Shown here: piece after piece, positions 1 to 64,000 of the stretch
Layout of the letters: each line of letters opens with the position of its first letter
Position numbering within the stretch: the first letter of the stretch is position 1
Origin: an uncultured Melioribacteraceae bacterium
GTDB taxonomy: Bacteria; Bacteroidota; Ignavibacteria; Ignavibacteriales; Melioribacteraceae
Direction of reading: 5' to 3'
Assembly (NCBI GenBank): GCA_964584325.1
Contig: CAZOZP010000004.1
Location: 3,559 to 67,558, forward strand
Length of the DNA stretch: 64,000 nucleotides
Translations under genes and position numbers: made by a program
Notes under the pieces: generated by a model
The model's database searches: none
What the model was told of the DNA's origin: nothing
Seen by the model: the letters and a program-made list of their open reading frames with translations, nothing else

Positions 1-179
1 ATATTCTTTGCAAGAATTGTTATTCCCCTTTCTCTTTCCAAATCGTTAGAATCAAGAACCCGTTCTTTAATTACCTGATTATCTCTAAACAAACTGCTTT
101 GTCTTAACATCTGATCTACGAGTGTAGTTTTACCATGATCAACATGCGCAATAATTGCGATATTTCTTATCTTGTGCAC
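1..179 (-). CDS. typA: Translational GTPase TypA/BipA, N-terminal fragment (gene continues beyond the left edge)
   Basis: Minus-strand translation from GTG at 179 reads [59 protein letters not shown], with a G1 AHVDHGKTT motif typical of TypA/BipA. GGAG lies 7 nt upstream of the GTG. Not in the ORF track because it is truncated. Confidence 0.85.
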
Positions 180-359
180 AAATACTCCAAAAATTATAAT
201 TACAAATTAAACAATAATTTATTCCTTATACAAGAAAAGCTTTAATTACTAAGCTTAGCCGGCATAACTATTTCAATATTTAAGAGATAATCAACCAATT
301 TCCAAAATGTTAACCTATCAGAAATATTGCTTATATTTGAACAAAAAAAACAGGGATTT

Positions 360-701
360 ATGAACATTCAGATTTTTGGAACTAAAAAGTGCAGAGATAC
401 AAAAAAAGCTGAGATGTTTTTTAAGGAACGAAGAGTTGCATTTCATTTCCGAGATTTAGCTGAAAAGGGTATAAGTAAAGGTGAACTTGACAATATTTTA
501 CGTTCTGTAAGCCTTGAAATATTATTTGACAAAGAGAGTAAGCAATTTAAAACGCGCAATTTGGAATATATTCTGCATGACCCTGAAACTGAGCTTCTTA
601 GTGATTCGCTATTGTTCAAGACACCGATTGTCAGAAACGGTAACATGGCAACAGTTGGCTATGAACCCGAAGTTTGGCTTAAATGGATAAAAGCTAAATG
701 A
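360..701 (+). CDS. ArsC/Spx/YffB-family (arsenate-reductase-like, thioredoxin-fold) protein
   Basis: MNIQIFGTKKCRDTKKAEMFFKERRV... single N-terminal Cys in a beta-alpha-beta start, typical of the ArsC/YffB family. Start moved to the internal ATG at 360. Confidence 0.7.
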   Translation: MNIQIFGTKKCRDTKKAEMFFKERRVAFHFRDLAEKGISKGELDNILRSVSLEILFDKESKQFKTRNLEYILHDPETELLSDSLLFKTPIVRNGNMATVGYEPEVWLKWIKAK

Positions 702-1320
702 TTCCTCTGATTTTAAATTCTTCTTTCAGATTATCCATTCCAATGAACTGAATTGCATCCCAGCCACAATTAATAGCTCCTTGAGCATATTCCGCAATAT
801 CATCAATAAAAATGTGTTCTTCTGGTAGTAAACCGGTGTAGTCTGTAACAACTTTGTATATTCCGCTTTCCGGCTTCACAAATCCGGTTTCATATGAAAG
901 GATCAGCTTTTCAAAATATTTTAAGAATGAATATTTCTCCCACCCATAAATTCTGTGAATATTATTAGTATTAGAAAGAAGTATGAGTCTGTACTTTTTA
1001 CTAAGTTCCGGCAAAAGTGATGTTAATTCAGTGTTTTCTGTAAATACATCTGAAAATATCCTGCAAAAAGTCTCACTGTCAACTTTATTCTCGGTCCAAG
1101 CCATCATTATTTTAAGAAACTCTGCATCGCTTATTTTACCAGCTTCATAGCTTCTATGTATATCATAATTGTTATGATATTTGCTCATAAATTTTTCTCC
1201 AAGTCCCGGATAATGACGATCTAGTTTTTGTTTGGCAATTGTATAATCAAATGGAATTAAAACATTGCCTAAATCTGAGACTATAACCGATATATTTTTC
1301 TTACTTATTGATTTTACCAT
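694..1320 (-). CDS. HAD-superfamily hydrolase
   Basis: N-terminal DLGNVLI (DxG/DxD-type motif I), LLSNT (motif II), C-terminal IFIDD (motif IV). Confidence 0.7.
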   Translation of the reverse strand: MVKSISKKNISVIVSDLGNVLIPFDYTIAKQKLDRHYPGLGEKFMSKYHNNYDIHRSYEAGKISDAEFLKIMMAWTENKVDSETFCRIFSDVFTENTELTSLLPELSKKYRLILLSNTNNIHRIYGWEKYSFLKYFEKLILSYETGFVKPESGIYKVVTDYTGLLPEEHIFIDDIAEYAQGAINCGWDAIQFIGMDNLKEEFKIRGII

Positions 1321-1392
1321 TTTCGTAAAGTGCTAATAAATTTTTTCTCTTGCTCTAAATTTGTATATTTGCAAATCAACTTGGGTAATTTA

Positions 1393-2034
1393 ATGAAAAT
1401 CAGAATTATTTTCTTACTTATAGTTTTACTTTTTATTTCTTCCTGTTCATCAGAATATCAAATTATAAAACCGGATAAAAATATTATGGAAAAACCATCT
1501 CCTGATTTATATCAAGCAGTATTTGAAACAAACAAGGGAAACTTTATGGTAGAAGTAGAGAGAAAGTTTGCTCCCTTTGCAGCCGACAGATTTTATTTTC
1601 TTGTAAAAAGCGGTTTTTTTAATGATTTAAGATTTTTTAGAGTACTGGATAATTTTGTTGCTCAATTTGGAGCACACGCAGATCCTTCAATTGCTGCTGA
1701 ATGGGAAGATAAGACTTTTCCTGACGATAAAGTAATTAAAAGCAATTTACGTGGAACAGTAACTTTCGCTTCTACAATGAGGCCGAACAGCAGAACCACA
1801 CATATATTTATTAATTATCGTGATAATTCCAGACTTGACGCTATGGGCTTTGCACCATTCGGGAATGTAATAGAAGGAATGGAAGTAGTTGACAGTCTTT
1901 ATTCGGGATATGGGGAGGGTGCACCTTCCGGAAAAGGACCGTCTCAGGAGATTATTGCACGCGAAGGAAACAAATATCTGCTTCGCGAATTCCCTAAACT
2001 CGATTACATTATTAAAGCCTGTATAAAAGAATAA
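1393..2034 (+). CDS. Cyclophilin-type peptidyl-prolyl cis-trans isomerase, lipoprotein
   Basis: FFRVLDNFVAQFG and FASTMRPNSRTTHIFINY cyclophilin-like blocks. Signal peptide with lipobox LFISSC after the internal ATG at 1393. Confidence 0.75.
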   Translation: MKIRIIFLLIVLLFISSCSSEYQIIKPDKNIMEKPSPDLYQAVFETNKGNFMVEVERKFAPFAADRFYFLVKSGFFNDLRFFRVLDNFVAQFGAHADPSIAAEWEDKTFPDDKVIKSNLRGTVTFASTMRPNSRTTHIFINYRDNSRLDAMGFAPFGNVIEGMEVVDSLYSGYGEGAPSGKGPSQEIIAREGNKYLLREFPKLDYIIKACIKE

Positions 2035-2035
2035 T

Positions 2036-2641
2036 ATGGATACAATAAATTTAATATTGCTTATTAGTCTGGTTCTAAGTTTTATTGCCAACATACCTTA
2101 TGCACAAAAGGGACTAAAATCTAATATCATTAAAGTAAAAGAAAAACCTTCTACATTTCTACAATCTTATCCGGCTAATACTTCTGCAGTCATTCTTATT
2201 TTTACAGTTGTTTCGGTTTTCGGTACCTGGACACTAACACCTGAAGATATTAAAGGTATTGTCGCGTTTGAAACCTTGTATTATGTCAGAGTAGTTTTCT
2301 TAGGTGTTTATATCTTAAGTCTAATAGGTCAATATATAGCAATAAAAGAACTTGGGGCAAGCCATTCGCAGGAGATTCTTATCTATAATAATCATAAACT
2401 TGTAACATCTGGGATATATAAAATTTTAAGACATCCTCAATATTTATTTCAAATACTAGGTGATATTGCTGCCGGAATTTCCCTTCTAAGCTATATAATA
2501 TTACCGATTGCTATTATAATCGAACTACCGTTATTTTTTCTTCGTGCAAAATTTGAGGACAAGCTTCTTGAAAAACATTTCAAAGGAGATTATGCCAATT
2601 ATGAAAAAAAAACCGGATCGCTTTTACCATTTATAGGATAG
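2036..2641 (+). CDS. Isoprenylcysteine carboxyl methyltransferase (ICMT/PEMT)-family membrane methyltransferase
   Basis: Multi-TM protein with LVTSGIYKILRHPQY motif characteristic of the ICMT/PEMT family. Confidence 0.7.
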   Translation: MDTINLILLISLVLSFIANIPYAQKGLKSNIIKVKEKPSTFLQSYPANTSAVILIFTVVSVFGTWTLTPEDIKGIVAFETLYYVRVVFLGVYILSLIGQYIAIKELGASHSQEILIYNNHKLVTSGIYKILRHPQYLFQILGDIAAGISLLSYIILPIAIIIELPLFFLRAKFEDKLLEKHFKGDYANYEKKTGSLLPFIG

Positions 2642-2644
2642 TAT

Positions 2645-4147
2645 ATGTTTTTTAGGCTTGTAATAGTTCTATTTTTAGCAGCTAGTATTTTCTCACAAAC
2701 GAAAACTATCGATGTTTTTATTGATGGTTTAGAATACCGGTTAGTATCATATTTTAACAACGGAATTCATTTTGTTTCGTTAGAAGAATTGGCTGGAAGG
2801 CTAAGCGCAAGATATTACTTTGATGCTGAGTATTCAAGTGCTGAGATCCGGGTATCCGATAAATGCCTCAGGTTTACAGACAAAAACAATTTTGTTGTTT
2901 ATTCTGATAAATCTGATAACCGAAAGATTTTTCAAACAAGTATTGCTCCTTATTTTTCCGGAAGTAATATGTTTATCCCATTGGAAATTCACTTGACAAG
3001 TTTATCAAAAGTTTTTGATAAGACTATTACTTTAAAAAAGATACTTTTGGAAGAACAATCTGCGATAGATACTATAACCGAAAGAATAGATTATAATATA
3101 TCCGAAATACTTATAGATGAAAAAGCTAATGGTACTTTAATCAGGTTAAAAAGCAACAAAAAATCAATAAAACACACCAGCTCTGTTCAAAATGGAATTT
3201 TATTCATTCTATTAAACGATGTTACTGCAAATCCTGATATTTCAAAAGAATTCATACCCAAGGGAATGATTAAAGCATTAAATATTCAAAAAATTGGAAG
3301 TACTACTCAAATTGAATTCGCTCTTAATGAAGGCTACGATTCTCATGAAACATTTAACGATTATTCTTCGAAAGATTTGCTAATCTCAATACATAAAAAT
3401 ATTTTCGGTGAGTATGAGAAACTTTCAGATGAAAAGAATAAATGGATATTCGACTGTGTTGTGATAGATGCAGGGCATGGTGGTAAAGATGCCGGTGCTA
3501 TCGGTATTACAGGAGTTAAAGAAAAAGACATAAATTTGAGTATAGCATTAGAATTAGGTAAACTCATTAATAATAATCTGCCAGATGTAAAAGTTGTATA
3601 TACAAGAAATGATGACAGATTTGTTGAACTTTACAAAAGAGGAAAAATTGCTAACGAAAATAACGGAAAATTATTTATTTCTATTCATTGCAATTCTGTT
3701 AGAAAAAATTCTTCTGCCCAAGGGTTTGAAATATATTTACTGCGTCCTGGTAAAACTCAAGACGCAATAGACATTGCTGAATTTGAAAATAGTGTTATAA
3801 AACTTGAAGATAATCCCGACAGATACAAGAAACTTACTGATGAGAATTTCATATTAGTAACTATGGCACATTCATCTTACTTAAAACACTCGGAGAAGTT
3901 TTCTGATATTCTAAATACAAAATTGTTAGGCCTTTCAGGTATAACTTCCAGAGGAATAAAACAAGCCGGATTCTATGTACTTGTAGGTGCTTCTATGCCG
4001 GGAGTACTGTTTGAAACAGGGTTTATTTCAAATAAAAGCGATGAAAAGTACTTGAAGAGTGCAAAAGGACAAAATGAATTGGCTCTGAAACTTTTTGACG
4101 CTGTAAAAGATTACAAATCTTATTATGATAAAATAATTAAAGACTAA
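2645..4147 (+). CDS. N-acetylmuramoyl-L-alanine amidase (Amidase_3 family) with N-terminal extension
   Basis: VIDAGHGGKDAGAIG ... ISIHCNS ... GFYVL ... PGVLFETGFISN, canonical AmiA/B/C-type catalytic blocks. Signal peptide present. Confidence 0.85.
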   Translation: MFFRLVIVLFLAASIFSQTKTIDVFIDGLEYRLVSYFNNGIHFVSLEELAGRLSARYYFDAEYSSAEIRVSDKCLRFTDKNNFVVYSDKSDNRKIFQTSIAPYFSGSNMFIPLEIHLTSLSKVFDKTITLKKILLEEQSAIDTITERIDYNISEILIDEKANGTLIRLKSNKKSIKHTSSVQNGILFILLNDVTANPDISKEFIPKGMIKALNIQKIGSTTQIEFALNEGYDSHETFNDYSSKDLLISIHKNIFGEYEKLSDEKNKWIFDCVVIDAGHGGKDAGAIGITGVKEKDINLSIALELGKLINNNLPDVKVVYTRNDDRFVELYKRGKIANENNGKLFISIHCNSVRKNSSAQGFEIYLLRPGKTQDAIDIAEFENSVIKLEDNPDRYKKLTDENFILVTMAHSSYLKHSEKFSDILNTKLLGLSGITSRGIKQAGFYVLVGASMPGVLFETGFISNKSDEKYLKSAKGQNELALKLFDAVKDYKSYYDKIIKD

Positions 4148-4226
4148 TATGAACACGAATCAGAAATGGATAGCCTCATTCTTACTACTTTTTATTTTGC
4201 TTCTTTTAGCCGTAAATTTATAAAAA

Positions 4227-4257
4227 AGCCGTTATCAATTTTACACTAATAACGGCT
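4227..4257 (-). terminator. Rho-independent terminator of fbaA
   Basis: 9-bp stem AGCCGTTAT/ATAACGGCT with a 13-nt loop. It is followed by a T-run when read on the minus strand (A-run 4222-4227 on plus). Confidence 0.6.
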
Positions 4258-4277
4258 AAATAATTACAAGAGTTAAA

Positions 4278-5309
4278 TTATACGCCTAATGTAGTTCCTT
4301 CACCTCTTAAATCTTTAACTGCCTGAATTACTCTGTCTTTCATTCCGGTTTCAGCTTTCTTCATATAACCTCTTGGGTCATAGTATTTCTTATTACCGAC
4401 TTCCCCGTCAATTTTTAGAACTCCGTCGTAATTCTTAAACATATGCTCAACAATTGGTCTAGTGAAGGCATATTGAGTATCTGTATCAACATTCATTTTT
4501 ATAACACCGTAATCTAGCGTTTCTCTGATCTCTTCAAGTGAAGATCCGCTACCCCCGTGGAATACAAGGAAGAATGCAGCTTCAGGTCCGTATTTTGCAA
4601 CAACCGCATCCTGACCTTCTTTTAATATTGATGGTTTTAATTTAACATTACCCGGTTTATATACACCATGAACATTTCCAAAAGTTGCGGCAAACATAAA
4701 TATTGCATCTTTAATTTCTGAGAGTCTTTCATGAACATACAACATATCTTCCGGAGTCGTATAAAGTTTTTCAGCAGGAGTACCCTCATTGTTTATACCA
4801 TCTTCTTCACCACCGACAACACCGGCTTCAACTTCAAGAATAATTCCAAGTTCTTTACATTCTTGAAGAAGTTTAACAGCTATGTCCATGTTTTCTTTTA
4901 TTGGAAGCTCGCTACCATCGAACATATGTGAATTAAATAAGGGTTTTTCACCTTTTTCAACTCTTTTTCTTGATTCAGCTATAAGGGGAGCAAGAAATGA
5001 ATCAACTTTCTTTGCTTGACAATGGTCTGTATGCAGTGCAACATTTATAGGATATCTATCTGCTACAAGATGGACATGCTGAGCTATTGAAATAGCACCA
5101 AGAGCAGCATCTTTTACTAACTGTCCTGAAGCAAATTCTCCACCACCGGTGGAAACCTGAATAATACCGTCTGATTTTGTCTCTGCAAGGGCTTCAAGAA
5201 CTGCATTTGCTGTTGTTTCTGATGTTACGTTGATTGCCGGATATGCAAATTTATTTTTCTTTGCATTCTGGAGCATTTGCAAGTATTTCTTACTGTCAAC
5301 TACTGGCAT
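4278..5309 (-). CDS. fbaA: Class II fructose-1,6-bisphosphate aldolase
   Basis: 343 aa. YAYPAINV, HTDHC, FHGGSGS and MNVDTDTQ blocks of class II FBA. Confidence 0.9.
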   Translation of the reverse strand: MPVVDSKKYLQMLQNAKKNKFAYPAINVTSETTANAVLEALAETKSDGIIQVSTGGGEFASGQLVKDAALGAISIAQHVHLVADRYPINVALHTDHCQAKKVDSFLAPLIAESRKRVEKGEKPLFNSHMFDGSELPIKENMDIAVKLLQECKELGIILEVEAGVVGGEEDGINNEGTPAEKLYTTPEDMLYVHERLSEIKDAIFMFAATFGNVHGVYKPGNVKLKPSILKEGQDAVVAKYGPEAAFFLVFHGGSGSSLEEIRETLDYGVIKMNVDTDTQYAFTRPIVEHMFKNYDGVLKIDGEVGNKKYYDPRGYMKKAETGMKDRVIQAVKDLRGEGTTLGV

Positions 5310-5438
5310 TTATTTCTCCTTTTTTATTTAATTGAAAATTTTGTTCAGGATATAGTATATTTGTTCTAAACTGATTATGAAAAATAGATATAAAAATGAT
5401 ATTTATCAATTGTATATAACTAATTATAGGATTGTATT

Positions 5439-6077
5439 TTGAAATTAGCAATTTTTGACCTGGATGGAACCATTACTGAATCTCACAAAACTATTTACTA
5501 CTCTGCTGAAAGTGCATTAAAAGAAATGAACATTCCTTTTAACATAGATGAAGCAAGTTTTAAGAAATTTATAGGCATGCCTTTCAAAGATATATTTGCA
5601 CAAAAGAATATTCCTGTTGATAATTATGATAGGTTTCTGAAAATTTATCTTGAATACTATTATCAATTTCTAAATGAAACGATTGTTTATGACGGAATTT
5701 CTTATGTATTTGACATTCTTAAGGAAAATAAAATCGAAATCGCATTATTGACTACGAAAATTCAGAATCAGGCTGAGTACATTCTAAAGCATTTTAATAT
5801 CGCTCAATACTTTAATTATACTATGGGCAGACGAGAAGGGATACCTGTTAAACCATCACCAGTACCTATTTTTAATATTTGTAAAGATCTGAGAATCAAC
5901 CCTGAAGATTCATGTATGGTGGGTGATACTGAAATGGATGTGCTGGCCGGAAAAAATGCGGGCTCTCTTACTGTTGCTGTTACTTATGGTTATCGAGACA
6001 AATATTTCTTAATGGAATATAATCCGGATTATCTTATTGATTATCCTATGGATTTTTTGCAAATACTGAAAAACTAA
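5439..6077 (+). CDS. HAD hydrolase, phosphoglycolate-phosphatase-like
   Basis: MKLAIFDLDGTI (motif I), LLTTK (II), MVGDTEMDVLAGKNAG (IV). TTG start. Confidence 0.75.
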   Translation: MKLAIFDLDGTITESHKTIYYSAESALKEMNIPFNIDEASFKKFIGMPFKDIFAQKNIPVDNYDRFLKIYLEYYYQFLNETIVYDGISYVFDILKENKIEIALLTTKIQNQAEYILKHFNIAQYFNYTMGRREGIPVKPSPVPIFNICKDLRINPEDSCMVGDTEMDVLAGKNAGSLTVAVTYGYRDKYFLMEYNPDYLIDYPMDFLQILKN

Positions 6078-6666
6078 CTATTTTTTTCTTTTTCAATGGT
6101 CTTGTTTCCGCAAAACGGTTTTCTTCACAAAATGTTTTTAGTTTTTCCAGACCTTTTTCAAAATCCGGTCCTAATAAATCATCTATAAAAAATGTCATAT
6201 ACCGACCAAAAGGGTAACTAACCTCTTTTTCTAATTGCCAGGTAACTTTTGTATTTCCGTTGTTTCCTTCAAGCTTTATTATATTTATCATTTGCTTTTT
6301 ATTGTCGGGAGTTGAAGCTGAAAATTCAAACAACGCATCTTTAATACTTCTTATTTCTGAAAATTCTGCTTCTCCCAAGATATTTCCCTTATAAATAAAT
6401 TTTCTTGCAGAACCTTCACCGATATACATTATTTTAATAGTGGAATCAGTATCCGTCCACGGATTCCATCTTGAAAAAGAGTGAATATCTGATACTCTGG
6501 TATATACTTCTGAAACTGGCCTATTGATTATAATTGATTTATTTATAATAAATCTTGGAGGAAGAAAAATCGAAACAAAAAGAAACAATGCCCCAATTGC
6601 CACTATAAAAAGAGTGGTTTTTATTGTGAGTCTTTTTAGTACTTTTAAAATATCTTTGCTTTTCAT
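6046..6666 (-). CDS. SRPBCC (START/polyketide-cyclase-like) family protein with N-terminal membrane anchor
   Basis: N-terminal TM helix, then a roughly 150-aa domain with the pattern typical of SRPBCC proteins (RPVSEVY...W.PW). 3' end overlaps the convergent HAD gene by 32 nt. Confidence 0.5.
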   Translation of the reverse strand: MKSKDILKVLKRLTIKTTLFIVAIGALFLFVSIFLPPRFIINKSIIINRPVSEVYTRVSDIHSFSRWNPWTDTDSTIKIMYIGEGSARKFIYKGNILGEAEFSEIRSIKDALFEFSASTPDNKKQMINIIKLEGNNGNTKVTWQLEKEVSYPFGRYMTFFIDDLLGPDFEKGLEKLKTFCEENRFAETRPLKKKKIVSFSVFAKNP

Positions 6667-6806
6667 GTCAAATCCTGTTTACATTTCTTAAAATGCGACA
6701 ACTGTATTTTACAACGAATACTAATACTCGTTTATTATCAAGATAAATAGAGGACCTTGTTTTATTATCGGCAAATTATATACCATTATATTAAAACAGC
6801 AGTAGG

Positions 6807-8030
6807 TTATTTTTTTCTAAACACAATATGTGTTATTTCCGGTACGGAATTATAACGAATAGGAGCTAAAGACATACCCAATCCCGAATTAACTATAAAA
6901 AGCAAACTCTCAAAACGAAACTCTCCTTTAACGAATGATGTCTCAAATAAAGTAGGAGATAGAAACATCCCTGGAAAAATAAATGATAACTGACCTCCGT
7001 GGGTATGGCCTGCTAGCATCAAGTCAAACTTGTTTTTAACGGCACTCTCAAGAATAAACTTCTTTGGCTGATGTGTAAGAAGAATATTTATATCTGATAT
7101 CGGGTGTTTGCCGATAAGGGCATTAACAAAGCCATTATTGGTTTTCTCAACATAAGTATATGTGACAAATGTAATTCCGATTTCAGCATTTTTATGTTTT
7201 AATGTTTTTTGTCCGTTATCAATCATTGTAATATTGTTATTCAGTAATGCTTTTTTAATTTCATATTTACTTCTTTCAAAATCATCGCGATATGCCCAAT
7301 TGTCATGATCTCCCACACAAGAATATACGCCATATTTTGATTTTATCTTTCCAAGATATTTTGCAGATGTTTCTATATAAACTGGGCTTCCAGTTATAAT
7401 ATCACCACCTATGAGCACTAGATCCGGATTCAGTTTATTTACTTCAGAAACATATTTTGACAATCTGAAGTCGTTTGTATATCTATCTGCCTGAACATCA
7501 GAAATAAAAACTAGATTAAAATCAGTTAAATCCTTATGAAGATTCTCTTTTATGTATATTGTATTCTTTATTTTAACATTTGTAAAATCGTACAGCACTC
7601 TTAAAGGAACATATAAAATAGAGAATAACAGTATTGCCAAAATTAAATAGTCTGCTAAGTGATTTTCTGATGTACTATGCGACTTCCTGAGTTTAACATA
7701 CAATAATTTTACTAAATCTACCGGTATGTATAATAGACAAGCTTGCATCATAATGGTAAAAAGTATCCAGAAGGGAAAAATTATTATAATATCCAGAAAA
7801 AGAGATCCCGGAAACCTGAAATTTACCTGCTCGATGTAATTGATATAAATAAAGTATGAAAAAATTGTTAAGGGATAAGATTGCATTATTGCAAGAAATA
7901 CAATTGACACCCATTTTGTATTTTTAAGTATTGCCGTATTTTTTAGAGCTTTTATGCTCCTTTTTAAGAAATAATATTGAATTATTCCGAAAAAAATTAA
8001 AACAATTAATAGTCTGGTTATTTCAAACAT
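6807..8030 (-). CDS. Membrane-anchored metallophosphoesterase (YkuE/calcineurin-like)
   Basis: About 5 N-terminal TM helices, then ISDVQAD, GGDII, GDHDNW and GHTHGGQ metallophosphoesterase motifs. Confidence 0.8.
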   Translation of the reverse strand: MFEITRLLIVLIFFGIIQYYFLKRSIKALKNTAILKNTKWVSIVFLAIMQSYPLTIFSYFIYINYIEQVNFRFPGSLFLDIIIIFPFWILFTIMMQACLLYIPVDLVKLLYVKLRKSHSTSENHLADYLILAILLFSILYVPLRVLYDFTNVKIKNTIYIKENLHKDLTDFNLVFISDVQADRYTNDFRLSKYVSEVNKLNPDLVLIGGDIITGSPVYIETSAKYLGKIKSKYGVYSCVGDHDNWAYRDDFERSKYEIKKALLNNNITMIDNGQKTLKHKNAEIGITFVTYTYVEKTNNGFVNALIGKHPISDINILLTHQPKKFILESAVKNKFDLMLAGHTHGGQLSFIFPGMFLSPTLFETSFVKGEFRFESLLFIVNSGLGMSLAPIRYNSVPEITHIVFRKK

Positions 8031-8157
8031 ATTTTTCCCGTTTTTTGTTATTAAAATACTAAATGACTCTCTAATAGATAGAACAAATCACAAAATTATT
8101 GTTAGATTTGCTATAATAATTGTCGTTGTTAAAAATAAACACAGAAGGAAAAATTAA

Positions 8158-9465
8158 ATGAAATTTGTTTTTTTACTTTTAATATCGATATCATCAATAT
8201 TTTTTTCTCAACCACGAAAGATTGAATACGATAGATTCTCACTTGACAACGGATTAAAGGTTATATTACATCAAGATCATACGACTCCTATTGTTGCTAT
8301 TTCAGTTACTTATCATGTTGGGTCAAAAAATGAACATCCTGATCGTACCGGTTTTGCTCATTTTTTTGAACACTTGATGTTTGAGGGATCAAAATATATT
8401 TCCAGAGGAGAACTTGATGAAATTTTTGAAAATGCCGGAGCTGAATACAATGCATATACAAACCAAGATAAGACTTTTTATTACCAGGTGCTTCCTTCCA
8501 ACCGATTGGAATTAGGACTCTGGATTGAATCTGAAAGAATGCTTCATTTAAAAATTGACAGCATTGGTGTAGAAACTCAGAGAAAAGTTGTTAAAGAGTA
8601 ACGCAAACAAAGTATTGACAATAAACCTTATGGTTCTTTATTTGAAGAAACTTTTAAAAGAGCTTTTAAAGTTCATCCTTATAAATGGACAACAATTGGT
8701 TCTGCTCAGTATATTGATAAGGCTACTATTGATGAATTTACTGAATTCTATAAAACTTATTATGTGCCCGATAATGCTATATTGTCTATAGCCGGTGATA
8801 TTGATATTTCCCAAACAAAAAAACTTATTACAAAATACTTTGCCGCAATACCCTCCGGTAAAATTAATTATACAAGACCCTTGAAGAATGAACCTAAATT
8901 AACAAAAGAAATTCGGGATGTTGTTTACGATAAAATTCAACTTCCTCTTGTTATTTTGGCTTACCGAATACCTGAGCAAAATAGTCCGGATTACTATTCT
9001 TTGGATATGCTTTCCAGAATTTTATCTTCCGGTGAAACTTCCAGATTAAACAAATCTCTCGTTGATAAAAAACAATTGTCAATTTCCTCAGGTTCTTTTC
9101 AATACTCACTGGAACATCCCGGTCTCTTTATTATTTATGCTTTTGCAAATTCAGGAATTAAACCCGAAACTCTGGAAAAAGCAATGGAAGAAGAAATAAA
9201 TACTATAAAAACAAAATTGATTTCTGATTTTGAAACTGAGAAACTAAAAAATCAGATACAAATGGAATTCATTGCTAAAAATTCCACCTTTGCCGGAATT
9301 GCTGAGAATCTGGCTCATTTTGAACTTTTTTTCGGAAATGCTGATTTAATAAACAAAGAAGTTGATATGTATTTAAGTGTTAAACCAGAGGATATAAAGA
9401 ATACAGCTAGTAAATATTTGAATCCCTCAAATCGCGTAGTTTTATACTATTTACCAAAAAAATAG
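8158..9465 (+). pseudogene. Catalytic M16 (pitrilysin-family) zinc peptidase interrupted by one in-frame TAA at 8599-8601
   Basis: HFFEHLMFEGSK (HxxEH zinc motif) lies in ORF 8158-8601. ORF 8764-9465 is in the same frame. Translation straight through the stop reads QRKVVKE*RKQSIDNKPYGSLFEE...HPYKWTTIG...YYVPDNAILSIAGD, which is continuous M16 sequence of about 435 codons. Confidence 0.8.
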
Positions 9466-9480
9466 ACCGGAGTTCTTTCA

Positions 9481-11541
9481 ATGCATAAAATATTATTTTC
9501 TTTTTTAGTTATTTCTATTACTGTTTTTCCTCAGTTAGATAGATCAATACAGCCTCAGCCTGGGTCATTGCCGGATATCAAATTAGCTGAAGCAGAAACT
9601 TTTGAACTTGATAACGGCTTAAAAGTATTTGTAGTCGAAAACAATAAATTTCCTCAAGTTTCTTTTATACTTTCTATTAACAGGGATTTAATTCTTGAAG
9701 AAAAATCCGCCGGATTTGTTGAACTTGCCGGTGAGCTTCTTTCTTGTGGAACAACCAACATGACTAAGGACGAACTTGATCATGAAATAGATAAAATGGG
9801 AGCAATATTCAATACCTGGTCTAATGGTGTATATTTATCATCCTTATCAAAATATAAAGACAAAACCACTGAGATTTTAAGTGAAATTGCTTTCAATTCA
9901 TCATTTAGACAAGAAGAACTAGACAGATTAAAAAAACAGAAAATTTCCATTATAAAGCAATCTATGGATGAACCTAATTCGATTGCAAGAAATATTCGTA
10001 AGGCTGTTTTTTTTGGAAAAAATCATCCTTATGGTGAAATTGCTACAGAAGAAACCATTTCGAGCATAAAATTAAGCGATTGCTCAAAATACTATTCAGA
10101 CTTTTTTGTGCCTAATATTTCTGCTATTTCTATTGTTGGCGATATTACAGTAGATGAAGCTAAAGAATTGATTAATAAATATTTTTCTAAATGGCAAAGA
10201 CAGTCTGTTCCAACATTTTCTTATGAAAAGAAGAAGCGTCCGGCAAAAACTCAATTTGCACTATTCGAGAGGCCTAATTCTGTTCAAGCAAATATTTCTG
10301 TTGGTTACCCTGTTGAGTTTCGCTTATCATCGCCCGATTACTTTTCAACAATTATAATGGAAAATATTTTTGGAGGTTCTTTCACTTCCAGACTCAATAA
10401 AAATTTGCGTGAAAATAAAGGTTACACCTACGGGGCATTTTCAAACTTAAATCAAGATTTGCATTATGCTTTATTTTATGCAGGATGTGAAGCTCGTAAT
10501 TCTGTTACTGATAGTGTAATAATTGAAATATTTAGTGAAATGAAAAAATTAAAAGAAGTTTCTATTACAGAGGAAGAACTAGAAAAAAACAAGAATTATA
10601 TTGCCGGAAGTTTTATAAGAAATCTAGAAAATCCTGAGACTATTGCTAATTTTGCATTAAATTGTTACCGTTATTATCTGCCCGATAATTTTTATTCAAA
10701 ATATTTAAAGAATCTCTTTTCAGTTACTGTTTCAGACATAAAAGATGCTGCTAACAAGTATCTAAAACCTGATAATTCCTATATAGTAATTATTGGAAAA
10801 ACAAAGGATATTGAAAATGGTTTGTTGAAACTAAGCGAGAATGCCGAGATTAAATATTTCAATCATTATGGTCAGGAAATTTCAGAAGACGCTAGTATTA
10901 AATTACCACCTGCTTCAGAAATAATTGATAAACATATTAAAGCTTTAGGCGGCAGAACTCATTTCCAGAAAATAAAGGACTTAACAGTAAAATATAGTGG
11001 TAATTTTAAGGGATTGAAAGTTAGTTTTATAAATGAATATATTTTACCTAATAAATTGAAAACACAAATTGATGCCGGAATGTTCACACAGATTACAATT
11101 GTAAATAAAGATAAAGCAATTAGACTTATTGGCGATCAAAGGCAAGGTGTTTCACCTGAAGAGTCTCAATTATTATCATTAAGTTCAAATCCTTTTGCAT
11201 TTTTGAATTTTTCTAAAAATGATGTAAAACTTGAAGTTGCAGGAATTGAAAATGTAAAAGGTAAAAAAGCCTACAAAGTATTTTTAATTCTTAAAAGCGA
11301 TATTAAATTAACAAATTTTTATGACTCCGAATCCGGTTTACTAGTTAAACAATTACTTCCTTTATTTACACCCCAAGGTGTTTTCGAATCAAATATTCAG
11401 TACTATGATTACAAAAAGGTAAACGGTTTAATTTATCCCCATAGAATAGTACAAAATATTTCCGGCGAAACAGTTGAAATGATTTTAGAAGAAGTAAAGA
11501 TTAATAAAGGTTTGAAAGAAGAAGAGTTTGAAATTAGATAA
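9481..11541 (+). CDS. M16-family peptidase-like protein, non-catalytic (degenerate zinc motif), with about 200-aa C-terminal extension
   Basis: M16 fold blocks (NGLKVFVVEN, GYTYGAFS, YIAGSFIRNLE). GFVELAGELL replaces HxxEH. Signal peptide present. Extra C-terminal domain from about aa 470. Confidence 0.75.
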   Translation: MHKILFSFLVISITVFPQLDRSIQPQPGSLPDIKLAEAETFELDNGLKVFVVENNKFPQVSFILSINRDLILEEKSAGFVELAGELLSCGTTNMTKDELDHEIDKMGAIFNTWSNGVYLSSLSKYKDKTTEILSEIAFNSSFRQEELDRLKKQKISIIKQSMDEPNSIARNIRKAVFFGKNHPYGEIATEETISSIKLSDCSKYYSDFFVPNISAISIVGDITVDEAKELINKYFSKWQRQSVPTFSYEKKKRPAKTQFALFERPNSVQANISVGYPVEFRLSSPDYFSTIIMENIFGGSFTSRLNKNLRENKGYTYGAFSNLNQDLHYALFYAGCEARNSVTDSVIIEIFSEMKKLKEVSITEEELEKNKNYIAGSFIRNLENPETIANFALNCYRYYLPDNFYSKYLKNLFSVTVSDIKDAANKYLKPDNSYIVIIGKTKDIENGLLKLSENAEIKYFNHYGQEISEDASIKLPPASEIIDKHIKALGGRTHFQKIKDLTVKYSGNFKGLKVSFINEYILPNKLKTQIDAGMFTQITIVNKDKAIRLIGDQRQGVSPEESQLLSLSSNPFAFLNFSKNDVKLEVAGIENVKGKKAYKVFLILKSDIKLTNFYDSESGLLVKQLLPLFTPQGVFESNIQYYDYKKVNGLIYPHRIVQNISGETVEMILEEVKINKGLKEEEFEIR

Positions 11542-11544
11542 TAT

Positions 11545-11573
11545 AAAAGGGAATTTGATTCAAATTCCCTTTT
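11545..11573. terminator. Bidirectional terminator hairpin between convergent genes
   Basis: 13-bp perfect stem AAAAGGGAATTTG/CAAATTCCCTTTT with a 3-nt loop. A/T runs flank both sides. Confidence 0.7.
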
Positions 11574-11595
11574 ATATAACAAAATCAATAATTAT

Positions 11596-12957
11596 TTATT
11601 TTAGTGTTTTCAACAATCCTTCATTCTTAGTTAAATACGAAAAACTATTTAATACAGGAAAAAATGGAAGCTGAATAGAATAACGCATTCTTTCATCATA
11701 TACATAATCCTTATCAAATCCATACAAACCACCACTTTTAACAACTTGCCTAACTCCCTGCGTAATACCACCCCTAAGTTTTATCTTTTTGAGATTCGAT
11801 GAATACTTATAAACATTATGAACCCCGAATCCACCAGTCTGAGCATAAACCATTGCATGTATATTAATATCACCTTTTCTATTTTCAGGATTATCTTCAA
11901 CAAAAACACTTTGTTGTGATATTAGCGCAATAGCGTTTTTATTTGGAGAATATTCATCTTTATAATAATTTTCGTCAGCACCGGAAACTGTTATATCGTT
12001 ACTTATATATACAGTACCTGTTTTGTATCTAAAATCATATATTCCATATTTCAATGATGCGTCATCAGATCTAACATAATCATTATTTCCTGTTGCTCCA
12101 ATTGAAAGATTACCTTCTACCTCGCCCTCAACATATAAGGCTGCATTTTCTGCACAAATACATCCGTTTGGAGCAAAATCGCTAATTTTTTTCTGGGTAA
12201 CTGATACATCAGTCCAGAGTGTTGATTTATTATATTTTATTTTTACGATATTTTTTTCAAATTTCAAAAAAACTTCTTTTTGCCCAGAAATTAATGCACC
12301 TCCAGCAGATGCTTTTGATTTAAAATCGTTAAGATTTTGTACTGCAGGAAATTCAATAATTTTCTTTTCTTCCCCCTTCTTAAAATCAGGGTTTGGTTTT
12401 CCACCCCAAGAATCAGTTATAATATCTTTGGCATGGTATGCTCGTTCATAAAATACAGGGGAACCAGTTATCCTTAAATTGTCATTAACATAAAACTTAC
12501 CACTAATAACATCTCCAGAACCAAACCAAATATTCCCACCTTCATTATTAGAAAAGTAGGCATAATCTTGTAAATTTGAACGAAAAATATAATAATTTGT
12601 TGATTTATCATATTTAAATGAACCATTCTCACCTTTTGCTAAAATATTTATCCTGTAATTAATTCCAACTTTGGAATCAACAGCTTCAGTGGTTGAAACA
12701 TCAAAATCATAATTTCCAATTTTTGTCTTAAAGGTTCCAGTTTCTCCAGGAATATATTTCTGAGTATTAAGGGCATTAATAACTTGAAGCAAAGCGAATT
12801 GATTTATAGACCGTACATTATTGTTTAATTCAATTTTAGTATAATAATCAATTATATTGTCTTCTGAATCTACAGTTGATCTTGAAATGTTAATTCCCAT
12901 AACAAGAAATATTGTTGAAAACGCTATAACTAATAATAAACTTGCTTTGCCACCCAT
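11596..12957 (-). CDS. PilX-like / large minor-pilin-like protein (hypothetical)
   Basis: Very short leader MGG, then hydrophobic helix KASLLLVIAFSTIFLVMG resembling a PilX N-terminal domain. C-terminal YVYDERMRYSIQLPFFP resembles PilX-type tails. Last gene of a 3-gene operon. Confidence 0.4.
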   Translation of the reverse strand: MGGKASLLLVIAFSTIFLVMGINISRSTVDSEDNIIDYYTKIELNNNVRSINQFALLQVINALNTQKYIPGETGTFKTKIGNYDFDVSTTEAVDSKVGINYRINILAKGENGSFKYDKSTNYYIFRSNLQDYAYFSNNEGGNIWFGSGDVISGKFYVNDNLRITGSPVFYERAYHAKDIITDSWGGKPNPDFKKGEEKKIIEFPAVQNLNDFKSKASAGGALISGQKEVFLKFEKNIVKIKYNKSTLWTDVSVTQKKISDFAPNGCICAENAALYVEGEVEGNLSIGATGNNDYVRSDDASLKYGIYDFRYKTGTVYISNDITVSGADENYYKDEYSPNKNAIALISQQSVFVEDNPENRKGDINIHAMVYAQTGGFGVHNVYKYSSNLKKIKLRGGITQGVRQVVKSGGLYGFDKDYVYDERMRYSIQLPFFPVLNSFSYLTKNEGLLKTLK

Positions 12958-12976
12958 AACTGCCCCTGATAATGTT

Positions 12977-13618
12977 TTAAAAATTAATTTTCAACTGCCT
13001 CCAATATGCAGTTGCTACAACATCTGTCCTTACATTTGTTCCAGCTGATTGATAATCATATGGGTAAGGATCTTCAAATTTAAGATTTACTTCAATTTTT
13101 CTAATATTTGTTAAACTATCATTAGCAATAGGAGGAATAATTTCCTTGCCATTAGAACGAAAGTACCTAAATCCAATATAAACTAAACCTACATCCATTA
13201 ATTGTGGTGTATCAGCATCTACTTGTCTATATAGATAAATCAAACTGTCATTAGGATATGTACCTTTTGGGACCGGTTGCGTATAGTATCTTATCGTATT
13301 TAACATTCCGTCCCCATTAATATCTGATGAAGATATTGGTAAATCAGTAACAAGTCTAATACTTTTGTATGTTGCCTCTGTTATATTAGCAACGGTTTTC
13401 CTTTGATTAGCTATTTGTAAATTTGCACAATATCCAATTCTCTTAAAATCATAATCCATAATTTCTGTTATATTAATCATAGAACTTTGAGTTCTTACTT
13501 CTCCCGAAAAGAAATATTGATTTTTTGTTGTACTGCTCATTGTAGTCATTAACAAAAGTAAAAGCATTCCGCCAATTATTGTTGAACCCAAAATATCAAT
13601 TAATGTAGAGAAACCCAT
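12977..13618 (-). CDS. Pseudopilin/minor-pilin-like protein (PilW-like) with non-canonical prepilin leader
   Basis: MGFSTLIDILGSTIIGGMLLLLLM resembles the G|F(T/S)LIE class III signal, but the acidic residue is D at +6 and the leader is a single Met. Confidence 0.4.
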   Translation of the reverse strand: MGFSTLIDILGSTIIGGMLLLLLMTTMSSTTKNQYFFSGEVRTQSSMINITEIMDYDFKRIGYCANLQIANQRKTVANITEATYKSIRLVTDLPISSSDINGDGMLNTIRYYTQPVPKGTYPNDSLIYLYRQVDADTPQLMDVGLVYIGFRYFRSNGKEIIPPIANDSLTNIRKIEVNLKFEDPYPYDYQSAGTNVRTDVVATAYWRQLKINF

Positions 13619-13620
13619 TA

Positions 13621-14151
13621 TTATTCCTTTAAAAGTTTTACACTTGATTTAACTATACTAAAAGTATAAATATTCTTAAATAATTTATTATCCTCGATTG
13701 GATTTGGATCATCAATTGTCAAAATCATTTGTTTATAATTAGTGACGCCTGCCGCTTCATCCCACACTAAATTACCGCCTGAAAAATTTGGAGTGACATA
13801 ATTAATTATAATATTTTTTCTGAAATTAATTGTAGAATTGTTATTCGGATCTATTTTGTATTTCACAATTATGTCTTTACAGACAAAATCATCAAAATCA
13901 TCAAAATCATCTGCTGTTTCTCCAGTTTCTTTTCCGAATTTGTCCTTTGAAGTAAAAATGGTGGTATTTTCATCAAACAGCGTTTCAATGGCTTCATTCA
14001 TAATAGATTCAGAATAAGCAAAAGCAAGCAACTCAATTTTATTTTCCATTACACTATCACTTGAAGAAATATTCCCGGTATTAATTCTTAGCATAATAGT
14101 AGCTAAAAGAATCATAGCTCCTATTGTGAGCATCATTTGACCAGTGCCCAT
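13621..14151 (-). CDS. Pseudopilin-like small protein (hypothetical)
   Basis: MGTGQMMLTIGAMILLATIMLRI N-terminal hydrophobic helix after MG. Separated by 2 nt from the next gene. Confidence 0.35.
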   Translation of the reverse strand: MGTGQMMLTIGAMILLATIMLRINTGNISSSDSVMENKIELLAFAYSESIMNEAIETLFDENTTIFTSKDKFGKETGETADDFDDFDDFVCKDIIVKYKIDPNNNSTINFRKNIIINYVTPNFSGGNLVWDEAAGVTNYKQMILTIDDPNPIEDNKLFKNIYTFSIVKSSVKLLKE

Positions 14152-14319
14152 AAATTCCCTTTAATATTTAAGCAAAATAAATTTTCTCGCCAGTGCGAAT
14201 CGGTAAAAATTTTCAGAGTGAAAATAATCTTAAAAATTAAAACATGCAAGTATTTGATCATTAATACTTAATTATCTTTTAATGTTATACTAAATTTATT
14301 GATTGGCTGATATTAGACA

Positions 14320-15168
14320 TTAATAAATTGTAGTTACATTAACAGATCGAGTAAGATATACATACCCTTCCCCAAGTGCTATCTTAAATATTAATTCAGG
14401 AACCGGAATTGTTAAATACCACTGATTTTCTAAATAGTTTGAAACAAGTTCTTTGAATGTTATGGGTTCTTGCTCAACAGCATTTATTGGCTCATTTATC
14501 TGATTATTTTGTAATACTTTTATTAGTAATGCAACTGCATTTTCCAATTTTATATATGAAACTGTTTGTTTTCCGGTTCCGGGAAGGAATATTACTCTAA
14601 ATTTTTTTGTCAATAGAATTCTTTGTAAGGCTCCACCGGAACTGCTGGTAATTATTCCAAATCTAATAGGTATAGTTCTGATTCCGGAAAGTTTTGCCGG
14701 CTGAAGTGCATTTTCCCACTGTTTACATAAATTCGCTAAAAAATCATTTCCTGGAGGAGAATTCTCATTTTTCATTGTGCTATAATCAATACCGTAATAA
14801 CCGATTGCTGAGGCATTAATAAATACATCGGGTTTATTTACTGCTTCGGAAACAGCTTCAGCAAGAATTCTTGTTGGAATAATTCTGCTTTCCTGAATTT
14901 CTTTTATGTGATTTTCTGTCCACCGTCCCTGAAAAATATTTCTACCGGAAAGATTAATTACTGCAGAAAGCCCTTCAATTATTTGAACAAGTTCCTTACT
15001 CTTAGTTTTATAATCCCATTGGATGACTTCATCAGCATAGTTTAATATTTTTTCGCTTTTGGATTTATTGCGTGATAATACAATCACTTTATAATTCAAC
15101 TTTTTAAGTTCAGCTATTAAATGGGTTCCCAAAAACCCACTTCCACCGGCTATTAATACTTTTTTCAT
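14320..15168 (-). CDS. NAD(P)-binding epimerase-family protein (YfcH/TIGR01777-like)
   Basis: MKKVLIAGGSGFLGTHL Rossmann motif and overall SDR-extended layout. Confidence 0.6.
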   Translation of the reverse strand: MKKVLIAGGSGFLGTHLIAELKKLNYKVIVLSRNKSKSEKILNYADEVIQWDYKTKSKELVQIIEGLSAVINLSGRNIFQGRWTENHIKEIQESRIIPTRILAEAVSEAVNKPDVFINASAIGYYGIDYSTMKNENSPPGNDFLANLCKQWENALQPAKLSGIRTIPIRFGIITSSSGGALQRILLTKKFRVIFLPGTGKQTVSYIKLENAVALLIKVLQNNQINEPINAVEQEPITFKELVSNYLENQWYLTIPVPELIFKIALGEGYVYLTRSVNVTTIY

Positions 15169-15283
15169 AAATTTTATTTATTATTGTATGTTCACATTAA
15201 GAATTTTCTCATTAAAATACATTTTTATCTTTCAAATTATTACATTATTCCTGTTATTTTTTAGATTTTTTTTCGGAGTATTA

Positions 15284-17122
15284 ATGCTTAACAGTATCAA
15301 AATATCTGCTTTTGTTTTTTTAGTTACTTTTAATTTATTTGCTCAGCAATTTTCTGTTAATAAAATTGAACCGGGAAATTGGTGGAGCGGAATGAAGACA
15401 AACGATCTCCAGCTTATGATTTACGGAAAAAATCTAAACGAAATCAAAGTTTCTTCATCGAGTAAATTACTTTCCATTGTTAAAGTTCATTATCCTGAAA
15501 ATTCAAATTACCTTTTTATTGATGTTAAATTAAACAAAAATATTAAACCCGGTTCATATAAACTAAATTTCCAAAAGGGTGATGAAAAATATAGTATTGA
15601 TTTTCCTGTTTTAAAAAGACCTTCTTCTGATAATAAATACAAAGGTTTTAATCAGAATGATGCAGTTTATTTAATCTTTCCTGATCGTTTTGCGAATGGC
15701 GACACATTGAACGATTTTCTTGAAAACAGTAAAGAGGAATTTGAGTTTGGTTCTTTGAACGGAAGACATGGTGGCGACATTACCGGAATTATTAGCAAAC
15801 TTGATTATTTGTCAAAATTAGGTGTAACTGCATTATGGCTTTGTCCAATGTTGGAAAACAATATGTGGATGAGCTACCATGGTTATGCAGCAACCGATCT
15901 TTATAGAATTGATCCACGCTTTGGAACTTCGGAATTGTACAAAGAACTTGTTGATAAAGCACATGAAAAAGGAATTAAAATAATTCTTGACCATGTAAGC
16001 AACCATATTGGCAACAATCATCCTTGGTATAATAATCTGCCTATGAAAGATTGGTTTAATGGTGTACCGGGAAACCATACGCGTACAAATTACGATGTTA
16101 TATCTTTCTTTGATGTAAATGCTGATCCTGTTTCGGTTGATTATGTTCAGAGAGGGTGGTTTGAAGATTATATGCCTGATGTTAATCAATCTAACCCTTT
16201 TGTTAAAAAATATATGATTCAGAATACTATCTGGTGGATTGAAACTCTTGGTATTGATGGTATTCGTGAAGATACATACGGCTATTCTGATCAGAGTTAT
16301 TTGGCTGAATGGGCAGAAACAATAATAAATGAATATCCTAATTTTAATATTGTTGGTGAAATATTAAAAGGAGAACCTTCTTTTCTTGCAAGATTTCAAA
16401 GAAACAATATCTATAATAAAAACTTCAATTCGAATCTTCCTTGCGTAACTGATTTTGGCGTTAGAGATGCGGTTACAAATTTCGTAAGTGGTGAAAAACC
16501 GATAGTTGACATTTATGAAACTTTTGTTCAGGATTATCTATATGCTGACAGAGATAATTTAATGGTTTTTGTTGATAACCATGATATACCAAGACTTATG
16601 TATTCTGCTAAAAATAACATAAATAAATACAAGATTGGAATGCTATTAACTTTATTTACCAGGGGAATTCCAAAACTTCTTTATGGAACGGAAATTGGTA
16701 TAACCGGAACCGACCACCACGGTGAAATTCGAGCACCGTTTCCCGGGGGATTTGAAAAGGATTCTATTAGTGCTTTTTGCTGTAAAGGAAGAAACGCTTA
16801 TCAGGATAGTGTTTTCACTCTCACAAAAAACCTACTTAATTTAAGAAAAAATAATACTGTTTTAAGGGAAGGAAAATTTACACATTATTATCCATTAAAC
16901 GATATTTATATATTTAGAAAAACACTTGAAAATAATGAATATGTTTTTGTTATTAATGGACTGGACAAAGTGAACAAAACTGATTTTGGAATTATTAAGC
17001 ACCGTTTAAAATCTGTTAAATCAATGTATGAAGTACTTGAAAATTATGAAATCTCATGTGGAGATAGTATTAACCTGGAACTAAAACCTTATGAATCGAA
17101 AATATTTAAGTTGATTAAATAA
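15284..17122 (+). CDS. GH13 alpha-amylase-family enzyme (cyclomaltodextrinase/neopullulanase-like) with N-terminal beta-sandwich domain
   Basis: DAVYLIFPDRFANGD, GGDITGI, GIKIILDHVSNH, GIDGIREDT, VGEI and FVDNHD are GH13 conserved regions I-IV. Signal peptide after the internal ATG at 15284. Confidence 0.85.
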   Translation: MLNSIKISAFVFLVTFNLFAQQFSVNKIEPGNWWSGMKTNDLQLMIYGKNLNEIKVSSSSKLLSIVKVHYPENSNYLFIDVKLNKNIKPGSYKLNFQKGDEKYSIDFPVLKRPSSDNKYKGFNQNDAVYLIFPDRFANGDTLNDFLENSKEEFEFGSLNGRHGGDITGIISKLDYLSKLGVTALWLCPMLENNMWMSYHGYAATDLYRIDPRFGTSELYKELVDKAHEKGIKIILDHVSNHIGNNHPWYNNLPMKDWFNGVPGNHTRTNYDVISFFDVNADPVSVDYVQRGWFEDYMPDVNQSNPFVKKYMIQNTIWWIETLGIDGIREDTYGYSDQSYLAEWAETIINEYPNFNIVGEILKGEPSFLARFQRNNIYNKNFNSNLPCVTDFGVRDAVTNFVSGEKPIVDIYETFVQDYLYADRDNLMVFVDNHDIPRLMYSAKNNINKYKIGMLLTLFTRGIPKLLYGTEIGITGTDHHGEIRAPFPGGFEKDSISAFCCKGRNAYQDSVFTLTKNLLNLRKNNTVLREGKFTHYYPLNDIYIFRKTLENNEYVFVINGLDKVNKTDFGIIKHRLKSVKSMYEVLENYEISCGDSINLELKPYESKIFKLIK

Positions 17123-17133
17123 TTACACAAAAA

Positions 17134-17159
17134 AGGCTGTCGTTTGACAGCCTTTTTTT
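17134..17159. terminator. Bidirectional rho-independent terminator
   Basis: AGGCTGTC-GTTT-GACAGCCT stem-loop, preceded by an A-run and followed by TTTTTTT. Confidence 0.75.
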
Positions 17160-18351
17160 ATCTCATGTTTCTAATCTTTTCCAACCCTTGCTCCAAATCG
17201 TCTATAATATCATTAACATCTTCTATGCCAACTGAAAGCCTAACCAAACCATCTGTAATACCAGCTTCAAGTCTAGCTTCTTTTCCCATTGAAAAATGAG
17301 TCATACTTGCAGGATGTTGAATTAGTGTTTCTACTCCGCCTAGACTAACTGCCAAAATTGCAAACTTAAGACTATTCATAAGTATTTCACCGGCTTTTAA
17401 TCCACCTTTAAGTTCAAAGGATATAACACCACCATTACCGCTTTGCTGCTTTTGCGCTTTTAGATAATGTGGATGGCTTTTTAATCCCGGATATCTTACC
17501 CATTCAATTAAATCATTTCTTTCAAGAAATTCCGCTACTTTCATAGCATTTTCACAATGTCTCTGCATCCTTATATTAAGAGTTTTTACTCCTCTGTGAA
17601 CAAGAAATGCATTGAAAGGATCAATCACACCGCCTAATTGATTAAGAACTTTTCTATGTTGAGAATAGTCTTCTTCAAATTTAAATACAATAATACCTGC
17701 CACGACATCGGCATGTCCGTTCAGAAATTTTGTCATACTGTGCAATACAATGTCGGCACCAAGATTTAACGGCTTCTGAAGTACAGGGCTCATAAAGGTA
17801 TTATCAACCACCACTTTTACATTATGCCTATGCGCATAATCTGAGGTTTCTTTTAGATCGCAAATATCTAGTGTCGGATTTCCAGGTGTCTCAATATAAA
17901 GTACTTTTGTCTCTGGTTTAAATGCAGTTTTAATTTCTTCAATCGATGAAGTATCAACAAATGTTACTGTTACTCCGAATTTTTTAAAAACATTGTTTAA
18001 TAGTGTATTAGTTGGTCCGTAAACGGCTTTACTGCAAACAACATTATCTCCTGATTTAAGCAATGATGTTAAAACAGTATTAACTGCCGCCATTCCACTA
18101 GAACATCCAAGAGCTTTTATACCGCATTCTAAATCTGCAATTGAATTTTCCATAGCTTCAACTGTTGGATTTCCCATCCTTGAATAAATGAATCCTTTTT
18201 CTTTTCCTGAAAAAAGATCAGCTCCGTTTTGAGCAGATTTAAATCTAAATGTTGAAGTTTGATAAATTGGTGGAGTTACCGGTCCAAATTCATAATCTTC
18301 AATTCCTCCTCTAACACACTGAGTATCGATTTTTTTTGATGTAGTTTTCAT
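17158..18351 (-). CDS. PLP-dependent trans-sulfuration-family enzyme, methionine gamma-lyase-like
   Basis: YSRMGNPT, DNTFMSP and HSMTKFLNGHADVVAG (PLP lysine) motifs of the Cys/Met metabolism family. Starts 3-12 nt after the gyrA stop. ATG 18351 chosen over TTG 18360. Confidence 0.8.
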   Translation of the reverse strand: MKTTSKKIDTQCVRGGIEDYEFGPVTPPIYQTSTFRFKSAQNGADLFSGKEKGFIYSRMGNPTVEAMENSIADLECGIKALGCSSGMAAVNTVLTSLLKSGDNVVCSKAVYGPTNTLLNNVFKKFGVTVTFVDTSSIEEIKTAFKPETKVLYIETPGNPTLDICDLKETSDYAHRHNVKVVVDNTFMSPVLQKPLNLGADIVLHSMTKFLNGHADVVAGIIVFKFEEDYSQHRKVLNQLGGVIDPFNAFLVHRGVKTLNIRMQRHCENAMKVAEFLERNDLIEWVRYPGLKSHPHYLKAQKQQSGNGGVISFELKGGLKAGEILMNSLKFAILAVSLGGVETLIQHPASMTHFSMGKEARLEAGITDGLVRLSVGIEDVNDIIDDLEQGLEKIRNMR

Positions 18352-18363
18352 AATAACCAATTT

Positions 18364-20859
18364 TTATAATAATGAATCTTCTTGTATATCGTTATTTTCA
18401 TCCGTTACGTTTTCATCATTTACGGACGACTCATCGTCAACTGAAACTACTCTTGCAATATCTGCAATTACTTCACCTTCTTTTAATGATATAAGCTTAA
18501 CGCCCTGAGTGTTTCTTCCCATTACTCTCAATTCTTTAATGGACTGACGTATAACAATACCGCTGCTTGAAATAATTACCAGTTCATCTGTATCATTTAC
18601 TTCTTTCATAGCAATTAAGTTTCCGTTTCGATCATTTGTTTTAACGGTAATAATTCCTTTTCCACCTCTCTTTGTAACTCGATATTCACTGATATCAGTA
18701 CGCTTTCCATATCCATTCTCAGTAACACATAACAATGTTCCGGATGATTTAACTACAATTACACCGATTACCTCATCATCTTTAGAAAGTTTTATACCTC
18801 TTACTCCGGTAGCAACTCTACCCATCTCTCTTACTTCTGTTTCATTGAATCTTATTGCAATGCCTTTTTTTGTTCCGATAATAAGATCATTATTTCCATC
18901 GGTAAGTTTTGCTTCGATAAGAAGATCATCCTGTAAAAGATTTATTGCATTTATGCCGCCTTTTCTAACATTAGAATAAGCATTTAGATTTGTTTTTTTG
19001 ATAGTACCATTTTTAGTAACCATTACAAGACTCTTATCTGAACTAAATTCTTTAACAGTAACAAAAGCTGATATTTTTTCATCTTTGTTCAATTCAACAA
19101 CATTCTGAATAGCTCTTCCTCTTGCTGCGCGTCCTCCTTCCGGTACTTCGTGCACCTTAAGCCAATAACATCTGCCTTTATCTGTGAAGAAAAGAATATA
19201 CTGATGTGTTGAAGCAACAAACATATGTTCGATGAAATCATCCTCTTTAGTTCCTGCTCCTGTAACCCCTCTTCCTCCTCTGGTTTGCCTTCTATAACCA
19301 CTCACAGGAAATCTCTTTATAAATCCTTTGTGCGAAATCGTTACTACTACATCTTCTTCAGCAATAACATCTTCAAGCGAGAATTCTTTAAAATCTTTTA
19401 TCAGATCTGTTCTTCGTGCATCACCGTACTTTTCCTTTACTGCTGTAAGTTCTTGTGCAATGAGCAGGTTTCTTTTTTCTTCGCTTTCCAAAATTCCTTT
19501 TAATCTTTCTATTAATTGAATTATTTCTCTATATTCTTCTTCAATCTTATGCCTTTCCAATCCTGTTAATCTTTGCAGACGCATATCAAGAATTGCTTTT
19601 GCTTGAATTTCAGATAATCCGAATTTTGATATTAAATTGATTTTAGCTTCTTCAGTATCTTTTGATTTTTTGATTGTCTGAATTACTTCATCAATGTTAT
19701 CCAAAGCAATAATATAGCCTTCCAATATATGTGCTCTTCGTTCTGCAGCATCTAACTCGAATTTTGTTCTTCGAATAAGCACTTCCATTCTGTGATCAAG
19801 AAAGTATCTCATCATTTCTTTTAGTGTAAGTACTTTAGGTTGTCCGTTTACCAGGGCTAAGTTAATAACCCCGAAAGTAACTTGCATTTGTGTATGTTTA
19901 AAAAGCTGATTGATAATAACTTCAGGCTGCGAATCTCTTTTTGTTTCAATTACTATCCTCATACCGTCTCTGTCAGATTCATCGCGCAGGTTTGAAATAT
20001 CATTCAATTTACCTTCACGTACTAAATCAGCCATCTTTTCTATTAAGTTGGCCTTGTTGACCTGATACGGAATTTCTGTAACTATTATATTTACTCTATC
20101 ATTCTTTAAAGTTTCAATATTTGCTCTTGCTCTTAGAATTACTCTTCCACGTCCGGTAGTATAAGCATCCTTAACGCCCTCATAACCAAATATAATTCCG
20201 CCTGTTGGAAAGTCTGGAGCCTTAACAAAAGCCATGAGCTCTTCTATTGTTATTTCAGGATTATTCATAAGTGCTATGAGACCATCAACAACCTCATTTA
20301 AGTTATGAGGCGGAATATTGGTTGCCATTCCAACTGCTATACCACTGGAACCATTTACCAAAAGGTTTGGAAGATAAGAGGGGAGCACAACCGGTTCCTG
20401 TAGAGATTCATCAAAATTTGATGCAAAATCCACTGTGTTTTTATCTATATCTCTAAGCATTTCATCAGCAATTCTATCCATTCTTGCTTCTGTGTACCTC
20501 ATAGCAGCAGCTGAATCCCCGTCAACAGAACCAAAATTTCCTTGTCCGTCAACAAGAGGATACCTTAATGAAAATGGTTGAACCATTCTCACCATTGTAT
20601 CATAAACGGCTGAATCTCCGTGCGGATGATACTTACCAAGAACTTCTCCGACTATTCTTGCTGATTTTTTATAAGCTCTATTATATGTAACACCAAGTTC
20701 ATGCATTCCGAACAAAACTCTTCTGTGAACAGGCTTTAACCCATCTCTGACATCTGGTAATGCTCTGGATACAATAACAGACATGGCATAATCTATATAA
20801 GATGATTTCATTTCATCTTCAAGTAAAACTGGTACTATTTTTTCAAAAATCGTTGTCAT
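18364..20859 (-). CDS. gyrA: DNA gyrase subunit A
   Basis: 831 aa. [35 protein letters not shown] (active-site Tyr) and a C-terminal beta-pinwheel with an acidic tail. Confidence 0.97.
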
Positions 20860-20876
20860 TTCTTCAATCCGTTTAA

Positions 20877-22847
<1,971 letters not shown>

Positions 22848-22851
22848 TCAT

Positions 22852-23136
22852 TTAAGCTAAAAATTTTATTTTTTCTATTAAATTTTCATCAAATTTTGTA
22901 TTTATTTTTTCACAAAGTCTTTTCTGAATTATATGAAGTTCATTTCTCCATACAGAATTTTCAACTTTTAAAAAAAGTATTTTTTTTTCAATTTTTACCG
23001 GATTAGCAATTGTCTGTAATTCTGGAAAAATATTAAAGAATTCTTCTATCACTCTATGTTTTTTAACATAAGTATTTATGTTTTCAAAATATTGGCTATT
23101 TAATATATCTGCAACTGACTTAAATGTCTCAGACAT
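22852..23136 (-). CDS. DUF721 (DciA-like) protein
   Basis: 94-aa protein between recF and gyrB, the conserved position of DUF721 genes. Overlaps the recF 3' end by 8 nt. Sequence-level assignment is weak. Confidence 0.5.
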   Translation of the reverse strand: MSETFKSVADILNSQYFENINTYVKKHRVIEEFFNIFPELQTIANPVKIEKKILFLKVENSVWRNELHIIQKRLCEKINTKFDENLIEKIKFLA

Positions 23137-24241
23137 AAGAAATTTTACCGTTTTTCATATAAAATATTTTATCTGACTTCTCTATTGCAATATTTTCTAT
23201 CTTTGAAAAGTCTGTTAATGTTATGAAAGCTTGACCTATACTACTCATAAAACTGCTAATTTTTGCAGACCTTTCTGTATCAAGCTCACCAAAAATGTCA
23301 TCCATTAAAAATATTGGTGTTTTTCGAATTTTATCTTTCAAGAAAAAAAACTGTGCAAATTTTAGAGCAATTTGAAATGTTTTATTCTGGCCTTGTGATC
23401 CAAATTTTTTCAAATCATTACCATTAATTGAAAATTGTAAATCATCTCTATGTGGACCAATTAAATTAATGCCTTTTCTAATTTCCTCATCTTTAAATTG
23501 CTTCAAACTCATTTTGTATTTTTCATCGAGTTCATTATCATTTATAAATTCTATTGACTTAAATATAATATCAGGTTTTTCTTTTTCTTTTAGCAGATTC
23601 ACATATACTTCTTTCAGATAATTATTAAGTTCACAAATAAATACTTTTCTTCTTTTTATAATTTCTGTACCGCATTTAATAAGATTTTCGTTCCACGCTG
23701 TTAATTCATCAAGTAATGAATAATTTCTTGTTTCTCTTATCTGATTTAATAAAGCAGCTCTATTTTTTAAAATTTTTTGATATTCTAATAAGAATTCAAG
23801 ATATGTTTTATTTGCTTGTGAAAGAACGGAATCTGTAAATTTTCTTCTATCTGCCGGTGAACCTTTAGTTATTGATAAATCTGACTGAGTTAATGTTACA
23901 ACCGGAAAATGCCCAATTAGTTCTGAACTTTTTTGTAATTCTTTATCATTTAAAATAATGTTCTTCTTTTTGGTATCAGCTGAATAATATACTCTTACTT
24001 CGTTAGTAGAATTCTCATTAAATCTACCTCTTAAATCAAAAAAATTTTCGTTAAACCTAACTGCATCTGAATCATTTAATTGTAACAAATTTTTTGATGT
24101 ACATAAATAATAAACGGCTTCTAATACTGTTGTTTTACCTTCTCCATTACCACCAATAAAATAATTAAGTCCGAAGCCTGGGTCAAATTCTGTTTCTGTA
24201 TGAAGTTTTAGATTTTTTATTGATAACGATTCAAGAAACAT
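23129..24241 (-). CDS. recF: DNA replication and repair protein RecF
   Basis: FIGGNGEGKTTVLEA Walker A, SQGQNKT signature-like block, LMDDIFGELD Walker B. dnaN-recF synteny. Confidence 0.9.
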   Translation of the reverse strand: MFLESLSIKNLKLHTETEFDPGFGLNYFIGGNGEGKTTVLEAVYYLCTSKNLLQLNDSDAVRFNENFFDLRGRFNENSTNEVRVYYSADTKKKNIILNDKELQKSSELIGHFPVVTLTQSDLSITKGSPADRRKFTDSVLSQANKTYLEFLLEYQKILKNRAALLNQIRETRNYSLLDELTAWNENLIKCGTEIIKRRKVFICELNNYLKEVYVNLLKEKEKPDIIFKSIEFINDNELDEKYKMSLKQFKDEEIRKGINLIGPHRDDLQFSINGNDLKKFGSQGQNKTFQIALKFAQFFFLKDKIRKTPIFLMDDIFGELDTERSAKISSFMSSIGQAFITLTDFSKIENIAIEKSDKIFYMKNGKISYV

Positions 24242-24242
24242 A

Positions 24243-25370
24243 CTAATTATTGAGCCTAATAGGCATAATCACCATTGTTAAATCTTCTGAATCTAATTTT
24301 TGAGCTGGTACGATAACTACGGCTTTATGTCCAGAAGAGAATTTAAACATAATATTTTCCAAATCTGAACAGTGCGCTAATACTTCATTTAAAATCAATC
24401 CGTTGAATCCTATTTCAAACATACTACCCTCATAGAGGCATTCCATATTTTCAATACCTCGTGAAGAATTAGAAGAATCTTCTGTTGAAATTTCAAGATT
24501 ATTATCTAATATTCGAAATTTCACTTTTCTTATTGAACCTTGAGAAAATAAAAGCATTCTTTTTACAGCAGAATGAAGTTCAGCTGTATTCACTTCTAAA
24601 ATATTGTCGTTGTTAATAGGTACAACTGAATTGAAATCTGGGTATGTATAACCTATAAGCCGTGACACCATTTCAAGACTTTCAGTTTTTATAGCAAAAT
24701 ACGTTTTAGTACATTTAATATCTAATTCTGTTTCATCTGAAATTTTATTAACAATAGCTGCAACTTTTTCCTGTACTATCATATTTGCTGAAGACAAATG
24801 CTTAATAGATTTATTTAGATAATTTACTAACCTTTGTCCATCCGTTGCAACTGTTCTTATTCCTTCTTCATCAAATGATAAAAAAATACCATTTAATGCT
24901 GGTTTCATCTCTTCTTTTGAAATTGCAAATGCAGTTTTTTCAAAACATTTTTTGATTTCTGAAGAAGTGATTTTTGTGTTTAGAATTACTTCTTCTTTGT
25001 CTTCGTTTAATTCATCAATTTTTGGATAATCTTCAGAACGCAAATAGCTTAAAGAGTATTTGCCTTTTTTTGTTGATAAAAGAATTTGGTTATTTTCCTG
25101 CAAAATAAACTCAATGTCAATATTGTTAAGAGCTCTTACTACATCATAAAAGAGTCGGGCATTTACTGCAATGCTTTTGTTAATATCTGATTCAATATTT
25201 ATATAAGTTTTTAATGAATTATCATGATCAGTAGCACTTATAATTAATTTATCTGATTTAATTTCAATCAGAAAGTTTTCTAACATTGGCATCGGCGATT
25301 TTGCTCTTACAACAGTAATAACATTAGAAAGACTTTTTTCTAATAGAGATGAATTAATTTTAAAGCTCAT
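24243..25370 (-). CDS. dnaN: DNA polymerase III beta sliding clamp
   Basis: About 375 aa three-domain clamp, with ATDGQRLV and MPIRLN at the C-terminus. Lies immediately downstream of dnaA. Start moved to ATG 25370 (MSFKINSS...). Confidence 0.9.
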   Translation of the reverse strand: MSFKINSSLLEKSLSNVITVVRAKSPMPMLENFLIEIKSDKLIISATDHDNSLKTYINIESDINKSIAVNARLFYDVVRALNNIDIEFILQENNQILLSTKKGKYSLSYLRSEDYPKIDELNEDKEEVILNTKITSSEIKKCFEKTAFAISKEEMKPALNGIFLSFDEEGIRTVATDGQRLVNYLNKSIKHLSSANMIVQEKVAAIVNKISDETELDIKCTKTYFAIKTESLEMVSRLIGYTYPDFNSVVPINNDNILEVNTAELHSAVKRMLLFSQGSIRKVKFRILDNNLEISTEDSSNSSRGIENMECLYEGSMFEIGFNGLILNEVLAHCSDLENIMFKFSSGHKAVVIVPAQKLDSEDLTMVIMPIRLNN

Positions 25371-25485
25371 ATGATCTCCAAATTGACTATTTAAAATACC
25401 AAAATTTATATAAATTATCAATTTTGTTAACAAATAAGTATTTAAATATATGTTTATTTTAAATATATTGTTTTATTAATACCTA

Positions 25486-25654
25486 TGTTGATATGTTGAT
25501 AACTTTTTATTTGTTTATTATTAAAACAGTTACAAGAATAGTTATTCTATAAAAAATGTTGATAAGTTATTAAGAAAAAAGACTTATTAACATTGTGTTA
25601 ATATTCATTAGTTTATTAACAAGTTATCATCTGGCTTTCAACAGTTTATCAACA
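25486..25654. promoter_or_regulatory. oriC part 1: DnaA-box cluster in the dnaA-dnaN intergenic region
   Basis: TTATCAACA-type 9-mers at 25494-25502(-), 25557-25565(-) and 25646-25654(+). Variants at 25486-25494(-) ATATCAACA and 25624-25632(+) TTATCATCT. Surrounding sequence is strongly AT-rich. Confidence 0.75.
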
Positions 25655-25679
25655 ATAATAATGAACAAAAAAAAGGGAG

Positions 25680-27071
25680 CTAAAAAGCTCCCAACTCAAT
25701 TTTACTCTTAATAGTATCTATTGAATCTTTCAATTTTAAATCATTTAAAACGTCTTCTTCAATTGAATTAATTGCATGAATAACTGTAGAATGATCTCTT
25801 CCACCAAAATGAAGTCCAATAGTTTTTAGAGAAGACTTTGTCATTATTTTAGAAAGATACATTGCAACCATTCTAGCTACGACAACTTCCTTTCTTCTAT
25901 TTTTTTCTCTTACTCTATTTTCTTCAACACAATAATGTTCACAAACAATTTTTGTTATATAATCAATAGAAACATTCATTTTTCTATTAGATGATATATC
26001 TCTAACTGTTTTTCTTGCCATTTCCATATCAATTTCTTTTGAACTAAAATTAGAATTTGCAAGCAGTTTTACAAGACAACCTTCTAATTCTCTTATATTC
26101 GAAGTTATATTATAGGCTATAAACTCGATTATTTCATTATTAAGATTAAATATTCCGAAATTGTCGCACTTATTTTTGAGTATAGCTATTCTTGTTTCAA
26201 AATCAGGTGGCTGAATATCTGCCTGCAGGCCCCACTGAAATCTGGAGGTTAATCTTTCATTCAGTCCTTTAAGTTCTTTAGGAGGCTTATCGCTAGAAAG
26301 AATAATTTGTTTTTCAGCCTGATGAAGTTCATTAAAAATATGAAAGAAATGTTCTTGTGTTTTATCTTTTCCTACAAGAAACTGAATATCATCAATAATC
26401 AGAACATCCATTTTTCTATAAAATGTAGAGAACTCATTTAACTTATTATTCTGTATAGCTTCAACAAATTCCATAGTAAAAGCATCTGAACTTAAATATA
26501 TAATCTTTTTATTTTTATATTTTTCATTGATTTTATTTCCTATTGCATGAAGTAAATGAGTTTTACCTAAACCAACACCTCCATAAACAAAAAATGGATT
26601 AAATGATGTTTCCCCTGGGGATGTTGAAATTGCAACAGCAGCAGCTCTGGCAAGCTGGTTGTTATCACCTTTTATGAAGTTTTCAAATGTGTATTTTGGA
26701 TTAATATAAGATTCATGTTCTGGTTTTTGTTCAACAATGGTAGCGGAAATATTTTTTGAATATATTTCAACATGTTCAGCAATTTCTTCTTGAGATTCAG
26801 AAACTTTGTATGAAATCTCTGCTTCATCTCCTATAATCTTATGAATTGTTTCTTTAATTAGAAAACAGTAATGTTCTTCTATCCATTCAATAAAAAAGCT
26901 GTTTGGGACTTCTACTTTCAATTCATTATCTGTTTTACTAATTGGTTTAATAGGTATAAACCAAGTGTTATAAGTTAATGAGCTTACATTTTCTTTGATA
27001 TGTTCAAGACATTTACGCCAAACTGCATTATGATCTTCTTTAACCATAAAAGTAATTTCTGCCGTCTCCAT
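25680..27071 (-). CDS. dnaA: Chromosomal replication initiator DnaA
   Basis: 463 aa. NPFFVYGGVGLGKTHLLHAIGN Walker A, LIIDDIQFL Walker B, and a C-terminal DNA-binding domain with GGRDHSTVIHA. Confidence 0.97.
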   Translation of the reverse strand: METAEITFMVKEDHNAVWRKCLEHIKENVSSLTYNTWFIPIKPISKTDNELKVEVPNSFFIEWIEEHYCFLIKETIHKIIGDEAEISYKVSESQEEIAEHVEIYSKNISATIVEQKPEHESYINPKYTFENFIKGDNNQLARAAAVAISTSPGETSFNPFFVYGGVGLGKTHLLHAIGNKINEKYKNKKIIYLSSDAFTMEFVEAIQNNKLNEFSTFYRKMDVLIIDDIQFLVGKDKTQEHFFHIFNELHQAEKQIILSSDKPPKELKGLNERLTSRFQWGLQADIQPPDFETRIAILKNKCDNFGIFNLNNEIIEFIAYNITSNIRELEGCLVKLLANSNFSSKEIDMEMARKTVRDISSNRKMNVSIDYITKIVCEHYCVEENRVREKNRRKEVVVARMVAMYLSKIMTKSSLKTIGLHFGGRDHSTVIHAINSIEEDVLNDLKLKDSIDTIKSKIELGAF

Positions 27072-27247
27072 TTTTAGTTATCCACATTATTAAAATTATT
27101 ATTTATTTTTATTATTATTGTAAATTAAAGAACAAAAATGCACAAAATATTAACTTGTAAACTCTTAATTATTGTATAACTTATTGAAATATAATAATAT
27201 ACAAAAAAATTAAAGAATCAAACATAGACTTATATAAAAACATGAAA

Positions 27248-27265
27248 ATGTGAAACGTTTCACAT
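27248..27265. promoter_or_regulatory. Perfect 18-bp palindrome ATGTGAAACGTTTCACAT in oriC
   Basis: Self-complementary on direct reading. Lies 18 nt upstream of the DnaA box at 27284. Confidence 0.6.
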
Positions 27266-27315
27266 GATAAATTTATTAACAAGTTATCAACATATCGTGT
27301 GTATGTCTCATGTGG

Positions 27316-27331
27316 TGTGAAAATATTCACA
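27316..27331. promoter_or_regulatory. TGTGA-N6-TCACA inverted repeat (TGTGAAAATATTCACA) in oriC
   Basis: Arms TGTGAA/TTCACA are identical to the neighbouring palindrome arms. Confidence 0.45.
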
Positions 27332-27700
27332 AAAACAATACATAGCAAATTAAATCTAAATGTTTTTTCTAAGTAGTTAAATTTTATAGAATTAGAATTA
27401 TTACGAGTTAGAAATAATGACAAATAGAATACAATATAAAATCTTAAATAAATATAAAAGTAAATAAATAAAGGTAGTTTAATCTCCTTGTTTATAAAAG
27501 TTATCAACATTATAAAAAAGTCAAAAAGTTCAAATATGAATTGAAATGAAGGAAATGAAAAATTAGAAAAAATTATATTAACATATTATTAACATTAAAT
27601 AAAATTCATAAGACAAGAAAATAAAATAAGATAGCAATAAATCACACAATTAGTAAACAAAGTAGGTAAAAAATATAAAAGAAACAGTATCTTATTAAAA

Positions 27701-27718
27701 ACGTGAAACGTTTCACGT
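27701..27718. promoter_or_regulatory. Perfect 18-bp palindrome ACGTGAAACGTTTCACGT in oriC
   Basis: Self-complementary on direct reading. Lies 19 nt upstream of the DnaA box at 27738. Confidence 0.6.
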
Positions 27719-27840
27719 AATCTCTTATATAAACAAGTTATCAACACTACGAAAAATCAATTTATTTGGAATTTACTAAAAATAAATTGTAGAATTTCAT
27801 ATGTTGAGTATATTATTATGATAAATATTATCGAGGTAAA

Positions 27841-28764
27841 ATGAAGATTGTAATTACAGGTGGTGCGGGTTTTATTGGTAGCCATATTGCTGAATATTGG
27901 AATTCCAAGGGCGCTGAAGTAGCCGTTATTGATAATCTGCGAAGCGGGTATATAAAGAATATTATTAAGCTTAATAATGTGGTTCTACACAATATTAGTA
28001 TAACTGATAAAGAAAGTGTCAATCGTATTATTAAAGAAGCGGATTTTGTTTTTAATCTTGCAGCAATGATCTCAGTTCCTGAATCAATTGAAAAGCCGAC
28101 AGAATGCGTTGATATTAATATTTTAGGATTAATAAATGTTCTTGATGCTTGTGTAAAAGGTGGAGTAAGGAAATTAATTCATACTAGTTCAGCGGCTATA
28201 TATGGAGACAATCCAGTCTTACCAAAAAAAGAAAATTTGCTGCCTGAGCCAAAGTCACCATACGGTGTTACAAAACTTGATGGAGAATATTATTTAAATA
28301 TATATTCTGAAAATTATGGATTAAAAACTACTTCTCTTAGATATTTCAATGTTTACGGACCTAGACAGGATCCTAAAAGTCAGTATGCAGCTGCTATACC
28401 AATCTTTATTTTTAGAGCATTGAAAAATATGGATATAACTATCTATGGAGATGGGAGTCAGACGAGAGATTTTATTTATGTTAAAGATATTGTTAAGGCC
28501 AATGTTCTAGCGGCCGAATCAAATCAGAAAACAGGACTTTACAACGTAGCAAACGGTTCGGCTATATCAATTCTTGAATTAGCGCAAAAGATTATTAATG
28601 TAACTGGTTCAAAGAGTAAAATTCTTTTTGCTGCCGAAAGGGCAGGTGATATTAAGCATAGCATAGCTTCAATTGAGGCAATTAGATTAGGCTTGGGATT
28701 TGAAGCCGATTATAATCTTGATGAAGGATTAAAGCAAACTATAGAATATTTCAGTACAATTTAA
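27841..28764 (+). CDS. NAD-dependent sugar-nucleotide epimerase/dehydratase (extended SDR)
   Basis: MKIVITGGAGFIGSH Rossmann motif, SSAAIYG, and YGVTK (YxxxK catalytic). Confidence 0.85.
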   Translation: MKIVITGGAGFIGSHIAEYWNSKGAEVAVIDNLRSGYIKNIIKLNNVVLHNISITDKESVNRIIKEADFVFNLAAMISVPESIEKPTECVDINILGLINVLDACVKGGVRKLIHTSSAAIYGDNPVLPKKENLLPEPKSPYGVTKLDGEYYLNIYSENYGLKTTSLRYFNVYGPRQDPKSQYAAAIPIFIFRALKNMDITIYGDGSQTRDFIYVKDIVKANVLAAESNQKTGLYNVANGSAISILELAQKIINVTGSKSKILFAAERAGDIKHSIASIEAIRLGLGFEADYNLDEGLKQTIEYFSTI

Positions 28765-28765
28765 G

Positions 28766-29737
28766 ATGAAAATAGCTATTATTTTTACTGGTGGCACTTT
28801 TTCAATGAAAATCGACCCACATACAGGTGGGGCAATTCCATTTTTTCATGGTGAAGATTTGATTAAATTGATTCCTGAAGCAGGACGTATGTGTGAATTA
28901 GAAATATTAAATTTCGGAAACTATCCAGGTCCACATATAACACCTGAGCTAATGCTAGAACTCTCATTTTTAGTTAGAGAAACTTCAGAAAGAGATGATA
29001 TAAATGGGATAATTGTAACTCATGGAACTGATACATTGGAAGAAACTGCATATTTTCTTGATCTTAATGTTGATACTGAAAAACCTGTCGTAATTATTGG
29101 TGCGATGAAAACAAGTTCTGAAAAAGATTGGGACGGACCAAGAAATTTGATAGATGCAATACAAATAATATCAAATATAAACAGCAAGGGGATGGGTGTA
29201 CTTGTTTGCCTTAACGGAGAAATTAATGCAGCAAGTGAAGTAACTAAGACGCACACAGAAGAACTCGAAACCTTTCATAGTCTTGATTTTGGAGCATTAG
29301 GTTTTGTTGAAAAAGGAAGAGTAATTTATAATAGGATACCACGAAAACAAGAAAAGTTGTTAACAGATACTATTAATTCAAATGTTGATCTTATTACAAC
29401 TTACACAGGTATGAGTGAAAAATTCTTAAGATATTCAGCAGATACCGGTACCGAAGGGATCGTAATTCAGGCGATGGGAGTTGGAAACGTTCCACCGGCT
29501 GTTTTCGACGGTGTTGTTTACGCATTAAAAAAGAATATACCGGTAATTCTTGTATCAAGATGCCCTGCAGGAGAAACTCTGGATATTTATGGTTATCCTG
29601 GTGCAGGTAAATGGCTAAAGAAAGAAGGTGTTATCTTTTCAGAGTATCTTAACGGACAAAAGGCCCGAATTAAGTTGATATTGGCATTGGGAATATCAAG
29701 CGATAAAAACAAGCTAAAGGAAATCTTCGAAAATTAG
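28766..29737 (+). CDS. L-asparaginase (type I-like)
   Basis: IIFTGGTFSM (active-site Thr) and IIVTHGTDTLEETAYFL, the asparaginase/glutaminase signatures. Confidence 0.8.
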   Translation: MKIAIIFTGGTFSMKIDPHTGGAIPFFHGEDLIKLIPEAGRMCELEILNFGNYPGPHITPELMLELSFLVRETSERDDINGIIVTHGTDTLEETAYFLDLNVDTEKPVVIIGAMKTSSEKDWDGPRNLIDAIQIISNINSKGMGVLVCLNGEINAASEVTKTHTEELETFHSLDFGALGFVEKGRVIYNRIPRKQEKLLTDTINSNVDLITTYTGMSEKFLRYSADTGTEGIVIQAMGVGNVPPAVFDGVVYALKKNIPVILVSRCPAGETLDIYGYPGAGKWLKKEGVIFSEYLNGQKARIKLILALGISSDKNKLKEIFEN

Positions 29738-29764
29738 TGTGATTAATCGCGAAAGGACTACACA

Positions 29765-30280
29765 ATGTGGCTTAAGATAAAACCATGGATAGGATCTATT
29801 ATCCTAATTCCTTTTATTTTGTATTTTGCTCTTAATAAGGGAAAGTTTTTTGCTTTGGATTTTGTAAATCTCTTAATTCACGAAGGGGGCCACGGGATAT
29901 TTAGAATTTTTGGCGAGTTTATTTATTTTGCTGGCGGAACTATAATGCAGCTTTTAATTCCATTTCTTTTTGTGGTTGTTTACTATAGAAGCAGGAATAT
30001 ATATACAGTTCAGTTTTCAGCGTTATGGCTGGGTGAAAGTATGATCAATGTTAGTGTTTATGCTGCAGATGCCAGAGCAAAGCAACTTCCACTTTTAGGA
30101 GGCAATAAAGTAATTCATGATTGGTGGTGGATGCTAAATAAAATTGATATGCTTGAATATGACATTATAATTGGAAATTTTTTCTTTTACTGTGCAGTTT
30201 TAATTATGATCTCTGCATTATTTATACCTTTGGTTTTAATAAAGGAAGAAAGCAAAATTAATTTGGATTTAGATATATAG
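29765..30280 (+). CDS. Hypothetical polytopic membrane protein with HExxH motif
   Basis: 4-5 predicted TM helices. LIHEGGHGIF contains HEGGH. No family recognised. Confidence 0.4.
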   Translation: MWLKIKPWIGSIILIPFILYFALNKGKFFALDFVNLLIHEGGHGIFRIFGEFIYFAGGTIMQLLIPFLFVVVYYRSRNIYTVQFSALWLGESMINVSVYAADARAKQLPLLGGNKVIHDWWWMLNKIDMLEYDIIIGNFFFYCAVLIMISALFIPLVLIKEESKINLDLDI

Positions 30281-30329
30281 ATAGTTAGATTGAATCTGAT
30301 TTTAATAATGAACAAAATATTTTTTGAAA

Positions 30330-32789
30330 ATGAAAATAAAACCTTCTGATAAAACAGCTATTATTTATAAAGATAAGAATTATTCTTACAGAGAATTAAT
30401 TAATATATCTTTTTTATATTCAAAACTGATAAAGGAAAGAAGCGCTTCAAGAGTTGCGATATTTTCTGAAAACAGACCTGAATGGATATTTGCACTTTTA
30501 GGATGCTGGAATACTAAAAATACTGTAATACCAATTGATCATTTGTCCACTGCAGAAGAAGCTGCATACATTATTAAAGAAAGCGATACTGATTTAGTTT
30601 TTCTATCTAATGACAATTTTCAGAAGGGTTTAGAGATTGGTGAAATTCTAGAAAAAAAAATTAATATTATTAATTTTGATGAAATTAGGTTAGCTGCACA
30701 AATTGTAGAAAGAGAAGACATTTTAGAGTACGAAAATGAGAGTTTAGCCTCAATTGTTTTTACTTCAGGGACTACCGGAAGCCCAAAAGGCGTTATGTTA
30801 AGCTTCGAAAACCTTTATTCAAATATTGAAGCTGTTTCAAGTTATGTTCCAATATTTAAGCCGAATGAAAGAACATTGGTGATGCTTCCTCTTCATCACA
30901 CATTCCCGTTTGTTGGTTCAATGTTAGCGCCTCTATATACTGAAGGAATATGTGTTTTTACTCCTTCGCTTAATTCAGAAGATATAATTAATACATTAAA
31001 GAAATATAAAGTTACTGTTATTATTGGTGTACCAAGATTTTATTCTCTTATAAGAAAGGGAATAATGGAAAAAATCAATTCTTCTTTTGCTGCTAAAATA
31101 GTTTTTTCTTTAGCAAAAAAAGTTAATTCACAGAAATTTTCGAAAAAAGTTTTTTCAAAGGTTCAAGATAAATTCGGTGGAAACATTAAGTATCTTGTAA
31201 GCGGAGGTGCATCTCTAGATAGAGAAGTTGAAAAAGACTTAAGAACTTTAGGATTTGATGTTCTAAATGGGTATGGAATGACTGAATGTGCACCAATGAT
31301 TACTTTCACAAGACCTGGTAAATTCAAAATCGGATCTGCTGGAAACAAGCTTTTCTGTAATGAGATTAGAATAAAGGACGAAGAAATTCTTACAAAAGGG
31401 CCTAATGTAATGATGGGTTATTACGGTCATCCAAAAGCTACATCAGAAATACTTATAGATGGTTGGCTTTATACAGGAGATACAGGTTATGTTGATGATG
31501 AAGGCTATCTTTTTATTACTGGTAGAAAAAAAGAAACCATTGTTCTTTCTAACGGAAAGAATATAAATCCTGAAGAAGTTGAAAATGCTCTTATGAGGTA
31601 TCCTGAAATTAAAGAAGCCGGAGTTTTTGAATTCAACGATTCTCTAGCTGTTGTTATCAGGCCGGAACTGTCAATACTAATGTCCAAAAACGAAAAAGAT
31701 TATTTAGAATATTTTAGAAAAAACATAATAATAGATTATAACAGCAATGTTTCTTCATATAAGCAGATTAAAAAAATTGTAATTACAGAAGAAGATTTGC
31801 CAAGAACAAGATTAAGTAAGCTTAAACGCTTCATGCTTCCGGCATTCATGGAAGTCGCAAAACCTCAAGAAGGCAGTATTGATGAGCCTGAACTTGAGTC
31901 ATATAAAATTATCAAAAACTATCTCGAAAGTGAAAAAGGAATTAACGTATTTCCGCAAGATCATCTTGATTATGACATATCTCTTGATTCTTTGGATAAA
32001 GTAAGCCTTGTTGCCTTTATTAAATCTTCTTTTGGAATTGAAATTACAGATAAAGAGATATCCGAATTTGAAACTGTAATTAAACTCGCTGAATATATTC
32101 ATACAAACAAAACTAAATCAGAAGCCGAAGAGGTGAATTGGTCTGGAATATTAAAGGAGAAAATAGATCTTAAACTTCCTAAAAGCTGGATTACCCATTA
32201 TTTTATAAAGTTTGTTACAAGGGTGTTTTTCGGAATATATTTTAGAATCCAGAGTAACGGTATTAACAAAATACCATCAGGGCCTTTTATCATTGTGCCC
32301 AATCACCAAAGTTTTTTCGATGGTATGTTTGTAACTGTATTTTTAAAATATGTAGATGCAAAGCGCACATACTTTTACGCTAAGGAAAAACATCTAAGAT
32401 TAAAAATATTAAAGTTCATTGCTAATAAACATAATGTTATTGCTATGGATGTAAAAAATGATTTAAAAGAATCTATACAGAAATTAGCAGGAGTAATTAG
32501 GAATGGAAAGAATGTGATGATATTTCCGGAAGGAACAAGAAGTACCTCAGGAGAAATGGGTAGTTTTAAGAAAACATTTGCAATATTGAGTAAGGAGCTT
32601 AATGTACCGATTGTGCCTGTTGCAATAACCGGTGCTGACAAAGCACTTCCTAAAGGAAAAAAAATACCTAGACCATTCAGGAAAATACAAGTGAGATTTT
32701 TGGATCCGGTATATCCTGAGAATATGGATTACGATAGTTTAAGTGAAACTGTTCGTAGCAGAATAGCTGAAGCTGTGAAAGGAGTTTAG
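30330..32789 (+). CDS. Tri-domain fusion: acyl-AMP ligase (AMP-binding), carrier-protein-like domain, lysophospholipid (PlsC-family) acyltransferase
   Basis: FTSGTTGSPKGV, YGMTE and YTGDTGYVDDEGYLFITGRKKE (adenylation motifs). DISLDSLDKVSLV (possible phosphopantetheine Ser). VPNHQSFFDG (HX4D) and FPEGTRS (acyltransferase). Confidence 0.75.
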   Translation: MKIKPSDKTAIIYKDKNYSYRELINISFLYSKLIKERSASRVAIFSENRPEWIFALLGCWNTKNTVIPIDHLSTAEEAAYIIKESDTDLVFLSNDNFQKGLEIGEILEKKINIINFDEIRLAAQIVEREDILEYENESLASIVFTSGTTGSPKGVMLSFENLYSNIEAVSSYVPIFKPNERTLVMLPLHHTFPFVGSMLAPLYTEGICVFTPSLNSEDIINTLKKYKVTVIIGVPRFYSLIRKGIMEKINSSFAAKIVFSLAKKVNSQKFSKKVFSKVQDKFGGNIKYLVSGGASLDREVEKDLRTLGFDVLNGYGMTECAPMITFTRPGKFKIGSAGNKLFCNEIRIKDEEILTKGPNVMMGYYGHPKATSEILIDGWLYTGDTGYVDDEGYLFITGRKKETIVLSNGKNINPEEVENALMRYPEIKEAGVFEFNDSLAVVIRPELSILMSKNEKDYLEYFRKNIIIDYNSNVSSYKQIKKIVITEEDLPRTRLSKLKRFMLPAFMEVAKPQEGSIDEPELESYKIIKNYLESEKGINVFPQDHLDYDISLDSLDKVSLVAFIKSSFGIEITDKEISEFETVIKLAEYIHTNKTKSEAEEVNWSGILKEKIDLKLPKSWITHYFIKFVTRVFFGIYFRIQSNGINKIPSGPFIIVPNHQSFFDGMFVTVFLKYVDAKRTYFYAKEKHLRLKILKFIANKHNVIAMDVKNDLKESIQKLAGVIRNGKNVMIFPEGTRSTSGEMGSFKKTFAILSKELNVPIVPVAITGADKALPKGKKIPRPFRKIQVRFLDPVYPENMDYDSLSETVRSRIAEAVKGV

Positions 32790-34861
32790 TTATTATTAGC
32801 TTGTGCAGGTAGTAGAAACTTAAATGTTGTACCTTCGCCGTATTTACTTTCAACCCAGATTTGACCGCTGTTTTTCTCGATGAAATCTTTACAGAGAATC
32901 AGACCAAGGCCGGTCCCTTTTTCATTTTGTGTTCCTTGTGTTGTAAGTCTCTCATCAATTTTGAATAATCTTTTCATATCTTCTTCCTTAATTCCTACTC
33001 CGTTATCGCTAACATTAACTTCAACATTTTGATTGGAGTTCTTAATATCAATCACTATTTGTCCGCCTGTATTCGTAAACTTAATGGAATTGGAAATGAG
33101 GTTTCTTATAACAGTTTCTATCATATTCATATCTGCATATACAGTTACTTTTTCTTGGCAATTATTTCTTATTCTTATCTGTTTTTCATTAGCTACAGTT
33201 TCAAGAATATTTACTGTTGCATTAGTTAAAGCGGTAATGTTAAATTTCATTGGGTCAAATTCAACTCTGCCAGATTGTATTCTGCTCCATTGAAGTAAAT
33301 TTTCTACAAGCCGGAAAAGATTATTAGTTGATTTGTAAATACTGTCAGAATACTTTGCTATTTCTTCCATGCTCAAATCTCTCAGATTCTGACTCAAGTA
33401 CTCAGAATAGGTTAGCAGAGATGTAAAAGGACTTCTAAGGTCATGTGCGATAATTGAAAAAAACATATCTTTCTGAGCATTGGTTTTCTTTAATTCACTT
33501 TCCGATTCAAGAATTCTTTTGTTTAACTTTGAAAGTTCTGCAGCATATCTTTTTAATTCAGATTTGTCTTTTTGCAATTCGAGAACATACTGTGAGATAA
33601 TTGCCTTTGATTCATTCTTGGCTGTTATGTCTCGGATTACAAGAAAATATTCATCTTTGCCTGACGGAACTATTTTTGCCTCTTCAACGTGTTTAATTCC
33701 GTTTTTTACATTTTCATATTCTATGAAATGAGTTTCTTTAGTTTTCATGGCAAGTTCAACGCTATATTTGATTTTGAGACTTATGTCTTCAGTCATAAAA
33801 TCAAATATGTTTCTACCGATAATATCTTCAATCGGAGCAACAAGATCTTTGCTACGTTTAGCATGAACATCCAAGGTTAGGCCTTCCCTGTTACATCTGT
33901 AAACTAAATCAGGAATAGCCTGAAGAAATTTTATCTGTCGTTCTTCTTCTTCAATTAAGATTTTGGAAGCTTGTCGTTTCTCGGCTAAAACAGAAACAAA
34001 AATAAGAGATGAAAAAGAAAAGATTGAAAGCGTACTAAATAGTAATACCGGATATGAAGCTGTCAGTTGATTGATAAATGGGCCTCCGTTAAAAAAAGTA
34101 CCAATAATGGAAATTAATACAACAAAAAGAGAAACCAAAGATGTTACACCGGGACCATACCTTAAAACAGACCAAACAGCAAATCCTAATGGAATGTAGG
34201 ATGCAGCGATTAATGAACTTCTGGATGAATAGTCGAATGAGAAAAGAAAGATACCTGTAAAAACTAAAACACTCAACAGAGTGTAAATCTCCTTTTCGTC
34301 TGGCTTTTCCCACAATTCATATGGTTTTCCATGAAAAATAAATATTGGAGGAGCAAACACTAAAATTCCGAGAAACGAGGCAGTCCACCAGAAAGAAAAC
34401 TGATCTGCAAAGTTACTGTTTGGCATACTATCAGTTAACCATACTGCAAAAGCTGTAAATAATGCAAATATTACCGTAGAACCGCCGGAAATTATTACCG
34501 ATAATCCTATCGCATCTTTAAGTCTTGTAATGTTTATGTTAAAATCTATAATCTTTTTCATTATATGATTTGCAAGAAGAATATTTAATACCAGACCGGA
34601 AAGTGATAATACAGTAGTAATAATTGAACCGGTATAGAGATAAAATATGAGAGAATGACCAAGCAAAATTTCAGGTAGAAATTTTTTGGAATAAATAAAG
34701 TATAAACTGATTGACAATGCAATTGGAGGCCATATTAAAACCAGATCTTTAGAATTTGTTGATGAAAAGGCAAAGATACCAAGCAAAAGATATGAGCAGA
34801 GAACAAATGCACTTTGTTTTATGTTAATTTCCTTCAGAAAACCCTTAAATCCGTTCAACAT
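32786..34861 (-). CDS. Sensor histidine kinase with polytopic N-terminal (MASE1-like) membrane domain, PAS, HisKA, HATPase_c
   Basis: About 290 aa of TM helices, then a PAS-like segment, FFSIIAHDLRSP (H-box), and N/G1/G2 boxes (NLISNSIKFT, DNGVGI, GTGLGL). No response regulator adjacent. Confidence 0.85.
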   Translation of the reverse strand: MLNGFKGFLKEINIKQSAFVLCSYLLLGIFAFSSTNSKDLVLIWPPIALSISLYFIYSKKFLPEILLGHSLIFYLYTGSIITTVLSLSGLVLNILLANHIMKKIIDFNINITRLKDAIGLSVIISGGSTVIFALFTAFAVWLTDSMPNSNFADQFSFWWTASFLGILVFAPPIFIFHGKPYELWEKPDEKEIYTLLSVLVFTGIFLFSFDYSSRSSLIAASYIPLGFAVWSVLRYGPGVTSLVSLFVVLISIIGTFFNGGPFINQLTASYPVLLFSTLSIFSFSSLIFVSVLAEKRQASKILIEEEERQIKFLQAIPDLVYRCNREGLTLDVHAKRSKDLVAPIEDIIGRNIFDFMTEDISLKIKYSVELAMKTKETHFIEYENVKNGIKHVEEAKIVPSGKDEYFLVIRDITAKNESKAIISQYVLELQKDKSELKRYAAELSKLNKRILESESELKKTNAQKDMFFSIIAHDLRSPFTSLLTYSEYLSQNLRDLSMEEIAKYSDSIYKSTNNLFRLVENLLQWSRIQSGRVEFDPMKFNITALTNATVNILETVANEKQIRIRNNCQEKVTVYADMNMIETVIRNLISNSIKFTNTGGQIVIDIKNSNQNVEVNVSDNGVGIKEEDMKRLFKIDERLTTQGTQNEKGTGLGLILCKDFIEKNSGQIWVESKYGEGTTFKFLLPAQANNN

Positions 34862-35040
34862 CCCAATTCCAGTATTTTACTTTTAAACCCATTAAACCTG
34901 TCATTAAATATATTATGAAAATTAAGTCAAAACTTTTAATTATTATACTTATTTTTACAATAAAGAAATTAAATATAACAAATGTTATATATATGATTAT
35001 TATTTAATTGAAAGTTTATAACAATTATTACGGAATAAAA

Positions 35041-35655
35041 ATGGCCAGAATATTTCTTACAACAATCATAGCTTTATTTGCTTTCCAATATTGTACCAAA
35101 CCGGTTGAACAGAAGAAAAATGATAATGTAGTCTTTAATATCATTGAACCAACAAGTACAATCTATAAAATTGTTAATAGAGATGTATCAATAGAAGAAA
35201 TCTCTCTAAAATATTATGAGAAAATAATTTCAGATAATGGACGGATTGTAAAAGTTGAAAGATATTCTCCGCAAGGTAAATTAACTGATAAGTTAAATAT
35301 TCCAGCTATAAGTGTATATGATTATAATCAGGATAATCTTATTATTTCCTTGCGCTATTTTGATCAGAATAATAAGCCCATTAAAATTCAAAAATTCGGA
35401 TACTGGGCTAAAGAATTTATATATGAAAAGGATAACCGTATTAAGATGGTTATTAATCGTGATGTTGATAGAGGAATTATTGAAGTACCTATTGATTCAA
35501 TTGATTTTAAGGTAAATAATTATAATGCACCGGTACTTGTGTATAATTATGAGAAAGATAGTGTAATAGTAAAAGCTTTTGATTCAAAATTTAATCTATT
35601 GAAATCATTTAGCGGAACAGCTCCATGTATTCCGTTCATTGATTGTTTTGAATAA
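35041..35655 (+). CDS. Hypothetical lipoprotein
   Basis: MARIFLTTIIALFAFQYC signal/lipobox-like start. No recognisable family. Confidence 0.4.
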   Translation: MARIFLTTIIALFAFQYCTKPVEQKKNDNVVFNIIEPTSTIYKIVNRDVSIEEISLKYYEKIISDNGRIVKVERYSPQGKLTDKLNIPAISVYDYNQDNLIISLRYFDQNNKPIKIQKFGYWAKEFIYEKDNRIKMVINRDVDRGIIEVPIDSIDFKVNNYNAPVLVYNYEKDSVIVKAFDSKFNLLKSFSGTAPCIPFIDCFE

Positions 35656-35715
35656 TATTATAGCTGTTTTTAAAAATGCTTTTTGTTATTTTTGTAAAAA
35701 TATAAAAGTTAAAAC

Positions 35716-37290
35716 GTGAATATTTATAAATCCGATTTTTTAATAATAGGTAGTGGTTTGGCCGGATTATCGGCCGCAGAATCGGCAGCAAATTACGGTA
35801 AAGTAAATATAATTGCAAAATCGGATCTCGACATATCCAATTCATATTACGCCCAGGGAGGTATTGCTGCAGCCATAGGCAGTGATGATTCTTTTGAATT
35901 TCATCTTGCTGATACTATTAAGGCAGGAAGAGGTCTTTGTTCTGATGAAGCTGTTAGAATCTTAGTTGAAGACGGTTATAGGTATGTTAGTTCTCTTCTC
36001 GAAGACGGTATGCCTTTTGAAAAAAAAGATAATTTTCCAGATTTGGGGCTTGAAGGTGGACACAGTAAAAATAGAATTCTGCATTCAAATGGTAATGCTA
36101 CCGGAAAAGCTGTTGTTGATTTTGTTAATAATAGAATAAATAAGAATCAGAATATAAGCTCTTTTTACGGAAGACATGCATTTGAACTTCTGGTTAAAAA
36201 TAATACCTGCCACGGTGTTTATTGTTATAATACTGAATCAAATCAAACTGATCTTTTTATTGCCCCTTTTACTCTTATTGCAACAGGCGGTCTCTGTTCA
36301 TTATACGAAAGAAATACAAATCCCGACTTCAGTTATGGAGATGGAATTGCATTGGCATTTAATGCAGGTGCAGATATTGAGTCGATGGAATTTATTCAGT
36401 TTCATCCTACATCTTTTCATCATGAAAGTGGAGCTACTTTTCTTATTTCTGAAGCTTTACGAGGTGAAGGAGCTTACCTTGTTAATAAAAACAGAAAAAG
36501 GATAATGCTTGGTAAGGATGCTCAAGCAGAACTCGCTCCAAGGGATGTGGTTTCCAGATATATATTTGAGTATCTCAGGGAGTCTGGAGAAAAATGTGTT
36601 TACCTTATGCTTGATCATTTAGATGCTGAAAAAATAAAGGATAGATTTAAAAATATTTATGAAGATTCGCTAGGTTTTGGGATTGATATAACAAAAGACC
36701 TTGTACCGGTTTCACCTGCGGCTCATTATACAATTGGCGGAATTAAAACTGATTTAAACGGAAGAACCGGCATTGTGAATCTTTATAGTTCCGGTGAGGC
36801 TGCTTCATCAGGTGTTCATGGAGCAAACAGACTTGCAAGTAATTCTCTTCTTGAATGTATTGTTTTTTCTAAAAGATCAATAGAGGATTTTGTTTTAAAC
36901 GGATTCTCTGATAATAAAGTCAGATACCAAGAAAAATTATATACTGTAGATAATTCTTTAATAAACATTTATGTTGAAAAAAGGAAGGTGTTATCTGTTG
37001 TATTAAATAGTTTTGTCGGGATTCTTAGGAATGATGACTTACTTGCGAGAGGACTTAAACAAATACAAGAATTAAAGAGGGAATTTCCGTTTAAAGAAAA
37101 TGAGTATTATTCTTTGTCTTTTGCACAAAACATTGTAATTGCCGAGATGGTTTTTCATTCAGCTAAATTCAGAAAAGAATCACGCGGCGGACACCTTCGG
37201 TCTGATTACCCAACAGAAAGAGATGATTATCAATTTACAACCATTATTAATAAATCAAACGGTATTGATCAAATTAGGAAGAATACATGA
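35716..37290 (+). CDS. nadB: L-aspartate oxidase
   Basis: DFLIIGSGLAGLSAA FAD motif, HYTIGGI and GANRLASNSLLE. Operon with nadC and nadA. GTG start. Confidence 0.92.
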   Translation: MNIYKSDFLIIGSGLAGLSAAESAANYGKVNIIAKSDLDISNSYYAQGGIAAAIGSDDSFEFHLADTIKAGRGLCSDEAVRILVEDGYRYVSSLLEDGMPFEKKDNFPDLGLEGGHSKNRILHSNGNATGKAVVDFVNNRINKNQNISSFYGRHAFELLVKNNTCHGVYCYNTESNQTDLFIAPFTLIATGGLCSLYERNTNPDFSYGDGIALAFNAGADIESMEFIQFHPTSFHHESGATFLISEALRGEGAYLVNKNRKRIMLGKDAQAELAPRDVVSRYIFEYLRESGEKCVYLMLDHLDAEKIKDRFKNIYEDSLGFGIDITKDLVPVSPAAHYTIGGIKTDLNGRTGIVNLYSSGEAASSGVHGANRLASNSLLECIVFSKRSIEDFVLNGFSDNKVRYQEKLYTVDNSLINIYVEKRKVLSVVLNSFVGILRNDDLLARGLKQIQELKREFPFKENEYYSLSFAQNIVIAEMVFHSAKFRKESRGGHLRSDYPTERDDYQFTTIINKSNGIDQIRKNT

Positions 37291-38156
37291 GTCTGACAAA
37301 AACTGATTTTAATTTCAGCGGAGTTGATCACCTTATAGAATTATCTTTAATGGAAGATATCGGCCCTGGCGATATTACTACTGATCTTATCATAGCTCAA
37401 GACCATATTGTTGATGCATTCTGGGTAGCTAAATCATCAGGAGTTATTTCCGGACTATTTGTTGCAGAAAAAGTATTTCGGAAGTTGGATAATAATATTA
37501 TGTGGAAACCATTGGTTAATGAGGGCGAATTTGTTGAAAAAGGAAATGTTATTCTTGAATTCAGCGGACAATACCGTGCTTTATTAACCGGTGAAAGAAC
37601 TGCACTGAATTTTGCTCAGAGAATGTCTGGAATCTCAACTATGGCTCATGAATATGCAAAAGTTCTTGAGAGAACTTCCTGCAGAATACTTGATACACGA
37701 AAAACCTTACCTGCTCACCGAATGTTGGATAAATATGCTGTGAAAGTAGGTGGTGGAGAGAACCATCGAATTGGACTGTTTGACATGGTCATGATAAAGG
37801 ATAATCACATTCAAGTGGCAGGCGGTATTAAAAATGCAATTGAGGCAGTCCGAAAGAATCTAAGCAATGATATTCTTATTGAAGTTGAAACTACAAATAT
37901 TGATGAGGTAAAGGAAGCTCTTGAGAATAAAGCAAATATTATAATGCTAGATAATATGAATACGCAGCAAATGAAAGATGCCGTGGAATTTATAAATAAA
38001 AGAGCTATAACCGAGGCTTCTGGCTCAATGAGTATTGAAAGATTAAAAGAAACTGCCATGGCTGGGGTTGATTATATCTCAGTCGGAGCACTAACTCATT
38101 CAGTAAAAGCATTTGATATTAGTCAAAAAATAAAAAATCAGGCAAAAAATGAATAA
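37287..38156 (+). CDS. nadC: Nicotinate-nucleotide diphosphorylase (quinolinate phosphoribosyltransferase)
   Basis: LTGERTALNF, DTRKT, HR.GL.D and IMLDNM blocks. 4-nt overlap with nadB. Confidence 0.92.
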   Translation: MSLTKTDFNFSGVDHLIELSLMEDIGPGDITTDLIIAQDHIVDAFWVAKSSGVISGLFVAEKVFRKLDNNIMWKPLVNEGEFVEKGNVILEFSGQYRALLTGERTALNFAQRMSGISTMAHEYAKVLERTSCRILDTRKTLPAHRMLDKYAVKVGGGENHRIGLFDMVMIKDNHIQVAGGIKNAIEAVRKNLSNDILIEVETTNIDEVKEALENKANIIMLDNMNTQQMKDAVEFINKRAITEASGSMSIERLKETAMAGVDYISVGALTHSVKAFDISQKIKNQAKNE

Positions 38157-39090
38157 AAATGAAATAATCAATGAAATTAGCCGTACAAAAAGGGAAAAAA
38201 ATGCGGTTATCCTTGCACATAATTATCAGCTTCCTGAGATTCAGGATATAGCTGATTATATTGGTGACTCTTTGGGCTTATCCCAAATGGCAGCTAAAAC
38301 TACTGCTGATATGATAATATTTTGCGGTGTTCACTTTATGGCGGAAACGGCCTCAATTTTATCACCAACAAAAAAGGTGATAATACCTGATCCTGATGCA
38401 GGATGTTCATTGGCTGCCTGCATAGATGCAGAGAAACTTCGGAACTGGAAAGCTGAGAACCCCGGTTCAATTGTTGTTTCCTATGTAAATACAACTGCAG
38501 AGGTAAAAGCCGAAACGGATTATTGTTGTACATCATCAAATGCGGTAAAGGTTGTTGAAGCAATCGACAAAGATAAAAAAATTCTATTTCTTCCAGATAA
38601 ATTTCTTGGGCGTTATGTAAAGAGCATTACAGGCAGAAATATGGAAATATGGGATGGGTTTTGTCATGTTCATGAAAAGATCGGGGATATTGAACTTGGC
38701 TCTTCTGAGGAAAAATATCCGGGAGCCGAGGTGCTTATCCACCCTGAGTGTGGTTGTTCTTCTTCTTGCATGCTTAAATCTGTTATGTATAATGACTGCA
38801 GTAAAACCGGTATATATTCTACTGAAGGAATGCTAAAAAGAGTGAAAGAATCTGACAGTAAAGAATTTTTGATTGCTACTGAGGTTGGCATTATTTACAG
38901 GATGCAGAAGGAGGTTCCTGGAAAAATATTTTATCCAGCTTCAGAAAATGCTGTATGTGAGTACATGAAAATGATTACTCTTGAAAAAGTGTACAATTCT
39001 TTGTTGAGTGAAAAATATGAAATAAGAGTTAATGAAGAAATTGCATCAAAGGCAAGGCTATCAATAGAGAGAATGATTTCTATAGTGTAA
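38149..39090 (+). CDS. nadA: Quinolinate synthase
   Basis: ILAHNYQ, FCGVHFMAETA, YVNT and C.VH/HPEC cluster-ligand regions. 8-nt overlap with nadC. Confidence 0.92.
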   Translation: MNKNEIINEISRTKREKNAVILAHNYQLPEIQDIADYIGDSLGLSQMAAKTTADMIIFCGVHFMAETASILSPTKKVIIPDPDAGCSLAACIDAEKLRNWKAENPGSIVVSYVNTTAEVKAETDYCCTSSNAVKVVEAIDKDKKILFLPDKFLGRYVKSITGRNMEIWDGFCHVHEKIGDIELGSSEEKYPGAEVLIHPECGCSSSCMLKSVMYNDCSKTGIYSTEGMLKRVKESDSKEFLIATEVGIIYRMQKEVPGKIFYPASENAVCEYMKMITLEKVYNSLLSEKYEIRVNEEIASKARLSIERMISIV

Positions 39091-39100
39091 GAAAAATTCA

Positions 39101-39128
39101 AAAGGAAGTCTGTGATCAGACTTCCTTT
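39101..39128. terminator. Bidirectional terminator between nadA and clpB
   Basis: 12-bp stem AAAGGAAGTCTG/CAGACTTCCTTT with loop TGAT. A-run upstream and T-run downstream. Confidence 0.75.
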
Positions 39129-39156
39129 TGAAATGATGTTTATTTAGTAAATATGA

Positions 39157-41775
39157 TTAAATTTTACGAAACTCCAGATTACCTCCGCCATTATATTCTA
39201 TTAGTATTGTATCACCGTTGCCATAATTATTCATAAGAAGTTGTGTTGAAAGAGGATTAATAAGATGTCTCTGTATCGTACGTTTCAACGGACGAGCACC
39301 GTAAACCGGATCATAACCAATAGTTGACAGGAAATCCTTTGCTTCATCGGTAATCTGCATGGTAATATTTTTATCATGTAGCTGTTTAGTAAGTGTAGCA
39401 ATTTGAATGTTAACTACTGATCTTAATTCAGATTTAAGAAGAGGCTTAAAAAGAATTATTTCATCAATTCTGTTCAGAAATTCCGGTCTTATTGTTTTTT
39501 TTAGCAAATCGCTTAGCTTAGATCTCAGTTCACTTAAAATACTTTCGTAATTATTTTCATCCATGATTTCCATTTTTTCCTGAACCAGATGAGACCCGAG
39601 ATTAGATGTCATAATAATAATAGTATTTTTAAAATTTACTGTGCGTCCCTTGTTATCTGTTAGTCTGCCGTCATCTAGCACTTGTAGAAGAATATTGAAA
39701 ACCTCAGGATGAGCCTTTTCAATTTCATCAAGAAGTATAACTGAATACGGTCTTCTTCTTACAGCTTCAGTTAACTGACCGCCTTCTTCATATCCTACAT
39801 AACCTGGAGGTGCTCCAACAAGTCTGGAGACAGAAAACTTTTCCATATATTCCGACATATCTATGCGGATCATTGCATGTTCATCGTTAAATAGGTACTC
39901 TGCAAGAGCTCTGGCAAGTTCTGTTTTTCCTACACCTGTTGTTCCTATAAAAATAAATGATCCTATTGGCTTTTTTTCATCATGAAGCCCGGCGCGCGAT
40001 CTTCTTAAGGCATTTGATACCGCAAAAACTGCATCGTTTTGACCGACAACTCTTTTATGCAATTCATCTTCCATTCTTAAAAGTTTGCTTCTTTCGCTTT
40101 CAAGCATTCTGTTTAATGGAATTCCGGTCCATTTTGAAACTACTTCAGCTATGTCTTCAGCTTCAACTTCTTCTTTTAACAGACGTGTGTTCGACTGAAT
40201 ATCATAAAGCTTTGAGGTTTCTTCCTTCATTTTGTTTTCGAGTCCGGCAATAATACCATATCTTATTTCTGCTACTTTGCCGAAATCACCTTCTCTTTCA
40301 TAATGTTCAGCTTGTAGTTTGGTTTTTTCTATCTGAGATTTCATTTCGCGAATAATACTTATTTTGTCTTTTTCAGCTTTCCAGTGAAGTTTTACCGCAT
40401 CTCTTTCAGATATTAATTCTACTAAATCAGTTTCGAGATCTTTCAATCTTTTTATAGAATCAGTGTCGTCTTCAAGTTTAAGTGCTTCTTTTTCTATTTC
40501 AAGTTGCTTTATTTTTCTTTCGAGATTATCCAACTCCTCGGGCATAGAATCGATTTCAATTCTGAGTTTTGATGCAGCTTCATCTATTAAATCAATGGCT
40601 TTATCCGGTAGAAATCTATCAGTTATATATCTGTTTGAAAGCTGTACCGATGCAACAATGGCGCTGTCTGTTATGCGCACTCCATGATGTAATTCATATC
40701 TTTCCTTAAGACCTCTAAGTATCGAGACGGAATCCTCTTCGGTTGGTTCAACTACTAAAACAGGTTGAAATCTTCTTTCGAGAGCTGAATCTTTTTCAAT
40801 ATGTTTTTTGTATTCATCCAGGGTTGTTGCACCGATTGTATGCAGTTCACCTCTTGCAAGTGCGGGCTTAAGAATGTTTGCTGCATCCATGGCACCGTCT
40901 GTTCTGCCCGCACCCACCAGCAAATGAAGTTCGTCTATAAAGAGAATAACTTCTCCTTTAGAATCCTGAACTTCTTTTATCACAGCTTTAATTCTTTCTT
41001 CAAATTGACCTCTGAACTGAGTACCTGCAACAAGGGCTCCCATATCAAGAGAAATAATTCTTTTTGTTTTTAAGTTTTCAGGAACATCCCCGTTGATAAT
41101 TCTGTGAGCAATGCCTTCAGCAATAGCTGTTTTACCAACTCCCGGTTCTCCGATAAGCACAGGATTGTTTTTGGTGCGTCTTGAAAGTACTTGAAGTACT
41201 CTTCGTATTTCTTCATCTCTGCCAATCACAGGATCAAGTTTACCAATGGAAGCAAGTTCATTTAGATCCCGACCATATTTCTTTAATGCTTGATATGTAT
41301 CTTCCGGACTCATGCTTGTAACTCTCTGATTTCCTCTAATATCTTTCAGAGCCGCTAAAATAGAATCACGTGAAATACCGTTCTCGAGCAAAAGTTTTGA
41401 TACAGCAGAATTTCCTGAACTTAATGCGAGTAGTATGTGTTCGTTAGAGACATATTCATCCTTCAGATTGCGAGCCTCAATGGAAGCATCATCCAGCATT
41501 TTAATAGAATAGTTTGAAAGCTGTTGATTACCGATTGAAGATCCTGTAATCTTTGGTAGTTTTTCAAGTAATTCATTTGTTTTTTGCTGAATTTGTCTAA
41601 TGTTTCCGCCAACCTTGTTAATTATTGCTACTCCCGTTCCTCCGGAATCCTGAATTAACGCAGCAAAAATATGCTCAGGTTCAATCATCTGGTTATTATA
41701 ATTTTGTGCTATATCAACAGCCATCTGAATGGTTTCCTGTGCTTTAACTGTTAACTTGTTAATATTAAAAGCCAT
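39157..41775 (-). CDS. clpB: ATP-dependent chaperone ClpB
   Basis: 872 aa. Two AAA+ modules ([18 protein letters not shown]) and a long coiled-coil middle domain. Confidence 0.97.
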
Positions 41776-41910
41776 AGATACCTCGAATTAAAATAATTAT
41801 TAAAAATATCGAATATGAAATTTAAATATGTAAAAAATGTCTCTCTAAGTTTTTAGGGTAATTATGTATTTTAATTGACATCGGTTAAATATAATATTTT
41901 TGAGGTTTAA

Positions 41911-43734
41911 ATGCGTTTCATGATATTGTTTTTCTTTTTGACATTAGTTTCTTTTGTTATTGCTCAACATGATTCTATTAATTACAAATTTACATATTAT
42001 AATCCCGCTGCTAAAAAAGTTTCAGTTGCAGGAAGTTTTAACGGCTGGAACGGTATGAAAGATTACATGGAAAACTCACAAAACGGTTATTGGCAATTAA
42101 AAATGAAGTTGCTGCCAGGTTATTATTATTATAAACTTGTTGTTGATGATGAAAAATGGATACCGGATCCAGAGTGTAAAGAAAACATTAATGACGGAGG
42201 TGATAGCTTTAATTCTATAATCAAAGTCGGCAATCCGGCTGTTCCTGAAAGAAAGAAATCTGTTACAGCTTTTCCAAGATATTTACTGCCGGAACCAATA
42301 CTTGAAGAGAATCCGGAGTATATTGATCTATATTATAAAGCATGGGAGCTCGCATGGCAGAAAATTACAGCCGGAAATTCCGGTAACGGTTTTGTTGACT
42401 TTTATATGGATGAAGGTTTCAATGAATGTATTTATCAATGGGATACATCATTTATGGCTGTATTTGCAATGTATGCCTCTGATATCTTTCCGGCAATGCA
42501 GTCTTTAGATAACTTTTATTTAAAACAGTGTGAGGACGGATATATTCAGAGAGTATATAATGAGTCTGACGGTAAAGAAACAGGCTTTAGATCTAAAGAT
42601 GAACCTATGACTAATCCGCCTCTATTTGCACCTATAGAATTAAGATATTATATGCTTACCGGTGATTCTACAAGAATCAGACGTGTATTGCCGGTACTTG
42701 ACAAGTATTACATATGGCTAGAGGATAATTGCCGTATGCCGGAAGGAAAAGGTTTGTATTATCAGACACCTCTTGGAAGCGGAATGGATAACACTCCGAG
42801 AAATGGTGTTAAGTTCGGTGGTTATATTGATATGTCAGCTCAACAGGCTTTGGCTGCAAGATCTATTTCAAAACTATATGAAATTATAGGGGATAAGGAA
42901 AAGTCTTCTGAATTTGCTGAAAAGTATTTAGATATATTTTCTACAATTAATTTGCTTTGCTGGGATGAAAATACGAAATATTACTATGATTTAAGAGACG
43001 ATGGCACTTTATCACCGGTAAAGCATATTGGAGCTTTCTGGACTATCCTTGCGGGTGTGGCATATCCTGAAAGGAAACAACATTTAATTAATCATATAAA
43101 AAATCCTAATGAATTCTATCGCTATCACCTTGTGCCAACATTATCTGCTGATGATATAAATTATAATCCCCGCGGTCATTACTGGAAAGGGGGTGTATGG
43201 GCTCCGACAAATTATATGGTTGTTTGGGGACTTGATGAATTCGGATTTGGAGAGGTTTCACGTGAAATCGCAAAAAATCACATTGAAAATATGTGTAATG
43301 TATTTAAAGAATTTGAGCCTGATGAAAACAAAATTGCATACGATGAGAGATTTGAAGACGGATACAAGACTATTTGGGAATGTTATTCGCCTGAAAAACC
43401 TGAACCGGCCACGCGTTGGGATGATCATTTTTATTCGAGGCAGGATTTTGTCGGATGGTCTGGCTTAGGCCCTATTGCAATGCTGATAGAGAATATCTTA
43501 GGCGTGAGAATATACGGTTATGAGAATAAAGTTGTTTGGAATATAACACGGAACGACCTGCATGGAATTAAAAATATTTCGCTTGGATCATCAAAGATCA
43601 GTGTGGTTTTTGATCCTGCGTCAAATTTGATAAGTACTGAAAGTGAAAAGCCTTTTACTTTGATTGTTAAGAAGGATTCTAGAAGCTATACTTTTGATGT
43701 TGGTATAGGAGTTAATGAATATACCCTTGAGTAA
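41911..43734 (+). CDS. Secreted glycoside hydrolase: N-terminal CBM48/AMPK-beta-like glycogen-binding module plus (alpha/alpha)6 GH63/GH37-like catalytic domain
   Basis: VSVAGSFNGWN...YYYKLVVDDEKWIPDP (CBM48-like). GSGMDNTPR, GGVWAPTNYMVVWGL and WECYSPE resemble trehalase/GH63-type barrels. Confidence 0.6.
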   Translation: MRFMILFFFLTLVSFVIAQHDSINYKFTYYNPAAKKVSVAGSFNGWNGMKDYMENSQNGYWQLKMKLLPGYYYYKLVVDDEKWIPDPECKENINDGGDSFNSIIKVGNPAVPERKKSVTAFPRYLLPEPILEENPEYIDLYYKAWELAWQKITAGNSGNGFVDFYMDEGFNECIYQWDTSFMAVFAMYASDIFPAMQSLDNFYLKQCEDGYIQRVYNESDGKETGFRSKDEPMTNPPLFAPIELRYYMLTGDSTRIRRVLPVLDKYYIWLEDNCRMPEGKGLYYQTPLGSGMDNTPRNGVKFGGYIDMSAQQALAARSISKLYEIIGDKEKSSEFAEKYLDIFSTINLLCWDENTKYYYDLRDDGTLSPVKHIGAFWTILAGVAYPERKQHLINHIKNPNEFYRYHLVPTLSADDINYNPRGHYWKGGVWAPTNYMVVWGLDEFGFGEVSREIAKNHIENMCNVFKEFEPDENKIAYDERFEDGYKTIWECYSPEKPEPATRWDDHFYSRQDFVGWSGLGPIAMLIENILGVRIYGYENKVVWNITRNDLHGIKNISLGSSKISVVFDPASNLISTESEKPFTLIVKKDSRSYTFDVGIGVNEYTLE

Positions 43735-43809
43735 TATGGTGTATTATTGATATGCTTGAAACTGGTATTTATTAATGTTAAGTTTGCAGTTTCAAAATCA
43801 AATTAATAA

Positions 43810-45159
43810 ATGGAATTCAACTCAACTATTGCTGCACTTGCTACTCCACCGGGAGAGGGCGCTATAGCAGTAATCCGAATCAGCGGAATTCAGGCTTTCA
43901 ATATTGCCGATAGACTTTTTAAGGGCAAGAAAAGAGTCCATGAATACAAATCACATACAATACATTATGGTAAATTATTATCAATTGAAGGTGAAATAAT
44001 TGATGATGTTTTGCTTACACTATTTAAGAAACCACACTCTTACACCGGTGAAGATTCTGTTGAAATAAGTCTTCATGGAGGGTTGGCTATTATTAGAAAC
44101 GCTATGAAGAATTTATACTCCGCCGGTGCCGAACCTGCAGAACCCGGTGAATTTACAAAGCGTGCATTTCTTAACGGGAGATTAGATCTGACTCAGGCTG
44201 AAGCTGTCTGCGATTTAATAGGTGCCCGAACTGACGCTGCAATGCGAGGAGCTCGTAATCAGATGGACGGAGTTTTGTCTTCCAGAATAGCACATCTGCG
44301 TGACAAAATATTAGATATTTCTTCTTTAATTGAGCTTGAGCTTGATTTTTCTGAAGAAGATATTGAGCTGATGCCTTATGAACGATTAGTCAGTGAGATA
44401 AAATTACTCATAATTGAAATTACTAATCTTATGAATTCATACAATTATGGAAAAGTTATTCGCGATGGGGTTAATGTTGCGATTATAGGAAAGCCAAATG
44501 TTGGGAAGTCGTCTTTGCTAAATTTATTGCTGAAAGAACAAAGAGCAATTGTGAGTGATATTCCCGGCACTACAAGAGACGTTATAAGCGAAGAAGTATA
44601 TATTGATGGAATTCTATATAAATTTCATGATACAGCCGGTATTAGATTAACTGAAGATGTTGTTGAAAAAGAAGGTGTAAACCGGGCAATGCAAATCGTG
44701 AATGATTCCGATATTGTTCTGGTTATGAGTGATGCGGTATCCGGAATTGATTCTGAGCTGCATTCAGCGATTCTTAAAATAAAAAAGGAAAAATCTGTTA
44801 TTTCTGTCGTCAATAAGTGCGATATTAAAGAATTATCAGAACCGAATTCAATTTCCATTTCGGTTAAAATGCATTCAGGAATTGATACGCTAAAGGAAAA
44901 TCTTGCTGCCTCAGCAGGAGCAAATAATGCATATTCCGAAAGAACTGCCGTGGTTACAAATCTTCGGCATTATGAAGCGTTAAGTAAAGCTGTTAAATAT
45001 TTAAATGGGGCTATTGGTACAATAGAAAATGCTATGACAGGAGAATTTATTTCAATTGATTTAAGAAATGCCGAGAATTCTCTTTCTGAAATAATTGGTA
45101 AATTAACAAGTGATGACATATTAAATAATATATTTTCAAAGTTTTGTATAGGAAAATAA
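43810..45159 (+). CDS. mnmE: tRNA modification GTPase MnmE
   Basis: TIAALATPPGEGAIAVIRISG, GKPNVGKSSLLN, DTAGIR and C-terminal CIGK. Confidence 0.95.
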   Translation: MEFNSTIAALATPPGEGAIAVIRISGIQAFNIADRLFKGKKRVHEYKSHTIHYGKLLSIEGEIIDDVLLTLFKKPHSYTGEDSVEISLHGGLAIIRNAMKNLYSAGAEPAEPGEFTKRAFLNGRLDLTQAEAVCDLIGARTDAAMRGARNQMDGVLSSRIAHLRDKILDISSLIELELDFSEEDIELMPYERLVSEIKLLIIEITNLMNSYNYGKVIRDGVNVAIIGKPNVGKSSLLNLLLKEQRAIVSDIPGTTRDVISEEVYIDGILYKFHDTAGIRLTEDVVEKEGVNRAMQIVNDSDIVLVMSDAVSGIDSELHSAILKIKKEKSVISVVNKCDIKELSEPNSISISVKMHSGIDTLKENLAASAGANNAYSERTAVVTNLRHYEALSKAVKYLNGAIGTIENAMTGEFISIDLRNAENSLSEIIGKLTSDDILNNIFSKFCIGK

Positions 45160-45161
45160 TT

Positions 45162-45177
45162 TGTTCCACGTGAAACA
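45162..45177. promoter_or_regulatory. parS centromere-like site (perfect TGTTCCACGTGAAACA)
   Basis: Exact match to the 16-bp ParB/Spo0J-binding consensus TGTTNCACGTGAAACA. Intergenic between mnmE and mnmG. Confidence 0.8.
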
Positions 45178-45198
45178 GAGTGTAAAATAAATTTAAAG

Positions 45199-45214
45199 TG
45201 TTCCACGTGAAACA
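45199..45214. promoter_or_regulatory. parS centromere-like site, second identical copy
   Basis: Same 16-mer, 37 bp downstream of the first. Both lie inside an 18-bp direct repeat TGTTCCACGTGAAACAGA. Confidence 0.8.
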
Positions 45215-45225
45215 GAAAGGTGTTT

Positions 45226-47100
45226 ATGATTTTTGATGTAATAGTAGCAGGTGGCGGGCACGCCGGAATTGAAGCAGCAGCAGCAGCAGCAAAGTTGGGA
45301 ATGAATACGGCTTTGATAACAATGGATAAAAACGGATTAGGAAGGCTATCCTGCAATCCGGCTATTGGAGGAAGTGCAAAAGGACATTTAGTGTATGAAA
45401 TAGATGCATTAGGTGGAATAATAGGAATTCTGGCTGATAAAACCGGAATTCAGTTCCGGACATTGAATAAATCAAAAGGTCCTGCAGTTTGGGCAGGACG
45501 AAGTCAGGCCGATAGAGATTATTATACTGTAGTGGCCGGACAAATTATGAGTGAAGTGAAAAACCTTACTATTATAGAAGATTCAGTTGTAGATTGTTTT
45601 GTTGAAGCCGGAAGAATAAAAGGAATTAAAACTAAAAAGGGATTAGAGTATTGCTGTAAAGCATTTATAATTTGCTCGGGTACATTCCTAAATGGGAAAA
45701 TGTTTACTGGTGAAGATACTACAATTGGCGGCCGGTTTGGTGAAGAGGCAGTTTACGGTCTGACTGAATCTCTTGAAAAAATAGGGTTTGTCTCAGGAAG
45801 ATTGAAGACGGGTACACCGGCAAGACTTCATAAAGACAGTTTGAATTACAACCTGTTGAAGGAACAGGCGGGCGATGAGAATCCGGAACCGTTTTCGCAT
45901 AAGACTGATAAATCAAAATTTCCGGAATTACCGCAGATAAGCTGTTATATGACGCATACCGATAAAACAGTACATAAAATATTGGAAAAAGGCTTTGATA
46001 AGTCGCCTCTATTTTCCGGAAAAATTGAAGGAATCGGACCAAGATATTGCCCTTCTATTGAAGACAAAATTGTAAGATTCTCTGATAAGGAATCCCATCA
46101 TATATTTCTTGAGCCGGAGGGATTAAATTCTGATTTAATATATATAAACGGATTCTCCTCTTCATTGCCTGCAGAGATACAGTACGAAGCTATTAGAAAA
46201 ATTAAGGGACTTGAAGATGCTGTGATGATAAGACCTGGATATGCAATAGAATACGATTTCTTTCCTCCTTATCAGATTGATTTAACTTATGAAACAAAAT
46301 TAGTTAAGGGTTTATACTTTGCCGGACAAATAAACGGTACAAGCGGCTATGAAGAAGCTGCGGCACAGGGACTTATGGCCGGAATAAATGCATCGCTAAA
46401 TATAATGGGCAAAGAGCAAATTGTACTTAAACGCAGCGAAGCATATATGGGTGTTCTTATCGATGACCTTGTAGGAAAATCTACTACAGAACCTTACAGA
46501 ATGTTTACATCCAGGGCTGAACACAGACTAATTTTAAGACAAGATAATGCCGCACAAAGATTAATGAAATATGGTTATGAATTAGGACTCATTGATAAAG
46601 ATGCATACAACGAACATCTTGAGCGACAGACCAAAATTCAGACCGGGTTAAGTATTATGTCAAAGACAAAATGTAAGCCGGAACATATAAACGAGTATCT
46701 TACTAAAAAAGAATCAACTCCAATAACTGAAGTGGAAGGTATAGATAAAATTATTAAAAGACCAAATGTCTCGTTAAAGGATATTTTACAAATAGAAGAA
46801 TATATGCAAAGACCGGAATTCACTGAGATTGCATCGGACAGCAAAGTTCTTGAACAGATTGAAATACAGTTGAAATACGAAGGCTATATTCAAAGACAAA
46901 TTGAAGCAGTAGAAAGATTCGAAAAGCTTGAAAACATAAAGATTCCTGAGGAATTTGTTTATGATGCCATATCATCAATTTCAACGGAAGGAAGAGAAAA
47001 GCTAAGGAAGGTTAAGCCCCGCACTATTGGTCAGGCATCAAGAATTTCCGGTGTTACACCATCGGATATATCAGTTTTATTAGTATATTTGAAAAACTAA
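45226..47100 (+). CDS. mnmG: tRNA uridine 5-carboxymethylaminomethyl modification enzyme MnmG (GidA)
   Basis: FDVIVAGGGHAGIEAA, NPAIGG.AKGHLV.EIDALGG, GPRYCPSIEDK and QINGTSGYEEAAAQG. ATG 45226 preferred (AAAGG upstream). Confidence 0.95.
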   Translation: MIFDVIVAGGGHAGIEAAAAAAKLGMNTALITMDKNGLGRLSCNPAIGGSAKGHLVYEIDALGGIIGILADKTGIQFRTLNKSKGPAVWAGRSQADRDYYTVVAGQIMSEVKNLTIIEDSVVDCFVEAGRIKGIKTKKGLEYCCKAFIICSGTFLNGKMFTGEDTTIGGRFGEEAVYGLTESLEKIGFVSGRLKTGTPARLHKDSLNYNLLKEQAGDENPEPFSHKTDKSKFPELPQISCYMTHTDKTVHKILEKGFDKSPLFSGKIEGIGPRYCPSIEDKIVRFSDKESHHIFLEPEGLNSDLIYINGFSSSLPAEIQYEAIRKIKGLEDAVMIRPGYAIEYDFFPPYQIDLTYETKLVKGLYFAGQINGTSGYEEAAAQGLMAGINASLNIMGKEQIVLKRSEAYMGVLIDDLVGKSTTEPYRMFTSRAEHRLILRQDNAAQRLMKYGYELGLIDKDAYNEHLERQTKIQTGLSIMSKTKCKPEHINEYLTKKESTPITEVEGIDKIIKRPNVSLKDILQIEEYMQRPEFTEIASDSKVLEQIEIQLKYEGYIQRQIEAVERFEKLENIKIPEEFVYDAISSISTEGREKLRKVKPRTIGQASRISGVTPSDISVLLVYLKN

Positions 47101-47114
47101 TTTTTGGAGTTTTT

Positions 47115-47795
47115 GTGTTTAATCAAGAGATATTCCTCCCGGATCTAAAAAAATACTTTTGGGAAAACAGTTTTAATCTTGATATAAACAAATTAGAAAG
47201 ATTAGCACATTTTTGTTCTCTTCTTTCGATGAAAAATGAAGAAATTAATCTGATTTCCAGAAAAGACATTGAGAATGTTGTTGAGAATCATATTTTCATT
47301 TCATCACTAATCTCCAACTATGTTCCGCAAGGATGCAGAAGATTTCTTGATATCGGAACAGGCGGCGGACTACCGGGTATTCCATTTGCAATAATTAACA
47401 CTATGTTACGCGGTGTTCTGGTAGATTCTACTCAGAAAAAAATAGATGCCGTTAAGGAATTTATCGACAAACTAAAACTTGGAAATGTTACTGCAGAAAA
47501 TTTCCGCGTAGAAAGTAATGAATTTATTGAAAAGTATTCCAACAGTTTCGATTTGGTGATTAGCCGTGCAACTGTCCCTTTAATAATTTTACTTAGATAT
47601 TCACTTCCTTTAGTTAAATCAAAAGCTTATATTTTGTCATTAAAGGGCGGGGATCTTTCAGAAGAATTAAAAACTGCAGAAACCAAATACAAAGCCTACA
47701 TCAAGAAGCACACAATTTTCGAGCTTGCTTATAAACCTACAAACGCTAGAAACGAAAAAGAGAAAAAGCTCATTGTAATTGAGTTAAACAAATGA
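47115..47795 (+). CDS. rsmG: 16S rRNA (guanine527-N7)-methyltransferase RsmG (GidB)
   Basis: FLDIGTGGGLPGIPFAI SAM motif. Synteny downstream of mnmG. GTG start. Confidence 0.88.
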   Translation: MFNQEIFLPDLKKYFWENSFNLDINKLERLAHFCSLLSMKNEEINLISRKDIENVVENHIFISSLISNYVPQGCRRFLDIGTGGGLPGIPFAIINTMLRGVLVDSTQKKIDAVKEFIDKLKLGNVTAENFRVESNEFIEKYSNSFDLVISRATVPLIILLRYSLPLVKSKAYILSLKGGDLSEELKTAETKYKAYIKKHTIFELAYKPTNARNEKEKKLIVIELNK

Positions 47796-48709
47796 TAGAA
47801 AACAACCTCTTTTCGGAACTCGGTTCGCTGACAACTGAAATGAGAAATGAAGCTTCGTCGAATATTGATCTCTTGGATACAGAAAGCATACTGAGAATCA
47901 TCAACAATGAAGATAAACTCGTTGCTCTTGCCGTTGAAAAAGAAATATCCTGGATTACAAAAGCCGCAGATGCTGTTACCAAAAGTTTTTTATCAGGAGG
48001 GCGACTCATTTATTTCGGAGCCGGCACGAGCGGAAGGCTCGGCGTTGTCGATGCATCAGAATGTCCCCCTACTTTCGGAGTCCCCTTCGAAATGGTGCAG
48101 GGATTTATTGCCGGCGGAAGAGAAGCTATGTTCAGAGCACAGGAAGGTGCTGAAGATTATGAGGAAAACGGAGCTGCAGATGTTGATAAAGCAAACGTGA
48201 CTGAAAAAGATGTTGTATGCGGAATTGCTGCAAGTAAAAGAACACCCTATTCAATAGGTGCGGTTAAGAGAGCCAAAGAGCTTGGTGCAGTAACAATATT
48301 TCTCACTTGCAATCCGCGCGAAAATGTTTGCATTCCTGAAGCAGATATAACTATTTGTCCGTATGTAGGTCCGGAAGTAATTACAGGTTCTACCAGAATG
48401 AAAAGCGGTACTGCTCAAAAGCTGGTGCTGAATATGATTACTACCACGGCAATGGTGAAACTGGGTAAAACATATGAAAATCTGATGATAGACCTTCAAC
48501 TTACAAATAAGAAACTCGAAGAAAGAGCAAAGAAAATTATAATGACAATAACAGGTGTTTCTTATTTAGAGGCAGAATCATTTCTAAAAGAAGCAAACGG
48601 ACATGTAAAAACTGCCTTAGTAATGATAATTGCCAAAGTATCTAAGGAAGATGCAGAACAGAAAATTTCTGCAGCGGGCGGTTTTATCAGAAAAGCAATT
48701 CAATTGTAA
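47792..48709 (+). CDS. murQ: N-acetylmuramic acid 6-phosphate etherase
   Basis: SIS domain. GRLIYFGAGTSGRLGVVDASECPPTFG, VITGSTRMKSGTAQK and MIDL.LTN.KL. Confidence 0.9.
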   Translation: MIENNLFSELGSLTTEMRNEASSNIDLLDTESILRIINNEDKLVALAVEKEISWITKAADAVTKSFLSGGRLIYFGAGTSGRLGVVDASECPPTFGVPFEMVQGFIAGGREAMFRAQEGAEDYEENGAADVDKANVTEKDVVCGIAASKRTPYSIGAVKRAKELGAVTIFLTCNPRENVCIPEADITICPYVGPEVITGSTRMKSGTAQKLVLNMITTTAMVKLGKTYENLMIDLQLTNKKLEERAKKIIMTITGVSYLEAESFLKEANGHVKTALVMIIAKVSKEDAEQKISAAGGFIRKAIQL

Positions 48710-48754
48710 AAATATTTTACTATTTTTAGCCATTCTTAAATTTCAGACAAAAGT

Positions 48755-49867
48755 ATGAATCAGGAAAAATTCCTTTGGTATAATTCGCGCCGCGATTTAG
48801 TTTTTATACTCGGTGCAGGGGCTTCACACCCTGAAGGAGTACCGCTTCAGAAAGATATAATACCTATCATGTTTTCGGGTGATTATCCGGAAATTGAAAA
48901 CTCGGATTTAGGTAAAAAAGTTCTGGAGTTTATCAGAGAAAATTTTACAATCTCTGAGAAGGAAAACATCTATCCTGAAATGGAAGCAGTATTCGGCTTT
49001 TTGGATTACTTTATTACAGAAAATGAAAGTCTTAATTCAAAATATACATATTCAGCACTAAGAGAAATTAGAGAAGCTCTAATTAAATTGATTCATTATG
49101 TTATAAATCAAAGTTCTGATAAAGTATCGTCTGTTTACAAGGAATTCTGGAGACTCATAGATAACCATAACAGGAACAGTTCGATTATTACACTGAATTA
49201 TGATACAATGCTTGAGCAGTCTTTTGAATTTTTATTTCCGCATAAGGGCCTTATTGATTATTCGATTCATTTTATGAATTTTGAAAAAGATCAAAGACTT
49301 AAAGCATACAACTTCTGGATAAATACAAGAGAACCGATAAAAATTAAAGACAATTCAGAGCCGGTTTCATACAAAATAATAAAACTTCACGGAAGTCTTA
49401 ATTGGAAATACTGTAACTGCTGCAACCAGATTCTTCTGACTCCGTGGGATAGAAAAATTGATCTAAACAAGGGCGAACTGATGGGATATACTTATCCGGA
49501 TAATCAGGAATATGAATTCCGATGTCCGCTCGACGGAACAAGGTTTCAAACGCTGATTGTGCCGCCCTCTCTGATTAAACCTCTTAAGCATCCTTCAATA
49601 TCTTTTCTGCTAAATGAGGCATCCAAGGAAATAAGAAGTGCAAAGAAAATAGTATTTATCGGTTATTCACTTTCTATAGCAGATGTTCACATTAAAGCAT
49701 TGCTAAAGAAAAATCTTAATCCTGCAACTGAAGTGATTGCGGTAAATCTTCAGAACACACCAACGCTTAAATCAAGATATCAAGAAATTAAAGGTGATAT
49801 TCATTGGATTAACAGCTCATTTGAAGAAATGATATCCGATGGGAAACTCATTGACAAAATATTTTGA
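48755..49867 (+). CDS. SIR2-like (sirtuin-superfamily) protein, standalone
   Basis: FILGAGASHPEGVP (GAGxS), TLNYDTMLE (NxD), KLHGSLNW (catalytic His). Four Cys (CNCC...RCP) are placed like a sirtuin Zn module. Also has FIGYSLSIADVH. Confidence 0.65.
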   Translation: MNQEKFLWYNSRRDLVFILGAGASHPEGVPLQKDIIPIMFSGDYPEIENSDLGKKVLEFIRENFTISEKENIYPEMEAVFGFLDYFITENESLNSKYTYSALREIREALIKLIHYVINQSSDKVSSVYKEFWRLIDNHNRNSSIITLNYDTMLEQSFEFLFPHKGLIDYSIHFMNFEKDQRLKAYNFWINTREPIKIKDNSEPVSYKIIKLHGSLNWKYCNCCNQILLTPWDRKIDLNKGELMGYTYPDNQEYEFRCPLDGTRFQTLIVPPSLIKPLKHPSISFLLNEASKEIRSAKKIVFIGYSLSIADVHIKALLKKNLNPATEVIAVNLQNTPTLKSRYQEIKGDIHWINSSFEEMISDGKLIDKIF

Positions 49868-49873
49868 CATTTA

Positions 49874-49891
49874 TGTAATCTAATGATTACA
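49874..49891. promoter_or_regulatory. Inverted repeat TGTAATC-TAAT-GATTACA upstream of the PadR-like gene (candidate operator or weak terminator)
   Basis: 7-bp arms read directly. Located 7 nt after the SIR2-like stop and about 80 nt before the PadR-like start. No T-run. Confidence 0.3.
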
Positions 49892-49973
49892 AGATAGTCC
49901 ATAAAAATCTTAAAAACATTGTCATAATACAATTGCACAGTATTTGATAAATATTTAAAAAATAATTACAATT

Positions 49974-50537
49974 ATGATATCAAAACTCGGCATTATAGTT
50001 TTAGGCATCCTCTACGAAAGCAATAGTTCTTTCGACGACCTCTCTGAAATGATAGATGATTTAAATATCGGGAAAATATTTCCGGTGAACGATTCAATTC
50101 TGAATATTGCCCTTAAAAAACTTATTAAAGACGGATTGATTGAATTGGATGATTTCAGCGAGCCCAAAACATTTAATATCACCAATGCAGGCAAGCAGAT
50201 ATTGTTTGAATCAATTTCATTGATTTTGGATTATAACAATATCGACTCTATAGGTTTCGATATCGGAATACTTCTTATGAATAAACTTGGCCGTACGGAA
50301 TGTAATTTTTATTCCAAACTGAGATTGGAAAAACTTGAAGGCGAATATTTTAATCTTAAAAATCAGGTCTTCTATACAGAATACAATAAAGAAATTCCTT
50401 ACTCTAAAATGGCAGTGCTGAAACATAAATTATATCAGCTTGAAGCAGAAATAAAAATAGTTAAGGATTTGATTCGTGAAATTAACAAATCCGGACCGAA
50501 TAAACACACCAACATCTTCCGACTTAAAACCGGCTGA
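49974..50537 (+). CDS. PadR-like winged-helix transcriptional regulator with C-terminal helical domain
   Basis: LGIIVLGILYE...SILNIALKKLIKDGLIE...FNITNAGKQ resembles the PadR wHTH layout. Coiled-coil-like C-terminus. Confidence 0.5.
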   Translation: MISKLGIIVLGILYESNSSFDDLSEMIDDLNIGKIFPVNDSILNIALKKLIKDGLIELDDFSEPKTFNITNAGKQILFESISLILDYNNIDSIGFDIGILLMNKLGRTECNFYSKLRLEKLEGEYFNLKNQVFYTEYNKEIPYSKMAVLKHKLYQLEAEIKIVKDLIREINKSGPNKHTNIFRLKTG

Positions 50538-50583
50538 AAAGTGTAAATAATTTTGTAAATTTGAATTCACAAATTATTTCATT

Positions 50584-51300
50584 ATGTCAATATCAAATAG
50601 TGTCTTACTACCCGGAACCGAACAGCAGCTGAAGTTCCTGATTAATCATATTGATCCTGCAGCAATCGGAAAGGTTTTAATTGCAGGTGCATCTTCTGAA
50701 ACAATCGGCCTAAAACTCAAAAACTATGGAATCAGGGAAATCGATATTGTTGTCGAAGATTATGATTCATTGATGAATTCTAATCTTGTGATAGATGGAG
50801 TTTCAGGTCTGCAGGTCAAAATGATGGATCTTACTAATACAGATTACCGTGGCCGGATATTCAGCTTGATTTATTCTCAAGGCGGTACGGGCAACATTCG
50901 CCGTAACAAAATTATGAAGGAGTTTAGTAAAATAATGCTTCCTGACGGAATTTTGTGTTTAGGAGAAATTACGCTGAAAAGAAAGGATATTCCGCAATTT
51001 GTAAAAGATATATTCGATACATCAGGAATACTTCCGCTTTTACCTGAAGACCTTTCAGAGTTTTATTCTAAGCATTTTGAGGTAATCGAAGCAGTTGATC
51101 TTTCAGATACACTTAAGGATTATTATGCTTTAAGTAAAGACCGATTGAAGCTTTCATTAAAGGAAATGAATGATAATGAACGGCAGTATATGAAAACCGT
51201 TATCAAACAAATTAAACACGAAGCCGACTCTTATCTCAAACACGGAGCCGACAAGTTTATAGGCTTCACTGCAGCATTATTAAGGAAAAAGGCCTCTTGA
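50584..51300 (+). CDS. Class I SAM-dependent methyltransferase-like protein (atypical motif I)
   Basis: VLIAGASSE...EIDIVVEDYD...MLPDGILCLGE follows the Rossmann MTase order. The glycine-rich loop is degenerate (AGASS). Confidence 0.5.
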   Translation: MSISNSVLLPGTEQQLKFLINHIDPAAIGKVLIAGASSETIGLKLKNYGIREIDIVVEDYDSLMNSNLVIDGVSGLQVKMMDLTNTDYRGRIFSLIYSQGGTGNIRRNKIMKEFSKIMLPDGILCLGEITLKRKDIPQFVKDIFDTSGILPLLPEDLSEFYSKHFEVIEAVDLSDTLKDYYALSKDRLKLSLKEMNDNERQYMKTVIKQIKHEADSYLKHGADKFIGFTAALLRKKAS

Positions 51301-52724
51301 AAAAAAAAGATATAATAGAACTTGAGATTACAGATTATGCCTTTGAGGGTAAAGGAATTGCAAAAATTCAAATAGGTGAAAGCGAATCAAAATTTGTGAT
51401 TTTTGTTGATAAAACCTATCCCGGTGATGTTGTTAAAGCAGAAATCCAGAAAAAGAAAAAGTCTTACGCAGAAGCGGTAATTTCCGAATTCGTAAAAAAA
51501 TCAGAAATGAGAACAGCTGCAAAATGCCGCTACTTCGGAGTTTGCGGGGGATGTAAACAGCAGGACCTTTCATACGAAGCTCAAACCGGGTATAAAAAGA
51601 AACAGACTGTTGAAAATCTTGAAAAGATCGGAGCCCAGGATAACTTTGAGATTCAGGATATTGTTCCTTCAGAAGATATATTCTATTACCGCAACAAAAT
51701 GGAGTATTCTTTCTGCGACAGGCGCTGGCTCACTTCCGATGAAATGCTCAAGGATATATCAGAAGAGGATAAAAACTTTGCTCTTGGTCTTCATATTCCA
51801 AAATACTACAGCAAGGTTCTGGATGTTGAAGAATGTTTTCTTCAATCCGAAATAAGTAACAGAATTCTGAATTTTACAAGAAGTTTTTTCAAAAACAGAA
51901 ATGTTACAATTTATAATAATAATTCTGATTCGGGTTATTTAAGAAATCTGGTAATTCGCCAGTCTTATAACAGAAAAGACTTGATGGTAAATCTTGTTAC
52001 ATCTGAGTATGATGAAGCCTTAACAGAAGAATATACAAGCCGGATGATGATGGAAATACCTGAGATTACAACGGTTGTCAATAATATAAATACTAAAAAG
52101 GCACTCATAGCATTCGGAGAGTACGAGAAAGTTATAAGAGGCAACGGTTATATTTTTGATGAAATCGGCGAGAAAGTTTTCAGAATAAGTGCCAATTCAT
52201 TCTTCCAGACAAATACTAAGCAGGCGGGAAAGCTTTATTCTGCAATTAATGAATTTGCAGAGCCTTCGGAAAATGATATTGTTTATGACTTATTTTCAGG
52301 TGCTGGTACAATTTCAATCTATATTTCAAATAAAGTTAAATATGTTTACGGCTTCGAGTCAGTAACTCAAGCAGTAAGAGATGCGGGTGTGAATTCAGAA
52401 TTAAATAAAAGCGATAACCTCAGATTTTTTGAAGCCGACTTAAACAAATCCTTCTTAGGTAAAATTCGTGAAAATAACATTCCCAAACCCGATATAATCA
52501 TTACTGATCCTCCGCGCGCAGGAATGAATCCTAATACTATTTCCGATATACTGGAATTAAATCCCAGGAAAATTGTGTATGTAAGCTGTAATCCTGCAAC
52601 TCAGGCAAGAGATATAAAATTGCTGACTGAATCAGGTAATTACAATCTGATAAAAATCAGACCGGTTGATATGTTTCCGCATACATTTCATATCGAGAAT
52701 GTTGCTCTGCTAATAAGAAAATAA
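51297..52724 (+). CDS. rlmD: 23S rRNA (uracil-C5)-methyltransferase, RlmD/RumA family, with TRAM domain and Fe-S Cys cluster
   Basis: N-terminal TRAM (ELEITDYAFEGKGIAK), CRYFGVCGGC, FFQTN, DLFSGAGT, DPPRAG and YVSCNPATQARD. TTG start overlaps the upstream stop. Confidence 0.85.
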   Translation: MKKKDIIELEITDYAFEGKGIAKIQIGESESKFVIFVDKTYPGDVVKAEIQKKKKSYAEAVISEFVKKSEMRTAAKCRYFGVCGGCKQQDLSYEAQTGYKKKQTVENLEKIGAQDNFEIQDIVPSEDIFYYRNKMEYSFCDRRWLTSDEMLKDISEEDKNFALGLHIPKYYSKVLDVEECFLQSEISNRILNFTRSFFKNRNVTIYNNNSDSGYLRNLVIRQSYNRKDLMVNLVTSEYDEALTEEYTSRMMMEIPEITTVVNNINTKKALIAFGEYEKVIRGNGYIFDEIGEKVFRISANSFFQTNTKQAGKLYSAINEFAEPSENDIVYDLFSGAGTISIYISNKVKYVYGFESVTQAVRDAGVNSELNKSDNLRFFEADLNKSFLGKIRENNIPKPDIIITDPPRAGMNPNTISDILELNPRKIVYVSCNPATQARDIKLLTESGNYNLIKIRPVDMFPHTFHIENVALLIRK

Positions 52725-52758
52725 AACGTTTCAATATAAGACAATTTGTTCCGAATTA

Positions 52759-53721
52759 TTAAACTGAAACATTCTTCAACCAGGGAAGCCTATCAAGATC
52801 AACATTTCCTCCTGATAGAATTAAAGCAACATTTTTATTTTGGAACCTTCTTTGATTTTCCGATACAACAGCAAGAGTAACAGCAGATGAAGGTTCAATA
52901 ATAATTTTCATTCTTTCCCAAATCAGTCTCATGCATTTAATGATAGATTCTTCATTTACAGTCAGAATTCCGGCGCAAAATTCAGCAATAATCGGATAAG
53001 TTTTATCGCCTAGGGATGTGAGAAGACCATCGGCTATGGTGTTCGGATTAACTGAAGGATAGATTATTTTATCTCTCAGTGAACGATATGCATCATCGGC
53101 TCCTTTTGGCTCGGCGCCCAGAACTTGAATTCCTTCGCCGAAATAATGAGCAGATAGGCAGGAACCGCTTAAAAGTCCGCCTCCGCCAACAGGAGAAATT
53201 ATATAATCGGCATTCGGAACATCCTCAATTATTTCAGCAGCACAGGAAGCCTGACCGGCAATAATATCATAATTATTGTATGGATGAATGAGCACAGCAC
53301 CGGTCTGCTCCATAATTTCATTGCAAGTTCTTTCCCGTTCTGCTAAAGTAGGTTTGCAGAACACAATTTTCCCGCCGTAACTTTGAACAGCATTGATTTT
53401 TATTCGCGGGGCATTTTCAGGCATTATAATATAGGCCGGTATTTTTCTCATTGATGAGGCCAAAGCAAGAGCGGCGGCATGATTGCCTGAAGAATGGGTT
53501 ACAACTGACAAATCATTATCACGCGTCAAAGAAAGTACGGCATTTGAAGCGCCTCTGAATTTAAATGCTCCCGCTTTCTGAAAATTTTCACATTTAAAGA
53601 ATAAGTTACAATCGAAAAGTTCATTTAAAAGCTTGCTTGTAAAGATTGGAGTACGCTTAACTTGAAATGAAATTTTACTTCGGACTTCAAGCAGTTTTTC
53701 TTTGTTTATGGAATTATTCAT
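52759..53721 (-). CDS. PLP-dependent threonine/serine dehydratase-family enzyme (fold type II)
   Basis: FKCENFQKAGAFKFRGA (PLP Lys), HSSGNHAAA and PVGGGGLLSG. Confidence 0.85.
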   Translation of the reverse strand: MNNSINKEKLLEVRSKISFQVKRTPIFTSKLLNELFDCNLFFKCENFQKAGAFKFRGASNAVLSLTRDNDLSVVTHSSGNHAAALALASSMRKIPAYIIMPENAPRIKINAVQSYGGKIVFCKPTLAERERTCNEIMEQTGAVLIHPYNNYDIIAGQASCAAEIIEDVPNADYIISPVGGGGLLSGSCLSAHYFGEGIQVLGAEPKGADDAYRSLRDKIIYPSVNPNTIADGLLTSLGDKTYPIIAEFCAGILTVNEESIIKCMRLIWERMKIIIEPSSAVTLAVVSENQRRFQNKNVALILSGGNVDLDRLPWLKNVSV

Positions 53722-53792
53722 ATCATTACTAAAATTTGTAAAAATGATTAACTATTTTTAGGAATAAAATTAAGAATTTATTCAAAGACAAT

Positions 53793-55091
53793 TTGAAAAA
53801 TATTATAACTCCCGAAAATTTAACCTACAGGAAAATCTTTCTCTTCTGGATACCGCTTGCCGCTACATGGCTTATGATGGCTTACGAGGGACAGCTCTTG
53901 CCTGCGGTAATTGCCAGAATGCAACACCCGGAGATAAATTTGGCGGCTTTCGGGGTAACATTATCTTTGGCTATGATGGTTGAATCGCCGGTGATAATGC
54001 TGATGGGCACATCTGCCGCTCTTGTGAAAGACAGAGAGAGCTATCTAAAAGTAAGAAATTTCACCTACATATTAAATACAGTCTTGACTCTTGTAATGCT
54101 TGTTATCTCAATTCCTCAGGTTTTCAGAATTGTGTCAGAAGATATTATGGGACTCCCGGTTTCAATTTCCACTGCAGCTAACAAAGGAATGTTATTCATG
54201 CTTCCGTGGCCCGCGGCTATTGGATACAGAAGATTCTATCAGGGAATTATGATAAGTCTGAACAAAACGAAAAGAGTTGCAGCAGGAACAATTGCAAGAA
54301 TGGTTTCATTAACAATGGCGGCTTTTGCTCTATTCTTTATAGGTGGTGTTGAAGGAAATACTTTAGGCGCGATATCACTTACTATTGGCGTTGTTACTGA
54401 AGCATTGTTTACCAAACTAATGGCTTTCGACTGTATCAGAACACTAAACGATTTACCTTCATCCGGACCGGTGATTCGTTACAAGGAGATATTGAAATTC
54501 TACTATCCGCTTGCCATGACCTCAGTAATTACTTTGAGCATCCACCCGTCGATAACATTTTTTATGGCCTGGAGTTACAGAGGAGTAGAGTCTCTGGCTG
54601 TTCTGCCGGTTATAAACGGACTTGTATTTTTCTTCCGGAGTATCGGATTATCCTATCAGGAAGTGCCTATTGCCTTGCTTAAAGGAAATAAAGAAAACTA
54701 CAAAATGCTTAGAAACTTTGCGGTAACACTTGCTGCTGTTTTGGTTGGAACTCTCTCTTTAATAGCTTATACACCGGCAGCAGAATTCTTTTTTAATAGT
54801 ATTGCCGGATTAACACCGCAATTGGCAGATTTTGCAGCTTTGCCTTTAATGATACTTGCATTTATGCCCGCTATGTCGGTTTTGTATTCATATCAAAGAG
54901 GAATGCTGATTGCACTTTCAAAAACAAAGCCCATAACCAATGCAAGTATTATTGAAATAATTTCTGTATTTTCCATCTTGTTTTTCTGTACTAAAATATT
55001 GGTTCTGCCGGGTGCTGTTGCTGCAGCTGTTACTTATGTTTTTTCAAGAGGATTTTCAAATCTGTATCTTATGAATAAAATAAAGCTGTAA
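53793..55091 (+). CDS. MOP/MATE-superfamily polytopic transporter (flippase-like)
   Basis: About 12 TM helices in two homologous halves. TTG start. No specific subfamily recognised. Confidence 0.5.
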   Translation: MKNIITPENLTYRKIFLFWIPLAATWLMMAYEGQLLPAVIARMQHPEINLAAFGVTLSLAMMVESPVIMLMGTSAALVKDRESYLKVRNFTYILNTVLTLVMLVISIPQVFRIVSEDIMGLPVSISTAANKGMLFMLPWPAAIGYRRFYQGIMISLNKTKRVAAGTIARMVSLTMAAFALFFIGGVEGNTLGAISLTIGVVTEALFTKLMAFDCIRTLNDLPSSGPVIRYKEILKFYYPLAMTSVITLSIHPSITFFMAWSYRGVESLAVLPVINGLVFFFRSIGLSYQEVPIALLKGNKENYKMLRNFAVTLAAVLVGTLSLIAYTPAAEFFFNSIAGLTPQLADFAALPLMILAFMPAMSVLYSYQRGMLIALSKTKPITNASIIEIISVFSILFFCTKILVLPGAVAAAVTYVFSRGFSNLYLMNKIKL

Positions 55092-55116
55092 TTTAACTTT
55101 CCGGTGCCGGAGGTTT

Positions 55117-56115
55117 TTGTTATTTTTATCACATCAATTCTTTGAGAATGCTTTGAGCTTTAAGATTTTCAATCAATACATAAAGATTATTTTATATAAT
55201 GTTCTTGCAGTAATAGTTCTGTTTCTTTTAGCAGAAGTTGCAGTACGCATATTTTTTCCGGAAGTCTCAACATTGGGAACAGATTCAGTTCTGATTATGG
55301 ATAGTGTTTATAATGATTCTCCGGGATTAAGACAAAATGCATCCGGATACTCAAATCAGGGATTAAAAACATCAGACGAAAACGGTTACTTAAAATATAA
55401 AGGAAATGCAGCAGTTAATGAAAAATGGCTTCTTTTAGGCGATTCTGTAACTATGGGAATCGGTGTAGATGATGAAGATACATTTGCTGCATTACTTCAA
55501 ATTGCAAATCCGAATGTGAAAATTCTTAATCCTTCACTAATAGGCTACTCAGCAAAAGACTATTATAATGTTGTTTCAACATTGAAAAGTGATACCGCTA
55601 TTACAAGAGTATTCATAATGTGGTGTCTTAATGATACTTATTCCGGAGAACTTGTTCAGGATTCACCCGAAGCAGGAAGAAGTTTTTTCAGCGGAATTTT
55701 AAAATTGCTGAGAAATTATTCAAAACTCTATATTTGGCTAAAGGGCTCTTTCACTGATAGACAAAAAGCATATTTTGAGTATGATAAAAGTTATTATACT
55801 GAAGATAACAAAAATTTTATTGAAGCTGCAGAGTACATTAGAAAAATAGATTCAGTTGTTGTTTCGGCAGGAAAGAAGTTAACCGTAATTATTCTTCCGT
55901 ATGAATATCAGACTAGAAAAAAAATAGAAGATTACAGACCCCAGGAAACATTGAAAAAATTTATCTCCGGACTCAATATTCAAATATTTGATATCAGGTT
56001 TTCCGGACAGGCGGATGATTATAAAAAATATTATTTGTTCGGAGACGGGATACATTTCTCGAAAGAAGGACATAAAAAGATATTTAAGGAATTTGAAAAT
56101 ATTTTAAACCAATAA
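55117..56115 (+). CDS. SGNH/GDSL-family hydrolase with N-terminal membrane anchor
   Basis: LLLGDSVTMGIGV (block I GDS) and GDGIHFSKEGH (block V DxxH). Start codon uncertain (TTG). Confidence 0.65.
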   Translation: MLFLSHQFFENALSFKIFNQYIKIILYNVLAVIVLFLLAEVAVRIFFPEVSTLGTDSVLIMDSVYNDSPGLRQNASGYSNQGLKTSDENGYLKYKGNAAVNEKWLLLGDSVTMGIGVDDEDTFAALLQIANPNVKILNPSLIGYSAKDYYNVVSTLKSDTAITRVFIMWCLNDTYSGELVQDSPEAGRSFFSGILKLLRNYSKLYIWLKGSFTDRQKAYFEYDKSYYTEDNKNFIEAAEYIRKIDSVVVSAGKKLTVIILPYEYQTRKKIEDYRPQETLKKFISGLNIQIFDIRFSGQADDYKKYYLFGDGIHFSKEGHKKIFKEFENILNQ

Positions 56116-56119
56116 TGGA

Positions 56120-56809
56120 ATGAAAATGAAAAAAACACTTTTGATAATAACAGTATTATGTGCATTTGCCGGTTTGATTAATGCACAGCAAGAAAATGAA
56201 GAGAATTTTATTCTTGACCACAAAATGATTCTCGGCTATTGGGATTCGCTGGATGAAAATGTTTATCTGCCATTACTCGACAGCGTAAAGCTGGGCTTAT
56301 CGGAAGATTTCCTTACGTTAAGATTGGCTTACACAAAAACTAAGGAATATCAACCTTACGACACAATGGAGAAAGACTATCAATCCGGATGTGTTGCAAA
56401 AATAAAGCTTGGTGAGTTTGCAGAAGCCGCAAAAATTATTGACAGTCTATTGGAAAAAAATTACGTTGATATGTATTCGCATTTCTTAAAATCTTATGCT
56501 TTATCAGAACTCAAAGATACCGCGAAAGCAATATTTCATATGGGAATCTATGAAGGACTGATTAAATCGATTTTGATTTCAGGCGATGGAATGACTCCTA
56601 AAACTGCAATGCTCGTAATAGATACATCTGAAGAATATACTCTTCTGAATGCGTATGACATGACATTTAAAGGCCAATCTCTTATTTCTGACGAAGAATT
56701 CAAATACGATAAACTTCAAGTTGTAAATCCATCCTCAGAAAAAGAAATGGATCTCTATTTTAATATTGATATTCTAATGCATCATCTTAGTAAAAGTTTT
56801 GAAAGGTGA
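56120..56809 (+). CDS. Secreted hypothetical protein (helical-repeat, DUF4919-like)
   Basis: Signal peptide MKMKKTLLIITVLCAFAGLINAQ. Family assignment from memory only. Confidence 0.35.
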   Translation: MKMKKTLLIITVLCAFAGLINAQQENEENFILDHKMILGYWDSLDENVYLPLLDSVKLGLSEDFLTLRLAYTKTKEYQPYDTMEKDYQSGCVAKIKLGEFAEAAKIIDSLLEKNYVDMYSHFLKSYALSELKDTAKAIFHMGIYEGLIKSILISGDGMTPKTAMLVIDTSEEYTLLNAYDMTFKGQSLISDEEFKYDKLQVVNPSSEKEMDLYFNIDILMHHLSKSFER

Positions 56810-56813
56810 TAAT

Positions 56814-57095
56814 ATGAAATTAAAAAACGTTTTGATAGTCTCGGTTTTGCTCTTAATGCTTACATCCTGTTTCCCTCAGCGAAGTACGGATAGTGATGAC
56901 CATAGAGCGGGTGTATTTACCGGAATCTGGCACGGCTGGATTGCCCCGGTTTCTCTGGTTGTCGGATTTTTCGATTCGGATATCACAATTTATGAGAAAC
57001 ATAATACCGGCTGGTGGTATGATTTGGGGTTCTATGCTGCAATAATAAGCGGATTCGGAGGATTATCGGTTTTCAGAAGCAAAAATAAAGATTAA
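56814..57095 (+). CDS. Small lipoprotein with C-terminal hydrophobic segments
   Basis: MKLKNVLIVSVLLLMLTSC lipobox. GAAAGG lies 7 nt upstream of ATG 56814. Confidence 0.45.
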   Translation: MKLKNVLIVSVLLLMLTSCFPQRSTDSDDHRAGVFTGIWHGWIAPVSLVVGFFDSDITIYEKHNTGWWYDLGFYAAIISGFGGLSVFRSKNKD

Positions 57096-57172
57096 AAGAA
57101 CATATCAACCTCAATACTTTATTTTAGTATAAGATAAAACTATATTTGTAATCACAAATTAACGGGATTAAT

Positions 57173-57748
57173 GTGGAAGTATCACGATTCAGTTTGTCTG
57201 AACTTGAAGATTATCTGATTCCTCAGGTATTGAAACCTATGCAGATATTAACAACAGCCATTGGTTTTGCACCTGTTATGTTTCTGCTGATAATAGTAAT
57301 ATTATTTCTCACTTCAGAACCGGGGAGCGGAGGATATGCAAGCCGGATTGTTCTTATTCTTTCGCTTGCAAATATTGTTGTCTGGCTTTCAATTGGGATG
57401 GTATCAAAATTTCTGTTCAACAAGATGATGAAAACATCATTTGATGACCTTCAGAGTTTTCCGCCTTTAAGAAAAAAACAATTGAATGAACAAAGCGTTC
57501 TTATTGAAAAGTTTCTTGGAAATACAAAAAATGCTTTGATAATAAGATTAGCACTAATGGAAGGTTCTGCTTTGATAGGACTGATTGCCGTTCTTTTTGC
57601 AGTGCTTGAAGGGAGCATCATAAGTAATCCGGTTTACTGGATTAACTTGTTTTCCTTTTTATCTTTTATTTTCACTCTTGTAAGGTTTTATCCATCAAAA
57701 GAGTATTTCATTAATACTTACAACGAATTATTAACAGACGGTTTTTAA
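57173..57748 (+). CDS. Hypothetical membrane protein (4 TM)
   Basis: ORF with four hydrophobic helices. GTG start uncertain. Confidence 0.35.
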   Translation: MEVSRFSLSELEDYLIPQVLKPMQILTTAIGFAPVMFLLIIVILFLTSEPGSGGYASRIVLILSLANIVVWLSIGMVSKFLFNKMMKTSFDDLQSFPPLRKKQLNEQSVLIEKFLGNTKNALIIRLALMEGSALIGLIAVLFAVLEGSIISNPVYWINLFSFLSFIFTLVRFYPSKEYFINTYNELLTDGF

Positions 57749-57766
57749 TAAAAATATGGAAAAGAA

Positions 57767-58993
57767 ATGAACTCAAAAATTAAAGAATTCTCAGAACTGC
57801 CAAATTCAGAAGGATACTTTGGACAGTACGGCGGAAGTTTTATTCCTCCTCAGCTTCAGACAATAATGGATGAAATAACAGCAGCATACTTAAAATACAG
57901 AGAAGATGAAACTTTCCAGAATGAATTATCTTATCTTTATACTCATTACGTCGGAAGACCAAGTCCGCTTTTCTTTGCAGAAAATTTAACAAATAAGTTA
58001 AACGGCGCAAAAATCTATTTTAAACGAGAAGACTTAAACCATACAGGAGCTCATAAAATAAACCATACTCTTGGTGAAGTTATGTTGGCAAAAAGAATGG
58101 GGAAGAAAAAGGTTATTGCGGAAACCGGTGCGGGACAGCATGGGGTAGCTGTTGCAACGGCAGCAGCTCTGTTAAATCTTGAATGCGATATCTATATGGG
58201 TGAAGTTGATATTGTAAAGGAAAGACCTAATGTTTTGAGAATGCTTGCGGTTGGAGCAAATGTAATTCCGGTTAAAAGCGGAGACCGCACACTAAAGGAA
58301 GCTGTTGATGAAGCCTTTGTTGCTTATCTTCAGGATCCAATTACACAATTTTATGCGATAGGGTCAGTTGTAGGTCCGCATCCTTTTCCGATGATGATAA
58401 GAGATTTTCAGCAAATTGTAGGCTACGAGGCAAAAGAACAATTTCTGGAAGCTGAAGGTAAACTGCCTGATAATCTTGTTGCGTGTGTTGGCGGCGGTTC
58501 AAATGCAATGGGATTGTTTACTGCATTCTTAAAGGATGAAACAGTAAATATTTATGGTGTTGAGCCTTCCGGATTAAGTCTGAAAGACGGGGAACATGCA
58601 GCAACAATTACTCTTGGCTCGCCCGGTGTGCTTCACGGATTTAAGAGTTATCTGCTTCAGGATAAAGAAGGAAATCCTTCAAGAGTATATTCAGTGGCAA
58701 GCGGTCTGGATTATCCAGGTGTTGGTCCGCAGCACAGCTATCTTAAGGATATAAAAAGAGTTAACTATGTTACTGCAAATGATAAAGAAACAATAGATGC
58801 ATTTTTTGAAATATCAAGGGTTGAAGGTATAATTCCGGCACTTGAATCAGCCCATGCTATTGCATTTGCAATTAAGCTGGCACCTCAGCTTCCGAAAGAT
58901 CAGACTATTCTGGTTAATCTTTCCGGTCGCGGAGATAAAGACATCGAATTTGTAATTGGAAAATACGGAAAAGAATACGGTATTAATATATAA
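57767..58993 (+). CDS. trpB: Tryptophan synthase beta chain (TrpB1-type)
   Basis: [27 protein letters not shown] (PLP Lys), [15 protein letters not shown] and [17 protein letters not shown]. No other trp genes adjacent. Confidence 0.9.
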
Positions 58994-59034
58994 ACTTGGG
59001 AAAGCCGTTTATTTAATATCAGATTGGAATTGAA

Positions 59035-60993
59035 ATGAAAACTTATTCAAAGAAGTATTGTGAAAGCCTTACTGAATATAAACGGCTGTTAACAAGGGAA
59101 ATTAATATCGGGGATATTCCTCTCGGCGGAGACAATCCGATCAGGATACAGTCTATGACTACAACCGATACTATGGATACTGTCGGAACGGCAGAACAGA
59201 CAATCCGAATGGTTGAATCAGGTTGCGAGTATGTCAGAATAACCGCTCCGAGTATTAAAGAAGCTGAGAACCTTAGAAACATAAAGAATGAACTAAAGAG
59301 AAGAGGCTGCTATGTGCCTCTTATCGCAGATATTCATTACACTCCTAATGCTGCGGAAGCCGCAGCAAGAATTGTGGAGAAAGTAAGAATAAATCCGGGC
59401 AATTATGTCGATAAAAAGAAATTTGCACAGATAGAATATACTGATTCAGAATATCAAAGCGAAATTGAAAGAATAAGAGAAAGACTGAAACCGTTAATAC
59501 TGATTTGCAAGGAATACGGTACAGCAATGAGAATTGGAACAAACCACGGATCTCTTTCTGATCGAATAATGAGCCGCTATGGTGATACCGCTTTCGGTAT
59601 GGTGGAGTCAGCACTTGAATTTGCCAGAATTGCAGAAGATTTTAATTACTACAATCTTGTGTTTTCAATGAAATCAAGCAATCCGCAGGTAATGGTTCAG
59701 GCGTACAGACTGCTTGTTGCAAGAATGAAATATGAAGAAATGAATTATCCTCTGCATATTGGGGTTACCGAAGCCGGCGATGGTGAAGACGGAAGAATTA
59801 AATCTGCAGCCGGAATAGGAACGCTGCTTGAAGACGGTATTGGCGATACCGTAAGAGTATCATTAACCGAACCGCCGGAATTTGAAGCTCCCGTTGCCCG
59901 TACAATTGTTTCAAGATATAATATGCGGGATAGACACAGACACATAAACCATATTGAAGAGAATCCTATTGATCCCTATAGCTACACAAGAAGAGAATCT
60001 TTTGAATTTTCAGGAATCGGGGGTAATACGGTTCCTAAAGTTATTGCCGATTATACGAATGTAAATCCGGATTTTCCGGAAAAACTGATTCCGATAGGTT
60101 ATACATATCTTGCCGAAACAGATAAATGGAAAATTACCGATCAGGCGGCTGATTATATTTATTTGGGAAGAAGATTGCCTGATTTTGAACTTCCGCTTAG
60201 TCTTAAAGCCATTTATGATTATTCATTCTGGCTTGCGCTGGATGACAAATCATCATCTATTCCATTGTTTTCGAAAGAAGAATATTTGTCTGACTCAAAG
60301 AAATCCTTCCTGGCAAATATTCTTAAAATTGATGCTTCTGAACAGGATATTCTTCAAAATCTGGAAACGGAAAACGGAAACAGCAGAACAATAATTCTGC
60401 TGACCACTGACAATCTTCACGGAATGGCGGAACAAAGACGCTTCTTGTTCGAAATGGTGAGAAGAAATATAAAACTACCGGTAATTATCAGCAGAAAATA
60501 TGAATCAGTTTCTTCGGATCAGCTTCTTGTATATTCTGCGGCAGATTATGCCGCTTTACTGATTGACGGATTCGGAGATGCATTTATTACGGCACTTCCG
60601 GCAGGAAGCGAATCTTCTAACGGGATAAATTTTCTAAACAGAACTCTCTTCGGAATACTTCAGGCTTCAAGGGTTAGGATTTCCAAGACGGAATATATTG
60701 CTTGTCCTTCCTGCGGAAGAACATTATTTGACCTTGTGGAAGTTACACAAAAAATCAGAAAACGAACCGAACATCTCAAAGGGGTAAAAATCGGAATTAT
60801 GGGATGCATTGTTAATGGTCCCGGAGAAATGGCCGATGCTGATTATGGATATGTCGGTTCGGGTCCAGGTAAGATTACGCTTTACAGGGGACAAACAGTT
60901 GTCAAGAAATCAGTAAATTCAGAAGATGCGGTCGATGAACTTATTAATCTTATAAAAGAAGACGGTAAATGGGTTGATCTTCAGAAAGAATGA
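59035..60993 (+). CDS. ispG: 4-hydroxy-3-methylbut-2-enyl diphosphate synthase, long form with inserted domain
   Basis: IRIQSMT, YVRITAP, ADIHY, RINPGN, GVTEAGDGEDGRIKSA and C-terminal CPSCGRT...GCIVNGPGE 4Fe-4S ligands. An insert of about 270 aa sits between the TIM and Fe-S domains. Confidence 0.92.
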   Translation: MKTYSKKYCESLTEYKRLLTREINIGDIPLGGDNPIRIQSMTTTDTMDTVGTAEQTIRMVESGCEYVRITAPSIKEAENLRNIKNELKRRGCYVPLIADIHYTPNAAEAAARIVEKVRINPGNYVDKKKFAQIEYTDSEYQSEIERIRERLKPLILICKEYGTAMRIGTNHGSLSDRIMSRYGDTAFGMVESALEFARIAEDFNYYNLVFSMKSSNPQVMVQAYRLLVARMKYEEMNYPLHIGVTEAGDGEDGRIKSAAGIGTLLEDGIGDTVRVSLTEPPEFEAPVARTIVSRYNMRDRHRHINHIEENPIDPYSYTRRESFEFSGIGGNTVPKVIADYTNVNPDFPEKLIPIGYTYLAETDKWKITDQAADYIYLGRRLPDFELPLSLKAIYDYSFWLALDDKSSSIPLFSKEEYLSDSKKSFLANILKIDASEQDILQNLETENGNSRTIILLTTDNLHGMAEQRRFLFEMVRRNIKLPVIISRKYESVSSDQLLVYSAADYAALLIDGFGDAFITALPAGSESSNGINFLNRTLFGILQASRVRISKTEYIACPSCGRTLFDLVEVTQKIRKRTEHLKGVKIGIMGCIVNGPGEMADADYGYVGSGPGKITLYRGQTVVKKSVNSEDAVDELINLIKEDGKWVDLQKE

Positions 60994-61228
60994 GTTGTAG
61001 AGACTGGTTTCAAACCCGTTTCTGCCGCAGGCAGGAACGCTTTCTGTAAAACCGCCTGCATTAACGTTTCAGGAATATGAGAAGTTGCCCGAACCGCATA
61101 GCCGCTGTTGTGCGATGGGCAGAGCGTCTCTTCGGTTTTTGTCTTCATTTCTTAACCCCGCCCCCTCTTCCGCCGTAGCACACGATGTGCGTAGGCGGTC
61201 TTCTGCTTTTTCACCATTCTAAAGACCG

Positions 61229-64000
61229 TCATTTGACCGAACCTTCAATGATTGCAATTTCCTCTTCGGTTAGGTCGTAGAGTTTGTAAACAAGTTGGTC
61301 AATTAGCTTTTCTAAATCACTCGTGTCGGTTTTGGGATCGGCTTTTTTGGTAGAGAGAATTTGATCGACATACCGTTCGATTTGATGAACGGTTGGCTGG
61401 TTTTCGGGGGTGATAGGGGGAATGGGGATTCCTTCGAAGAATATTTTACTTAATTCCCTTGTTCCACCTTGTAATTCTGGGCAATTTTCTTTTATCCATT
61501 TATAAGAAATTCTTGAATTAAAGTATCCAGTTAAGTATCTTAGACATTTTCCTGTAACTATAAAACATTTTTGATTCGTGTAAAAATTATTTGAATCAAA
61601 TAAAAATGGTAAATATTTTGTCATATTTGGATATATTATTTTCTCTTTCTCAAATTCTTCGTAATAACAAATCTGATCTTGAGTTTCAAACCATTTATTC
61701 CCAGTTTTCTTTCTTGAGGTTGTACCATCAGGTAATTTTTTACCTACTTGTTCTAAACGCTCTTTTCCAAAATCTAAAAGATATTTTTTAACAGCAGGAT
61801 ATTTGTCTATAACAATTTTTAATGCAGGAAAAATTGCAATAATCCAAAGCCCCGCCCATTCGTAACTGTACCGTTTTATATCTCTACCTCTGAGAATCGG
61901 CTTTAGAATCTCGGCACTCTTCGGGTCTTCGGCACAAAGCCGTTCCTTTGTAGGTGTATCAATAATAAAAGCTTCGTTCAAGCCGGTTAAAACACCACGA
62001 TAAATATTTACATCCCAATCTTTAAGCGGTTTGCCGATTCTTTCAATCTTTTCTTTCAGTTGCTGTTCGGCGTTACTGCCGATAAACCACGAGTCTTCAT
62101 TCAGATTGCTTAACAATACCGCACGCTCGTTTACAAATTTTGCAAGGTTATTATCCTTTGCCTTGCTGTCTAAAGTTACAGCAGACAGTTGTTTTTGATT
62201 TTTCTCATTTTGAATCAGCAATATATTCACATCCACAGTCGCATTTTCAAATACACCCGGACCGCAATCAATCAGCAATTCAGGATTATAAGAAATAAAA
62301 AACTTCCGCAGCGATTTTCCATAACCAGCCCGCATCCACTTATTGGAAGTAATAAAACATAGATGACCGCCGTTTTTTAAGGCTTTAAGTCCCATTTCAT
62401 AGAACAAGGCATAAATATCACCTGTTCGTTCAAAAGTTGCATACCCGCATTTTTTAAACATATCGGCAAGTTTACCGCCGTCTTTTTGAAGCTGCACATA
62501 CGGCGGATTCCCAATCACCACATCAAATCCATCCTCAATCCCGAACATCCATTCCGAGTCAAACCATCCGCTTGAAACATTCTGATTATACGGATCCCAG
62601 GATGCAAGCTGGCGCGCACTTTCATTGCCCCAGCCAGACCGCACAAGCAAAGCACCCATTTCTTCACGAATGCGCTGGTCTTCTTCGCGGAGTTTTCTTT
62701 TTGTTGCAGGTGTCTTGGCAGAAAACAAGCGATGGCGAATATCTTTCAATTTAATTTCCAGCGCTTGTACTTGCGGATTGTCAAAAAGACTCGCCTGTTC
62801 TTTTGGCTTTTCTATGCCAATCAATGTATTTGACGCAACAAATTTGGTTTCAAGGTTAGGAAGCGGGCGAATGCCGAAGTTATTATGTTCATCGTTGGCA
62901 AGGATGCCGACGGTACATTTCTGGTCAACAATCAAAGATATAAAAAAACGGAGTTTGCTGATTTGTGTTGCGATGGGCTGAATATCCACGCCGTAAATAC
63001 AGTTCTCAATCAGATAAAGCTTCCGTCCATAATCAAGTTCGTTACTTTCAAACGCCTTTTCAATATCATCAATCAATTTGTCCCGAATTTCAGAATCGTC
63101 TATTGCCTGTGCCTTTTTAATCTGCCTTTCTTTCCAAAGTTTATTGTTCGGGTCAAGCTTATGAAGAATATGAACCAACTTATGGAGTATCCCCATAGGG
63201 AAAGCGCCGGAACCGCAAGCAGGGTCGAGAATTTTACAGTTATCAATAGCATTGATAAGAACTTTAGTTTCTTCTTCGTTAAATGGATTTTGATTTTCAG
63301 AATAGGAGATAAGATCACTCAAACGCTCTTCAAAAAGCTCCCCTCCTGAAAAGGAGGGGTGGCAGACGAAGTCTGACGGGGTGGTTGTTGTTTCTCGTGC
63401 AAACTCTTTTTTTACTGTATCCAAAAGCCATTCAACATTTTCAAAAACAACTTTATTTTCAAATCTTAAAACTTTTATACCTGTAGCCTGAAGAAATATA
63501 TCTCTTTCCCGATCATATTCTGCTTGAACAACATTATTGTGAACTTCACCATCCAATTCAATTGCAAGTTTTTCCGATGGACAATAAAAATCAAGAATGT
63601 AATTAGCTACACTGTGTTGTCGTCTGAACTTACGCCCTCCGATTTGCGAATTTTGTAAATATGTCCAGAGCTTTGCTTCTGCCGGCGTTAAATTATTTCG
63701 TAGTTTTTTGCGAAATGTTTTTAAATGAGGCAGGTTGTTAATTTTAACCACCCCGCCGCTTTGCGACACCCCTCCTTGAAAAGGAGGGGAACTTTTTTCA
63801 AGTTTCTGTTTTAAATAAGCCTTTAACGATTCATCAACCATATAATTGACGATTTCACGGGGCGTATAAAAACTGCCGGTCTGTTTTCGTGCGGTGGTTT
63901 TGGTTTCGGGATTGTAACTTGCAAGTAGGTTTTCAAAAACACGACCTAAAAGTTCAGGATCAAGAGCAATATCTTCTTCAATAGGTGTGTTTTCTGTAAC
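61229..64000 (-). CDS. PglX/Eco57I-type (type IIG-like) N6-adenine DNA methyltransferase with specificity domain, 5'-truncated by the window edge, carrying an in-frame DUF559 insertion
   Basis: The reading frame stays open upstream of the tracked ATG. 64000-63842 translates to ...ELLGRVFENLLASYNPETKTTARKQTGSFYTPREIVNYMVDESL. Downstream are ILDPACGSGAFP (motif I), VIGNPPYVQL (motif IV), FITSNKWMRAGYGKSLRKF and a TRD-like C-terminus. Confidence 0.85.
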   Translation of the reverse strand, partial: VTENTPIEEDIALDPELLGRVFENLLASYNPETKTTARKQTGSFYTPREIVNYMVDESLKAYLKQKLEKSSPPFQGGVSQSGGVVKINNLPHLKTFRKKLRNNLTPAEAKLWTYLQNSQIGGRKFRRQHSVANYILDFYCPSEKLAIELDGEVHNNVVQAEYDRERDIFLQATGIKVLRFENKVVFENVEWLLDTVKKEFARETTTTPSDFVCHPSFSGGELFEERLSDLISYSENQNPFNEEETKVLINAIDNCKILDPACGSGAFPMGILHKLVHILHKLDPNNKLWKERQIKKAQAIDDSEIRDKLIDDIEKAFESNELDYGRKLYLIENCIYGVDIQPIATQISKLRFFISLIVDQKCTVGILANDEHNNFGIRPLPNLETKFVASNTLIGIEKPKEQASLFDNPQVQALEIKLKDIRHRLFSAKTPATKRKLREEDQRIREEMGALLVRSGWGNESARQLASWDPYNQNVSSGWFDSEWMFGIEDGFDVVIGNPPYVQLQKDGGKLADMFKKCGYATFERTGDIYALFYEMGLKALKNGGHLCFITSNKWMRAGYGKSLRKFFISYNPELLIDCGPGVFENATVDVNILLIQNEKNQKQLSAVTLDSKAKDNNLAKFVNERAVLLSNLNEDSWFIGSNAEQQLKEKIERIGKPLKDWDVNIYRGVLTGLNEAFIIDTPTKERLCAEDPKSAEILKPILRGRDIKRYSYEWAGLWIIAIFPALKIVIDKYPAVKKYLLDFGKERLEQVGKKLPDGTTSRKKTGNKWFETQDQICYYEEFEKEKIIYPNMTKYLPFLFDSNNFYTNQKCFIVTGKCLRYLTGYFNSRISYKWIKENCPELQGGTRELSKIFFEGIPIPPITPENQPTVHQIERYVDQILSTKKADPKTDTSDLEKLIDQLVYKLYDLTEEEIAIIEGSVK
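63340..63789 (-). mobile_element. DUF559 (Vsr-fold endonuclease-like) cassette bounded by hairpin-forming terminal inverted repeats, inserted in frame in the methyltransferase gene
   Basis: Core reads LTPAEAKLWTYLQNSQIGGRKFRRQHSVANYILDFYCPSEKLAIELDGEVH...KVLRFEN, the DUF559 signature. Ends are CCCCTCCT-loop-AGGAGGGGTG-(small hairpin)-GGGGTGG at 63340-63384 and the reverse complement at 63747-63789. No Met codon inside the cassette. Confidence 0.7.

Follow-up and report, generated by a model that had tools for sequence, protein, structure and literature searches.

Everted half-parS heptamers at a fixed distance from tandem DnaA boxes upstream of dnaA in Ignavibacteria, a possible docking site for ParB

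Which protein reads the palindromes that stand beside DnaA boxes upstream of dnaA is the question raised by this locus. In the 64-kb stretch of DNA that was analysed as a whole (the window), the 14-mer GTGAAACGTTTCAC occurs in two copies, both upstream of dnaA. The proximal core GTGAAAC|GTTTCAC (27250..27263, no strand) consists of everted half-parS heptamers and lies 192 bp 5' of the dnaA ATG, and the distal core of the same sequence (27703..27716, no strand) is found 453 bp from it, which agrees with the palindrome-plus-box unit duplicated about 450 bp apart in the preliminary description. When up to two mismatches were allowed, the same two places were the only matches in the 64 kb, against an expectation of 0.19, and none of 100 shuffles reached two copies. 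Perfect GTGAA-N4-TTCAC occurs three times in the window, all inside one 769-bp spacer. A sequence check located the two 18-bp palindromes reported before, ATGTGAAACGTTTCACAT (27248-27265) and ACGTGAAACGTTTCACGT (27701-27718), as well as a third related site, TGTGAAAATATTCACA (27316-27331), at the positions given for them.

The DnaA boxes next to the palindromes are organized in pairs. The modules AACAAGTTATCAACA (27278-27292 and 27732-27746) had been described as one DnaA box per palindrome; that box is present, and its gap to the 18-mer is indeed 18 nt at the proximal and 19 nt at the distal copy (measured to TTATCAACA), but each palindrome is actually flanked by two tandem boxes. The proximal pair, TGTTGATAA-ct-TGTTAATAA in the dnaA direction with an 11-bp phase (27273..27292, minus strand), is formed by boxes 27273-27281 and 27284-27292 and is separated from the palindrome core by 9 nt. 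The distal pair, TGTTGATAA-ct-TGTTTATAT (27727..27746, minus strand), lies 10 nt from the distal core, and its boxes are 27738-27746 and 27727-27735, the second of which is degenerate. As for the third site, it does exist at its position, but it is palindromic in the window only and overlaps a promoter-like -7 element. We therefore treat its palindromy as incidental, since it is seen in the window alone in an alignment of 18 taxa.

The gene dnaA (25680..27071, minus strand; TIGR00362, 538 bits) is separated from a divergent epimerase gene by the spacer 27072-27840, and dnaA, dnaN, recF, dciA, gyrB and gyrA are all located on the minus strand. The cumulative GC skew has its minimum in the dnaA-epimerase spacer, and perfect DnaA boxes cluster in two places, this upstream spacer and the dnaA-dnaN spacer. 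A consensus DnaA box, TGTGGATAA (27078..27086, minus strand), is located directly before the dnaA start codon and is conserved in all relatives. Besides, a promoter-like block composed of AAATTTAATTTGC, 20 nt and TATTTTCA (27318..27360, minus strand, that is, the dnaA direction) was recognized from its footprint in the 18 taxa and from the Chlorobaculum consensus, and it overlaps the third site (27316-27331). In Chlorobaculum, dRNA-seq gave the RpoD promoter pattern TTG-N17-23-TA[ATC][ATC][AT]T (Chlorobi/Bacteroidota), which is fitted by the AAATTTAATTTGC/TATTTTCA block, so that we infer a putative promoter from its letters. The composite box-palindrome module lies about 50 bp downstream of this block, and if the promoter assignment is right, the module would occupy roughly +15 to +60 relative to the dnaA transcript start.

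The second cluster of boxes, in the dnaA-dnaN spacer (25434..25679, no strand), is a candidate for an alternative or partner origin segment. It contains four perfect boxes (25494, 25557, 25646), five one-mismatch boxes including that at 25486, and an AT-rich tract at 25442-25481, while no palindrome, heptamer or TTTCAC element was found in this spacer and box cluster of the window. The palindromes had been placed in oriC. For the upstream spacer, the DnaA-box cluster at the skew switch beside dnaA, by which an oriC is recognized, speaks for this placement, but the same spacer carries the conserved promoter-like block and a second box cluster exists between dnaA and dnaN; oriC may be the upstream spacer, the dnaA-dnaN spacer, or both.

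Two AT-rich minima, 27088-27127 and 25442-25481, each stand beside a DnaA box, and neither is conserved in sequence across the relatives of the 18-taxon alignment. No 40-mer of the region is less stable than the former, which follows immediately on the 3' side of the TTATCCACA box abutting the dnaA start; on the TTATCCACA strand this 40-mer begins TTA TTA AAA TTA TTA. At 25442-25502, overlapping boxes TTATCAACATATCAACA are followed by TAG GTA TTA ATA and then by a very AT-rich 40-mer, which looks like a box-plus-trio unwinding arrangement just 5' of dnaN. A place for the palindrome itself in a DnaA-trio or unwinding system was rejected, as it stands 5' of TTATCAACA and trios, by the R1-DUE geometry of E. 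coli, belong on the other side. The gene order dnaA-dnaN-recF-dciA-gyrB is kept in most relatives, and the 94-aa ORF between recF and gyrB in the window (22852-23136, minus strand) is DciA (PF05258), a helicase-loading factor. In three Melioribacteraceae-type loci (L161, L165 and L167; dnaA 3001 to ~4410), a photolyase or GH20 gene follows dnaA instead of dnaN; the spacer 3' of dnaA has no DnaA boxes there, and the upstream module is intact.

By its DnaA protein the window belongs to the Ignavibacteria (Ignavibacteriales/Melioribacteraceae). To see how far the module is shared, dnaA loci were drawn from species-representative genomes, metagenomes and contigs encoding specific DnaA homologues, including the cultured Rosettibacter firmus. 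With the window and 19 relatives, the set comprised 20 Ignavibacteria-type dnaA loci and 22 sites, in which DnaA is 53-68% identical to that of the window. It turned out that the module is present in every Ignavibacteria-type locus with enough upstream sequence (20 of 20 taxa; 22 sites). Its order in the dnaA direction is TGTTRATAA, 2 nt, TGTKRATAA (tandem boxes in an 11-bp register), a spacer and the palindrome, which starts about 190-270 bp before the dnaA ATG in the 20 taxa. Of the 22 sites in these taxa, 21 have a spacer of exactly 9 nt between box and palindrome, which bears out the fixed phasing with DnaA boxes that had been proposed from the window; both the motif and its spacing are conserved in all 19 relatives, so that the absence or loss of phasing in relatives, named beforehand as a refutation, was not seen. 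Nor is the motif common elsewhere in the DNA compared. No other copy exists in the 64-kb window, and GTGAAA-N1-5-TTTCAC has no other occurrence in the first 160 dnaA-flanking loci (1.69 Mb, many phyla). The palindrome is absent from locus L006 (52% DnaA identity) and from all more distant loci.

In the 18-taxon alignment, the upstream spacer is unconserved and unalignable except for discrete blocks. These are AAATTTAATTTGC, 19-20 nt and TATTTTCA, ending about 27 nt 5' of the first box; another tandem pair of boxes, about 96 bp before the ATG; and the consensus box just 5' of the ATG. The upstream DnaA boxes have the same orientation throughout. A literature search found no papers for the exact 14-mer and nothing relevant for an Ignavibacterium oriC; half-parS sites and origin-binding regulators are both known, but we know of no conserved everted pair that is locked to DnaA boxes.

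The invariant unit of the palindrome is the 14-mer, not a 16- or 18-mer, for the base after CAC is A in 11, G in 9 and T in 2 of 22 sites. The exact GTGAAACGTTTCAC is found in 14 sites. The others are GTGAAAC|GTTCCAC in L171 and L172, GTGGAAC|GTTCCAC with a change in both arms in L164, GTGGAAACGTTTCAC in L084, and GTGAAAA-N-GTTTCAC with one added central base in L083, L002, L003 and L004. In L004 (the same as L085 and L086; Ignavibacteriaceae genome CP129491), three direct GTTTCAC and one GTTTCAA follow the palindrome at 3752-3796 in exact 10-nt phase, which is a local expansion of the heptamer.

The arms of this palindrome are those of the centromere site parS. Two identical copies of the canonical parS TGTTCCACGTGAAACA, whose presence at about 45.2 kb had been noted before, were located at 45162-45177 and 45199-45214 (no strand), 37 bp apart and filling the short mnmE-mnmG spacer. 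Their arms, GTTCCAC and GTTTCAC, are those used by the palindrome family, and the preliminary description was right in reading the palindromes as the two parS half-sites joined in everted order, the matching arms in relatives varying as GTTTCAC/GTTCCAC only. In a test with these two heptamers, the right arm reads GTT[T/C]CAC at all 22 sites and the left arm does so at 17 of them. Among the matching arms, heptamer position 4 is the sole one to vary, with C in place of T. The change arose in one arm in L171/L172 and in both arms in L164, independently in either arm, and position 4 is the very one that differs between the arms of the window's own parS. All 22 sites have G1 in the right arm and A6 in each arm; G1 and A6 are the bases that separate ParB from Noc specificity. 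The palindrome is not itself a parS centromere (TGTTNCAC|GTGAAACA in inverted order), as all 22 sites have everted arms. It shares with canonical parS (TGTTNCACGTGAAACA) the same 7-bp arms and an origin-proximal position, with the two parS of the window 18 kb away, and differs from it in that the G1 ends meet at the dyad, whereas the C7 ends do so in parS. Besides, a degenerate parS-like palindrome, GGTTTCACGTGAAATC (43254-43269; 3 mismatches), is found inside a 607-aa glycoside-hydrolase-like ORF (41911-43734).

Binding of ParB to single heptamers is documented in other bacteria. The ParB of Pseudomonas aeruginosa binds GTTCCAC and GTTTCAC in vivo at hundreds of sites without spreading, with a peak upstream of dnaA and with a half-site rule in which G1, T3, C5 and A6 are strict and position 4 is free (PMC5961200; PMC10419367), and this binding is independent of CTP-pocket residues and C-terminal dimerisation (Kawalek et al. 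2018, PMC5961200; 2023, PMC10419367). The ability depends on the species: several other ParBs show half-site binding, and those of B. subtilis, V. cholerae, C. glutamicum and S. coelicolor do not. The Ignavibacteria element resembles the half-parS sites of P. aeruginosa in its identical heptamers, in having T or C at position 4 and in a site upstream of dnaA. In contrast to the hundreds of scattered sites of unclear function there, its heptamers form a fixed everted pair with 1-2 copies per locus, 9 nt from tandem boxes, and the element is conserved in the lineage, its binding by ParB being putative. Direct ParB-DnaA contacts have been reported in D. radiodurans and V. cholerae. According to a study cited in PMC5961200, ParB2 binds a half-parS in the chromosome-2 origin region of Vibrio cholerae and influences initiation. 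If ParB is the binder here, the two systems would share a ParB protein and a half-site in replication-control DNA; the Vibrio system differs in its RctB initiator, its secondary chromosome, its single half-site and its phylum.

On these grounds the reading that we tentatively put first is that the palindrome is a static ParB docking site which may act with DnaA on dnaA transcription or origin function. The composite element consists of the back-to-back half-parS heptamers (GTTTCAC) and the tandem DnaA-box pair, and the heptamers would be bound by ParB helix-turn-helix domains in the non-sliding half-parS mode of P. aeruginosa. Since the everted arms point the wrong way, no closure of the ParB clamp is expected. 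Measured from the palindrome dyad, the centres of the nearer and the farther box are, by computation, about 20.5 and 31.5 bp away; as these distances are two and three helical turns, all three sites lie on the same face of the DNA. Placed beside DnaA, ParB might co-repress or block dnaA transcription, or modulate the assembly of the DnaA oligomer on the box cluster, directly or through ParA, and such a dock would couple segregation status to initiation. The tolerance of an extra central base and the repeats of L004 fit monomers that dock independently on a flexible linker rather than a rigid dimer. Both binding and regulation by ParB are what we infer from the identity of the arms with the parS heptamer. 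An unknown origin-binding factor, as first proposed for the palindromes, may accordingly be too strong a term: the idea of a factor beside DnaA stands, and a known protein, ParB, is now the leading candidate.

Several observations limit the confidence in a ParB dock. A GERRxRA motif search of the window and of all fetched loci gave no parB, and a ParB can therefore be presumed solely from the two parS sites. In the window, rsmG is not followed by parA/parB, and the next gene encodes a MurQ-type etherase. In the relatives with an extra central base (L083, L002, L003 and L004), the left arm is TTTTCAC and G1, which is strictly required by P. aeruginosa ParB, is lost. Single heptamers elsewhere in the window number 11, compared with 10.2 +/- 3.3 expected, and at this expected frequency there is no sign of genome-wide selection on them; no enrichment of the half-parS heptamer upstream of dnaA was seen in other phyla either (0.07 vs 0.12 per kb). 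Moreover, the palindrome element is limited to one lineage though ParB and DnaA are universal, which weighs against ParB.

This restriction to Ignavibacteria favours instead an operator for a lineage-specific regulator other than ParB, such as a response regulator or another helix-turn-helix protein, which would bind beside DnaA and control dnaA transcription or initiation, with the likeness to parS arms being coincidental. We consider such a regulator nearly as likely as the ParB dock. The GTGAAA/TTTCAC hexamers are kept also in those sites whose left arm lacks the G1 critical for ParB, and there is a precedent in dedicated origin-DNA binders such as HP1021, which binds short boxes beside DnaA boxes in oriC2 of Helicobacter pylori, part of a bipartite origin flanking dnaA (PMC8266642). 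The palindrome is like the HP1021 boxes as a candidate non-DnaA binding site adjoining DnaA boxes near dnaA; unlike it, HP1021 boxes are not palindromic pairs at fixed spacing, and HP1021 is a Helicobacter-specific response regulator, no homologue of which was identified here. Against a regulator of this kind stand the 7/7 identity with the parS arm and the same tolerated substitution, the chance of which is about 6 x 10^-5 per heptamer before multiple comparisons, and the finding that none of the loci has a regulator gene linked to the site.

The copies in the window agree with consensus patterns of the CRP, Rex and Cra/LacI type as well, which counts for a regulator, but every specific family tested fails at the orthologous sites (outer T/A; N6/N7 and N4/N5; central CG). 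The patterns are TGTGA-N6-TCACA for CRP/FNR, TTGTGAA-N4-TTCACAA for Rex, and those of the Cra/LacI type. The proximal and third sites of the window match both the CRP/FNR and the Rex pattern exactly, whereas the orthologous sites have free outer bases, an invariant centre and a 1-bp change of spacing. The CRP/FNR reading, one of the two put forward in the preliminary description, does fit the copies in the window and was nevertheless abandoned, because the orthologous sites break its rules of outer bases, free spacer and fixed N6. The outer T/A is not conserved (A 11, G 9, T 2 in 22 sites), the 14 exact-core sites all have the same AACGTT where a free spacer would be expected, and N7 occurs in L083, L002, L003 and L004. 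Among the window ORFs scanned, no CRP/FNR regulator gene was found. Rex was rejected as its outer TT/AA is not conserved and four relatives have N5 against a fixed N4. For LacI/Cra, the window core contains TGAAACGTTTCA, but the central CG is absent in L002 (AGG), L003 (ATG) and L004 (AAG).

It is less probable, and in our estimate unlikely, that DnaA itself binds the arms as back-to-back low-affinity non-canonical boxes with a TTCAC core, extending the complex from the tandem boxes. The arms fit the relaxed E. coli box TTWTNCACA at about positions 3-9 and not at 1-2, the left arms of the relatives with an extra central base match it at 8 of 9 positions, and the TTCAC core (positions 4-8) both defines the DnaA boxes of Epsilonproteobacteria and is recognized by E. 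coli DnaA. The further GTTTCAC copies of L004 at 10-nt phase are also like an array of weak boxes. On the other hand, the arms fail the organism's own DnaA-box consensus TTAT[C/T]AACA (positions 2, 3, 6 and 9). When 44 boxes (TTAT[C/T]AACA) were compared with 44 arms (nGTT[T/C]CACn), two discrete classes without intermediates were obtained: position 2 is T in 43 of 44 boxes and G in 39 of 44 arms, position 3 is A or G in boxes and T in all 44 arms, position 6 is A in 39 of 44 boxes and C in all 44 arms, and position 9 is A in boxes and free in arms. The left arm does not keep the 11-bp register of the tandem boxes, as it begins 17 bp past box 2, and the lack of a TTTCAC element in the window's dnaA-dnaN box cluster is a further point against DnaA.

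A structural element, either a cruciform or hairpin in origin DNA or an attenuator or terminator hairpin in the dnaA-leader RNA, is very improbable: although the palindrome folds (6-9 bp stem, 3-4 nt loop, -4 to -9 kcal/mol), its distal copy was flagged as terminator-like by a scan, its centre varies as a loop would, the L164 change is symmetric in both arms and the module is probably downstream of a promoter, the stems are weak at -4.5 to -5.7 kcal/mol, their sequence is invariant without covariation, the L171/L172 change (GTGAAAC|GTTCCAC) is uncompensated, no more than about half of the taxa have a T-run after the stem, the distal copies of the window and L001 have no equivalent promoter block upstream, and no Rfam match was found at E <= 1. 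A terminator, hairpin or structured RNA was thus rejected for its weak stems, unconserved T-run, uncompensated change and lack of an Rfam match.

The duplication of the cassette suggests where the module may act. The whole cassette, in which tandem boxes and palindrome are followed after 152 bp by a further tandem pair and after 85 bp more by a single box, is present twice in the window and in L001/L081, and once in the other 18 taxa; in L001/L081 the distal palindrome is 455 bp from its proximal copy. In the distal cassette of the window, the second tandem pair TGTTAATAA-ta-TGTTAATAT (27575..27594, minus strand) lies 152 bp from the distal module, the same spacing as that of the tandem pair about 96 bp 5' of the ATG in relatives, and the single box TGTTGATAA is at 27501..27509 (minus strand). 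The cassette spacings are 207 and 246 bp in the window and 208 and 247 bp in L001, while the sequence between the cassette elements is unalignable between the two. A recent duplication or a mobile element was rejected on this combination of near-identical spacings and unalignable flanks, and the unalignable flanks argue that the duplication is old and that both copies have been maintained by selection on the protein-binding elements. A maintained duplicate without a promoter comparable to that of the proximal copy suggests an extra role at the DNA level, that is, an origin-type DnaA complex.

Elsewhere in the window, a possible defence island (48755-52724) encodes a SIR2-like protein, which weakly matches SIR2 models associated with defence, followed by two ORFs without family match and a 475-aa protein that matches 'mad2' weakly. 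In a peptidase M16, the N-terminal and the C-terminal domain are found on separate ORFs (8158-8601 and 8764-9465) 160 bp apart, and this gene may be disrupted or mis-assembled.

In conclusion, a palindrome of everted half-parS heptamers accompanies tandem DnaA boxes upstream of dnaA throughout the Ignavibacteria loci collected here. The module is a practical marker of the dnaA control region or origin in metagenome-assembled Ignavibacteria genomes. Besides, it provides a clean natural test case, being conserved and single-copy with a fixed geometry; the DNA is a defined 60 bp, both proteins are universal, and there are relatives in culture. Should a protein other than ParB bind there, the module would still point to an undescribed factor, shared by the whole lineage, that sits a set distance away from DnaA. 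Should ParB be a working part of the module, this would be the first case of a half-parS site whose function is both defined and conserved. To our knowledge, a mechanism of communication between ParABS and DnaA is known only through Soj in Bacillus. The conserved pairing suggests that replication control is hard-wired to ParB, the segregation protein. With still more reserve than for the docking site, we suggest that in Ignavibacteria ParB might be a fixed structural part of the dnaA control region or origin, where two of its DNA-binding domains would sit on the everted half-parS pair one helical turn beyond a DnaA dimer, and that this non-sliding, DNA-templated complex could tie initiation, or the supply of DnaA, to segregation.

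Follow-up and report, generated by a model that had tools for sequence, protein, structure and literature searches.

An in-frame DUF559 nuclease cassette with hairpin-built ends in a putative type IIG restriction-methyltransferase gene, and its probable homing-like spread

Introduction

The closest published precedent for the segment described here is the ShiLan insertion, a non-spliced homing insertion found in an actinophage DNA methylase (PMC11855218). According to the abstract and discussion of that report, it lies inside a DNA methyltransferase gene, keeps the host frame without stops, lacks intein or intron features, is disjunct among close relatives, encodes a nuclease, and is predicted to protrude from the host fold as a loop, as is the case for our cassette. 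Its nuclease is, however, of the HNH type and is encoded in a different frame with its own GTG start, whereas that of the cassette is DUF559/Vsr-like, shares the reading frame of the host, and becomes a domain of its protein. Hairpin end modules, which the cassette possesses, are not mentioned in that abstract and discussion, and the range given there covers Mycobacterium phages and, by some HNH matches, further phages as well as prokaryotes, while the cassette family extends over many bacterial phyla and several host genes.

The cassette nuclease has a Vsr-like fold in common with I-Bth0305I, an EDxHD/Vsr-like homing endonuclease whose structure (3R3P) was our second-best structural match, and DUF559, Vsr, and I-Bth0305I were grouped in one PD-(D/E)XK set (PMC3424549). 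The EDxHD homing endonucleases target DNA-metabolism genes, and hairpins were reported upstream of their ORFs in “fractured genes” (PMC3239194, PMC2677866). They reside in group I introns or between the halves of split inteins, or else occur as free-standing genes by which the host gene is fractured, with none of the in-frame read-through that characterizes the cassette (PMC3239194, PMC2677866). They also carry extra DNA-binding domains, and no sequence similarity to the cassette nuclease was detectable.

Other systems resemble the cassette in part. Rickettsia palindromic elements (RPEs) are likewise palindromic, are inserted in frame into unrelated genes, contribute a peptide at tolerated positions, and are regarded as selfish (PMC10969869). 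They are only about 150 bp long and encode no enzyme, whereas the cassette modules bracket a conserved nuclease; moreover, RPEs have been described from Rickettsia genomes, where the genes they enter are unrelated metabolic ones and not restriction-modification (R-M) genes (PMC10969869). REP/REPIN sequences and their RAYT enzymes share with the cassette an asymmetric hairpin with a short conserved head, an occurrence as solo units, inverted doublets, and arrays, and an enzyme flanked by its cognate repeats (PMC3337134). Since RAYT is an HUH tyrosine transposase and REPs are extragenic, while the cassette enzyme is DUF559 and not HUH/Y1, we did not assign the cassette to REP/RAYT, and the analogy is confined to repeat architecture. 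Inteins are in-frame selfish insertions too, often with a homing nuclease and concentrated in particular functional classes of genes, but they have a Hint splicing domain, which the cassette does not contain. The cassette is expected to remain in the mature protein.

Results

Host Gene and Anatomy of the Cassette

The window, i.e., the whole 64-kb stretch of DNA that was analyzed, contains a partial host gene (Table 1) read as a single open frame of 923 codons with the cassette included. Pfam detected Eco57I (1.5e-35), N6_Mtase, and TaqI_C on its product, and the best PADLOC match was REase_MTase_IIG (PDLC03596, E = 2.5e-175). An NPPY motif was located at GNPPYVQ. The profile match, the gamma-class N6-adenine motif, and the TaqI_C domain together identify the host, at the level of sequence, as a type IIG restriction-methyltransferase of the Eco57I family, whose N-terminal nuclease part lies outside the window. 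A BREX PglX identity, which the initial annotation had considered, was discarded because the NF033452 model scored 70 bits, far below its cut-off of 500. The downstream neighbors are ispG and genes for PLP-dependent enzymes; the upstream side lies beyond the window.

The insertion is located between FYTPREIV and ILDPACGSGAF, with host flanks of FYTPREIVNYMVDESLKAYLKQKLEK on one side and LFEERLSDLISYSE...ILDPACGSGAF on the other. Pfam placed the DUF559 domain amid the Eco57I, N6_Mtase, and TaqI_C domains, which confirms that a nuclease cassette is carried in the host frame inside the methyltransferase. The whole insert consists of DUF559 and two linkers of ~16 aa, and its sense frame has no stop codons. 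The boundaries proposed at first (63340–63789, 450 nt) hold as the hairpin-to-hairpin span, but the translated cassette is slightly larger, at 456 nt. Similarly, the claim that it has no Met codon of its own and can only be made as part of the methyltransferase is right in that the 152 residues include zero Met, but in-frame GTG codons leave some room for a separate start. Its ends were correctly described as G+C-rich, with 54–56% G+C compared with 33% for the window.

Table 1. Coordinates of the host gene, the cassette, and its parts (positions in the 64-kb window).
Feature	Position	Strand	Description
Host gene, partial	61229–64000	minus	N-terminus beyond 64000; from ORF and translation
Cassette as translated	63338–63793	minus	456 nt, 152 codons; S70–E221 of partial product; tblastn self-match 63793–63338
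DNA element including outer AGCT head	extends to 63336		
Junction peptides of read-through product			…KLEKSSPPFQGG… and …SFSGGELFEER…
DUF559/Vsr-like PD-(D/E)XK core	63404–63721	minus	Residues 94–199; Pfam PF04480
5′ end module (gene orientation)	63746–63793	minus	Encodes SSPPFQGGVSQSGGVV
5′ head	63790–63793		AGTT (AACT in plus-strand letters)
5′ hairpin 1	63769–63789		
5′ hairpin 2	63755–63767		GCCGC-TTT-GCGAC
5′ tail	63746–63754		GGGGTGGTT
3′ end module	63336–63386	plus	Same module in plus-strand reading; encodes TTTPSDFVCHPSFSGGE in gene frame
3′ head	63336–63339		AGCT (plus-strand letters)
3′ hairpin 1	63340–63359		
3′ hairpin 2	63363–63375		CAGAC-GAA-GTCTG
3′ tail	63378–63386		GGGGTGGTT

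End Modules

The cassette ends are two inverted modules of ~48 bp, in each of which an A[AG][CT]T head is followed by hairpin 1 (CCCCTCCT/AGGAGGGG), then by hairpin 2, which covaries, and by a GGGGTGGTT tail. The pattern CCCCTCCT-N(3-7)-AGGAGGGG gave exactly two matches in 64 kb, both of them hairpins 1 of the cassette ends, and 0 in 100 shuffles, consistent with the hairpin-built terminal inverted repeats recognized in the initial annotation. Both ends folded as DNA significantly better than shuffled sequences (z = −2.6 to −4.2), with values of −3.98 to −4.22 for the 5′ module and −3.46 for the 3′ module. The 3′ module of the window is nearly identical to the 5′ module of a cassette carried by HsdS at another locus (L004). 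Hairpin 2 was represented by 99 distinct sequences across elements, and a stem of at least 4 bp was formed in 75% of them versus 11% of shuffles, which demonstrates covariation. Within one element the two ends usually differ in hairpin 2, so a recent transposition with end homogenization is unlikely. The ends are structural inverted repeats rather than sequence-identical ones and fit a classical MITE poorly; an assignment to MITEs or classical TIR transposons was rejected, as the ends are not matched in sequence and the filled/empty comparison showed no target-site duplication.

In free-standing copies the modules are kept upstream of the ATG, with the tail 5–12 nt before it, and the two arms of hairpin 1 are an anti-Shine-Dalgarno-like sequence and AAGGAGG. 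GNA triloops are dominant (64/104). The retention 5′ of ATG, the covariation of hairpin 2, and the GNA triloops all indicate that the modules probably act at the nucleic-acid level. As to whether this level is RNA or single-stranded DNA, the triloop bias may hint at DNA mini-hairpins. Two other readings of the ends were rejected. The loops of the two hairpins 1 in the window are in direct orientation, which might be taken for a direct duplication, but they are inverted in most other elements. The window ends look terminator-like, yet the T-run that outward-facing terminators would carry is not conserved at other insertions.

Nuclease Core and Predicted Structure

The core matched PF04480 over profile positions 4–107 of 109 (E = 7.4e-30; 103.5 bits versus a cut-off of 20.6) and PDB 3HRL by sequence with E = 1.6e-17. 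The AlphaFold2 model of the core had pLDDT values of 81–93, and Foldseek ranked 3HRL closest to it (TM 0.89), followed by I-Bth0305I (3R3P, TM 0.73–0.75), with Vsr (1CW0) as a weak match. D137, E148, D150, H154, and D163 are present here and are invariant in three independent alignments of relatives. The full-length profile, the modeled fold, and the active-site residues thus agree in placing the nuclease in the DUF559/Vsr-like family, and these conserved acidic and histidine residues suggest that its active site is intact. The pLDDT fell below 50 for residues 66–86 (5′) and 204–216 (3′), and the Pro/Gly peptides encoded by the modules are predicted to be disordered linkers. The possibility of an independent Vsr-like fold on a surface loop, raised initially, is therefore supported by these predictions. 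The dN/dS ratio among cassettes was 0.01–0.12, which points to strong purifying selection on the nuclease, including that of embedded copies. Since dS is saturated between many cassettes, they appear to have resided in their hosts for a long time, an unusual trait for homing genes that are purely selfish.

Filled and Empty Alleles

PF04480 was detected in none of the 120 best protein homologues of the host (51–63% identity), and the cassette in none of its 47 metagenomic loci. The 152-aa segment is hence absent from these sequences, which answers the check asked for in the initial annotation, and its insertion site corresponds to a length-variable loop in the host family. A metagenome scan for close host relatives gave a best match of 69% identity.

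Filled and empty alleles were compared in the site-A family, where 6/120 close homologues are filled and scattered over the host tree. For nearly every filled allele the nearest relative is empty rather than filled, and one filled/empty pair (P0283 versus P0262) shares 96% identity. This presence/absence polymorphism is incongruent with the host gene and, judged from these trees and alleles, is of the homing type. No target-site duplication was present in the 96%-identical pair, in which 11 nt were replaced instead. Over the 50 nt immediately right of the insertion the divergence is higher, but the flanks as a whole are mosaic, which makes this signal ambiguous. Given such mosaic flanks, the cassette could also be spread by ordinary allelic recombination, with no part played by the nuclease. 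A symmetric head-hairpin-head unit, predicted as an empty target or an excision footprint, did not occur among roughly 270 hairpins; the solo units are asymmetric modules.

Cassette Family Across Genomes

A word-indexed search with the cassette returned 5,729 matches, many of which span the end peptides, and 80 related genomic loci were collected from about ten phyla. Forty-five of the 80 are in frame within ORFs of at least 400 aa, only three insertions in R-M genes break the frame, and 45/48 gene-internal copies are in frame and stop-free. R-M proteins account for about 40 of the 45 in-frame hosts, at five recurrent sites. In an independent library of representatives, roughly 17–18 of 26 embedded copies were in R-M proteins, and the remainder included tRNA synthetase, EPSP synthase, and HPPK. 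In-frame copies and R-M hosts are hence in strong excess. The hosts other than that of the window include HsdS, HsdM (at its C-terminus), type ISP C-terminal domains, urocanase, IcmF-like mutase, ketoacyl synthase, tRNA synthetase, and EPSP synthase.

Cassettes from HsdM genes are the nearest to the window copy (77% identity). The five other cassettes known from related hosts show 59–72% identity and fall into about four lineages, and their hosts are further from the window host than its cassette-less homologues are; the cassette phylogeny thus cuts across hosts. In about 470 kb of flanking sequence, the hairpins are concentrated at the two cassette ends and are otherwise rare. Among 31 viral contigs with full modules, 30 have no DUF559 nearby, and the modules are therefore not dependent on the nuclease in cis. 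The ends suggested for a wider search were accordingly recovered both with and without DUF559, in many genomes and in other host genes. A search of plasmids and phages for this subfamily yielded only distant DUF559 genes (at most 49% identity). In the full-text literature searched, neither hairpin ends on DUF559 genes nor DUF559 inserted in frame was found to be described. These cassettes apparently constitute a widespread and mobile family, not described in the literature searched, that recurrently colonizes R-M genes with the frame intact.

Discussion

We consider that the segment is probably one copy of a widespread selfish nuclease cassette that preserves the host ORF and spreads in a homing-like manner, and neither an ancestral nor a recruited domain. 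Absence from homologues, recurrence elsewhere, and the lack of an intein domain or an Rfam intron agree with the small mobile or homing element, neither intein nor intron, that was envisaged initially. A cassette that landed in a surface loop in the right frame would be translated along with the host protein, to which it adds a domain, with its hairpin DNA encoding the Pro/Gly-rich linkers. Its nuclease may then nick or cut cassette-less alleles or loci with solo modules, and repair would copy the cassette from the filled allele, which amounts to homing and would for the most part stay at a single site in a given gene family. On rare occasions the cassette could reach new sites, possibly with the conserved modules serving as short homology. 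Selection would remove frame-breaking insertions, a filter that should be especially strict in R-M methyltransferase and specificity genes. Such genes are also often exchanged between strains. A broader proposal, which we offer tentatively, is that the cassettes represent a phylum-spanning class of autonomous mobile elements, in which a Vsr-like nuclease is combined with its own REP-like double-hairpin modules, the latter acting as DNA recognition or recombination sites and, once translated, as linkers of a permanent, unspliced domain.

The hairpin modules might instead be the mobile or amplifying entity, REP- or MITE-like, moved by a trans-acting enzyme or by replication slippage, with DUF559 as a passenger or merely bracketed, for instance by repeats that insulate a toxic nuclease or control its translation. 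Solo modules are indeed present, in frame, at the same loops of the same host genes, tandem module arrays surround some free-standing DUF559 genes, and the viral contigs without DUF559, the arms of hairpin 1, and the placement of the tail before a free-standing ATG would fit as well. We nevertheless regard this as unlikely, because DUF559 and inverted modules are associated across about ten phyla in all contexts, the hairpins are concentrated at cassette ends, the purifying selection on the nuclease extends to embedded copies, the lineages of the cassette follow the sites of insertion in the manner of homing genes, and no other transposase-like gene was noticed at the loci, whose neighbors were looked at unsystematically. 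A recruited nuclease that turns the methyltransferase into an R-M fusion, the other possibility raised initially, would be an adaptive acquisition that provides nicking, repair of methylation-linked damage, or a second restriction activity, with the hairpins as leftovers of arrival. Vsr-type nucleases are functionally linked to DNA methylation (Dcm/Vsr), and this link, the enrichment of R-M hosts, and the long-term selection with saturated dS speak in its favor. It is still the less probable of these two alternatives, and quite improbable overall: the same cassette resides in HsdS, the HsdM C-terminus, type ISP C-terminal domains, and non-R-M genes such as those for urocanase and EPSP synthase, most alleles of each host family are without it, filled and empty alleles that are almost identical exist side by side, the host frame is broken by some copies, the host already best matches a type IIG restriction-methyltransferase, and the linkers are predicted to be disordered with no conserved interface.

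Excision of the segment after transcription or translation, by an unrecognized intron or an intein-like process that leaves the mature enzyme without it, appears very improbable. Pairing of the inverted ends within the transcript could bring the host flanks together, and the same question is raised by the ShiLan insertion in the abstract and discussion of its report (PMC11855218). Against it, the Pfam scan found no Hint/intein domain, and conserved splice-junction residues were not apparent in the sequences viewed. An Rfam covariance-model scan of 63100–64000 (E up to 1) detected no ribozyme core of a group I or II intron and returned a single chance-level sRNA match (E = 0.85), far below the gathering score; furthermore, an intron would not need the in-frame, stop-free state that prevails among gene-internal copies.

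If the broader proposal of an autonomous element class holds, the cassette would represent a third solution, beside inteins and introns, for entering genes without killing them. Selfish nuclease genes would then persist unspliced and open in frame, bracketed by linker-encoding hairpins, across much of the bacterial domain, with copies mainly in R-M genes and occasionally in housekeeping genes. This would explain many puzzling annotations of “DUF559” or “very-short-patch-repair endonuclease” and the unusually long or split R-M genes in metagenomes. In enzymes of types IIG, I, and ISP the cassette would also mark specific permissive loops and offer a natural model of tolerated domain insertion, and a nuclease family of unknown function would become linked, in a testable way, to a family of dispersed GC-rich hairpin repeats. 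Complete genomes that carry cassettes include OZ253582.1, OZ260091.1, OY762428.1, and OZ244725.1.

Host Gene and Insert

The host gene lies on the minus strand from 61229 to past the window end at 64000, is open over 923 codons, and encodes Eco57I, N6_Mtase and TaqI_C domains (Pfam) together with a full-length DUF559 domain (E = 7.4e-30, residues 94–199 of the partial host translation). Its top PADLOC match was the type IIG restriction-methyltransferase model (E = 2.5e-175), and assignment to BREX PglX was ruled out because the PglX models scored 70 bits, far short of their cut-off of 500. The genes downstream are housekeeping genes, namely ispG and those of PLP-dependent enzymes. Both ends of the insert consist of one module of approximately 48 bp, mutually inverted, in which an AGCT/AACT head is followed by hairpin 1, a small second hairpin and a GGGGTGGTT tail. 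The 64 kb contains the CCCCTCCT-N-AGGAGGGG hairpin just twice, once per end; the hairpin is absent from shuffled sequence. The folding of both ends exceeds that of shuffles, and their G+C content is 54–56%, versus 33% for the window. The in-frame DUF559 insert with GC-rich hairpin ends described in the initial annotation was hence confirmed by the reading frame, Pfam, hairpin count and G+C content.

Whether the segment is missing from relatives was to be checked by alignment, and the 152 residues are indeed missing: PF04480 was found in none of the 120 best host protein homologues (51–63% identity), and the cassette in none of 47 further homologous metagenomic loci, where the usual spacing is 59 residues versus 52 + 152 in the window host. 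The insert is positioned in a variable-length loop between the helix following FYTPREIV and motif I; no near-identical relative of the window host gene was found. In the corresponding loop, one homologue (P0135) has 18 extra residues, …SSCHYVSSCHSERSEESYDL…, which look as if translated from another family of repeats, so that the loop seems tolerant of several kinds of small insertion. Outward-facing T-runs (AGCTTTTT, AACTTTTTT) adjoin both outer hairpins, which score as intrinsic-terminator-like, one of them in the host gene's sense direction; this putative terminator, if working, could lower expression of the two-thirds of the enzyme encoded beyond it.

Coordinates and sequence context of the insert, recurrent insertion sites and related repeat units
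Feature	Position	Context
Translated insert, S70–E221	63338–63793	between FYTPREIVNYMVDESLKAYLKQKLEK and LFEERLSDLISYSE…ILDPACGSGAF
Outer hairpins with T-runs	63336–63359; 63769–63798	both insert ends
Site A		LRLWIELLKNAYY, cassette, ELQTLPNIDINIK
Site B		after FYTPREIV…ESL..YL; two different methyltransferase families, one including the window host
Site C		HsdM C-terminus
Site D		type ISP C-terminal domain
Site E		HsdS coiled coil
AT-rich inverted repeat, L086	2971–3019	empty-type allele P0243, exactly at site A
Solo palindromic units, L060	about 4280, 5624, 5663, 6367	Thermodesulfovibrio host methyltransferase
Tandem arrays, L074	2621–2863; 3406–3679	free-standing DUF559 gene
Tandem arrays, L078	2575–2914; 4258–4729	free-standing DUF559 gene
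Tandem array, L059	3387–4359	free-standing DUF559 gene

Nuclease Core

The cassette nuclease matches the DUF559 crystal structure 3HRL by sequence, and D137, E148, D150, H154 and D163 are invariant in all its alignments. The dN/dS ratio among cassette cores is 0.01–0.12, with dS often saturated. An independent nuclease fold, envisaged from the start, was supported by structure prediction, in which a confident core appears between module peptides predicted to be disordered (pLDDT <50). After 3HRL, the predicted fold best matched the homing endonuclease I-Bth0305I (catalytic domain), followed by AbaSI/PvuRts1I, with Vsr as a weak match; Steczkiewicz et al. assigned DUF559 to one PD-(D/E)XK group with Vsr and I-Bth0305I (PMC3424549). 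Third-position G+C of cassette cores correlates only moderately with that of their hosts (r = 0.57). The window core has 0.20 and its host 0.35, a compositional gap that is a mild sign of separate history.

Spread among Hosts

The 152-residue query gave 5,729 matches, many of which span 100% of its length including the end peptides (…NSPPSKGGVS.GRGG… and …TTPS..TPPLEGGE…). Copies of the ends with the nuclease, which the mobile-element proposal had led us to look for, are thus present in many genomes; ends lacking DUF559 occur as well. A genomic scan using one genome per species yielded 80 loci, nearly all from separate genomes, in Bacteroidota, Acidobacteriota, Ignavibacteriota, Nitrospinota, Nitrospirota, Desulfobacterota, Pseudomonadota, Verrucomicrobiota, Planctomycetota, Marinimicrobia and others. 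At 45 of them the cassette is in frame within an ORF of 400–1500 residues, and approximately 30 of the rest are small free-standing genes. Pfam assigned the 45 ORFs to Eco57I (29), Type_ISP_C (5), Methylase_S (3), HsdM_N (3), IcmF-like mutase (2), urocanase (1) and ketoacyl synthase (1) hosts, so that approximately 40 are restriction-modification (R-M) proteins. Insertion recurs at five sites (A–E), where just three copies (L001, L047 and L004) break the host frame; by our own reasoning, an element with one sense frame would keep it by chance in at most 1/6 of insertions. An independent HMMER search detected 23,523 relatives among 1.84 billion cluster representatives, with about half of the closest ones embedded; 26 embedded representatives included 9 HsdS, 4 type ISP, 4 Eco57I and 3 N6_Mtase hosts, besides class I tRNA synthetase, EPSP synthase, HPPK and SpoIIE. 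In two housekeeping hosts, the urocanase (L052) and ketoacyl synthase 3′-end (L053) loci, an extra reverse-orientation module precedes the cassette, giving the order module(R)-module(F)-DUF559-module(R), with a further F module next in L053; a peptide of approximately 17–40 residues is consequently repeated on either side of the nuclease.

End Modules

Parsing of 104 modules resolved hairpin 1 into four co-varying types, for example CCCCTCCT/AGGAGGGG and CCTCCCCT/AGGGGAGG, next to which hairpin 2 and the G-rich tail are located; the head A[AG][CT]T is invariably on the side opposite the tail. When 99 distinct hairpin-1-to-tail segments were examined with no preselection for pairing, a Watson-Crick stem of 4 bp or more was present in 75%, versus 11% of shuffles. 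The hairpin-2 loop is GAA, GCA or GTA in 64 of the 104 modules, a GNA-type motif that stabilises DNA mini-hairpins. Hairpin 2 usually differs between the two ends of one element, indicating that the ends are structural inverted repeats that are not homogenised.

Free-standing nuclease genes keep modules upstream of their ATG, with the tail (GGGGTGG or GGAGGTGG) 5–12 nt before the start and an AAGGAGG arm paired with a CCTCC arm in hairpin 1. Solo modules, which lack the nuclease gene, were also found in frame, in host genes and loops that likewise receive cassettes. The L060 gene carries, besides its cassette, several perfect palindromic solo units (tail′-hairpin-tail), of which at least the unit near 4280 causes a frameshift, and the host gene therefore appears inactivated. 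Free-standing DUF559 genes in Chloracidobacterium, Kapabacteria and ‘Aalborgicola’ genomes lie within tandem arrays whose module-containing units recur every 50, 132 and 198 bp, the arrays of L074 being equally oriented on both sides of the gene. A complete type-1 double-hairpin module was detected in 31 IMG/VR viral contigs (L136–L166), just one of which (L137) has DUF559, flanked by two inverted modules. Several of the viral modules are directed into the phage genes that follow them, in the manner of 5′ leaders.

Filled and Empty Alleles

In the site-A family, the cassette is present in 6 of 120 close homologues. Among the 114 with a parsable site, 93 have a four-residue empty loop (KNxT) and 16 have mini-inserts of 7–30 residues, several of hairpin type. 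Filled alleles are scattered across the host tree, nearly each being nearer an empty than another filled allele. The filled and empty alleles closest to each other, P0283 and P0262, share 96% identity around the site and read TTATTACA-TTAAAAGCTCC…GGAGGGGAGCTTAGA-GAGTTGCAA and TTATTACA-AGAACGCAACA-GAATTAGAA, respectively; this DNA comparison revealed no target duplication. Their flanks are mosaic (approximately 99% identity farther than 400 nt to the right, approximately 90% elsewhere), which implies frequent recombination between alleles and leaves the direction of the event unreadable from this pair. In the site-A alleles L134 (filled) and L135 (empty), the last 1.2 kb or so, the specificity region, is approximately 99% identical and the remainder approximately 90%, which suggests a recent swap of the target-recognition part independent of the cassette. 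The AT-rich 14-bp inverted repeat of P0243, AAACCTATAAGGTTT-CAG-AAACCTTATAGGTTT, contributes 9 in-frame residues and has no relation to the GC-rich modules.

The cassette phylogeny partly tracks insertion site, yet crosses hosts. The nearest relatives of the window cassette (77%) reside in Cyclobacterium HsdM genes, and five other site-B cassettes of related hosts are 59–72% identical and form about four lineages; the hosts of these five share 43–55% identity with the window host, below cassette-less homologues. Such mostly within-site spread with occasional jumps is typical of homing elements.

Interpretation

The insert is best explained as a selfish, ORF-preserving nuclease cassette, given how it is built and distributed, its polymorphism, the selection acting on it and the surplus of in-frame copies. 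The nuclease itself would initiate copying (homing), and the modules would take part in recognition or recombination. The bias toward R-M genes may have three sources: strains often exchange these genes, the loops involved are tolerant, and losing the methyltransferase is strongly selected against. It is less probable, though the most credible of the alternatives, that mobility resides in the modules, with DUF559 as a passenger. A nuclease domain adaptive for the host appears unlikely, since the hosts are diverse and some filled alleles are nearly identical to empty ones. Splicing out of the insert is very improbable, since neither an intein nor an intron signature was found in it, as initially judged, and the in-frame state itself speaks against it.

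Several traits of the selfish cassette are known separately. Vsr-like homing endonucleases have been described in introns and in ‘fractured genes’ (PMC2677866, PMC3239194), palindromic repeats occur in frame in Rickettsia (PMC10969869), and REPIN/RAYT systems have enzyme genes with flanking cognate hairpin repeats (PMC3337134). A full-text literature search retrieved no match for the combination of a host-frame nuclease, translated double-hairpin modules and R-M recurrence across phyla. The nearest published case is ShiLan, an insertion in the DNA methylase of an actinophage, which is open in the host frame, unspliced and disjunctly distributed (PMC11855218); the cassette family combines traits of all four. 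The ShiLan insertion carries an out-of-frame HNH nuclease, whereas the nuclease of the cassette family is in the host frame.
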